Of a DNA stretch of 4,265 nt, positions 1 to 4,265 are shown one piece after another (positions within the stretch are counted from its first letter, which is position 1; the number at the start of each line of letters is the position of its first letter). The stretch is from the IMG/VR virus record IMGVR_UViG_2534681999_000005; one strand, written 5' to 3'. The position numbers were made by a program, and so were the translations under genes. The notes under the pieces were generated by a model. That model did no database searches. It worked only from the letters and a program-made list of their open reading frames with translations, and was not told the origin of the DNA. The DNA comes from a virus. Taxonomy: Duplodnaviria > Heunggongvirae > Uroviricota > Caudoviricetes.

Positions 1-599
1 GGAACGTGAAAACGGATTTATCAGCAACGGAAACGGCCTGGAAGCTGTGGGAACTTATGGGGGAGGTGTATTCGAACCGCTGGACCCAGAAGAACGGGGC
101 TGCGCCGTCGAAGCTCTGGATTGCTCAGATTGGCGCGATGACTGAACAGCAAATCCGGCAGGTCTGCCGTCAGTGCATGGACCGCTGCCGGGCGGGTGAA
201 ACGTGGCCTCCGGATCTGGCTGAGTTTGTGGCGTTGATTTCGGAGAGCGGGGCAAATCCATTTGGCCTGACGGTGGATGCCGTGATGGAGGAGTACCGTC
301 GCTGGAGGAATGAATCCTGGCGGTACGACGGGAGTGATAAATACCCGTGGCCACAGCCGGTGCTGTACCACATTTGCCTCGAGATGCGTGACAGAGGGAT
401 TGAGCGGCAGATGACGGAAGGTGAGTTAAAACGACTTGCAGAACGGCAACTGACGAAATGGGCAAAGCAAGTTGGTAACGGGATGAGTATTCCCCCGATC
501 CGGAGACAACTCGCATCGCCGAAGTGCCCGCAAGGGCCAACGCCAATTGAATTACTGAAACAGGAATACGAGCGCCGGAAGGCGGCTGGTTTTGTTTGA
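1..599 (+). CDS. Replication protein P-like (lambda P family helicase loader), 3' portion; probably 5'-truncated by the window edge
   Basis: Seen: the ORF is open to base 3 in frame, with the first in-window start a GTG at 6, and the TGA stop at 597-599. From memory: the C-terminal half (YPW...TEGELKRLAERQL...GNGMSIPPIRRQLASP) matches the pattern of lambda P (YPW...TDAELRRKAADEL...NRGEAIPEPVKQLP). Lambda P has roughly 35-40 more N-terminal residues, hence the likely truncation. Not verified by search. Confidence 0.7.
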   Translation, partial: NVKTDLSATETAWKLWELMGEVYSNRWTQKNGAAPSKLWIAQIGAMTEQQIRQVCRQCMDRCRAGETWPPDLAEFVALISESGANPFGLTVDAVMEEYRRWRNESWRYDGSDKYPWPQPVLYHICLEMRDRGIERQMTEGELKRLAERQLTKWAKQVGNGMSIPPIRRQLASPKCPQGPTPIELLKQEYERRKAAGFV

Positions 600-632
600 A
601 TCTGAGAAACGATTTTGTCGGAGGAAATTTTA

Positions 633-1349
633 ATGGAAACCGTATCTGACGCACTGAAAGCACTGAAAAGAGCCTCTTCACATGTGGTGGCAGCTCGCCT
701 TGGAATTAGTCGTGAAGAGGCTGTCAACGAACTGTGGAAACTGAAACGCCGTGGAGAAGCGGATAACAAGGGGGCGATATGGTGGCTGACTCAGGCTGGT
801 GAAAGTGAACCGGTGTCACCGGTACCGAAAGTGACGGCGCAAATGCTGACAGAGGCGATTGAACAACATGGCCCACAAACGGCGGATGAACTGGCATTGA
901 TGTTCGGAATTACCTCCCGCCGGGCGAATTCATCGCTGGCAATGGCAATCAGCAAAGGGTGTCTGATTCGCGTGAATCAGGATGGTAAATTTCGTTACTG
1001 CATACCGGGCGTTGATTTACCGGCAGAGCCGAAAGCAGCATCCGTAGCTGAAACGGAGGGTAAAGCCCTTCCTCAGCCAGCTGGTGTTGCGTTACCAGTC
1101 CAGGAAACGGCTGCACAGGAAGAAATTAAAACAGAAGCGGTGGAGGACATTGTGAAGTTGCAGCAATCGTTCACTGAAGCGAAAGCAGATGACCTGATTC
1201 TACCATCGCTGCATGTGGCTAACCGCGAGCTGCGCCGGGCGAAAAGTAATGTTCAGAAGTGGGAGCGAGTCTGTGCTGCGCTACGGGAACTGAACAAACA
1301 CAGGGATATTCTCCGGGATATTACCGCCACCAGAGAGCAGCAGCGGTGA
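633..1349 (+). CDS. Hypothetical prophage protein (238 aa) with two winged-helix-like segments and an acidic coiled-coil-like C-terminal half
   Basis: Seen: ATG at 633 preceded by GGAGG (620-624) at 8-nt spacing; the TTG at 615 from the ORF track has no SD. TGA stop at 1347-1349. HTH-like segments: [24 protein letters not shown] and [32 protein letters not shown]. Family not recognised with certainty. Confidence 0.6.
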
Positions 1350-1663
1350 GTGGCTGGAAGAAGTGGCGCTGGGCTGAAATCCTGATACTCCGGCAGTGTG
1401 CGGGAACGATGAGAGTCGAAAGCATCGGTTATCTGATTGGCCGTAGTGAGTCAGCCGTCAGGACGAAAGCGCGGGAACTGGGTATCAGCATGATGTTACG
1501 GGGTGATTATCACCAGTCAGCCAAATGTTCACAGCGTGATATTGAGCTGGCGTGGCAACTGCATCAGCGTGGTGTACCCCGACGGGAAATTGCCGAAAAG
1601 TTTGGGATGAAGTTGGGCGCAGTGAATAACTACGTTTATTTCGACAGGAGGGTTCAGGAGTGA
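1346..1663 (+). CDS. Small DNA-binding protein (105 aa) with two tandem GcrA-like HTH repeats
   Basis: Seen: GTG start at 1346 overlaps the upstream TGA stop (GTGA), suggesting translational coupling. The ORF-track ATG at 1259 would overlap the upstream gene by 91 nt and has no SD; the ATG at 1409 would cut off the first repeat. Repeats: W-x2-W-x2-E...[17 protein letters not shown] and [27 protein letters not shown], resembling the GcrA N-terminal HTH pattern (from memory). Start is uncertain between 1346 and 1409. Confidence 0.5.
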
Positions 1664-1962
1664 GGGTGAGGGTTTATATCGCCGGTCCGATGACGGGATA
1701 TGAAAATTTTAACCGCGAGGCATTTCACAAAACGGAAGAGGTGCTGAAACGGGAAGGGCATACCGTTTTAAACCCGGCAGTACTTCCGGACGGGCTGACT
1801 CAGCCACACTACATGGATATTTGCATGGCAATGCTCCGTTGCGTGGATGCGGTTTACATGCTGAAAGGCTGGCAGCAGTCGGCAGGTGCAGGGGCTGAGC
1901 TGGCACTGGAGGAGAAACCGGGCCATGCGGTGATTTTTCAGGAGGTGGGCAGTGAATATTGA
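1660..1962 (+). CDS. DUF4406-like protein (nucleoside 2-deoxyribosyltransferase-like fold), 100 aa
   Basis: Seen: GTG at 1660 overlaps the upstream TGA (GTGA), with AGGAGG-like sequence 8-14 nt upstream. The N-terminal motif VYIAGPMTGY, followed by NPA...and GW.QS.GA..E, matches what I recall of the DUF4406 / N-deoxyribosyltransferase-like family common in enterobacterial prophages. Not search-verified. Confidence 0.65.
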   Translation: MRVRVYIAGPMTGYENFNREAFHKTEEVLKREGHTVLNPAVLPDGLTQPHYMDICMAMLRCVDAVYMLKGWQQSAGAGAELALEEKPGHAVIFQEVGSEY

Positions 1963-2269
1963 CCCGGCGATAACGATTGATATGGCCCTGAACGCCGGCC
2001 TGGCACTTCTTGGTTATTTCTACATTATGTTCTGCAGCGGACGATGGCTGTCACTGTTGTTCATGAAAAAATGGAATAAACGCCGTAAGCAGGAGCAACG
2101 CCAGAAGGCAATGGATGCATTTTTCGAAGCCTTCGGAATTGACGGCATGGAACCAGGGGATCCAGCTCGCGCAATCAGCAGAGGGGGTGTAGTAATCCTT
2201 GTATATCGGAGTGAAGAGAAAAATGACGATCACAAAACAACGTGTAGAAGAAATCATATCCCGCATTGA
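1952..2269 (+). CDS. Small membrane-anchored protein (105 aa): one hydrophobic helix followed by a basic/charged region
   Basis: Seen: GTG at 1952 with GGAGG (1941-1945) 6 nt upstream; it overlaps the preceding gene's end by 11 nt. Hydrophobic segment ALNAGLALLGYFYIMFCSGRWLSLLF, then KKWNKRRKQEQRQK. The 3' end overlaps the next gene by about 47 nt and that tail looks low-quality, so the gene's reality and extent are uncertain. An alternative start is the ATG at 1982. Confidence 0.4.
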   Translation: MNIDPAITIDMALNAGLALLGYFYIMFCSGRWLSLLFMKKWNKRRKQEQRQKAMDAFFEAFGIDGMEPGDPARAISRGGVVILVYRSEEKNDDHKTTCRRNHIPH

Positions 2270-2540
2270 AATGTATGGACATGGTGCAGGGTATATCGCA
2301 GACGAGGTTAATGATCTGGCTATACTGGCGCTGAATTTATCAAATATCGCGAACCTGAAGCGATACGAGCTTGATATGGGAGGTTGCGACTCGTGCGGTC
2401 AGGATTGTGGCGCTGATATGACTGAAGATCCTGATGGTGATTATGTCCTGTTTGATGACGTGGTTAAGTTGTTTGAATTTGATACAACCACTCAAAAGTT
2501 AGAAATCCCGGCAAAGGAGGCAGCCAGTGGGCAAGATTGA
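2223..2540 (+). CDS. Hypothetical acidic protein (105 aa) with a Cys cluster (CDSCGQDCG)
   Basis: Seen: ATG at 2223 with GGAG/GAAGAG purine-rich sequence upstream; TGA stop at 2538-2540. In-frame alternatives are TTG 2199, GTG 2211 and ATG 2271. 2223 is preferred because the resulting N-terminus (MTITKQR...YGHG) parallels the N-terminus of the 185-aa protein at 3160. Confidence 0.5.
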   Translation: MTITKQRVEEIISRIEMYGHGAGYIADEVNDLAILALNLSNIANLKRYELDMGGCDSCGQDCGADMTEDPDGDYVLFDDVVKLFEFDTTTQKLEIPAKEAASGQD

Positions 2541-2964
2541 CTATCAGGCACTGCGTGAGGCAGCACAAAACTATCAATCGACGCTGGCGTGGTATCAGGC
2601 TACCCCGGACAGCCCAAATGCTGAACGGGATTGTGATGCGGCTCTTGCTGCGTTTAAGCGTCACATCCGTCATCGGGAAGCGGATATTATCGCTGATTTG
2701 CTGGATGGACTGGAAGAAGCAAAATCACAACTCAACGAGCAGCGTGAGTATTACGAAGGCGTTATCTCTGATGGGAGCAAGCGTATTGCTGAACTGGAAG
2801 CGCGGGAAGTTCAATTACCGACTCGCTACGACCTTCGATATGGACACCCGATAAATGCAGATGAGCGACATGTCATGATACCTAAAGAAAATGGCAGTTG
2901 GCTTTACCTGATTGACCTAGAACACGCATTACGCGTCGCTGGCATTCGCATCAAAGGAGAGTGA
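2527..2964 (+). CDS. Ead/Ea22-like prophage protein (145 aa)
   Basis: Seen: GTG at 2527 preceded by AAGGAGG (2514-2520) at 6-nt spacing; it overlaps the upstream gene by 14 nt. From memory: N-terminal IDYQALREAA and the C-terminal block SQLNEQREYYEGVISDGSKRIAELE...AGIRIKGE closely match phage lambda Ea22 (KSKLNEQREYYEGVISDGSKRIAKLE...AGIRIKGE). Confidence 0.75.
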   Translation: MGKIDYQALREAAQNYQSTLAWYQATPDSPNAERDCDAALAAFKRHIRHREADIIADLLDGLEEAKSQLNEQREYYEGVISDGSKRIAELEAREVQLPTRYDLRYGHPINADERHVMIPKENGSWLYLIDLEHALRVAGIRIKGE

Positions 2965-2965
2965 G

Positions 2966-3157
2966 ATGAACGGACAAATATCAATTGTTCGACCAGGAGC
3001 ATGTGACGATCGCGAAATACGAATGATTATTCGTCTGGCGATGGGGAAAACAATAACTGCTCTCATTACTCCAGAAAATCTCGCATTAGCATTAACAGGA
3101 AAGTCAGACATGCCAGTAGAGCTAAAGCTGCGAAATGTTGAGATTAAGGTGAAATAG
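2966..3157 (+). CDS. Hypothetical small protein (63 aa)
   Basis: Seen: ATG at 2966, one nt after the upstream TGA, with GGAGAG 6 nt upstream; TAG stop at 3155-3157. No recognisable family. Confidence 0.5.
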   Translation: MNGQISIVRPGACDDREIRMIIRLAMGKTITALITPENLALALTGKSDMPVELKLRNVEIKVK

Positions 3158-3159
3158 CT

Positions 3160-3717
3160 ATGACCACTATTACCAAAGATCGACTGCTGACAATCCAGCA
3201 TTGGCGCGAAACATACGGACCGGGTAGCAACGTTGTGCTTCCAGCAGAAGAAGCGGAAGAGCTGGCACGGATTGCGCTGGCATCACTGGCAGCAGTATCG
3301 GATGAACGAGCAGCCTATGAATTATTTATGGAGAAGCGTTTCGGAGAATCTGTAGATCGCCGCAGAGCAAAAAATGGCGATAGAGATTACATGGTATGGG
3401 ATATGGCGCTTGGCTGGATTATCTGGTGTCACCGCGCCGCCATGCTTCAGGCTGGAAACTTTCGGGAAAATAAGGGTTCGTCAACCAATAATTTTCGGAT
3501 AATCTCGGAAACGTCAACCAACTCTCCGGCAATCCCTGATGAGGTGTTGTCCGCAATCCTGAAGGTCGCCAGGCTTCGTGCAGATTTCGATGCTTCTGAA
3601 GTGGACAGGCGAGGTATCGGTAGTTGTCTGGATGAGGCCGAGCAAGAACTTATCGTTACCATTAACGAATACGCCAGTCAGATCGCAGTAGAAGCGACAC
3701 AGGGGGAGAACCAATGA
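3160..3717 (+). CDS. Hypothetical prophage protein (185 aa)
   Basis: Seen: ATG at 3160 with AGGTG (3147-3151) 8 nt upstream; TGA stop at 3715-3717. The N-terminus MTTITKDRLLTIQHWRETYGPG resembles that of the 2223 gene. No family recognised. Confidence 0.6.
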   Translation: MTTITKDRLLTIQHWRETYGPGSNVVLPAEEAEELARIALASLAAVSDERAAYELFMEKRFGESVDRRRAKNGDRDYMVWDMALGWIIWCHRAAMLQAGNFRENKGSSTNNFRIISETSTNSPAIPDEVLSAILKVARLRADFDASEVDRRGIGSCLDEAEQELIVTINEYASQIAVEATQGENQ

Positions 3718-3791
3718 GCCGGCCAGATGCATTTGCAGGCGTTGCTATAGCTATTGCTTTTCTAGTATATGTTATTTGTCGGTGGGGGTAA
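3714..3791 (+). CDS. Tiny hydrophobic peptide ORF (25 aa: MSRPDAFAGVAIAIAFLVYVICRWG), putative small membrane protein
   Basis: Seen: ATG at 3714 overlaps the upstream TGA (ATGA); strong SD AGGGGGAG (3701-3708) about 5 nt upstream; TAA stop at 3789-3791. The peptide is almost entirely hydrophobic. Translated by hand; below the ORF-track length cutoff. Confidence 0.35.
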   Translation: MSRPDAFAGVAIAIAFLVYVICRWG

Positions 3792-3826
3792 AAACGTTCG
3801 CCGGGATTCACACCAAGGGAGGGAAT

Positions 3827-3931
3827 ATGTCGGATGATATTTCACTGGTAATGGAAGGCGCTCTGGCTGTTATTGCTGTTGTGGGTGTTTACTGCCTGGT
3901 TGTGTTTTTGATGGAGCGCCTGGGGAACTGA
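3827..3931 (+). CDS. Tiny single-TM peptide ORF (34 aa: MSDDISLVMEGALAVIAVVGVYCLVVFLMERLGN)
   Basis: Seen: ATG at 3827 preceded by AAGGGAGGG (3816-3824) with about 2-5 nt spacing depending on where the SD core is placed; TGA stop at 3929-3931. Acidic N-terminus, about 20-residue hydrophobic core, charged C-terminus. Translated by hand. Confidence 0.4.
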   Translation: MSDDISLVMEGALAVIAVVGVYCLVVFLMERLGN

Positions 3932-3938
3932 ATTCATT

Positions 3939-3961
3939 CCGTATGGGAATTCCCATATCGG
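3939..3961. repeat. Imperfect 23-bp palindrome centred on the perfect 10-bp palindrome GGGAATTCCC (3945-3954); candidate hairpin or protein-binding site
   Basis: Seen: CCGTATGGGAATTCCCATATCGG is the reverse complement of itself apart from one indel. It lies 8 nt after the stop of the 34-aa ORF. No downstream U-tract, so it is not a canonical intrinsic terminator. Confidence 0.4.
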
Positions 3962-3970
3962 GCAAAACGG

Positions 3971-3999
3971 TTTGCTGTAAAGCGAGAGTTAAGTAGAAT
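3971..3999 (+). promoter_or_regulatory. Candidate sigma70 promoter for the hok/mok transcript
   Basis: Seen: -35-like TTTGCT (3971-3976), 17-bp spacer, -10-like TAGAAT (3994-3999). Predicted transcript start near 4006, about 110 nt upstream of the mok-like ATG. Match by eye only. Confidence 0.3.
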
Positions 4000-4017
4000 T
4001 GCTGCGGGTGCTTGAGG

Positions 4018-4053
4018 CTGTCTGCCTCGGGCATGCCACCGTAAGGCAGACAG
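4018..4053 (+). other. Stem-loop in the hok leader: perfect 10-bp stem with a 16-nt loop
   Basis: Seen: CTGTCTGCCT (4018-4027) is the exact reverse complement of AGGCAGACAG (4044-4053). No U-tract follows on either strand, so this is a structural RNA element rather than a terminator. Confidence 0.45.
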
Positions 4054-4059
4054 AGAAAA

Positions 4060-4126
4060 GCCCCAGTTAACATTACGCGTCCTGCAAGACGCTTAACATT
4101 AATCTGAGGCCCAATCTATGCTTCAC
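4060..4126 (-). ncRNA. sok: Candidate Sok-like antisense RNA, antitoxin of the type I hok system (boundaries approximate)
   Basis: Inference from established hok/sok organisation: Sok is a roughly 60-70 nt antisense RNA covering the mok translation-initiation region. A promoter-like element on the minus strand would start transcription near 4125, opposite the mok-like ATG at 4118. No canonical terminator was identified, so the 3' end is a guess. Confidence 0.3.
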
Positions 4127-4265
4127 AAACGTAGGTTAGCCTCTTACGCGCCGAAAGGCAAGGAGAAGCAGGCTATGAAGCAGCAAAAGGCGATGTTAAT
4201 CGCCCTGATCGTCATCTGTTTAACCGTCATAGTGACGGCACTGGTAACGAGGAAAGACCTCTGCG
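4118..4265 (+). CDS. mok: mok-like in-frame upstream start giving a 19-codon N-terminal extension of hok (MLHKRRLASYAPKGKEKQA-MKQQK...); partial
   Basis: Seen: ATG at 4118 is in frame with the hok ATG at 4175, with no intervening stop, and GAGG lies 8 nt upstream. From memory: this resembles the in-frame MokC extension of chromosomal hokC (ML...KVKEKRAMKQHK). Confidence 0.4.
   Translation, partial: MLHKRRLASYAPKGKEKQAMKQQKAMLIALIVICLTVIVTALVTRKDLC
4133..4161 (-). promoter_or_regulatory. Candidate sigma70 promoter for the Sok-like antisense RNA
   Basis: Seen on the minus strand: -35-like TTGCCT (complement of 4156-4161), 17-bp spacer, -10-like TAACCT (complement of 4133-4138). The most conserved -10 positions (TA...T) are present. 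Confidence 0.3.
4175..4265 (+). CDS. hok: Hok/Gef-family type I toxin (HokD/RelF- or HokC-like), first 30 codons; 3'-truncated by the window edge
   Basis: Seen: ATG at 4175 with AAGGAG (4160-4165) 9 nt upstream. Translation MKQQKAMLIALIVICLTVIVTALVTRKDLC matches, from memory, the N-terminus of E. coli HokD/RelF and is very close to HokC/Gef (MKQHKAMIVALIVICITAVVAALVTRKDLC). The ORF runs off the window. Confidence 0.85.
   Translation, partial: MKQQKAMLIALIVICLTVIVTALVTRKDLC

Follow-up and report, generated by a model that had tools for sequence, protein, structure and literature searches.

The position of ea22 relative to the replication genes

In bacteriophage lambda, P is transcribed rightward, whereas ea22 belongs to the leftward pL operon and is located between exo and xis. 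This contrast was drawn in an earlier, sequence-only reading of the DNA studied here and agrees with the lambda reference. In the stretch analysed (4,265 nt of IMG/VR record IMGVR_UViG_2534681999_000005; hereafter, the window), an Ea22-like gene follows a P-like gene on the replication strand, which raises the question of whether two modules were fused by recombination in this particular genome or whether such an order is regular. With a probability of about 0.88, we consider the window to be part of the early rightward (pR-equivalent) operon of an E. coli prophage of the Rac-type lambdoid group, in which this gene order is ordinary. The order differs from that of lambda, yet it is already annotated.

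Gene content of the window

The features of the window are listed in Table 1. All nine ORFs from position 3 to 3717 are located on the + strand and are separated, in order from the junction of the P-like gene with the DUF1627 gene onward, by +33, -4, -4, -11, -47, -14, +1 and +2 nt. The P-like and Ea22-like genes are thus connected on one strand by genes which overlap or abut, as had been proposed, and in being co-directional and contiguous they form a non-lambda arrangement. NCBIfam gave no useful matches for any of the ten proteins of the window.

Table 1. Annotated features of the window and the matches on which the assignments are based
Feature	Position	Strand	Matches
DnaT-like/O-like initiator ORF, 3' tail	1..145	+ (frame 2)	RefSeq WP_001262323.1 (end)
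P-like helicase loader, 3' part (~198 codons)	1..599 (translated 3-599, frame 3)	+	PF06992; phrog_109
DUF1627 (YdaW-like) gene	633..1349	+	PF07789, E 6.8e-82; WP_000451012.1
Small helix-turn-helix (HTH) gene	1346..1663	+	phrog_323, E 1.8e-24; weak HTH Pfam matches
DUF4406 gene (nucleoside 2-deoxyribosyltransferase-like)	1660..1962	+	PF14359, E 2e-33; phrog_355, E 4e-43
DUF4752 gene, cassette half 1	1952..2269	+	PF15944, E 7.5e-39
Hypothetical 105-aa gene (hyp105), cassette half 2	2223..2540	+	phrog_3126, E 3.3e-66; WP_000156547.1
Ead/Ea22-family gene, 145 aa	2527..2964	+	PF13935; phrog_250; lambda Ea22 (BLASTP)
63-aa hypothetical gene	2966..3157	+	phrog_1222, E 1e-40; WP_001014296.1
185-aa gene	3160..3717	+	PHROG matches; WP_032167855.1
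hok/sok type I toxin-antitoxin locus	4006..4265	+	Rfam RF01794 (sok), 116 bits, E 6e-27; RefSeq hokD

The P-like gene has an open frame already at base 1 of the window, and its true start lies upstream; in the genome of SS52 (NZ_CP010304) the frame is open from an ATG located 66 nt upstream of window base 3. The translation of 3-599 matches the Pfam family Phage_lambda_P (E 1.3e-16, 61.2 bits against a cut-off of 26) as well as PHROG 109, 'P-like helicase loader' (E 4.3e-63, residues 4-197), and shares 26% amino acid sequence identity with lambda P over 113 aa (BLASTP, E 6e-7). The Pfam/PHROG profile search yielded no match of this product to the O and DnaC families. Hence, the earlier identification of a P-like C-terminus is borne out. 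Judging from this homology, the product is predicted to bind host DnaB and to deliver it to the O-ori complex.

Ea22-like protein

The product of 2527-2964 exhibits similarity to the Pfam family Ead_Ea22 (E 2.2e-13, 51.4 bits against a cut-off of 27) and to phrog_250 (E 2.5e-44), and shares 41% identity with lambda Ea22 over 118 aa (BLASTP, E 3e-17); its designation as Ea22-like is therefore well founded. Common to both proteins are the N-terminal I-x-x-QALREAA motif and the C-terminal AGIRIKGE, and 26 of the 29 residues across the AKS(Q/K)LNEQREYYEGVISDGSKRIA(E/K)LE stretch are identical. This near-identical central stretch is also apparent at the nucleotide level, where bases 2722-2800 (79 nt) are at least 88% identical to lambda ea22.

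[quoted passage not shown] The window protein appears to consist of the N-terminal motif, a long central helix and a short divergent C-terminal domain. The AF2 single-sequence model shows helices at residues 6-25 and 32-92 (block-mean pLDDT 76-92), while the C-terminal 50 residues remain below pLDDT 65. At 145 aa, compared with 182 aa in lambda, the protein is devoid of most of the C-terminal domain that NMR has resolved in lambda Ea22 (residues 102-182): the BLASTP alignment stops at window residue 108, beyond which only the last 8 residues, AGIRIKGE, are common. In agreement with this, a PDB sequence search with the protein gave no match at E <= 0.1, the solved lambda domain included.

Lambda Ea22 is a prolysogenic protein of tetrameric coiled-coil architecture (PMC7093339, PMC10834534), and the prolysogenic effect has been demonstrated for lambda and Stx phages only (PMC7093339). 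From its homology with Ea22 of lambda and of Stx phages, the window protein would most likely act as a coiled-coil oligomer biasing the lysis-lysogeny decision towards lysogeny; however, since the C-terminal domains differ, the transfer of function from lambda Ea22 is uncertain.

Gene order in related prophages

The window matches 278 complete E. coli genomes with 99% identity over 95-96% of its length, a count which overstates independent conservation because most of these genomes belong to one clonal lineage (O157:H7). The closest prophage, near-identical to the window, resides beside potC in O157:H7 and is of the Sakai Sp6 type, Sp6 being the prophage at potC/potB (PMC8190617). In the Sp6-type prophage of SS52 (1.484-1.53 Mb) the gene order is equal to that of the window and the nucleotide identity to window 1-3532 amounts to 99.8%; the two differ in 3533-3689, the C-terminal part of the 185-aa ORF, whose SS52 homologue is annotated as DUF551, and the hok region is 92% identical. 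The locus starts beside potD-potC with int-xis-...-racR, followed by ydaS-ydaT-O-like-P-DUF1627-...-Ea22-like-...-hokD-DUF968-RusA-...-holin-terminase, and its RefSeq annotation names replication protein P, DUF1627, DUF4406, DUF4752, ead/Ea22-like, DUF551 and hokD.

The same module order, ydaU-P-like (ydaV)-ydaW-lygF-rac19-ead-...-hok, is found in Rac-SA53 (KU052037), where ydaW, the counterpart of the DUF1627 gene, likewise comes next after the P-like gene. The nucleotide identity to the window is 83-86% over P, DUF1627 and DUF4406 and 93% over hok/sok. Rac-SA53, however, carries lygF in place of the HTH gene, is devoid of the DUF4752-hyp105 cassette and encodes an Ead protein which has only the N-terminal 15 residues in common with the Ea22-like protein of the window. 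SS52, Rac-SA53 and the marker survey described below all match the Rac-type early-right layout: racR, then ydaS-ydaT-ydaU (O-like)-P-like-ydaW (DUF1627), an accessory cluster, hok, DUF968, rusA and Q.

The loci were surveyed from two single-protein queries, the Ea22-like protein of the window and lambda Ea22. The former query gave 80 IMG/VR viral loci with an Ea22 orthologue at least 94% identical in amino acid sequence, that is, close orthologues of the window protein only. The orthologue was placed on the pR side (downstream of replication genes and/or upstream of hok-DUF968-rusA-Q) in 72 loci and on the int side in two; six loci, in which the Ea22 strand carried neither a replication marker nor a nin-side or int-side one, were unclassified. 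DUF4406 was located upstream of the orthologue in all 80 loci and the P-like gene in 39, while hok was found downstream in 45 and DUF968/rusA/Q in 46. The 72 pR-side contigs carry several different replication modules, and only 13 of the 80 loci show the full nine-gene order with DUF4752-hyp105. In the case of lambda Ea22, 57 of 80 relatives, plus 8 weak cases, were in the gam-bet-exo-Ea22-xis-int context, with 11 on the pR side. Phage vB_EcoS-689R5 shows the order O-LygF-...-Ea22 (two copies)-...-hok-YdfU-RusA-Q.

Close relatives thus carry the P-to-Ea22 order as a standard conserved arrangement, occurring in the 278 genomes, in Rac-SA53 and in 72 of the 80 contigs. Of the two earlier suggestions, a non-lambda arrangement or a recombinational fusion of modules, the second thus fails as far as a fusion special to the window is concerned. 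The layout is shown to be old and conserved within the Rac-type group.

Accessory genes and transcription

The genes between P and Ea22 had been regarded as occupying a variable moron-type slot. The variability is evident: the HTH gene (21 of 80 loci) is an allelic alternative to lygF (58 of 80), and the DUF4752-hyp105 cassette, found in 13 of 80, is missing from the other relatives, the joints coinciding with gene boundaries. A moron in the strict sense nevertheless finds no support. Five of the six junctions within 599-2540 have overlapping start and stop codons, the exception being the 33-nt gap between P and DUF1627; no promoter-like site was detected on the + strand in 1-2964, and terminator-like sites in the window (4, versus 3.4 +/- 2.1 in shuffles) are not in excess over chance. 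Neither a promoter nor a terminator of their own can hence be assigned to these genes, which are operon-embedded accessory cassettes, like the ORFs of the lambda nin region, rather than classical, autonomous morons. No convincing terminator was found between the P-like and Ea22-like genes, as had been claimed. The sole + strand terminator-like site near a gene end, a hairpin at 574-590, was rejected as a tR2-like terminator after P, being weak and no stabler than shuffles (folding z-score -0.82).

Because the genes overlap and terminators are absent, the accessory genes are probably co-transcribed from a promoter on the ydaS side. In this phage group the operon comprises, in order, ydaS-ydaT, the DnaT-like initiator, the P-like helicase loader, small, translationally coupled genes (DUF1627, HTH or LygF, DUF4406, with or without DUF4752-hyp105, Ea22-like, further small ORFs and, at the close of the accessory cluster, hok/sok) and DUF968-rusA-Q. 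In the window, the hok CDS starts at 4175 and is cut off by the window end. The Ea22-like gene thus holds the position equivalent to the lambda nin region, and would be expressed in the delayed-early phase on the transcript of the replication genes, not from pL.

The lambda nin region is a set of small, overlapping, dispensable ORFs which are exchanged as cassettes. Extending from ren to ninI between P and Q, it takes the same operon position, between the replication genes and rusA/Q. No homologues of lambda nin genes were found in the window, and ninB and ninG, the only nin markers surveyed, were found in none of the Rac-type loci, which carry rusA and DUF968 instead.

In Rac/Sp6-type prophages the Ea22 family is stably settled in the post-replication (nin-equivalent) slot, and the notion of ea22 as an exo-xis gene is true for lambda and Stx phages, not for the whole family. 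Although of small significance beyond annotation, this is relevant when the expression timing or the prolysogenic role of Ea22 is extrapolated from lambda, and when prophage modules are delimited by gene order in O157 genomes.

Mosaicism

Mosaicism of the locus is real, but of the kind usual in lambdoid phages. The breakpoints of similarity gather at gene boundaries, including those around the HTH gene (1320-1335 and 1650-1664) and around the DUF4752-hyp105 cassette (1935-1949 and 2505-2519), and the gene content from P to Ea22 varies among relatives. Internal repeats of the window are short chance matches only. The left arm of PhiR49_2 (PV340570) contains DUF4752-hyp105-Ea22-hyp63 in the same internal order as the window, with 91.6% nucleotide identity to 1971-2560. 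In that phage the cassette runs in the direction of cI, xis and int and against O, DnaC and the helicase gene, i.e. in a lambda-like position. DUF4752-hyp105 DNA is also found in Stx1 phages, where it lies beyond attP. The PhiR49_2 match, together with the 79-nt patch of lambda ea22, indicates that the Ea22 family has clearly moved between both early arms. The Rac-type layout arose in the way usual for lambdoid phages, by exchange of cassettes whose joints lie at gene boundaries and in short conserved stretches within genes of the Ea22 family.

Alternative readings

According to one alternative, a recent lineage-specific recombination put a pL (exo-xis) segment with ea22 behind P, the junction being peculiar to this genome. 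The int-strand copies in PhiR49_2 and the Stx1 phages and the patch shared with lambda ea22 speak for such an event, but the P-to-Ea22 order is common to diverged relatives (Rac-SA53, at about 85% nucleotide identity, 689R5 and the 72 contigs); the arrangement is therefore old and widespread, and a recent fusion is very improbable. It is also improbable that the genes from P to Ea22 are true morons, i.e. units acquired independently, each with a promoter and terminator of its own, which the repressed prophage expresses to the host's advantage. Their variable content and the presence of hok/sok, an autonomous unit, at the cluster end are compatible with this view, while the overlapping junctions, the lack of + strand promoter-like sites in 1-2964 and the chance-level number of terminator-like sites speak against it, as does the PADLOC search, which matched no known defence family in the window.

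That the Ea22-like assignment is an artefact of a coiled coil or of low complexity, without homology to lambda ea22, seems scarcely credible: the PF13935 match spans residues 3-65 only, a long helix makes up the protein centre and no solved structure was matched, but the specific shared motifs, the phrog_250 score, the BLASTP alignment and the nucleotide match to lambda ea22 refute such a reading. Meanwhile, many similar prophages are present in O157 genomes (matching places per genome: median 2, up to 16), so that an assembly chimera joining two prophages might be suspected. Its chance is negligible, as closed genomes match the window collinearly over 1-3532 and 3690-4265 (99% identity), and two viral contigs (L008 and L015) carry a 185-aa ORF 100% identical to that of the window over the aligned stretch.

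A more far-reaching reading, which we regard as rather unlikely, is that Ea22-family genes serve as portable recombination joints. Three conserved stretches of these genes (the 5' end, the 79-nt patch in the centre and the 3' end with AGIRIKGE-stop) are found in the leftward as well as in the rightward early arms of lambdoid prophages that share a host; through them, neighbouring cassettes could be exchanged between arms and between prophages, and the O157 chromosome could possibly be rearranged. An Ea22 paralogue in the pR arm, expressed along with the replication genes, could also provide these phages with a differently timed prolysogenic input. Separately, the same reading takes in the O/P overlap discussed below.

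Overlap of the O-like and P-like frames

The P-like gene lies directly downstream of an initiator gene: in SS52 and Rac-SA53 a DnaT-like (ydaU) ORF precedes and overlaps it. The CDS of WP_001262323.1 ends at window position 145, and its O-like tail overlaps the P frame out of phase. Minus-strand ORFs antisense to P (up to 208 aa) were rejected as genes, having no Pfam match and being absent from the RefSeq annotation. The overlap of about 209 nt could represent a tail that is truly overprinted, or else a frameshift fusion of O and P. Variable sites among the homologues sit at third codon positions of the P frame, and the O-like tail is weakly constrained, with 19 of 59 amino acids variable versus 8 of 60 in the P frame.

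Gene content and operon structure

All credible genes of the window lie on the plus strand, while the ORFs of the minus strand matched no family and carry no RefSeq annotation. The sequence-only reading, according to which a P-like gene leads into an Ea22-like gene on one strand with no convincing terminator, was correct, as judged from family matches, gene junctions and shuffled controls. The family search with the product of nucleotides 1-599 (ORF from position 3) matched the P family, namely Pfam PF06992 (61.2 bits against a cut-off of 26, E 1.3e-16), the PHROG family phrog_109 "P-like helicase loader" (E 4.3e-63) and lambda P itself (26% identity over 113 aa, E 6e-7).

Genes and loci of the window
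Feature	Position	Strand	Match or remark
P-family helicase loader, 198 aa	3-599	+	open at window start; PF06992, phrog_109
DUF1627	633-1349	+	E 7e-82
Small HTH protein	1346-1663	+	phrog_323
DUF4406	1660-1962	+	E 2e-33
DUF4752	1952-2269	+	E 7.5e-39
Hypothetical, 105 aa (hyp105)	2223-2540	+	phrog_3126
Ead/Ea22-like, 145 aa	2527-2964	+	PF13935, 51.4 bits (cut-off 27), E 2.2e-13
Hypothetical, 63 aa (hyp63)	2966-3157	+	phrog_1222
185-aa ORF	3160-3717	+	PHROG matches only
34-aa membrane peptide	3827-3931	+	no family match
hok/sok locus	4006-4265	+	Rfam RF01794, 116 bits

The consecutive gene junctions between 599 and 3160 measure +33, -4, -4, -11, -47, -14, +1 and +2 nt. Promoter-like and terminator-like sites in the window showed no excess over shuffled controls, and the hairpin at the end of the P gene is not unusually stable. 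Since the junctions overlap and terminators are absent, the genes from P to hok would be transcribed as one delayed-early unit from a ydaS-side promoter, presumably once RacR-type repression is lifted. The proposal that a moron-type slot separates P from the Ea22-like gene holds as far as gene content is concerned, which varies among relatives, but these genes overlap their neighbours and have no promoter or terminator signals of their own; none matched a known defence family. They behave like the ORFs of the lambda nin region, and the sole autonomous unit of the cluster is hok/sok.

The leader of this type I toxin-antitoxin locus is complete (Rfam sok, RF01794), and hokD starts at 4175 and runs past the window end. 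In most relatives the accessory cluster ends with hok/sok. The hydrophobic 34-aa ORF adjoining it on the upstream side (MSDDISLVMEGALAVIAVVGVYCLVVFLMERLGN) is annotated as hypothetical in RefSeq.

Source prophage and gene order among relatives

Matches of ∼99% identity that cover 95-96% of the window occur in 278 complete E. coli genomes, nearly all top matches being O157:H7. Strain SS52 has the region in a lambdoid prophage adjoining potC (Sakai Sp6 is the O157 prophage at potC/potB; PMC8190617). The SS52 prophage begins int-xis-(exo fragment)-racR, followed by ydaS-ydaT-DnaT-like initiator-P-DUF1627-hyp-DUF4406-DUF4752-hyp-ead/Ea22-like, and continues hyp-DUF551-hyp-hokD-hyp-DUF968-RusA-...-holin-lysozyme-terminase. 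It follows that the window comes from a Rac-type prophage and makes up the post-replication part of its early rightward operon; the products of the window are already annotated in RefSeq, and the gene order is known from RefSeq and phage records. Rac-SA53 is arranged ydaU-P-like-ydaW(DUF1627)-lygF-rac19-ead-...-mok/hok, and vB_EcoS-689R5 O-LygF-...-Ea22-...-Ea22-EaA-...-hok-YdfU-RusA-Q.

According to the lambda record, ea22 lies leftward between exo and xis and P is rightward, in agreement with the arms assigned to them earlier. Many CDS product names in that record (J02459) are shifted or wrong, ea22, O and P for example being labelled "xis" or "cII"; lambda genes were identified by coordinates and lengths instead.

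Forty-two marker proteins were placed by tblastn in 80 IMG/VR loci carrying an Ea22-like orthologue at least 94% identical to that of the window. In 72 of them replication genes precede the orthologue and/or hok, DUF968, rusA or Q follow it, in either case on the same strand. Six loci, some of them short contigs, received no class by the marker rule, although all have DUF4406 upstream and most also DUF1627 with lygF or HTH. DUF4406 precedes the orthologue in 80/80 loci, a P-like gene in 39, and an O-like gene without P in 18, so the same accessory cluster is found behind two or more different replication modules. The remaining two loci (L026 1-8812, L058 1-5590) read DUF1627-lygF-DUF4406-Ea22 orthologue-several ORFs-xis-int, all co-directional, which places part of the "post-replication" cluster directly upstream of same-strand xis-int; recombination between arms or between prophages may have produced this layout.

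Eighty relatives of lambda Ea22 were analysed likewise. The layout gam-bet-exo-Ea22-xis-int was clear in 57 and weaker in 8, and 11 lay on the replication/nin side; among these 11, for example, Ea22 is downstream of a P-like gene in L102, L111, L125 and L162 and between cII and rusA-Q in L159. The Ea22 family therefore inhabits both arms, the window's lineage being a stable right-arm resident. Close relatives share the P-to-Ea22 order as their standard arrangement, the outcome that the sequence-only reading had itself named as its refutation; within this phage group the order is nothing out of the ordinary. The suggested non-lambda order or module fusion finds partial support: recombination stands as evolutionary history, but does not amount to a special event in the window.

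Mosaicism

When the window was compared with 167 loci by blastn, the endpoints of the similar stretches clustered at gene boundaries. Those at 1320-1335 and 1650-1664 correspond to an exchange of the HTH gene (21/80 related loci) with lygF (58/80); the joints fall exactly at gene start and stop, indicating clean allelic cassette replacement. Endpoints at 1935-1949 and 2505-2519 flank a DUF4752-hyp105 cassette present in 13/80 loci, those at 2955-2969 mark the Ea22 end, and further clusters occur at 3150-3164 and ∼3960 (hok/sok start).

Cassette DNA of the window is also found on the other arm. Nucleotides 1971-2560 are 91.6% identical to PhiR49_2, where DUF4752-hyp105-Ea22-hyp63 is co-directional with cI, xis and int and opposite to the replication genes. 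Stx1 phage DNA matches 1942-2226 (92%) and 2932-3540 (97%), and in AP005153, the annotated Stx1 phage, the Ea22-like cluster that corresponds to window 1942-2226 and 3964-4265 is located beyond attP. Nucleotides 2722-2800 are at least 88% identical to lambda ea22 and to 37/80 lambda-type loci. The mosaicism is genuine and of the usual lambdoid kind.

The SS52 prophage, elsewhere 99.8% identical, departs from the window at 3533-3689. There the 185-aa ORF has a different C-terminal part; its SS52 homologue is a 195-aa DUF551 protein. The window version occurs in viral contigs L008 and L015; the difference is an intragenic domain swap, as described for Ea22 variants.

The Ea22-like protein

Ea22 of lambda and Stx phages favours lysogeny; the protein is tetrameric and consists of a short N-terminus, a long coiled coil and a C-terminal domain that varies (PMC7093339, PMC10834534). 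The window protein shares 41% identity with lambda Ea22 over 118 aa (E 3e-17), including 26 of 29 residues in the stretch AKS(Q/K)LNEQREYYEGVISDGSKRIA(E/K)LE and a C-terminal AGIRIKGE. The N-terminal motif is present and a long helix (32-92) is confidently predicted; the C-terminal domain is short and different, and does not match the solved lambda domain. The best guess is that the protein would be oligomeric and prolysogenic, as in lambda and Stx phages.

The O-like/P-like overlap

The DnaT-like/O-like ORF (stop at 143-145) shares ∼209 nt with the P-like frame, the two being out of phase (window 1-145; 13937-14145 in the RefSeq-annotated locus L001). Among 11 distinct homologues 17 of 25 variable sites fall at P-frame third positions, and variable amino acids number 8/60 in the P frame against 19/59 in the O frame, which makes P the constrained frame. 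RefSeq probably places the P start (ATG at 138, 153 aa) too far downstream. The match of P to positions 288-482 of phrog_15931 (482 aa) hints that fused O-P ORFs exist. The O-like initiators of loci L003 (6472-7542) and L001 (13102-14145) share the N-terminal ∼165 aa and have unrelated C-terminal halves; in 18 loci no P-like gene comes after the variant without the Rac-type C-terminal half, which fits co-variation between the C-terminus of the initiator and its helicase loader.

Follow-up and report, generated by a model that had tools for sequence, protein, structure and literature searches.

Does a protein of 105 residues, encoded among the early genes of an enterobacterial prophage, carry the DNA-binding head of GcrA twice over, and does it act on transcription as GcrA does? 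The question was raised by a sequence-only reading of the locus, which found the pattern W...E..L...G.S...IA...G....AV in both halves of the protein, took them for a tandem repeat of GcrA-like helix-turn-helix (HTH) units, and proposed that the product might modulate sigma-70 promoters. The answer we reach is divided. The resemblance to GcrA proved a useful pointer for the first half of the protein; it fails for the second half and for the inference about function. We believe that the gene product is probably an ordinary DNA-binding protein of a phage, rather than a sigma-70 cofactor of the GcrA type, so that the analysis corrects an inference that was attractive but wrong. The protein is uncharacterized yet already annotated as a "DNA-binding protein," and a literature search on the protein, on prophage DUF1627, and on GcrA-like phage proteins returned no paper on this family. 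Phage early regions often encode small HTH proteins, so specialists will not find the result surprising. For an early prophage gene that is abundant yet listed as "hypothetical," it does offer a concrete proposal open to test: the product may be a bipartite DNA binder, the first module of which has the fold of the GcrA DNA-binding domain (DBD).

The Gene and Its Operon

The DNA analyzed here, a stretch of 4,265 bases that we call the window, is 99% identical to the lambdoid prophage adjoining potC in E. coli O157:H7. The prophage origin that had been suspected is thereby confirmed, and the window corresponds to the right-hand early operon of that prophage. Its genes all lie on the + strand, with overlapping stop and start codons at most junctions, and they follow one another in the order end of an O-like gene, replication protein P, DUF1627, the 105-codon ORF, DUF4406, and DUF4752; 3′ of DUF4752 come several unknown genes, an Ea22-like gene, a DUF551 gene, and a hokD/sok toxin-antitoxin locus. 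A co-directional chain of about ten genes extends from 138 to 3717 (+), its stop and start codons overlapping or abutting (GTGA at 1346 and again at 1660, 11 nucleotides [nt] at 1952, 47 nt at 2223, 14 nt at 2527, and ATGA at 3714), an arrangement that points to a single translationally coupled early transcript. Scans of the window for promoters and terminators gave no signal above shuffled expectation, and PADLOC models, applied at E ≤ 0.01, matched neither the 105-residue protein nor seven neighbors.

The ORF itself is real. RefSeq/PGAP annotates it at identical coordinates in O157:H7 str. SS52, where WP_000017339.1 is listed as a "hypothetical protein"; elsewhere in the public collection the identical protein sequence, found in at least 1000 contigs, is named "DNA-binding protein." The GTGA overlap between its start and the preceding stop is present as described, and on sequence grounds it indicates translational coupling to the DUF1627 gene. 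Coordinates are collected in Table 1.

Table 1. Features of the 105-residue ORF, its product, and the adjoining genes (window coordinates)
Feature	Position	Strand	Basis
Whole ORF, 105 aa plus stop, WP_000017339.1	1346..1663	+	ORF list, translation; PGAP
DUF1627 gene, upstream in same operon	633..1349	+	Pfam PF07789, E 2.3e-81; annotation
DUF4406 gene (nucleoside 2-deoxyribosyltransferase-like), downstream in same operon	1660..1962	+	Pfam PF14359, E 2e-33; PHROG 355
GTGA overlap, GTG start (1346-1348) over DUF1627 TGA (1347-1349)	1346..1349	+	sequence
GTGA overlap, ORF TGA (1661-1663) over DUF4406 GTG start (1660)	1660..1663	+	sequence, ORF list, annotation
Internal ATG (Met22), alternative start of the sequence-only reading; probably not the main start	1409..1411	+	homologue conservation, model
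Module 1 (residues 7-48), predicted three-helix HTH bundle, GcrA-DBD / Myb / Tc3-like	1364..1489	+	AlphaFold2
Linker (residues 49-62), motif M(M/L)LRGDxHQSAKY	1490..1531	+	homologue alignment
Module 2 (residues 63-104), predicted three-helix HTH, resolvase / IS21 IstA / sigma-70 region 4 / HTH_23 type	1532..1657	+	

Several observations concern the neighboring genes. Near its 3′ end the window carries a hok/sok-type type I toxin-antitoxin locus at 4006-4180 (+) (Rfam sok RF01794, 116 bits, E 6e-27). A Hok-like toxin ORF (MKQQKAMLIALIVICLTVIVTALVTRKDLC...), hokD in the SS52 annotation, begins at 4175 and continues past the window end. Directly 5′ of this locus are two very small ORFs, 3714-3791 and 3827-3931 (+), the products of which are hydrophobic, single-transmembrane-like peptides (MSRPDAFAGVAIAIAFLVYVICRWG and MSDDISLVMEGALAVIAVVGVYCLVVFLMERLGN); the second is a hypothetical protein in the SS52 annotation. 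The N-terminus of the DUF1627 protein contains two weak winged-helix-like segments (residues 2-47 and 66-123) that match MarR, Crp, TrmB, and AlkZ-like families at E 1e-3 to 0.2, and the DUF1627 protein may be a DNA binder too. When proteins are clustered at 90% identity, the 105-residue protein falls in one cluster with DUF1627 proteins (representative 238 residues).

The Start Codon

Much depends on where translation begins, and public annotations of the gene start disagree, giving products of 105, 93, and 84 residues (window positions 1346, 1382, and 1409). Initiation at Met22, the alternative that had been raised at the outset, or near codon 13, would truncate the first module and leave what is effectively a single-HTH product. 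Met22 is invariant in the homologue alignment, close alleles are publicly annotated at both of the shorter lengths, and the Shine-Dalgarno-like sequence ahead of GTG 1346 is weak. Against this, the residues ahead of Met22 are conserved at the protein level. Residues 7-21 (W..AEI.I.RQCAG) are conserved in homologues at 59-84% identity, across six enterobacterial genera (Escherichia, Salmonella, Pantoea, Enterobacter, Citrobacter, and Pluralibacter) and also in more distant relatives. In the AlphaFold2 model these residues make up helix 1 of module 1, and the helix is packed into the bundle with high confidence (pLDDT 88-90 over residues 11-20). The GTG/TGA overlap and the open frame are kept in four E. 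coli alleles with 81-86% nucleotide identity, the other two frames of which contain stops. Variable sites in codons 2-21 of five alleles are distributed 3/3/5 over the three codon positions, too few to decide coding, so the start assignment rests on protein-level conservation. Taken together, these findings favor a start at or near 1346 over ATG 1409, and we regard initiation at Met22 or near codon 13 as highly improbable. The shorter annotated gene models probably truncate module 1. At four of the compared loci (L014-L017), where the positions at issue are 437 and 401, the alleles retain the GTG/TGA overlap and the conserved N-terminal helix.

Two Modules, Two Subtypes

An AlphaFold2 model built on a 21-sequence alignment (mean pLDDT 77 and pTM 0.48 for the whole model) consists of two three-helix HTH bundles, residues 9-45 and 63-104, with one linker between them, which bears out the suggestion that the protein contains two HTH-type units. 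In module 1 the helices span residues 9-18, 24-31, and 35-45, with a block pLDDT of 89-92; modelled alone, this module has a pLDDT of 81. Those of module 2 span residues 63-74, 79-86, and 90-104 (block pLDDT 69-86). Few parts of the sequence are as well conserved as the linker, where L51, G53, H56, and S58 never vary, and a similar motif is found in distant relatives with the module orders 1-2 and 1-1-2. Its structure and the orientation of the modules to one another are poorly predicted (pTM 0.48; pLDDT about 54 over residues 51-60). The protein is basic (pI 10.0; 19 Lys plus Arg versus 11 Asp plus Glu), and five basic residues located within the recognition helices or preceding them (R33, R39, K41, R101, and R102) vary little or not at all.

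Are the two modules copies of one another? The exact motif said to occur in both halves matches neither of them; what does occur twice is a shorter HTH core, I[AG]...G....AV, at residues 27 and 82, a spacing of exactly 55. Aligned as single sequences by Smith-Waterman, the halves score no better than shuffles (a fraction of 0.89 of which reach the observed score), and hhalign of their close-family profiles (Neff about 1.6) is not significant, with a probability of 2-3%. A recent tandem duplication is rejected on these two grounds. When broad profiles of the two modules are compared, they do align (probability 96%, score 36.4; column-shuffled maximum 11.4), which makes the modules distant relatives within the HTH superfamily. 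The proposed tandem repeat therefore holds as a pair of HTH modules recognized by structure and broad profiles, but not as significant sequence similarity between the halves.

The second module is the source of the sub-threshold Pfam matches of the protein, to Sigma70_r4_2, HTH_68, HTH_23, and HTH_7. For the 105-residue protein, Sigma70_r4_2 (PF08281) scores 21.2 bits against a gathering score of 25.7, HTH_23 (PF13384) 16.2 against 24.6, and HTH_7 (PF02796) 16.0 against 23.8. If sub-threshold matches are included, Sigma70_r4_2 is matched by 21 of 21 homologues (best E 7.9e-7), and Terminase_5 is matched by 8 of the 21; many homologues have precomputed PF08281 or PF13384 assignments. Across Pfam, PDB, and fold comparisons, the neighbors of module 2 are Sigma70_r4_2, HTH_23, HTH_7 (resolvase), the IS21 IstA HTH, and small terminase. 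Matches to resolvase, small terminase, and sigma region 4 are strong with the full model and weaker or absent with module 1 alone. Module 2 is, in short, an HTH of a different subtype from module 1. It resembles the N-terminal HTH of IS21 IstA (8b4h, 8q4d), resolvase HTH_7, and sigma-70 region 4, but the resemblance is to an HTH without the catalytic or sigma context of those proteins, and the Pfam scores are sub-threshold.

Module 1 and GcrA

GcrA of Caulobacter crescentus is an alphaproteobacterial chromosomal regulator, whereas the gene described here belongs to enterobacterial prophages. In GcrA the DBD stands at the N-terminus, and about 64 linker residues separate it from the C-terminal sigma-70-interacting domain (SID), which binds sigma-70 region 2 (PMC5887438). 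Module 1 shares the three-helix fold of the GcrA DBD (PF07750; PDB 5yiu/5yiv/5yiw), and in structural comparison the GcrA DBD is its nearest neighbor.

Direct searches did not detect this relationship. The check recommended at the outset, a comparison with the Pfam GcrA model, was negative: PF07750 was not matched by the 105-residue protein at E ≤ 1 or by module 2 alone at E ≤ 10, and module 1 alone had no Pfam match whatever at E ≤ 10. When the 21 homologues were scanned at E ≤ 10, GcrA was absent from the 25 most-matched families. Pfam and NCBIfam scans of the protein gave no family above threshold, and GcrA was absent from the results when PDB sequences were searched with the profile; TPR-type matches in the latter search were dismissed as compositional noise. 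Neither half was significantly similar to GcrA by hhalign when the close-family alignment alone was used (Neff about 1.6).

The similarity emerges when the profile is broadened. From the best 150 of 1,303 relatives we assembled a module-1 profile of 153 domains from 126 proteins (100 single-copy) and compared it by hhalign with an alignment of 85 distinct GcrA DBD sequences. The two align over 42 columns, corresponding to GcrA residues 3-46, with a probability of 97.3% and a score of 45.2; controls in which the profile was reversed or column-shuffled scored at most 11.5. Against the Pfam GcrA model, which is 155 positions long and has a gathering score of 26.9 bits, the broad module-1 consensus scores 19.2 bits, below that cut-off. 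The extra N-terminal module of a three-module relative, P0134, scores 23.4 bits, and two multi-copy relatives, P0127 (36.5 bits) and P0153 (34.9 bits), lie above the cut-off. What is matched in the relatives is positions 2-52 of the 155, and nothing beyond. Since the similarity appears only after the profile is broadened, it is supported by transitive profile evidence together with structure. For module 2, the alignment with GcrA is limited to helices 1-2 (27 columns). Of the two halves claimed to be GcrA-like, then, the first is so by broad profile and by fold, and the second belongs to another HTH subtype.

Does module 1 bring GcrA function with it? A GcrA-type cofactor would dock on sigma-70 and carry a methylation-reading DNA-binding head to promoters. 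The structural proximity of module 1 to the GcrA DBD, its alignment with that domain at the profile level, and the two relatives that exceed the Pfam cut-off are what this proposal has in its favor. The 105-residue protein, however, lacks both the long linker and the SID: nothing follows the second HTH bundle, and the C-terminal half that might have held a SID is itself an HTH. The residues by which GcrA recognizes DNA and methyl-adenine are R33, N34, I37, G38, K39, and R42 (PMC5887438). In the hhalign register these become E35, S36, R39, T40, K41, and E44; base contacts and methyl pocket are not conserved, and the sole contact residue retained is the backbone-contacting Lys, K39, which corresponds to the conserved K41. 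Judged from its sequence by Pfam score, SID, and methyl-pocket residues, the protein does not appear to be a member of the GcrA family. The host, too, is an enterobacterium, not known to have a CcrM/GANTC system. For these reasons a cofactor of the GcrA type seems to us extremely unlikely, and the suggestion that the protein acts on sigma-70 promoters has no basis, the SID being the part of GcrA that contacts sigma-70. The analysis likewise gave no support for methylation reading.

A GcrA-like module coupled to a second HTH might conceivably do something else, either sensing whether DNA has been methylated or replicated (by telling hemimethylated from fully Dam-methylated sites, for example) and so timing early phage expression or replication, or standing in for sigma-70 region 4 at particular promoters. 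We give such schemes very little credence, although either, if true, would mean that GcrA-style non-canonical regulation reaches beyond the Alphaproteobacteria.

A Probable Bipartite DNA-Binding Protein

The closest whole-chain analogues of the protein lie elsewhere. Tc3 transposase (1u78), the Pax paired domain (1pdn, 1k78), Myb R2R3 (1h89), and the archaeal CRISPR-repeat-binding protein Cbp2 (2lvs) likewise place two linked three-helix HTHs in one short chain, and these bipartite domains are of similar size, about 100-105 residues. Foldseek, run on the whole chain, ranks Cbp2 (2lvs) and the Tc3 bipartite domain (1u78) highest, at E 0.02-0.1, and Cbp2 is also matched by the family sequence profile (E 4e-4). 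Whole-chain matches in the PDB are weak (E ≥ 0.02) because the orientation between the modules is undefined, and sequence identity to the bipartite HTH domains is only 12-20%. The family studied here differs from them further in the LRGDxHQSAKY linker, which is specific to it, in the differing subtypes of its two modules, and in having no transposase or other catalytic domain attached. Among phage protein families, PHROG 323 ("transcriptional regulator, D5-like") is matched by residues 5-104 over profile positions 147-248 (E 1.8e-24, 87.9 bits). That profile is 319 positions long, so the 105-residue protein corresponds to its middle part only, and the label is an annotation by transfer; "D5-like" possibly refers to phage T5 gene D5.

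On balance we think that the protein is more probably than otherwise a monomeric bipartite DNA-binding protein, likely a transcription regulator. According to this proposal, a small basic phage protein would be expressed from the early operon of a lambdoid prophage, a long series of translationally coupled genes, and it would carry two non-identical HTH modules in one chain, the N-terminal one of the GcrA-DBD/Myb/Tc3 type and the C-terminal one of the resolvase/IS21-IstA/sigma-4 type. The monomer would bind an asymmetric DNA site, a mode of binding we propose because the nearest whole-chain analogues are single-chain bipartite HTH binders. Each recognition helix would occupy one of two neighboring major-groove positions, with the conserved linker bridging them. 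Given that an effector domain is absent, the protein would presumably act by occupancy, as a repressor, an activator, or an architectural factor at phage or host promoters during early lytic development.

Several findings argue for a DNA binder: two bundles predicted with good confidence, the conserved basic residues of the recognition helices, the high pI, the match to PHROG 323, and the name "DNA-binding protein" that NCBI gives to homologues. Others count against it. The Pfam HTH matches of the 105-residue protein all fall below gathering thresholds, the whole-chain Foldseek matches are weak with the inter-module orientation poorly predicted, and the varying partner and position of the gene, described below, point to no target.

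SANT/Myb-like and sigma-4-like folds are also capable of protein-protein contacts, and the two modules could serve such contacts instead. The protein might be a sigma-4-like or SANT-like decoy on the RNA polymerase beta-flap, on a host regulator, or on a phage partner, that is, an appropriator or anti-factor. Sigma-4 and SANT domains are indeed among the structural neighbors, sub-threshold Sigma70_r4_2 matches run through the whole homologue set, and a small early phage product without an effector domain would suit the role. The strongly basic character of the protein does not, and neither does the finding that its best-conserved surface residues sit at recognition-helix positions; moreover, the nearest structural neighbors (GcrA DBD, Tc3, Myb, IstA, and resolvase) are all DNA binders. 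We consider a protein-contact role unlikely, while allowing it some weight.

Relatives and Gene Neighborhoods

The gene is a common one in E. coli prophages, with relatives in phages of Salmonella, Pantoea, Enterobacter, and Vibrio. Sequences sharing at least 80% DNA identity with it are present in 769 of 5,426 complete E. coli genomes, the carriers including O157:H7 and other Shiga-toxin-producing strains. A megablast search of a phage collection with the ORF found nothing; phage homologues were recovered by protein-level search, and the P1-like phage D6, Vibrio phages, and Mu-like elements also carry homologues.

The gene is always found inside the co-directional early operon of some temperate element, at a place that varies. 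It comes after the replication genes in the O157:H7 prophage and in Pluralibacter; in Salmonella and Pantoea it has recE-type genes on one side and xis-int on the other. No neighbor is constant across the compared loci. The upstream partners in phage D6 and in one Vibrio phage have no similarity to DUF1627, so the two genes do not form a conserved pair. The gene directly 5′ of the phage D6 homologue (L002 4387-4998) may be related to DUF4406, on a by-eye resemblance: the D6 fragments "EGHIVLNPA" and "YMDICLAM," seen in a BLASTP comparison with another protein, look like parts of the DUF4406 protein of the window.

These neighborhoods bear on whether any DNA recognized by the protein is a regulatory site at all. 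Instead of regulating transcription, the protein could be a helper that recognizes DNA in recombination, transposition, or packaging, much as a recombination directionality factor (RDF) or a small terminase does. The likeness of module 2 to the HTHs of resolvase, IS21 IstA, and small terminase fits such a role, as do the Terminase_5 matches in some homologues, the place of the gene a few genes 5′ of xis-int in Salmonella and Pantoea, and the homologues in Mu-like elements. In the O157:H7 prophage and in Pluralibacter, however, the gene is far from int/xis and from the packaging genes; the protein is without an oligomerization domain of the small-terminase kind, and the gene has no constant neighbor. 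An accessory role of this sort is, in our estimate, improbable, and we continue to prefer a bipartite DNA binder that regulates transcription.

Architecture is more regular than gene position. A library-wide profile search retrieved the 1,303 relatives from which the broad profile was drawn; among the best 150 representatives, 45 proteins have the architecture 1-2 (median 107 residues) and 48 the architecture 1-1-2 (median 166 residues). The dominance of these two orders suggests that the module pair works as a unit. In a larger context, the GcrA-type head is part of a much wider family of modules marked by W..E...L / GR(S/T)..AV..KA..LG(I/L), a family whose members occur alone, in the ordered 1-2 and 1-1-2 architectures, or repeated in arrays that reach about 13 copies.

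The arrays come from metagenomic sequences. P0127 (791 residues), P0128 (1621 residues), P0144, P0151, and P0153 are large proteins in which module 1 is repeated in tandem, 5 to about 13 times, and in P0127 and similar proteins the repeated unit reads W..E...L......EIA..LGR(S/T)..AV..KA..LG(I/L). Some of these poly-module-1 proteins exceed the Pfam thresholds for GcrA and Myb. The poly-HTH architecture appears to have gone unstudied so far.

Follow-up and report, generated by a model that had tools for sequence, protein, structure and literature searches.

The window, meaning the whole stretch of 4,265 nucleotides analysed here (Caudoviricetes, IMG/VR record IMGVR_UViG_2534681999_000005), is 99% identical across 95–96% of its length to a prophage common to many Escherichia coli O157:H7 genomes. 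In RefSeq, the matching Rac-like lambdoid prophage of E. coli O157:H7 SS52 adjoins potC and carries an integrase, an excisionase, racR, a YdaT-family gene, a DnaT-like replication gene and a lambda-P-like gene; the genes of the window (Table 1) are those that follow 3' of the lambda-P-like gene in this order. They are densely packed, with overlapping stop and start codons, and the “accessory operon” of the preliminary description is therefore a fair name for this early-right region. Promoter-like and terminator-like sites occur in the window no more frequently than in shuffled sequence. The best explanation of the setting is that the gene encoding a DUF4406 protein, the subject of this analysis, lies just 3' of the replication genes and belongs to the early operon of this Rac-like lambdoid prophage.

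Table 1. Genes, sequence elements and protein motifs in the 4,265-nt window
Feature	Position	Strand	Evidence or remark
DUF1627 gene	615–1349		DUF1627 domain at the C-terminus
Small helix-turn-helix (HTH) gene, 5' of the DUF4406 gene	1346–1663	+	RefSeq CDS; weak HTH Pfam matches, PHROG 323
Shine-Dalgarno-like AGGAGG	1646–1651	+	8 nt 5' of GTG1660; read from sequence
Second AGGAG	1656–1660	+	5 nt 5' of the alternative in-frame GTG at 1666
DUF4406 gene	1660–1962	+	ORF list, Pfam, RefSeq CDS
YIAGPMTG	1675–1698	+	Strand 1 and the following nucleotide-binding loop
LNPAVLPDGLTQPHYMDIC	1768–1824	+	Loop and helix 2, specific to the family; near-invariant P39, P43, Y51
SAGAGAE, the putative S-x-G-A-x-x-E active-site motif	1879–1899	+	Translation, conservation, alignments
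DUF4752 membrane-protein gene, 3' of the DUF4406 gene	1952–2269	+	Pfam DUF4752, 7.5e-39
Hypothetical gene	2223–2540		PHROG 3126
Ead/Ea22-like gene	2527–2964
63-aa ORF	2966–3157		PHROG 1222
DUF551-like gene	3160–3717
Small membrane ORF	between the DUF551-like gene and the hok/sok module
Complete hok/sok type I toxin-antitoxin module	4006–4265		Rfam sok RF01794 at 4006–4180, 116 bits, E=6e-27

On its 5' side, the DUF4406 gene is joined to the small HTH gene, whose stop codon overlaps the DUF4406 start in the tetranucleotide GTGA at 1660–1663, suggesting translational coupling between the two genes. On its 3' side, the GTG start of the DUF4752 gene lies 11 nt ahead of the DUF4406 stop codon. Further upstream, the N-terminus of the DUF1627 protein gives weak winged-helix matches (MarR, TrmB and Crp-like HTH; PHROG 633 and 1687, “transcriptional regulator”), which suggests that this protein is DNA-binding. 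The DUF4752 ORF and the hypothetical gene that follows it overlap by 47 nt in different frames, and both are annotated in RefSeq. The 63-aa ORF has a further match to the final 35 positions of PHROG 11564, “DNA methyltransferase” (E=6e-06); it could be either a remnant or a small module that methyltransferases share. At the right end, the Hok/Gef toxin ORF, named hokD in RefSeq, starts at position 4175 and continues past the end of the window. Searches with NCBIfam returned no match for the DUF4406 protein or its neighbours, and the PADLOC defence models none for the DUF4406 protein or seven neighbours.

The DUF4406 ORF encodes 100 amino acids from a GTG start to a TGA stop at 1960–1962, and the evidence that it is a real gene is far beyond chance. 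Its protein matches Pfam PF14359 (DUF4406) over residues 4–92 and profile positions 2–90 of 91 (E=2e-33; 115.1 bits against a gathering score of 22), confirming over the full length the assignment made earlier from the YIAGPMTG motif, which is present near the N-terminus as residues 6–13. PHROG 355, “nucleoside 2-deoxyribosyltransferase”, is matched at 4e-43, and the Pfam search gave no match to PF05014 at E<=1. At the same coordinates RefSeq lists WP_001310212.1, “DUF4406 domain-containing protein”, from E. coli O157:H7 SS52 (99% DNA identity). The protein is thus already known as a member of a catalogued, uncharacterised family, and the gene adds nothing to the catalogue, since the exact protein is in RefSeq under the DUF4406 name. 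It had been described as minimal, but about 100 amino acids is the family norm (the Pfam model has 91 positions) and the size is not special. Most homologues begin MK(I/V)YIAGPM, a start that aligns with a second in-frame GTG at 1666; each of the two GTG codons is preceded by its own Shine-Dalgarno-like sequence, and, given the homologue alignment, translation may begin at either 1660 or 1666.

An exhaustive HMMER search places the DUF4406 family at 9087 clusters at 50% identity (E<=1e-3), and temperate phages infecting Enterobacteria, Vibrio, Arthrobacter and Mycobacterium contribute many of these. Nine family-invariant residues, G9 (in the YIAGPMTG loop), F22, P39, P43, Y51, S74, G76, A77 and E80, are all present in the window protein, and each is conserved in at least 97% of 136–147 DUF4406 representatives as well as in two further alignments. 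The median pairwise dN/dS of 0.11, calculated over 55 distinct alleles found on enterobacterial prophage contigs, indicates purifying selection and led us to reject the possibility that the gene is a pseudogene or decaying remnant, despite two unusual substitutions (A84E and L87P relative to the family consensus). These lie at 1912–1920, where the O157:H7 allele reads ALEEKPG in place of the consensus ALAEKLG; 113 of 119 representatives have Ala at position 84. The site falls within the helix that makes the dimer interface in DNPH1. The substitutions are probably tolerated, as the AlphaFold2 model still predicts helix 75–85 with good confidence and the allele is widespread.

The surroundings of the gene are far less constant than its sequence. 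Among related IMG/VR loci, the 5' position is held by the HTH gene in only part of the cases and otherwise by another gene, and the 3' position by DUF4752, by an Ead/Ea22-like gene (directly adjoining in many prophages) or by another gene. In Vibrio, Arthrobacter, Pseudomonas and Mycobacterium phages, the DUF4406 gene lies among unrelated early replication, recombination and DNA-methylation genes. A conserved operon partner was accordingly rejected, and the varied or unrelated neighbours indicate that the gene behaves as a free-standing cassette in DNA-metabolism regions.

Fusion to a second domain was considered as a further source of functional information. Twenty long DUF4406 representatives (190–358 aa) contain no second Pfam domain. 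Several phage proteins carry GenBank names that would imply a fusion, “MazG-like pyrophosphatase” (Tweety19 gp28, Orisa01) or “deoxycytidylate deaminase” (Orcanus gp52); all are plain DUF4406 proteins of 122–124 aa. The mislabelled phage genes (L004 2504–2872, L006 2480–2854 and L005 2657–2785) match only DUF4406 and, weakly, PF05014 in Pfam, and the apparent MazG-like and dCMP deaminase fusions were rejected as annotation errors. A recurrent two-domain form does occur in mycobacteriophages, exemplified by Mycobacterium phage Milly gp55 (L087 2048–2806), a protein of 252 aa with DUF4406 at residues 151–243; its N-terminal 150 aa match PHROG 15484, “hydrolase”, and have no Pfam or PDB sequence match. 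In addition, two BFVD entries with a DUF4406-like fold, A0A6J5LQ71 (216 aa) and A0A6J5S4N9 (462 aa), bear the name “dATP/dGTP diphosphohydrolase N-terminal domain-containing” and could be fusions with a MazZ/MazG-type dNTP pyrophosphatase. If real, these candidate fusions would fit a pathway leading from dNTP to dNMP and on to free base and deoxyribose 5-phosphate.

A confident AlphaFold2 model built from 30 homologues (pLDDT 88, pTM 0.82) shows alternating strands and helices, with the chain stopping directly past the last strand. Searching the PDB with this model through Foldseek returned as the top match the Trypanosoma brucei nucleoside 2'-deoxyribosyltransferase (NDT) 2A0K (E=1.4e-4, TMq 0.73), with further NDTs, human DNPH1 and MilB ranking next; in the fold comparisons NDT, MilB and DUF1937 scored above TIR. 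A PDB sequence search with the single window protein gave chance matches only, and a family profile was required: the profile of 54 diverse DUF4406 members matched 2A0K at E=9.7e-5 and, weakly, the CMP N-glycosidases BcmB and BlsM. The protein is thus predicted to adopt a three-layer alpha/beta Rossmann-like fold of the N-(deoxy)ribosyltransferase-like superfamily, with NDT, DNPH1 and MilB as its nearest neighbours.

The sequences of human DNPH1 and Lactobacillus leichmannii NDT were checked against the PDB and aligned by hhalign to the DUF4406 family profile. These matches to single sequences are not significant alone (E=0.11); at every residue, the mapping they give coincides with that of the significant 2A0K alignment and with those of BlsM and BcmB. 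Glu80 occupies the nucleophile position of T. brucei NDT, BlsM, BcmB, DNPH1 (Glu104) and L. leichmannii NDT (Glu98), is Glu in 135 of 136 representatives and is the predicted catalytic nucleophile. Tyr6 corresponds to NDT Tyr7 and DNPH1 Tyr24 (Y in 123 of 143 representatives, F in 18). Ser74, which like G76 is kept in 137 of 138 representatives, aligns with DNPH1 Ser98 and with the Ser of SPGTHxE in MilB, BlsM and BcmB; in NDT the same position is Asp92, the Asp of PDCGTAFE in 2A0K and 6QAI. The position of the general-acid Asp (NDT Asp72, DNPH1 Asp80) is taken by Cys55; Cys is also the commonest residue there across the family (98 of 145 representatives, against 19 with D and 8 with T). The kinetoplastid PDT-type sequences 2A0K and 6QAI carry Asn there, and if the L. 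mexicana enzyme (6QAI) is an active purine deoxyribosyltransferase, loss of the Asp alone would not equal loss of catalysis. Asp63, equivalent to NDT Asp80 and DNPH1 Asp88 and conserved in 105 of 142 representatives, likely has a structural role. The LNPAxLPDGL..YM.IC segment (1768–1824) probably serves to recognise the base, Tyr51 being placed a single turn of helix away from Cys55.

The explanation we prefer, tentatively and with slightly less than even confidence, is that the window protein belongs to the DUF4406 branch of the NDT/DNPH1/MilB superfamily and works on its own as a nucleoside-5'-phosphate N-glycosidase, by covalent catalysis. Membership of the family, the predicted fold, the conserved Glu, Tyr and Ser and the purifying selection are results of the analysis; from them we infer the chemistry, the preference for a phosphorylated substrate and the physiological role along the following lines. 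The substrate would be of the (deoxy)nucleoside 5'-monophosphate type, bound through its 5'-phosphate to Ser74 and the GPMTG loop. With Tyr6 orienting it, Glu80 would make a nucleophilic attack on C1' and so form a covalent (deoxy)ribosyl-5-phosphate–enzyme ester, and water would then resolve the ester and release (deoxy)ribose 5-phosphate, so that overall the N-glycosidic bond is hydrolysed. For the phage, this would mean a nucleotide pool that is edited or cleaned while its DNA replicates.

Two features favour a hydrolase over a transferase. Members of the superfamily that act on nucleotides differ from those that act on nucleosides by an Asp-to-Ser switch at the 5' position, and Ser74 stands at this phosphate/5'-OH discriminating position, pointing to nucleotides rather than nucleosides and making the “transferase” label doubtful. 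In addition, the acceptor-base site, which in transferases comes from the partner's C-terminus, is missing, which favours a DNPH1- or MilB-like hydrolase. Against the N-glycosidase stand the replacement of the general-acid Asp by Cys55, with no conserved acid at that position in the family, and the ending of the chain past the last strand without the helical extension that supplies Ser128' in DNPH1 (PMC10603095). The C-terminal segment of NDT is also absent, so that the phosphate and base pockets are incomplete by comparison with the characterised enzymes, and the alignments to single DNPH1 and NDT sequences count against it in being non-significant by themselves.

Each alternative draws on part of the same evidence. 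PHROG 355 and many phage annotations name the protein a transferase, and a true nucleoside 2'-deoxyribosyltransferase, swapping bases between deoxynucleosides for salvage through a covalent intermediate at Glu80, would account for the conserved Glu and Tyr and for the fact that the best Foldseek and profile matches are NDTs; 2A0K and 6QAI, moreover, likewise lack the Asp at the Cys55 position. We nevertheless consider this unlikely, given that the Asp binding the nucleoside 5'-OH (D92 in 1F8X) is replaced by an invariant Ser, that the protein matches PF05014 nowhere at E<=1, and that it ends at residue 100, too early to include the C-terminal segment from which the partner's base-acceptor site is made; Cys55 at the Asp72 position weakens the case further. 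The small size and the incomplete active site, with neither general acid nor partner-subunit extension, also speak for a non-catalytic nucleotide binder, a sponge or regulator keeping only the binding pocket of the fold, and inactive members of the TIR-DrHyd-SLOG class do serve as nucleotide sensors (PMC9503650). The near-invariance of Glu80, Ser74 and Tyr6 across divergent clusters is an enzyme-like pattern, however, and makes such a binder improbable.

Close structural neighbourhood to TIR domains raises a different substrate class: the enzyme might instead cleave NAD+, NMN or an immune signal or trigger that is derived from NAD or is a nucleotide, by TIR-like or retron-NDT-like N-glycosidase chemistry, and serve in phage counter-defence or prophage defence. 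Retron NDT-like effectors deplete NAD+ (PMC13276650), NADases are found among DrHyd domains (PMC9503650), and the missing general acid would matter less if the leaving group needs no protonation. Yet NDT, MilB and DUF1937 outscore TIR in the fold comparisons, the locus has neither a PADLOC defence-model match nor a partner gene, a 2022 survey of viral NAD-ADPr gave only ARC-type DrHyd domains as NAD-related in viruses, and a constitutive NADase would be a cost to the phage, so that we regard this reading, too, as unlikely. A bolder proposal, to which we give only a slim chance, is that DUF4406 as a whole is widespread phage counter-defence and not pool salvage, cutting the base off a nucleotide-type immune signal or trigger. 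Its substrates could be an NAD+-derived messenger, NMN or NAD+, or a damage-derived dNMP such as m6-dAMP, which activates PUA-Cal-HAD, and in that case the open, acid-less phosphate-binding site would be adapted to them.

The cautious interpretation of the preliminary description is supported. The NDT-like fold it anticipated is matched by the model, and the catalytic Glu whose conservation it had asked about is nearly invariant, although its acidic partner, the Asp, has given way to Cys55. The statement that no role is established for the family agrees with the literature, in which no functional study was found for DUF4406/PF14359, for N-deoxyribosyltransferase-like phage proteins or for YtoQ; the subject of a 2025 preprint on a dZ-phage NDT is PF05014, not DUF4406. 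The suggested contribution to DNA modification found no support in the analysis. What the analysis adds is a sharpened prediction, namely N-glycosidase action on nucleotides and not base transfer between nucleosides, drawn from a pattern in which Glu and Tyr are kept, Ser stands at the phosphate position, and both the general-acid Asp and the C-terminal extension are absent. The names given to DUF4406 members at present are inconsistent between phage records (transferase, MazG-like, dCMP deaminase, hypothetical); if the prediction were confirmed, thousands of annotations would be corrected and a common route to nucleotide-pool editing in temperate phages would be identified.

The TIR NADases and the NDT-like effector of retron Ec86 score below NDT and MilB, and in contrast to them the window protein is encoded by a phage, outside any defence operon, and carries neither a sensor nor a partner domain. 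DUF1937 (1T1J, a Pseudomonas aeruginosa hypothetical protein) shares 18% identity, belongs to a separate Pfam family and is functionally uncharacterised as well. The CMP and hydroxymethyl-CMP N-glycosidases MilB, BlsM and BcmB (4OHR, 4JEM, 5VTO, 4JEN) give weak profile matches (E 0.07–1.5); unlike the window protein, they are 160–190 aa long, come from antibiotic biosynthesis clusters and retain the Asp at the Cys55 position, as seen in the BlsM alignment. Among the NDTs (L. leichmannii 1F8X, T. brucei 2A0K, L. mexicana PDT 6QAI), 2A0K is the best match by both sequence profile and Foldseek, shares an identical YIAGP with the window protein and aligns with it at the catalytic Glu and Tyr. The catalytic Glu98 and Tyr7 of NDT (PF05014, EC 2.4.2.6) are matched by E80 and Y6, whereas its 5'-OH-binding Asp92, six residues ahead of the Glu, is Ser74 and its Asp72 is Cys55. 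The C-terminal third of NDT, a segment that completes the active site of the neighbouring subunit, is missing, residue 100 of the window protein aligning at about residue 112 of 157 in 1F8X.

DNPH1/Rcl, the 2'-deoxynucleoside 5'-phosphate N-hydrolase (8QHQ, 8QHR, 4P5E, 2KHZ), is about 70 residues longer than the window protein, and its helical element with His56 and Glu55 is absent from the latter. Its catalytic triad is formed by Y24, D80 and E104, and S98 holds the substrate phosphate jointly with S128', which comes from the helical extension of the partner subunit (PMC10603095). The window protein has Cys55 in place of Asp80, leaving the triad incomplete, but it keeps the Tyr and Glu. Of the phosphate pocket, the equivalent of S98, Ser74, is present and nearly invariant, and the helical extension is absent.

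What the first reader, a model, noticed from the sequence alone, without database searches (positions are those of the whole stretch)
1952..2271. Membrane-anchored small protein whose 3' end overlaps the next gene; ambiguous gene boundaries
The 1952-2269 ORF has a strong SD and a plausible TM helix plus basic region, but its last 15-25 codons overlap the next gene and look like poor-quality sequence. The next gene has four possible in-frame starts (TTG 2199, GTG 2211, ATG 2223, ATG 2271). The ATG at 2271 lies one nt after the 1952-ORF stop. A +1 frame relation would also permit a fusion product. The true arrangement (overlap, tight coupling or frameshift) cannot be settled by eye.
Basis: seen in the sequence. 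Interest (0 to 1): 0.4.

Follow-up and report, generated by a model that had tools for sequence, protein, structure and literature searches.

The report
Two overlapping prophage genes, boundaries resolved
This is an ordinary, already-annotated small membrane-protein gene (family DUF4752) in an E. coli O157-type prophage; its last 14 codons are an unconserved read-through into the next gene, which starts at ATG 2223, with no sign of a frameshift fusion.

Summary
ORF 1952-2269 is real: it is a full-length member of Pfam DUF4752 (E 7.5e-39) and phrog_667, it is under purifying selection (dN/dS 0.04-0.40), and PGAP annotates it with these coordinates in near-identical E. coli O157:H7 prophages. 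A hydrophobic N-terminal segment followed by a basic cluster is found across the family, which suggests a single-pass N-out/C-in membrane protein.

The gene-boundary ambiguity is resolved by comparison. The next gene (phrog_3126) starts at ATG 2223. Its N-terminus MTITKQRVEEIISRIEMY is conserved behind at least five unrelated upstream genes. Homology to those phages begins at 2216-2223. Substitutions in the overlap are mostly synonymous in the 2223 frame (9 of 19) and rarely in the 1952 frame (3 of 20).

The conserved DUF4752 protein ends at ...VYRSEEKN (residue 92). The remaining 14 residues are the out-of-frame reading of whichever gene module follows: the tails are EQD, ERD, ERDQLSGTA, the window's 14-residue tail, or a 119-aa read-through. 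The tail has low model confidence and no predicted structure.

I found no slippery site, no conserved fusion and no notable RNA structure. This is a 47-nt gene overlap created at a mosaic module junction, which is ordinary for lambdoid phages. The biochemical function of DUF4752 remains unknown.

The parts
1940..1947 (+). Shine-Dalgarno sequence (AGGAGGTG) for the DUF4752 gene. It lies inside the 3' end of the upstream DUF4406 gene.
   Evidence: Anti-SD duplex energy -11.6 kcal/mol with 4-nt spacing. Homology to the Stx-phage DUF4752 module begins at window 1939.
1952..2269 (+). DUF4752 family gene (GTG start, 105 aa, TGA stop). It overlaps the upstream DUF4406 gene by 11 nt (1952-1962).
   Evidence: PF15944 E 7.5e-39 with model coverage 1-84/84; phrog_667 1-93/94. 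PGAP annotates a CDS (WP_001017965) at these coordinates. dN/dS 0.04-0.40.
1976..2038 (+). Hydrophobic segment (about residues 9-29), the putative transmembrane anchor.
   Evidence: Kyte-Doolittle 19-residue maximum 1.54 at residues 11-29. The feature is family-wide. The AF2 model has a helix with pLDDT about 92 here.
2063..2110 (+). Basic juxtamembrane cluster MKKWNKRRKQEQRQKA (8 K/R). By the positive-inside rule this places the C-terminus in the cytoplasm.
   Evidence: Across the family there are 5-9 K/R in the 22 residues after the hydrophobic segment and 0-1 before it in most members. The motif xWxKRRK is conserved in alignment A2.
2111..2224 (+). Conserved C-terminal mini-domain (residues 54-91): the end of the long helix plus a beta-hairpin, ending in ...VVILVYRSEEK.
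   Evidence: Alignment A2. The AF2 model has strands at 72-75 and 81-84.
2198..2226 (+). Conserved junction CTTGTATATCGGAGTGAAGAGAAAAATGA. It encodes the last conserved DUF4752 codons and also carries the ribosome-binding region and ATG of whichever gene follows.
   Evidence: It is almost invariant across 17 distinct junction sequences that have three kinds of downstream gene. Megablast module breakpoints fall at window 2216-2229.
2223..2269 (+). The 47-nt overlap between the two genes. The downstream gene is in the +1 frame.
2225..2266 (+). Unconserved 14-residue tail of the DUF4752 ORF (DDHKTTCRRNHIPH). It is the out-of-frame reading of the downstream gene's first codons.
   Evidence: The tail changes with the downstream module. 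HMMER matches to distant family members end at query residue 84-95. pLDDT is 52-57 with no secondary structure. 17 of 20 substitution events are non-synonymous in this frame.
2223..2540 (+). Downstream gene (105 aa, phrog_3126, function unknown), starting at ATG 2223.
   Evidence: The phrog_3126 model aligns 1-105/105 from this Met at 221 bits. The N-terminus is conserved behind unrelated upstream genes. PGAP annotates a CDS (WP_000156547) here.
1660..1962 (+). Upstream DUF4406 gene (context).
   Evidence: PF14359 E 2e-33; PGAP annotation.
2527..2964 (+). Ead/Ea22-like gene (context). Its N-terminus MGKIDYQALRE matches the genes that directly follow DUF4752 in Stx phages.
   Evidence: PF13935 at 51 bits. 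Compare the window sequence with the L068 and L076 junctions.

Best explanation
Two real, separately translated genes of a polycistronic early operon in a lambdoid prophage overlap by 47 nt.

Gene 1 (GTG 1952 to TGA 2269) encodes a DUF4752 protein. It has a short N-terminal segment outside the membrane, one transmembrane helix, a conserved basic juxtamembrane cluster, and a cytoplasmic domain of about 40 residues (helix plus beta-hairpin). The conserved protein ends at ...VYRSEEKN, near residue 92.

Gene 2 (phrog_3126) initiates at ATG 2223. That ATG sits inside the last conserved codons of gene 1 (AAA AAT GAC).

The DUF4752 module, as it moves between phages, runs from its SD (about 1939) to this ATG(A) (about 2226). 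In this subfamily it carries no stop codon of its own. The stop comes from the first out-of-frame stop in whichever module lies downstream. Behind Ea22-type genes this gives a 94- or 100-aa protein. Behind the phrog_3126 gene it gives the 105-aa form seen here, with 14 extra residues that are not under selection.

Shown here: family membership, purifying selection, the start of gene 2, and the variability of the tail. Inferred: membrane topology; that gene 2 is initiated from its own weak GGAG/A-rich site, helped by ribosomes translating gene 1; and that the protein acts as a dispensable early host- or phage-modulating accessory factor.
For: - Membership: DUF4752 and phrog_667 match over their full length.
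- Annotation: PGAP gives the same two CDSs, 1952-2269 and 2223-2540. 293 complete E. coli genomes hold at least 80% of window 1600-2600.
- Selection: core dN/dS is 0.04-0.40, and variable columns by codon position are 37/20/57.
- Tails: 13 distinct DUF4752 proteins from 84 sequences share the core up to RSEEKN. Their tails then follow the downstream module, including a TGA>TGG read-through to 119 aa and an early stop giving 88 aa.
- Start of gene 2: in IME10, Sf101, Akira, ST540 and other loci the phrog_3126 gene has the same ATG and N-terminus behind unrelated genes.
- Frame of constraint: in the overlap, 9 of 19 variant events are synonymous in the 2223 frame against 3 of 20 in the 1952 frame, Fisher p = 0.04. 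Just upstream of the ATG the pattern reverses: TAT>TAC and AGT>AGC are silent in the DUF4752 frame but give I>T and V>A in the +1 frame.
- Family extent: an exhaustive HMMER search finds 40 representatives, nearly all 82-111 aa, and matches to distant members end at query residue 84-95.
- Structure: the AF2 model gives the tail low confidence and no secondary structure.
- Relatives: distant members use a 4-nt ATGA overlap or a short gap.
- Operon: no promoter or terminator signal above chance in 1600-2700.
- Topology: the TM-plus-basic pattern is family-wide.
Against: - By SD strength alone, TTG 2199 (-12.1 kcal/mol) beats ATG 2223 (-6.1). A minor N-terminally extended isoform of gene 2 in this particular context therefore cannot be excluded from sequence.
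- The per-frame substitution count is small (p = 0.04).
- The hydrophobic segment is borderline on the Kyte-Doolittle scale (1.54), and no dedicated TM predictor was available.
- There are no expression or proteomic data.
- Some database copies are truncated or frameshifted (79-aa forms P0043, P0048, P0054; L078), so the gene is dispensable and decays in some prophages.
- The function of DUF4752 is unknown: no literature hit and no fold match.
Confidence: 0.88

Rival explanations
1. The downstream gene starts further upstream, at TTG 2199 or GTG 2211. This would add 4-8 residues (MYIGVKRK-) and lengthen the overlap to 59-71 nt.
For: TTG 2199 opens the maximal ORF. It is preceded by a strong SD-like GAGGGGGUG at 9-nt spacing, -12.1 kcal/mol. 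The 1999 VT2-Sakai record annotates the GTG equivalent as the start of orf77.
Against: The phrog_3126 and Pfam Ead_Ea22 profiles both begin at or right after the ATG Met. The extension is absent wherever the gene sits behind other genes. GTG 2211 is GCG in the L083 group, and its SD energy is -2.6 kcal/mol. Substitutions upstream of the ATG are silent in the DUF4752 frame and replacement in this frame. The SD-like motif is simply the conserved Arg-Gly-Gly-Val coding of DUF4752.
Confidence: 0.06
2. The downstream gene starts at ATG 2271, one base after the DUF4752 stop, by termination-reinitiation coupling without any overlap.
For: The stop (2267-2269) and ATG 2271 are almost adjacent.
Against: There is no SD before 2271. 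The 16 codons upstream of it are conserved as protein, with synonymous variation, in many phages. The ATG is GTG in Akira. The phrog_3126 profile covers those residues.
Confidence: 0.03
3. A programmed +1 ribosomal frameshift within 2196-2269 fuses DUF4752 to the phrog_3126 protein. This would tether the second protein to the membrane.
For: The second gene is in the +1 frame. Tandem rare AGA AGA codons lie at 2246-2251 in the DUF4752 frame.
Against: No known +1 shift site (prfB-type CUU UGA or similar) and no -1 heptamer is present. AGA AGA is a by-product of conserved Val-Glu-Glu-Ile coding in the other frame, and it is AGA AAA in the commonest variant. The downstream partner is interchangeable between phages, so no fusion is conserved. 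No fused protein of about 190 aa exists among 5.8 billion database proteins. The only apparent fusions (P0017, P0051) carry several homopolymer indels typical of assembly errors. RNA folding of the junction is unremarkable, z = +0.58.
Confidence: 0.02
4. The 1952 ORF is a non-coding artefact.
For: A few homologous copies are truncated or frameshifted.
Against: The Pfam and PHROG matches are strong, the ORF is under purifying selection, and it is conserved down to 27% identity across Escherichia, Salmonella, Klebsiella, Erwinia and Hafnia phages.
Confidence: 0.01

Closest known systems
Pfam PF15944 (DUF4752) / PHROG 667, e.g. VT2-Sakai orf78 (BAA84361) and ST64T gp30
   Same: The match covers the full profile. 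Size (82-111 aa), N-terminal hydrophobic segment, WxKRRK basic cluster and C-terminal hairpin are all shared. The genes lie in early accessory regions of temperate enterobacterial phages, either after the replication genes or between orf73 and ea22 in the exo-xis region.
   Different: The window copy carries an 11-14-residue unconserved C-terminal extension, because its stop comes from a different downstream module (phrog_3126 instead of Ea22-like).
Mosaic module junctions at gene boundaries in lambdoid phages (established knowledge, e.g. comparative work on HK97/HK022/HK620 and the nin regions)
   Same: Homology breakpoints fall at the gene start signals (about 1939 and about 2223). The same cassette is found next to different neighbours.
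   Different: Here the junction lies a few codons inside the upstream ORF, so in this subfamily the upstream protein's C-terminus and stop are set by its neighbour. Synonymous-site conservation at the junction is no higher than in the middle of the gene, so I make no claim for a special recombination linker.
Short overlapping start/stop arrangements (ATGA-type translational coupling) in phage and bacterial operons
   Same: The genes are co-directional in one operon, and ribosomes on gene 1 pass over the start of gene 2. Distant DUF4752 genes use the classic 4-nt ATGA overlap.
   Different: The overlap in the window is 47 nt, so the stop lies about 45 nt downstream of the next start. Termination-reinitiation coupling is therefore less obvious here and was not tested.
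Programmed +1 frameshifting (prfB / RF2 type)
   Same: Only the +1 frame relation between the two ORFs.
   Different: There is no shift site, no correctly placed stimulatory element, and no conservation of the fused product.

Membership tests
Pfam PF15944 DUF4752 | Score above the curated gathering threshold with full model coverage | tested here: met
   132.1 bits against a cut-off of 27, E 7.5e-39; residues 7-90 align to model positions 1-84 of 84.
Pfam PF15944 DUF4752 | Family architecture: 80-110 aa, an N-terminal hydrophobic segment followed by a basic cluster, and a C-terminal (I/V)xx(Y/F)R strand | tested here: met
   Alignment A2 of 30 members; hydrophobicity and charge table; AF2 model.
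PHROG 667 (unknown function) | Full-length profile match | tested here: met
   139.8 bits, residues 1-93 on profile positions 1-93 of 94.
PHROG 3126 (downstream gene, 2223-2540) | Full-length profile match beginning at the proposed start codon | tested here: met
   221 bits; profile 1-105/105 aligns from residue 9 of the TTG-2199 translation, which is the ATG 2223 Met.
Single-pass inner-membrane protein (N-out/C-in) | Membrane insertion and topology | not testable with these tools
   Only hydrophobicity (KD 1.54, borderline) and the positive-inside charge pattern support this. It needs fractionation or PhoA/GFP fusions.
Programmed +1 ribosomal frameshift (prfB-like) | A shift-prone P-site codon followed by a stop or hungry codon, plus an SD-like stimulator about 3 nt upstream | tested here: not met
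   The codon list for 2195-2269 contains no such motif. The stop context is CAT TGA A.
Programmed +1 ribosomal frameshift (prfB-like) | The two-ORF fusion architecture is conserved among homologues | tested here: not met
   The downstream partner varies (phrog_3126, several Ea22-like genes, others). No fused protein appears in the database hits.
Programmed -1 ribosomal frameshift | An X XXY YYZ heptamer and a -1 frame relation | tested here: not met
   No heptamer is present in the ORF, and the downstream gene is in the +1 frame, not -1.
ATGA-type translational coupling | Stop of gene 1 within a few nt of the start of gene 2 | tested here: not met
   The stop at 2267-2269 lies 45 nt downstream of ATG 2223. 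The feature is met in relatives D6, SPN1S, PhiR46_1 and L084.

The most novel reading that the evidence does not exclude
In this subfamily the DUF4752 cassette has no stop codon of its own, so each module swap gives the membrane protein a new C-terminal tail of 3 to 29 residues. It also forces ribosomes to read through the neighbour's initiation site. This could be a functional device. It might set the expression of the downstream early gene by occlusion or coupling. Alternatively, rare +1 slippage at the hungry AGA AGA codons could produce a small amount of membrane-tethered fusion protein. Under this reading the arrangement would be more than a neutral by-product.
Probability: 0.04. Interest if true: 0.35.

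Novelty: already known. Interest (0 to 1): 0.1.

Why it matters
It matters little beyond annotation hygiene. The analysis confirms the PGAP gene calls (1952-2269 and 2223-2540). It also shows that older records such as VT2-Sakai orf77, which start at the GTG, probably begin 12 nt too early. It explains why DUF4752 proteins are deposited with lengths of 88, 94, 100, 105 and 119 aa: the C-terminus depends on the neighbouring module. One point is mildly useful. In Stx phages this uncharacterised membrane-protein gene sits between orf73 and ea22, inside the experimentally studied exo-xis region. The exo-xis review I read does not list it among the conserved genes.

Tried and rejected
- Fold searches of the AF2 model against PDB and BFVD gave no significant match; the best E-values were 1.2 and 0.05.
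- NCBIfam and PADLOC gave no hits for either protein.
- A full-text literature search for 'DUF4752' returned zero papers.
- A text search of the exo-xis review PMC8614690 found 'transmembrane' not at all and 'membrane' only in an unrelated passage, and this gene is not among the five conserved genes it names.
- RNA folding of 2170-2290 showed no unusual structure, z = +0.58.
- The promoter and terminator scan of 1600-2700 was at chance level.
- I tested whether the 3' junction is unusually conserved at synonymous sites, as a candidate recombination linker. It is no more conserved than the middle of the gene, so I dropped that idea.
- I looked for natural DUF4752-phrog_3126 fusions. Only error-ridden short forms (P0017, P0051) and one DUF4406-DUF4752 run-on with frameshifts (P0056) were found.

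Full report
**Where the window comes from.** The window is an early region of a lambdoid prophage of the E. coli O157:H7 type. Bases 1600-2600 are 100% identical to several O157:H7 chromosomes, and 293 of 5426 complete E. coli genomes hold at least 80% of that stretch. Compared with strain TR01, the window has one mismatch up to about position 3498 and diverges after that. PGAP annotates a co-directional gene string there: replication protein P, DUF1627, a hypothetical gene, DUF4406 (1660-1962), DUF4752 (1952-2269), a hypothetical gene (2223-2540), ead/Ea22-like (2527-2964), a hypothetical gene, DUF551, and hokD.

**The observation.**
- GTG 1952 has an AGGAGGTG Shine-Dalgarno sequence (-11.6 kcal/mol, 4-nt spacing).
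- The ORF is 105 aa and ends at TGA 2267-2269.
- The next ORF has in-frame TTG 2199, GTG 2211, ATG 2223 and ATG 2271, bounded upstream by TAG TAA at 2190-2195.
- The second ORF is in the +1 frame.
- The hydrophobic stretch scores a KD19 maximum of 1.54 at residues 11-29, and the basic stretch has 8 K/R in residues 38-53.

**Is the 1952 ORF a gene?** Yes.
- It matches Pfam DUF4752 at 132 bits (cut-off 27), covering the whole 84-position model with residues 7-90. It matches phrog_667 over positions 1-93 of 94.
- Pairwise dN/dS against the window is 0.04-0.40 for the other 14 of 15 distinct nucleotide versions of the 87-codon core (the window is the 15th). Third codon positions vary most, 57 variable columns against 37 and 20.
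- An exhaustive HMMER scan of 1.84 billion representatives finds a small family of 40 proteins at E <= 0.001. Nearly all are 82-111 aa, with identity as low as 27%.
- tblastn finds the gene in 126 phage records: Stx phages, P22-like phages ST64T, ST104 and CUS-3, phage D6, and Klebsiella, Erwinia and Hafnia phages.
- The architecture is conserved across the family: a hydrophobic N-terminal segment, then 5-9 K/R within 22 residues and 0-1 before it in most members, then a short C-terminal domain ending in (I/V)xx(Y/F)R.
- AlphaFold2, run on this 30-sequence alignment, gives a long helix (5-61, pLDDT about 92 over the hydrophobic part) and a beta-hairpin (72-75, 81-84). From residue 90 on there is no secondary structure and pLDDT is 52-57.

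**Where does the conserved protein end?** In 83 loci plus the window I found 13 distinct proteins. All share the core up to ...VVILVYRSEEKN and then diverge:
- DDHKTTCRRNHIPH or DDHKTTSRKNHISP (105 aa);
- EQD or ERD (94 aa);
- ERDQLSGTA (100 aa);
- an early stop after RSE (88 aa);
- a 119-aa read-through, where a TGA>TGG change corresponds to Glu>Gly in the other frame.

The tail is fully determined by the downstream gene. Every locus has the junction CTTGTATAYCGGAGYGAAGAGAAAAATGA. The ATG inside it opens either MTITKQRVE... (phrog_3126) or MS(K/E)I(D/N)YQALRE... (Ead/Ea22-like) in the +1 frame. More distant family members end 2-15 residues after the conserved Arg. They use a 4-nt ATGA overlap with the next gene (L084, D6, SPN1S, PhiR46_1) or a 9-nt gap (ST64T). 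Megablast breakpoints agree. Stx phages match window 1939-2226 only. Phages with the phrog_3126 gene but no adjacent DUF4752 gene match from 2216-2223 onward. In this subfamily, then, the transferable DUF4752 module runs from its SD to the neighbour's ATG, and its stop codon is supplied by the neighbour.

**Which start does the next gene use?** ATG 2223.
- The phrog_3126 profile (105 positions) aligns end to end from that Met. The Pfam Ead_Ea22 model likewise starts right after the equivalent Met in VT2-Sakai.
- In IME10, Sf101, Akira, ST540 and other IMG/VR loci the same ATG and the N-terminus MTITKQRVEEIISRIEMY follow unrelated upstream sequence. Only about 5-7 nt before the ATG are shared.
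- Across 18 distinct versions of nt 2222-2270, 9 of 19 variant events are synonymous in the 2223 frame (ACG/ACA, CGT/CGA/CGG, TCC/TCG, CGC/CGT, ATC/ATA, AAA/AAG). Only 3 of 20 are synonymous in the 1952 frame; Fisher p = 0.04.
- Immediately upstream of the ATG the pattern reverses. TAT>TAC and AGT>AGC are silent in the DUF4752 frame and change Ile>Thr and Val>Ala in the +1 frame. The latter destroys GTG 2211 in five loci.
- ATG 2271 has no SD and is GTG in Akira.
- The one point in favour of a rival is that TTG 2199 follows a strong SD-like GAGGGGGUG (-12.1 kcal/mol, against -6.1 for ATG 2223). That motif is the conserved Arg-Gly-Gly-Val coding of DUF4752, and it is absent in every other context of the gene. 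A minor extended isoform in this context cannot be strictly excluded.
- The 1999 VT2-Sakai record starts its orf77 at the GTG equivalent. That is probably 12 nt too early.

**Frameshift fusion?** I found no support for one.
- The DUF4752 ORF has no X XXY YYZ heptamer, and a -1 shift would reach the wrong frame anyway.
- There is no prfB-like +1 site; the stop context is CAT TGA A.
- The tandem rare AGA AGA codons at 2246-2251 are a by-product of conserved Val-Glu-Glu-Ile coding in the other frame, and they are AGA AAA in the commonest variant.
- The longest homopolymer in the overlap is A5.
- Folding of 2170-2290 is unremarkable, z = +0.58.
- No fusion of about 190 aa appears among the hits from a 5.8-billion-protein database. 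The apparent short fusions (P0017, P0051) carry several single-base homopolymer indels and internal frameshifted stretches typical of assembly errors.
- Because the downstream partner is interchangeable, no fusion product could be conserved.

**Mechanism, and what is inferred.** Two things are shown: there are two separate genes with a 47-nt overlap, and the last 14 residues of the DUF4752 ORF are an unselected consequence of a mosaic junction. The rest is inferred.
- The protein is probably a single-pass inner-membrane protein with a very short periplasmic N-terminus and a cytoplasmic C-terminal domain (positive-inside rule).
- Gene 2 is probably initiated at its own modest GGAG/A-rich site, while ribosomes translating gene 1 keep the region unfolded.
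- Coupling by termination-reinitiation is less likely here than in the relatives with a 4- or 14-nt overlap.
- Function is unknown. [quoted passage not shown] It decays in some prophages (79-aa frameshifted forms). My best guess is a non-essential early factor that acts at the membrane on a host or phage target. My confidence in that functional guess is low, about 0.25.
- No defence-system, NCBIfam, structural or literature match was found.

**Verdict.** The finding is a correct observation of an ordinary feature. The gene, its family and both CDS boundaries are already in RefSeq annotation. The new detail is small: in this subfamily the stop codon and C-terminal tail are supplied by the neighbouring module, which explains the 88, 94, 100, 105 and 119-aa length variants. 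Interest is low.

Noticed in passing
window 4006-4180 (+) and 4175-4265 (+): There is a complete Rfam 'sok' match (RF01794, 116 bits). It is followed by a Hok-family toxin ORF (MKQQKAMLIALIVICLTVIVTALVTRKDLC...) that runs off the window end. The near-identical TR01 record annotates the equivalent gene as hokD. Together they form a type I toxin-antitoxin locus inside the prophage.
   Followed up: partly
window 2527-2560 versus the junctions of L068/L076: The window's Ea22-like gene starts GTG GGC AAG ATT GAC TAT CAG GCA CTG CGT GAG (MGKIDYQALRE). This is nearly the same 5' end as the Ea22-like genes that directly follow DUF4752 in Stx phages. The phrog_3126 gene (2223-2540) therefore looks like a cassette inserted between DUF4752 and an ea22-like gene. 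It overlaps the Ea22-like start by 14 nt.
   Followed up: partly
L002 (VT2-Sakai) 1214-1921; PMC8614690: In Stx phages the DUF4752 gene lies between the TraR-like zinc-finger gene orf73 and ea22, within the experimentally studied exo-xis region. The exo-xis review lists only orf60a, orf63, orf61, orf73 and ea22 as the conserved block, and a text search of it found no mention of a membrane-protein ORF there.
   Followed up: partly
window 3715-3792 (+) and 3827-3931 (+): Two very small hydrophobic ORFs lie between the DUF551 gene and the hok/sok locus: MSRPDAFAGVAIAIAFLVYVICRWG and MSDDISLVMEGALAVIAVVGVYCLVVFLMERLGN. The second is annotated as a 34-aa hypothetical protein in TR01.
   Followed up: no
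window 1346-3160: The whole operon is a chain of overlapping or abutting starts and stops: 1346/1349, 1660/1663, 1952/1962, 2223/2269, 2527/2540, 2964/2966 and 3157/3160. No promoter or terminator signal above chance was found in 1600-2700. This is consistent with one tightly packed polycistronic unit.
   Followed up: partly
window 3499-4265 versus L001: The window matches O157:H7 strain TR01 with one mismatch up to about 3498. After that point the ungapped comparison breaks down (545 mismatches): the 3' part of the DUF551 gene differs in length and sequence, and the two sequences are out of register from there on. This is another mosaic breakpoint, so the window's exact source is a different prophage or strain.
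   Followed up: no
P0056 (169 aa): This database protein joins DUF4406 and DUF4752 in one reading frame and has further frameshifted segments. It is probably an assembly or sequencing artefact at the 11-nt overlap of those two genes, not a real fusion.
   Followed up: no
window 2223-2540: The phrog_3126 protein has a CDSCGQDC motif and an acidic C-terminal half. It has no Pfam, NCBIfam or PADLOC match. It is widespread in P22-like and lambdoid phages, always next to Ea22, DUF551 or DUF2737 modules.
   Followed up: no

Follow-up and report, generated by a model that had tools for sequence, protein, structure and literature searches.

Two tandem small genes for predicted membrane peptides lie upstream of hok/sok in lambdoid prophages of Escherichia coli

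Two short open reading frames between an early gene and hok/sok

The window, by which we mean the whole 4,265-nt stretch of phage DNA analysed here (IMG/VR record IMGVR_UViG_2534681999_000005), carries two very short ORFs in tandem on its plus strand, downstream of a gene for a 185-aa protein (3160–3717, plus strand). ORF1 (MSRPDAFAGVAIAIAFLVYVICRWG; 3714–3791, plus strand) starts with an ATG, has 25 codons and encodes a single-helix peptide; its start codon overlaps the TGA stop of the upstream gene as ATGA, and its Shine-Dalgarno site AGGGGGAG (3701–3708, plus strand) lies inside the last codons of the 185-aa gene, leaving a gap of 5 nt to the ATG. At the end of ORF1 (3782–3796, plus strand), a run of five G residues (G5, 3784–3788) is followed by the TAA stop and an A-run. 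ORF2 (MSDDISLVMEGALAVIAVVGVYCLVVFLMERLGN; 3827–3931, plus strand) also starts with an ATG and encodes, in 34 codons, a single-helix peptide with an acidic N-terminus, preceded by the Shine-Dalgarno site AAGGGAGGG (3815–3823, plus strand). A sequence-only reading of this DNA had described two ORFs of 25 and 34 codons, each behind a Shine-Dalgarno site and the first coupled to the upstream stop by ATGA, and the sequence agrees with this description; both Shine-Dalgarno sites are present, but that of ORF2 is located one base to the right of where it had been implied.

A perfect 16-bp palindrome, TATGGGAATTCCCATA (3942–3957), has the ORF2 stop on one side and the hok promoter on the other. Its hairpin (−14.5 kcal/mol, z = −2.4) lacks a U-tract, and it co-travels with ORF2. 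The palindrome segment gave the sole sensitive-blastn match in the phage collection, in PPompW phages, and a megablast search of the collection returned no match for the locus. We place a putative hok promoter at 3971–3999 on the plus strand (−35 TTTGCT/TTGCTG, −10 TAGAAT at 3994–3999), judging from its location just 5′ of the hok mRNA and from the homologous sequence TTGGCG-17-TAGAAT in locus L277. The hok/sok/mok locus (4006–4265, plus strand; Rfam RF01794, 116 bits; annotated as hokD in RefSeq) is a neighbour of the small-ORF genes and separate from them. Its Rfam hok leader/sok match spans 4006–4180, the ATG codons of mok and hok are at 4118 and 4175, respectively, and the hok locus extends past the window end. 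The two ORFs thus do lie directly upstream of hok, as had been claimed, and this adjacency recurs in other loci. In gene order, they are found in the early region upstream of DUF968-RusA-Q, and they are accessory cargo of lambdoid prophages, inserted between replication/nin-type early genes and hok/sok.

ORF1 and a family of 27-aa phage peptides

Full-length alignment relates ORF1 to a widespread family of 27-aa phage peptides that we define here, the 'WPEAF…CRWG' family (MxWP[E/D]AF-x3-G-…-VYSICRWG). ORF1 retains P-D-A-F, the G and LVYVICRWG followed by the stop; its atypical features are its 25 codons, from an in-frame deletion of two codons (a 6-nt difference), and the substitution W3R. By its sequence, it is best described as a deletion variant of the family. 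The 25-aa variant is itself conserved, being found at 26 IMG/VR loci and in 372 E. coli records at ≥ 95% identity.

The anatomy of the family is strikingly constant. An ATG with exactly 27 codons was found in 203 of 213 instances, the ATGA overlap with the preceding stop in 208 of 213, and a Shine-Dalgarno sequence with at least five of six matches to AGGAGG at the ORF1 position in 137 of 139 unique contexts, where it is supplied by at least four unrelated upstream genes. The Shine-Dalgarno site and the ATGA overlap appear to form a portable unit, which would tie translation of ORF1 to that of any upstream early gene. At the level of selection, the median dN/dS is 0.195 (65 haplotypes) and the entropy of codon positions 1, 2 and 3 is 0.31, 0.25 and 0.73, while the two alternative sense frames carry stops in 65/65 and 64/65 haplotypes. 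The residues WP(E/D)AF, G11, Y21 and RWG are kept in tblastn matches across very different DNA. Among the 124 loci anchored solely on the ORF2 start, ORF1 is full length in 111. Decayed copies also occur (W3 changed to TAG in POCJ13, a frameshift in locus L098 and W26 changed to a stop in 8 loci), so prophages can do without the function.

Members of the family were detected in 93–95 phage records, including 933W, Min27, Av-05 and VT2-Sakai. In 933W, the gene lies close to hokW, in the distal part of the left arm, and in Av-05, which belongs to the lytic subfamily Vequintavirinae, it sits in an early-gene array. We found the gene unannotated in the Shiga-toxin phages 933W, Min27, Stx2 II and VT1-Sakai, in Av-05, and in ArgO145 and vB_EcoS-666R9, and document it here as a conserved 27-codon gene. 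The length of ORF1 is below the gene-caller size threshold. In three of seven inspected records (Min27, Stx2 II and POCJ13), an ORF on the opposite strand is annotated over the ORF1 stretch, and these annotations look spurious. Of the cryptic prophages of K-12, Rac, Qin and DLP12 were examined and contain no ORF1 homologue, making the K-12 small-protein data sets uninformative. The ORF1 family matches neither Pfam nor PHROG entries, and for the ORF1 and ORF2 peptides themselves the family libraries Pfam, PHROGs, NCBIfam and PADLOC contain no meaningful match.

ORF2, a narrow family in E. coli prophages

ORF2 is a young family of narrow range, restricted to prophages of E. coli. Its 34 codons are intact in 120 of the same 124 loci, variable columns are distributed as 6, 7 and 18 of 30 over codon positions 1, 2 and 3, and dN/dS is 0.16–0.4. 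All other frames across the ORF1/ORF2 loci carry stops. Loci L064 and L276, the most divergent of all, still retain the Shine-Dalgarno sequence A(A/G)GGAGGGAATATG, in a spacer that diverges and varies in length around it. Conservation of frame and synonymous bias had been proposed as a check on the two ORFs, and with dN/dS of about 0.2, changes biased towards the third position and only in-frame indels, both ORFs pass as real and coding.

An exhaustive HMMER search with ORF2 among 1.84 billion representatives recovered six close clusters only and no remote relatives. A divergent relative of 29–30 aa precedes hok in mEp460_ev081 and HannyBb, and a scan of metagenomes for the L064-like variant yielded one contig (L276). 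Protein-pattern and DNA-pattern scans of the GTDB species representatives gave only chance matches in unrelated phyla, and the ORF2 module, being absent from this set, is thus particular to prophages of E. coli. Of 5426 complete E. coli genomes, 677 carry the module, at a median of two copies and a maximum of five; most of these copies are > 90% identical, and plain identity is thus uninformative. Both ORFs had been described as missed by annotation. This is correct for ORF1, which is absent from the RefSeq records that we inspected, but ORF2 is already publicly annotated in RefSeq as a 'hypothetical protein' (WP_001278460.1). Searches of the literature with the peptide strings or accession numbers gave no matches, and neither peptide is found in the supplements of PMC4765031 and PMC11188072.

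Ribosome footprints on a paralogue of ORF2

Ribosome profiling had likewise been proposed as a check, and published data are available for a paralogue of ORF2. In E. coli O157:H7 Sakai, the intergenic ORF XECs145 was reported to be translated (Hücker et al., 2017; PMC5597208). It corresponds to ECs_5710 of prophage Sp6, now annotated in NC_002695.2, and differs from ORF2 by two amino acids. In LB, XECs145 had an RNA RPKM of 79.1, a footprint RPKM of 346.1, a ribosome coverage value of 4.35 and a coverage of 0.99 (PMC5597208, S2 Table), where the interval also takes in the spacer plus the final 19 nt of ORF1 with its stop codon, and the footprint values may contain reads shared by paralogous prophage copies. 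The published predictor assigned XECs145 to the inner membrane with one helix, and the study used a size cut-off of 30 aa, which is above the length of ORF1; it proposed no function for XECs145 and mentioned neither ORF1 nor the linkage to hok (PMC5597208). As published, XECs145 begins 57 nt too far upstream. Its 34-aa form is set by the conserved Shine-Dalgarno sequence and ATG, and we correct the boundaries of the published ORF accordingly.

Predicted membrane topology

In agreement with the claim that one hydrophobic helix dominates each peptide, the best 17-residue Kyte-Doolittle means are 2.66 for ORF1 and 2.95 for ORF2, compared with 3.22 for Hok. These are the top three in hydrophobicity among the 44 ORFs of the window (at least 20 aa from the first Met, six frames). 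Both peptides have acidic N-flanks and Arg in their C-flanks, and we deduce that they are single-pass inner-membrane peptides with a predicted N-out/C-in topology. Small residues line the helices (G11/A13/A15/A17 in ORF1 and G11/A14/A17/G20 in ORF2); small-xxx-small motifs are commonplace in any transmembrane helix.

Modulators of a membrane complex, or toxins?

In our view, these two genuine, separately translated genes probably encode single-pass inner-membrane modulator peptides rather than pore-forming type I toxins, although we hold this view with only moderate confidence. The peptides would be made with the phage early transcripts, ORF2 additionally in lysogens, and would insert into the inner membrane, where the small-residue motifs could allow their helices to pack against those of a larger membrane protein. 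This may make them modulators comparable to AcrZ, MgtS and KdpF, or small phage exclusion proteins. AcrZ, MgtS, MgrB, KdpF, CydX and PmrR are single-helix inner-membrane peptides of 25–50 aa that bind a larger membrane protein, and genes of the AcrZ type are short ORFs with good ribosome-binding sites that annotation often misses. ORF1 and ORF2 differ from this group in that they have no homology to it and no co-encoded complex, and in being phage-encoded and mobile instead of part of the chromosomal core. A second point of comparison is the phage accessory ('moron') or exclusion membrane proteins, such as HK97 gp15, P22 SieA and T4 Imm, which are about 80–160 aa long, often have two or more helices and can be produced from the prophage. 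Like these, ORF1 and ORF2 occupy an accessory slot of a temperate phage and are predicted to be located in the membrane, and the ORF2 paralogue has footprints in uninduced lysogens; unlike them, they are smaller and no promoter/terminator pair of their own was found. We deduce a modulator mode of action, the option of 'modulators of a membrane complex' being the best remaining guess among those raised by the sequence-only reading. Small membrane proteins are systematically overlooked, with phage accessory regions as a reservoir, and ORF1 and ORF2 provide two short candidates for phage-host membrane interactions, possibly including one with the adjacent Hok toxin.

The same reading had favoured a comparison with type I toxins (TisB, Ldr, ShoB and Hok classes) or holins. 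One could accordingly envisage that the peptides damage the membrane, in a type I-toxin-like, holin-like or host-shutoff fashion, by depolarising or permeabilising the inner membrane upon expression of the early operon. We regard this as unlikely. Type I toxins such as Hok/Gef, TisB, LdrD, ShoB, IbsC and DinQ are 19–52 aa long, consist of one hydrophobic helix and are often prophage- or plasmid-borne, and the two peptides resemble them in size (25 and 34 aa), in their single helix, with the hydropathy peaks given above, in their prophage location and in adjoining a true hok/sok locus, which encodes a known membrane toxin. The position of the Av-05 homologue among early genes would also suit host takeover. 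Beyond this general likeness, nothing was found in support of a type I toxin architecture. Neither ORF2 nor the 25-aa ORF1 matched Hok/Gef (PF01848) in a Pfam hmmscan with E-values up to 1, nor did the 27-aa variants at up to 10, and the peptides lack sequence homology to other toxin families. Moreover, the charge layout is opposite to that of Hok, in which the N-terminus is Lys-rich. A search for antisense promoters opposite the ORFs had been suggested, but no conserved one was found opposite ORF1: a promoter-like site opposite its 3′ end (3792 to 3764) is present in only 18 of 101 unique contexts, all from one lineage. The only regulatory RNA found by an Rfam scan was the hok leader/sok itself, and no promoter-like site on the sense strand for ORF1 or ORF2 was seen in 3400–3830. 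Unlike the structured or processed leaders of type I toxin mRNAs, the fold of 3685–3975 is not unusual (z = −0.40), with no structure sequestering the ribosome-binding sites, which are strong and exposed. Also arguing against membrane damage are the coupling of ORF1 to ordinary early genes, the footprints on the ORF2 paralogue in exponentially growing cells and the multiple module copies per carrying genome. A holin role in particular is unlikely because ORF1 and ORF2 lie upstream of Q and outside the lysis cassette, which carries the endolysin and spanin genes and is located downstream of Q. Several known type I toxins, however, are peptides just as devoid of features, and a lack of homology would thus still be compatible with membrane damage at high dose.

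Distinct from both the modulator and the toxin readings, ORF1 and ORF2 could be protein-level partners of Hok-family toxins, i.e., membrane peptides that neutralise or gate Hok. A phage might then carry hok/sok, or infect hok-bearing hosts, with its own lytic cycle spared, and this would place a counter-defence or immunity peptide on top of a type I toxin-antitoxin system. The proposal draws on genomic context: hok is located within 450 nt in 82 of 139 unique ORF1 contexts, ORF2 or its 29–30-aa relative always adjoins a hok promoter or promoter remnant, and small membrane ORFs without homology to these are likewise found ahead of hok in vB_EcoS-640R1 and a P1-like phage. The presence of ORF1 among the early genes of the lytic-subfamily phage Av-05 and a predicted orientation antiparallel to the Hok helix fit as well. 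However, the association may equally be due to hitch-hiking in a hot spot for accessory genes, inflated by oversampling of 933W-like clones. We consider a Hok partnership rather improbable.

It is also conceivable, if decidedly improbable, that the act of translating ORF1 is what matters, the peptide itself being functionless. ORF1 would then be a coupling or insulating mini-cistron, which would retain ribosomes at the end of the early transcript or adjust read-through towards the hok promoter. No features of the family are more constant than the portable Shine-Dalgarno sequence and the ATGA overlap, the hok promoter block follows directly after the ORF1 stop in 933W, and in ArgO145 and vB_EcoS-666R9 a terminator-like G+C-rich hairpin with a T-run, judged by eye, follows ORF1 within about 25 nt. 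A pure spacer cistron, however, would lack the constraint on peptide sequence and exact length that we observe across very different DNA, and the downstream contexts are heterogeneous, those beyond the 82 of 139 with hok having none.

Two genes, with rare derived fusions

Finally, the existence of 74-aa database proteins raised the question of whether ORF1 and ORF2 are halves of a single two-helix gene of 72–74 aa, either as a frameshift-split pseudogene or joined by a programmed −1 frameshift on G GGG UAA. In P0008 and P0009 (74 aa), ORF1, the linker and ORF2 are joined exactly, P0005 and P0006 represent further fusions, and a −1 slip on the GGG at 3786–3788 would yield exactly the fusion sequence. 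The comparison of homologues has largely refuted this reading, to which we attach hardly any probability. The G-run is G5, leaving the ORFs split, in all 120 IMG/VR loci, and loci L064 and L276 have no G-run at all, ORF1 ending there in TGG TTA TAA. One extra G (G6) creates the 74-aa fusions in L004, L005 and L006; since L065, the sister lineage of the fused L004, has G5, the fusion is derived. The spacer between the ORFs is 33 nt in L276, 34 nt in L064 and L071 and 35 nt in the window, so that all three relative reading phases are represented and none is conserved. In addition, ORF1 occurs without ORF2 in L141–145 and in the phage records described above, where the position of its stop codon is unchanged, some ORF2-like genes lack an ORF1 partner, and each half has its own Shine-Dalgarno sequence and is under purifying selection.

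That the ORFs are chance open frames, conserved through a function at the DNA or RNA level or through recent common ancestry of the prophage copies, is scarcely credible: the near-identity of most E. coli copies and the small size of ORF1 would allow it, but the divergent copies have third-position-biased changes, in-frame indels only and fixed stop positions while spacer indels are free, the XECs145 interval containing the ORF2 paralogue carries ribosome footprints, and the RNA fold is unremarkable.

The rare 74-aa proteins in the databases are derived one-base insertions, i.e., frameshift fusions, and not an ancestral form. An AlphaFold2 model of the natural fusion gives two helices, as a two-helix protein would, but these are generic, with a pLDDT of 68.

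Two small hydrophobic ORFs upstream of hok

We read the window as early-right (replication and nin-like) DNA from a lambdoid prophage of the E. coli O157 type, and NZ_AP018488.1 and many other O157 chromosomes are identical to it. ORF1 (3714–3791, plus strand, 25 aa) begins with an ATG that overlaps the TGA of the upstream 185-aa gene as ATGA, with a Shine-Dalgarno site (AGGGGGAG) 5 nt 5' of the ATG. ORF2 (3827–3931, plus strand, 34 aa) is preceded by its own Shine-Dalgarno site (AAGGGAGGG, 3815–3823), and a hok/sok locus follows from 4006 (Rfam sok, 116 bits). Sizes, the ATGA overlap and the position just upstream of hok are as the sequence-only reading had them, and so are the ribosome-binding sites, to within one base for ORF2. 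Its claim of a single hydrophobic segment per peptide also holds; ORF1, ORF2 and Hok are the three most hydrophobic among 44 ORFs compared in the window. It described both ORFs as missed by the ORF track; ORF1 is absent from RefSeq, but ORF2 is listed there as WP_001278460.1, "hypothetical protein". Of 5426 complete E. coli genomes, 677 carry the ORF1–ORF2 module, at a median of two copies each.

At least eight early genes at 6–3717 overlap by 4 nt or more or are separated by gaps of 1–2 nt, and this packing suggests a long translational-coupling chain, extended by ORF1. The 105-aa product of 1952–2269 also carries a hydrophobic segment, at its N-terminus; its counterpart in the homologous locus L004 is annotated DUF4752.

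ORF1 defines a small-protein family

Using tblastn and a degenerate DNA pattern, we found a 27-aa family around ORF1 with the consensus MTWPEAFTTVGIAMAVALVVYSICRWG. An ATG with exactly 27 codons was present in 203 of 213 pattern matches and an ATGA start on the upstream stop in 208 of 213, neither feature having been written into the search pattern. A Shine-Dalgarno site with at least 5/6 matches was found in 137 of 139 unique contexts, supplied by at least four unrelated upstream genes (DUF551/EaA-type and three others). The comparison by tblastn and synonymous substitution proposed in the sequence-only reading favored coding: across 65 haplotypes, variation was biased toward the third codon position (positional entropy 0.31/0.25/0.73), median dN/dS was 0.195, and both other sense frames contained stops in nearly all haplotypes. 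Conservation of W3, P4, A6, F7, C24, R25 and W26 was partly imposed by the search pattern; in unbiased tblastn matches, W3 and C24 (F in VT1-Sakai) are variable. The window's ORF1 is an in-frame 2-codon deletion and W3R variant, and this 25-aa form is conserved in hundreds of genomes. Decayed copies are few, namely one frameshift (L098) and eight in which W26 is replaced by a stop; the homologue in Shigella phage POCJ13 (1201–1284 of locus L268), where codon 3 is changed from TGG to TAG and the rest is intact, is an example of recent decay.

Members occur in 933W, Min27, Stx2 II, VT1-Sakai, ArgO145, vB_EcoS-666R9 and Av-05 (Vequintavirinae), and ORF1 is annotated in none of these seven records; VT2-Sakai and BP-4795 also gave tblastn matches. 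In Av-05, the homologue exactly fills an 82-nt gap within a tightly packed gene array. "Hypothetical proteins" annotated on the opposite strand over ORF1 in Min27 (1178–1750 of locus L146), Stx2 II (701–1450 of L269) and POCJ13 (1206–1334 of L268) look like mis-annotations, because the coding signal sits on the ORF1 strand. The family had no significant match in Pfam, PHROG or PADLOC, and a literature search returned no match to the peptide. ORF1 represents a small-protein family that is new and widespread but lacks annotation; the kind of protein is known.

ORF2 is conserved, with translation evidence from a paralogue

ORF2 varies little, but two divergent loci, L064 and L276, allowed the same synonymous-pattern comparison, which again pointed to coding (dN 0.11–0.20 versus dS 0.50–0.72; 6/7/18 variable columns per codon position), and 34 codons are kept in 120 of 124 copies. 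Among 1.84 billion representative proteins, exhaustive searching with HMMER found no relatives beyond six close clusters, and ORF2 was absent from species-representative genomes (GTDB). In mEp460_ev081 (1197–1289 of locus L277) and HannyBb, the same place is taken by an unannotated relative of 29–30 aa with a GTG start (50% identity, 79% positives). Its Shine-Dalgarno site is AGGAGG or GGAG, it is missing the acidic N-terminus of ORF2, and 42 nt separate its end from the 5' motif of the hok mRNA.

Ribosome profiling, another check proposed earlier, is available for the Sakai paralogue XECs145 (ECs_5710, prophage Sp6): RIBOseq in LB gave an RNA RPKM of 79.1, a footprint RPKM of 346.1, a ribosome coverage value of 4.35 and a coverage of 0.99, and the product was classed as "real", inner-membrane and with one helix (PMC5597208). 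Judged by the conservation of its Shine-Dalgarno site and ATG, the true product is the 34-aa form and not the longer published frame. Both an annotation and published translation evidence thus already exist for ORF2.

Several database proteins of 70–74 aa are ORF1-linker-ORF2 fusions, and in the window one added G in the G5 run at 3784–3788, or a -1 slip on GGG-UAA, would give such a fusion. We rejected a single fused or frameshifted gene: G5 and split ORFs are found in 120 of 120 IMG/VR loci (retrieved by an ORF2-start pattern) and in L065, the sister lineage of fused L004; ORF1 ends in TGG-TTA-TAA with no G-run in L064 and L276; all three relative phases occur, as the spacer is 33 nt (L276), 34 nt (L064, L071) or 35 nt (window); and ORF1 is found without ORF2 (L141–145 and about 90 phage genomes), as are ORF2-like genes without ORF1. 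The fusions are thus derived forms, produced by homopolymer indels, and they are rare. Homopolymers at the ORF1 stop (window 3784–3795) differ among loci (G5A4, G5A5, G6A5); the G6 alleles (L004, L005, L006) yield 74-aa fusions that stand in protein databases as if a separate family, and L005 and L006 also carry two substitutions stretching the A-run to 7.

Possible roles

Among the roles suggested by the sequence-only reading, modulation of a membrane complex is best supported, and we consider it somewhat favored. ORF1 and ORF2 would be early-expressed peptides embedded in the membrane, and we infer that they would modulate a larger membrane protein. The acidic N-flank and the Arg in the C-flank predict an N-out/C-in orientation for both, and both helices bear small-residue ridges.

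That the peptides are toxins or host-shutoff peptides is unlikely. A promoter-like site (TTTACC-17-TATACT, 9/12 matches) does lie on the minus strand from 3792 to 3764, antisense to the ORF1 3' end, but it is not a family feature, since only 18 of 101 unique ORF1 contexts have it, all in the lineage that bears ORF2, and no conserved antisense promoter was found opposite ORF1 in these contexts. The anatomy does not fit that of a type I toxin locus, one of the identities proposed earlier: Rfam found only the hok leader in the window, the mRNA fold around the ORFs is unremarkable (z = -0.40), no sense-strand promoter was found for them, ORF1 is translationally coupled to the early genes, and healthy cells translate ORF2, as judged from its Sakai paralogue. 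The linkage of ORF1 to hok is real, with hok within 450 nt in 82 of 139 unique contexts and neither hok nor ORF2 in 52, though oversampled 933W-like clones may inflate the association. A protein-level interaction with Hok is improbable. The finding helps annotation of Shiga-toxin phages and provides a tractable small-protein candidate, with no conceptual surprise unless the Hok link proves functional.

The region between ORF1 and hok

In 933W, the ORF1 stop (…AGATAAAAACGGTTTGC…) leads straight into the hok promoter, and in the window about 175 bp with ORF2 and a 16-bp palindrome are bounded by two AAAACG(G)TT repeats; this arrangement suggests that an ORF2 cassette was either inserted between ORF1 and hok or lost from that position. 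The perfect palindrome (TATGGGAATTCCCATA, 3942–3957) lies past the ORF2 stop and ahead of the hok promoter. No ORF2-bearing locus inspected departs from it by more than two mismatches (L276), and it is present also in PPompW phages, where ORF2 is truncated. Its hairpin (-14.5 kcal/mol, z = -2.4) is no obvious terminator because it lacks a U-tract; it could instead bind a protein or serve in RNA processing.

In one lineage (L004, L005 and L065), ORF2 is followed by a degraded hok-promoter remnant and then by a convergent, ibrAB-like two-gene operon that replaces hok; its products have 214 aa and 408 aa, the latter containing PAPS_reduct and DUF3440 domains. L064 (7600–8040, minus strand) keeps ORF1, ORF2, palindrome and hok promoter intact, and its hok leader breaks off some 105 nt in, where it joins what reads by eye as a gene for a DNA cytosine methyltransferase (DLFCGAGG motif). 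Lastly, non-homologous small membrane ORFs lie directly 5' of hok/sok in two unrelated phages, vB_EcoS-640R1 (about 760–940 of locus L279) and P1-like MH422554 (about 750–1020 of locus L282). One encodes 59 aa, has two hydrophobic segments and follows a strong Shine-Dalgarno site, and the other encodes about 80 aa; such a placement of a membrane-protein gene directly ahead of hok may recur.

What the first reader, a model, noticed from the sequence alone, without database searches (positions are those of the whole stretch)
3960..4265. hok/mok/sok-type type I toxin-antitoxin locus at the end of the accessory operon
The last ORF encodes a near-exact HokD/HokC-like N-terminus. Upstream there is an in-frame mok-like start, a promoter-like element about 110 nt upstream on the + strand, and a promoter-like element on the - strand placed to make an antisense RNA across the mok initiation region. 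This is the layout expected of a functional hok/sok module, unlike the decayed chromosomal copies known in E. coli K-12. Such loci stabilise the elements that carry them, and the plasmid R1 hok/sok locus has been reported to exclude phage T4, so a prophage-borne copy could serve as addiction or as abortive-infection defence.
Basis: partly seen in the sequence, partly recalled or inferred. Interest (0 to 1): 0.6.

Follow-up and report, generated by a model that had tools for sequence, protein, structure and literature searches.

The report
Intact prophage hok/mok/sok toxin-antitoxin locus

Summary
Window 4175-4265 encodes the first 30 residues of Hok, identical to E. coli K-12 HokD. An in-frame ATG with a GAGG Shine-Dalgarno lies 19 codons upstream at 4118 (mok). 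The 5' leader at 4006-4180 matches Rfam RF01794 at 116 bits (E 6e-27). A genome identical over window 3700-4265 shows the rest: an intact 51-aa Hok (Pfam HOK_GEF, 83 bits), the 3' fold-back element and a terminator.

Every R1-defined RNA element is present: tac, its metastable partner, ucb, mok SD, dcb and fbi. These pairings are kept in 21 homologues at 93-98%. The antisense sok promoter (TTGCCT-17-TAACCT, minus strand) is identical to that of sokW of phage 933W/Sp5, whose -10 was inactivated experimentally.

The locus is 94% identical to hokW-sokW. That system is a proven type I toxin-antitoxin pair that helps phage release on induction. Our locus is also the intact form of K-12's 5'-truncated Qin hokD.

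About 87% of complete E. coli genomes hold a match to window 3700-4265, and PGAP annotates the gene as hokD. Its physiological role (addiction, defence or lysis aid) is untested here. Novelty: none. Interest: low.

The parts
3972..3999 (+). hok mRNA promoter (-35 TTGCTG 3972-3977, 16-nt spacer, -10 TAGAAT 3994-3999)
   Evidence: Read from the sequence. The -10 TAnnAT is nearly invariant at the same distance from the conserved mRNA 5' end in 21 homologues, while the flanks diverge. The generic scan does not flag it. Assigned by position and homology.
4006..4017 (+). tac (translational activator element), the 5' end of hok mRNA: GGGTGCTTGAGG
   Evidence: This is where the Rfam RF01794 match starts. 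It is invariant in the 9 close homologues. It pairs with fbi in the MFE of the full-length RNA and with ucb in the MFE of the 3'-truncated RNA.
4010..4032 (+). Metastable 5' hairpin (4010-4018 pairs with 4024-4032)
   Evidence: Nine pairs, 98.4% paired across 21 homologues against 32-46% in slid controls. The role in the nascent transcript is taken from PMC9841398.
4018..4053 (+). Conserved leader hairpin
   Evidence: Present in the MFE. 87.5% paired, and 4 pairs have changes on both sides (helix 2).
4058..4066 (+). ucb, the anti-Shine-Dalgarno box (AAGCCCCAG)
   Evidence: Pairs with the mok SD region 4104-4110 in the full-length MFE and with tac in the truncated MFE. The tac/ucb helix is 97.3% paired in 21 homologues.
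4067..4102 (+). Long hairpin opposite the Sok stem. It includes an 18-nt extension (4075-4092) that is absent from hokC and R1.
   Evidence: Present in the MFE. The alignment shows the insertion is shared with hokW and other prophage copies. Compensatory G-C to A-U changes occur at two pairs (helix 3).
4106..4109 (+). mok Shine-Dalgarno (GAGG)
   Evidence: Lies 8 nt upstream of the ATG at 4118. It corresponds to the GAGG mok SD of R1 (PMC9841398). Conserved in alignment A2.
4118..4265 (+). mok reading frame (in frame with hok, 19 extra N-terminal codons; runs off the window)
   Evidence: Translation. Annotated mokW and mokC have the same 57-nt offset and a shared stop with hok.
4056..4126 (-). 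Predicted Sok antisense RNA (about 71 nt)
   Evidence: Coordinates were transferred from the annotated sokW of 933W (L001 1593-1663; window coordinate = L001 coordinate + 2463). They agree with the K-12 sokC 5' end, 8 nt inside mokC. It folds as a 5' tail plus a long hairpin, -33.2 kcal/mol, z = -6.0. No transcript data exist.
4133..4162 (-). sok promoter (-35 TTGCCT = complement of 4157-4162; 17-nt spacer; -10 TAACCT = complement of 4133-4138)
   Evidence: Both hexamers and the spacing are identical to 933W sokW. The sokW -10 was destroyed by primer YO-421 in PMC8621323, and that abolished antitoxin activity. The generic scan does not flag it.
4139..4143 (+). dcb (downstream complementary box, GCCTC)
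   Evidence: Complementary to the mok SD GAGGC at 4106-4110. Invariant in 21 homologues, and the helix is 98.1% paired.
4161..4166 (+). hok Shine-Dalgarno (AGGAGA within AAGGAGAAG)
   Evidence: Nearly invariant in alignment A2. It overlaps the sok -35 on the other strand. Similarity to K-12 Qin hokD starts here.
4175..4265 (+). hok toxin ORF, codons 1-30 and one further base (cut by the window end)
   Evidence: 30/30 residues identical to K-12 HokD. The full 51-aa protein, read from the genome identical over window 3700-4265, scores Pfam HOK_GEF 82.9 bits (cut-off 22) and PHROG 251 'MokW-like host killing' 114.7 bits.

Best explanation
This is a structurally complete hok/mok/sok type I toxin-antitoxin cassette of the hokD/hokW subgroup. 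It sits in the early-right region of a lambdoid E. coli prophage, between the replication genes and the Q antiterminator. The mechanism below is inferred from the R1 and hokW systems; only the sequence elements are shown here.

1. A weak promoter (-10 TAGAAT) makes an mRNA of about 420 nt starting near 4006.
2. While the RNA is being made, its 5' tac element is held in a local metastable hairpin.
3. In the finished RNA, tac pairs with the 3' fbi element, about 375 nt downstream and just beyond the window. The ucb box then covers the mok Shine-Dalgarno, so the RNA is neither translated nor bound by Sok.
4. Slow 3' trimming removes fbi. tac switches to ucb, and the mok start is exposed.
5. Sok, an unstable antisense RNA of about 70 nt, is made from the minus-strand promoter inside mok (start about 4126, end about 4056). 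It pairs across the mok start, and the duplex is cut by RNase III.
6. If Sok supply stops, mok is translated. Coupled translation yields the 51-aa Hok, which inserts in the inner membrane and kills or lyses the cell.

The likeliest physiological output for a prophage copy is Hok production when Sok is lost on prophage induction or loss.
For: - Rfam RF01794 matches 4006-4180 at 116.2 bits, E 6e-27. hokC (118 bits), hokW (113 bits) and R1-type hok (87 bits) score comparably.
- Hok is intact in DNA that is 100% identical over window 3700-4265. It scores Pfam HOK_GEF 82.9 bits and is 51/51 identical to K-12 HokD.
- The MFE of the 429-nt RNA pairs tac 4006-4017 with fbi 4380-4392 and ucb with the mok SD, z = -6.4.
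- Removing the 3' end switches the MFE to tac/ucb.
- Across 21 homologues, tac/fbi is 93% paired, with two U-A to C-G compensatory cases. tac/ucb is 97%, SDmok/dcb 98% and the metastable hairpin 98% paired. Slid controls give 32-67%.
- The sok promoter hexamers and spacing are identical to sokW. The locus is 93.7% identical to 933W mokW/hokW/sokW over 302 nt.
- hokW is toxic. sokW neutralises it only with an intact promoter. HokW localises to the inner membrane (PMC8621323).
- The mechanism of tac, fbi, ucb and dcb is described in PMC9841398.
Against: - There is no expression, processing or toxicity data for this copy.
- The window ends at hok codon 30, so intactness rests on relatives identical over the last 566 bases. 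No genome in the collection matches the whole window exactly.
- Neither promoter passes a generic sigma-70 consensus scan.
- The tac/ucb, SD/dcb and metastable helices are nearly invariant. They show conservation but no covariation.
- In the truncated-RNA MFE the mok SD pairs with the 3' tail rather than with dcb.
- Native chromosomal hokA, hokB and hokC loci were reported not to mediate post-segregational killing (cited in bioRxiv 10.1101/2025.08.07.668861).
Confidence: 0.92

Rival explanations
1. Role rival A: lysis helper. The cassette works mainly for the phage. On prophage induction Sok disappears, and Hok damages the inner membrane and speeds or increases progeny release.
For: This is the only experimentally shown role for the closest homologue. 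Deleting hokW-sokW halves Sp5 release after mitomycin C, sokW RNA vanishes on induction, and HokW production needs RecA (PMC8621323). The locus is 93.7% identical. Here hok lies in sense orientation inside the early-right transcription unit. Read-through on induction could add hok sense RNA and collide with sok transcription; that step is inference.
Against: hokW lies elsewhere in 933W, near the right end and opposite in orientation to the adjacent large gene, so the regulation may not transfer. The reported effect was only two-fold. The host prophage here may be defective.
Confidence: 0.35
2. Role rival B: prophage addiction, that is post-segregational killing. Cells that lose the prophage lose Sok faster than the stable hok mRNA and are killed.
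For: This is the classical function of plasmid R1 hok/sok, and all RNA elements needed for delayed activation are present. hok genes are about four-fold enriched in prophages (bioRxiv 10.1101/2025.08.07.668861). P1-like phage-plasmids carry 89%-identical copies.
Against: Native chromosomal hokA, hokB and hokC loci did not give post-segregational killing (cited). Integrated prophages are rarely lost by segregation. Genomes carry several near-identical copies (median 2, up to 10 per genome), whose Sok RNAs might cross-protect.
Confidence: 0.3
3. Role rival C: abortive-infection defence. Infection by a lytic phage shuts off host transcription, Sok decays, and Hok kills the cell before the invader completes its cycle.
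For: R1 hok/sok on a high-copy plasmid reduced T4 plating efficiency by 42% and plaque size by about 85% (reported in PMC8621323). The logic fits an unstable antitoxin RNA.
Against: Mok/Hok matches no PADLOC defence model. The survey found no enrichment of hok near defence systems. The T4 effect was modest and was obtained at high copy number. There are no data for single-copy prophage loci.
Confidence: 0.15
4. Inert relic: the cassette looks intact but is not expressed at a meaningful level, or its Hok is not activated. It persists by hitch-hiking with the prophage.
For: Both promoters are poor matches to consensus. Native chromosomal hokA, hokB and hokC loci were reported inactive for post-segregational killing and not activated by rifampicin. 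K-12 tolerates a truncated copy.
Against: All regulatory elements are conserved in 21 homologues across several genera, with compensatory changes in tac/fbi and the hairpins. tac, dcb and the SD boxes are invariant while the flanks are saturated with changes. This argues for selection on function. hokW-sokW is active at single copy (PMC8621323).
Confidence: 0.12

Closest known systems
mokW/hokW/sokW of Shiga-toxin phage 933W and Sakai prophage Sp5 (GenBank AF125520; Takada et al. 2021, PMC8621323)
   Same: 93.7% nucleotide identity over 302 nt, with no net indel. Both have the same 19-codon in-frame mok extension and identical sok -35 and -10 hexamers and spacing. They share the 18-nt extension of the Sok hairpin, tac and fbi. 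Hok is 47/51 identical, with all four differences in the last seven residues. Both are carried by lambdoid prophages.
   Different: The genomic position differs. hokW lies near the right end of 933W, opposite in orientation to the neighbouring large gene. This locus lies in the early-right region, co-oriented with the replication genes and Q. The predicted Sok 5' tails differ at 4 of the first 16 nt. The Mok N-termini also differ (MLHKRRLASYAPKGKEKQA against MLNTCRLASYVPKGKEKQA).
hokD (relF) of the Qin cryptic prophage, E. coli K-12
   Same: The Hok protein is 51/51 identical. The DNA is 261/264 identical from the hok SD (window 4161) through the CDS, fbi and terminator. The downstream neighbourhood is the same (DUF968/ydfU, then the Q-like antiterminator).
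   Different: K-12 lacks everything upstream of window 4161: the hok promoter, tac, ucb, the Sok target, mok start, sok -10 and dcb. relBE sequence lies there instead, and Rfam finds no match. The window holds the intact ancestral-type form.
hokC/mokC/sokC (gef) of E. coli K-12
   Same: Same architecture and the same positions of mok and Sok relative to hok. The Rfam hit is 118 bits. tac and dcb are identical.
   Different: Hok is 41/50 identical. hokC lacks the 18-nt hairpin extension. In K-12 its 3' side abuts IS186. It is a core-chromosome locus rather than a prophage one.
hok/mok/sok (parB) of plasmid R1, the founding member
   Same: All named elements can be aligned: tac, metastable partner, ucb, mok SD, dcb, fbi and the sok promoter inside mok (PMC9841398). 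The tac/fbi pairing is maintained by a compensatory U-A to C-G change.
   Different: Sequence identity is much lower. For orientation, the four-residue-different HokW is 44% identical to R1 Hok per PMC8621323. R1 has a longer second hairpin and a shorter Sok hairpin. It is plasmid-borne with proven post-segregational killing.

Membership tests
hok/mok/sok type I toxin-antitoxin family | Small hydrophobic Hok/Gef toxin ORF of about 50 aa (Pfam PF01848) | tested here: met
   Pfam HOK_GEF 82.9 bits against a cut-off of 22, E 1.2e-23, on the full ORF from DNA identical over window 3700-4265. The window itself holds codons 1-30, 30/30 identical to HokD. PHROG 251 scores 114.7 bits.
hok/mok/sok type I toxin-antitoxin family | Overlapping mok reading frame with its own SD, starting upstream of hok | tested here: met
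   ATG 4118 with GAGG 4106-4109, in frame, 19 codons upstream. Annotated mokW and mokC, and the R1-type locus, have the same offset.
hok/mok/sok type I toxin-antitoxin family | hok mRNA 5' leader with conserved sequence and structure (Rfam RF01794) | tested here: met
   116.2 bits against a gathering score of 59, over the full model length 1-157. The model matches the hok-sense strand, as it does at K-12 hokC. The hit therefore certifies the leader, not the antisense transcript.
hok/mok/sok type I toxin-antitoxin family | cis-antisense Sok RNA with its own promoter, overlapping the mok translation-initiation region | tested here: inconclusive
   The sequence requirement is met. TTGCCT-17-TAACCT on the minus strand is identical to the experimentally validated sokW promoter. 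The predicted 71-nt RNA folds with z = -6.0. Whether the transcript exists cannot be tested with these tools, and the generic promoter scan is negative.
hok/mok/sok type I toxin-antitoxin family | Long-range tac/fbi pairing of the mRNA 5' and 3' ends | tested here: met
   Twelve pairs between 4006-4017 and 4380-4392 (the latter read from identical DNA beyond the window) appear in the MFE, z = -6.4. The helix is 93.2% paired in 21 homologues, with compensatory U-A to C-G changes in R1 and Pantoea.
hok/mok/sok type I toxin-antitoxin family | Alternative pairings that drive the switch: ucb/mok-SD, tac/ucb, mok-SD/dcb and the metastable 5' hairpin | tested here: met
   ucb/SD is in the full-length MFE. 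tac/ucb is in the truncated MFE. Pairing across 21 homologues is 97-98%. The columns are almost invariant, so the support is conservation rather than covariation.
hok/mok/sok type I toxin-antitoxin family | 3' processing of hok mRNA, RNase III cleavage of the duplex, Hok toxicity and post-segregational killing | not testable with these tools
   These are experimental properties. They are shown for R1 (PMC9841398) and partly for hokW-sokW (PMC8621323), not for this copy.
Catalogued anti-phage defence systems (PADLOC-DB 2.0) | Protein matches a defence-system model | tested here: not met
   No PADLOC model matches Mok/Hok or the two small upstream ORFs at E up to 0.01.

The most novel reading that the evidence does not exclude
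In this prophage the cassette lies in sense orientation inside the early-right (pR) transcription unit. Antiterminated read-through on induction could then both supply extra hok sense RNA and silence the convergent sok promoter by transcriptional interference. That would hard-wire Hok production to induction. In addition, the divergent Sok 5' tails of co-resident prophage copies would keep each copy answerable only to its own prophage: 11 of 16 tail positions vary among close paralogues while the stem is nearly constant.
Probability: 0.2. Interest if true: 0.35.

Novelty: already known. Interest (0 to 1): 0.1.

Why it matters
It matters little beyond annotation. The locus belongs to one of the best-studied toxin-antitoxin families. 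It is near-identical to an experimentally characterised phage copy (hokW-sokW) and is present in most E. coli genomes.

Two practical points follow:
- RefSeq/PGAP annotates only the hokD CDS at such loci. It leaves out mok, Sok and the RNA elements, so the intact cassettes look the same as the truncated K-12 hokD.
- The Rfam 'sok' model reports the hok-sense strand, which can mislead strand assignment of the antitoxin.

The open question is biological. What prophage-borne hok/sok copies do remains unsettled among addiction, defence and lysis assistance. This early-region copy could serve as a comparison with hokW.

Tried and rejected
- Generic promoter and terminator scan. It found the hok terminator but neither promoter. 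It flagged one unrelated TTAACA/TATGCT site inside the leader, which I did not adopt because it is not supported by homology.
- First version of the truncated-RNA structure. My SD/dcb register was off by one column and gave 60% pairing. Corrected (98%).
- My initial guess that AGCCUCUUAC was ucb. PMC9841398 shows that ucb is the upstream anti-SD box and that the downstream GCCUC is dcb.
- Recollection that mok and hok are in different frames in R1. In the R1-type locus fetched here they are in frame, so no frame argument was used.
- Exact source of the window. No genome in the collection covers all 4265 bases at 100% (best 99%, in two pieces). The upstream accessory genes are mosaic relative to strain 14EC047.
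- PADLOC, NCBIfam and PHROG scans of the two small hydrophobic upstream ORFs gave nothing.
- The Rfam E-value search found nothing else credible in the window. A ceN48 snoRNA hit at E 0.99 is chance.
- The large protein-database, structure-prediction and metagenome tools were not used. The family assignment was already unambiguous.

Full report
**What is in the sequence**

The last ORF of the window starts at ATG 4175 and reads MKQQKAMLIALIVICLTVIVTALVTRKDLC before the window ends. An in-frame ATG lies exactly 19 codons upstream at 4118 and is preceded by GAGG at 4106-4109. Rfam family RF01794 ('sok antitoxin') matches 4006-4180 over its full length, at 116.2 bits against a gathering score of 59 (E 6e-27). 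It is the only credible RNA-family hit in the window.

**Extending beyond the window**

The stretch 3700-4265 is 100% identical to the chromosome of E. coli 14EC047, and 746 records match at 99% or better. In that genome the ORF continues to a 51-aa protein annotated hokD.
- It scores Pfam HOK_GEF 82.9 bits (cut-off 22) and PHROG 251 'MokW-like host killing' 114.7 bits.
- It is 51/51 identical to K-12 HokD, 47/51 to HokW and 41/50 to HokC.
- No genome in the collection matches the whole 4265-base window exactly (best about 99%, O157:H7 strains). Intactness of hok in this particular isolate is therefore inferred.

**Anatomy**

Alignments were made with 933W hokW, K-12 hokC, K-12 hokD and an R1-type plasmid hok, and with 21 homologues from Escherichia, Shigella, Kluyvera, Pseudocitrobacter, Pantoea and plasmid R1 type. 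These place every element defined for R1 (PMC9841398). Coordinates above 4265 are read from the identical relative.

| Element | Window coordinates | Sequence or note |
|---|---|---|
| hok promoter -35 | 3972-3977 | TTGCTG |
| hok promoter -10 | 3994-3999 | TAGAAT; TAnnAT conserved in at least 90% of homologues, flanks unalignable |
| hok mRNA +1 | about 4006 | |
| tac | 4006-4017 | GGGTGCTTGAGG |
| Metastable partner | 4024-4032 | |
| Leader hairpin | 4018-4053 | |
| ucb (anti-SD) | 4058-4066 | |
| Long hairpin | 4067-4102 | |
| mok SD | 4106-4109 | GAGG |
| mok ATG | 4118 | |
| dcb | 4139-4143 | GCCTC |
| hok SD | 4161-4166 | |
| hok ATG | 4175 | |
| Stop (beyond window) | 4328-4330 | |
| fbi (beyond window) | 4380-4392 | CCTCAACGCACCC |
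| Terminator (beyond window) | 4399-4416 plus T-run | |

On the minus strand, TTGCCT (complement of 4157-4162), 17 nt, TAACCT (complement of 4133-4138) would start Sok near 4126. The annotated sokW of 933W maps to 4056-4126, and the K-12 sokC 5' end maps to the same place, 8 nt inside mok.

**Structure tests**

- The MFE of the 429-nt RNA pairs tac with fbi (12 pairs, one bulged C) and ucb with the mok SD. The energy is -178.9 kcal/mol, z = -6.4.
- Deleting the 3' end, including fbi, switches the MFE to the tac/ucb stem. This is the switch described for R1.
- Across 21 homologues, tac/fbi is 93.2% paired, with U-A to C-G compensation in the R1-type and Pantoea loci.
- The leader hairpins are 86-88% paired, with 8 pairs changed on both sides.
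- The whole structure is 82% paired, against 39-47% when partners are slid.
- tac/ucb (97%), mok-SD/dcb (98%) and the metastable hairpin (98%) are almost invariant. They are conserved but carry no covariation.
- The predicted Sok folds into a 5' tail plus a long hairpin (-33.2 kcal/mol, z = -6.0).

**Caveats on the promoters and on Rfam**

The generic sigma-70 scan flags neither promoter, so both are assigned by homology. For sok the homology is strong. The hexamers and spacing are identical to sokW. Primer YO-421 in PMC8621323 changes exactly the AGGTTA box, and that 'pro-less' mutant lost antitoxin activity.

The Rfam 'sok' model matches the hok-sense strand. At K-12 hokC it hits the hokC strand, while sokC is annotated on the other strand. 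The hit therefore certifies the hok leader, which contains the Sok complement. It does not show that an antisense transcript exists.

**Context**

- The window is the early-right region of a lambdoid prophage. It holds the replication protein P C-terminus, DUF1627, an HTH protein, DUF4406, DUF4752, Ead/Ea22 and small ORFs, all on the + strand and many with overlapping start and stop codons.
- In relatives, hok is followed on the same strand by DUF968, RusA and the Q antiterminator. A complete 47.5-kb phage genome has the same layout. The cassette is thus embedded in the region and not at the end of an operon, and it has its own promoter and terminator.
- K-12 Qin hokD is the same locus truncated at window 4161 (261/264 identical from there to the terminator). 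relBE sequence lies upstream, and there is no Rfam hit.

**What is known**

- mokW, hokW and sokW are annotated in the 933W GenBank record.
- Takada et al. 2021 showed that HokW is toxic and localises to the inner membrane, and that sokW neutralises it. Neutralisation depends partly on RNase III and Hfq.
- They also showed that sokW disappears on mitomycin C induction, and that deleting the locus halves Sp5 release.
- A 2025-26 survey found Hok in about 80% of Enterobacteriaceae genomes. It found four-fold enrichment in prophages and no enrichment near defence systems. It also cites work in which native chromosomal hokA, hokB and hokC loci did not give post-segregational killing.
- The T4-exclusion report for R1 hok/sok was modest and was obtained at high copy number.
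- Mok/Hok matches no PADLOC model.
- Here, 4716 of 5426 complete E. coli genomes match window 3700-4265. The median is 2 copies per genome and the maximum 10.

**Verdict**

The locus is a structurally complete member of the hokD/hokW subgroup (confidence 0.92). The regulatory mechanism is inferred from R1 and hokW. The physiological role is open; I rank lysis assistance on induction and prophage addiction ahead of abortive infection and inertness. The finding is already known and ordinary.

Noticed in passing
window 3714-3791 (+): There is an unannotated 25-aa hydrophobic ORF, MSRPDAFAGVAIAIAFLVYVICRWG. Its ATG overlaps the stop of the preceding 185-aa ORF (ATGA). Homologous 25-27-aa ORFs (...PEAFA...LVVYSICRW-G/R) sit just upstream of hok in 933W (L001 1418-1501, directly abutting the hokW promoter), O157 SS52, E. 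coli ECMA0423 and L026, although the larger upstream genes differ. A small membrane peptide may travel with prophage hok cassettes. It has no PHROG, PADLOC or NCBIfam match.
   Followed up: partly
window 3827-3931 (+): A second small hydrophobic ORF lies between the 25-aa ORF and the hok promoter: 34 aa, MSDDISLVMEGALAVIAVVGVYCLVVFLMERLGN. RefSeq relatives annotate it only as 'hypothetical protein'. It is absent at this place in 933W. It matches no family.
   Followed up: partly
window 4006-4180; L004 502-654: The Rfam RF01794 model 'sok antitoxin (CssrC)' is oriented on the hok-mRNA sense strand. At K-12 hokC it hits the strand of hokC/mokC, while sokC is annotated on the opposite strand. Taking the Rfam strand at face value would put the antitoxin on the wrong strand.
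   Followed up: yes
window 4111-4126 (Sok 5' tail / mok codons 1-3 and upstream): Among 9 close homologues the predicted Sok RNAs share an almost identical hairpin but differ in the 5' single-stranded tail. Eleven of 16 positions vary there, against 0 of 12 in tac and 1 of 9 in dcb. This could limit cross-talk between the several copies per genome, or it could simply reflect weak constraint on the Mok N-terminus.
   Followed up: partly
window 4075-4092: An 18-nt insertion (ACGCGTCCTGCAAGACGC) lengthens the hairpin opposite the Sok stem, compared with hokC and R1. It is shared by hokW and other prophage and Kluyvera copies, and Rfam shows it as an insert.
   Followed up: partly
beyond the window: positions 4313-4316 in L002-derived coordinates (L002 8614-8617): The Tyr47 codon of Hok is TAC followed by G. 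TTACGAA is invariant in all 21 homologues, R1 included. The Hok survey preprint says that hokC, hokD and hokE mRNAs undergo TadA A-to-I editing that recodes a tyrosine to cysteine near this position. This copy may therefore need editing for full toxicity.
   Followed up: no
window 4161 onward; L005 2025-2289: K-12 Qin hokD is a 5'-truncated derivative of exactly this locus. Identity is 261/264 and starts at the hok SD. The sequence upstream is unrelated relE-adjacent DNA.
   Followed up: yes
window 1-3717 (+): A chain of same-strand early-region ORFs runs through the window, several with overlapping stop and start codons. They are the replication protein P C-terminus, DUF1627, an HTH/sigma-70-r4-like protein, DUF4406, DUF4752, PHROG 3126, Ead/Ea22-like, PHROG 1222 and a 185-aa ORF with no Pfam hit. 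The block is mosaic relative to the genome that is identical over the hok end.
   Followed up: partly
L060 (PP818812.1); L021; L026: An 'Actinobacillus pleuropneumoniae' phage record carries a 95%-identical hok locus within an E. coli-type lambdoid early region. Very short contigs labelled Acinetobacter idrijaensis (275 bp) and Xanthomonas pisi (431 bp) encode 96-100% identical Hok. These host labels look doubtful, through contamination or misattribution.
   Followed up: no
plasmid hits H58-H76: P1-like phage-plasmids of about 93-100 kb, from E. coli, E. fergusonii and Klebsiella, carry an 89%-identical hokD-type locus that includes the leader.
   Followed up: no
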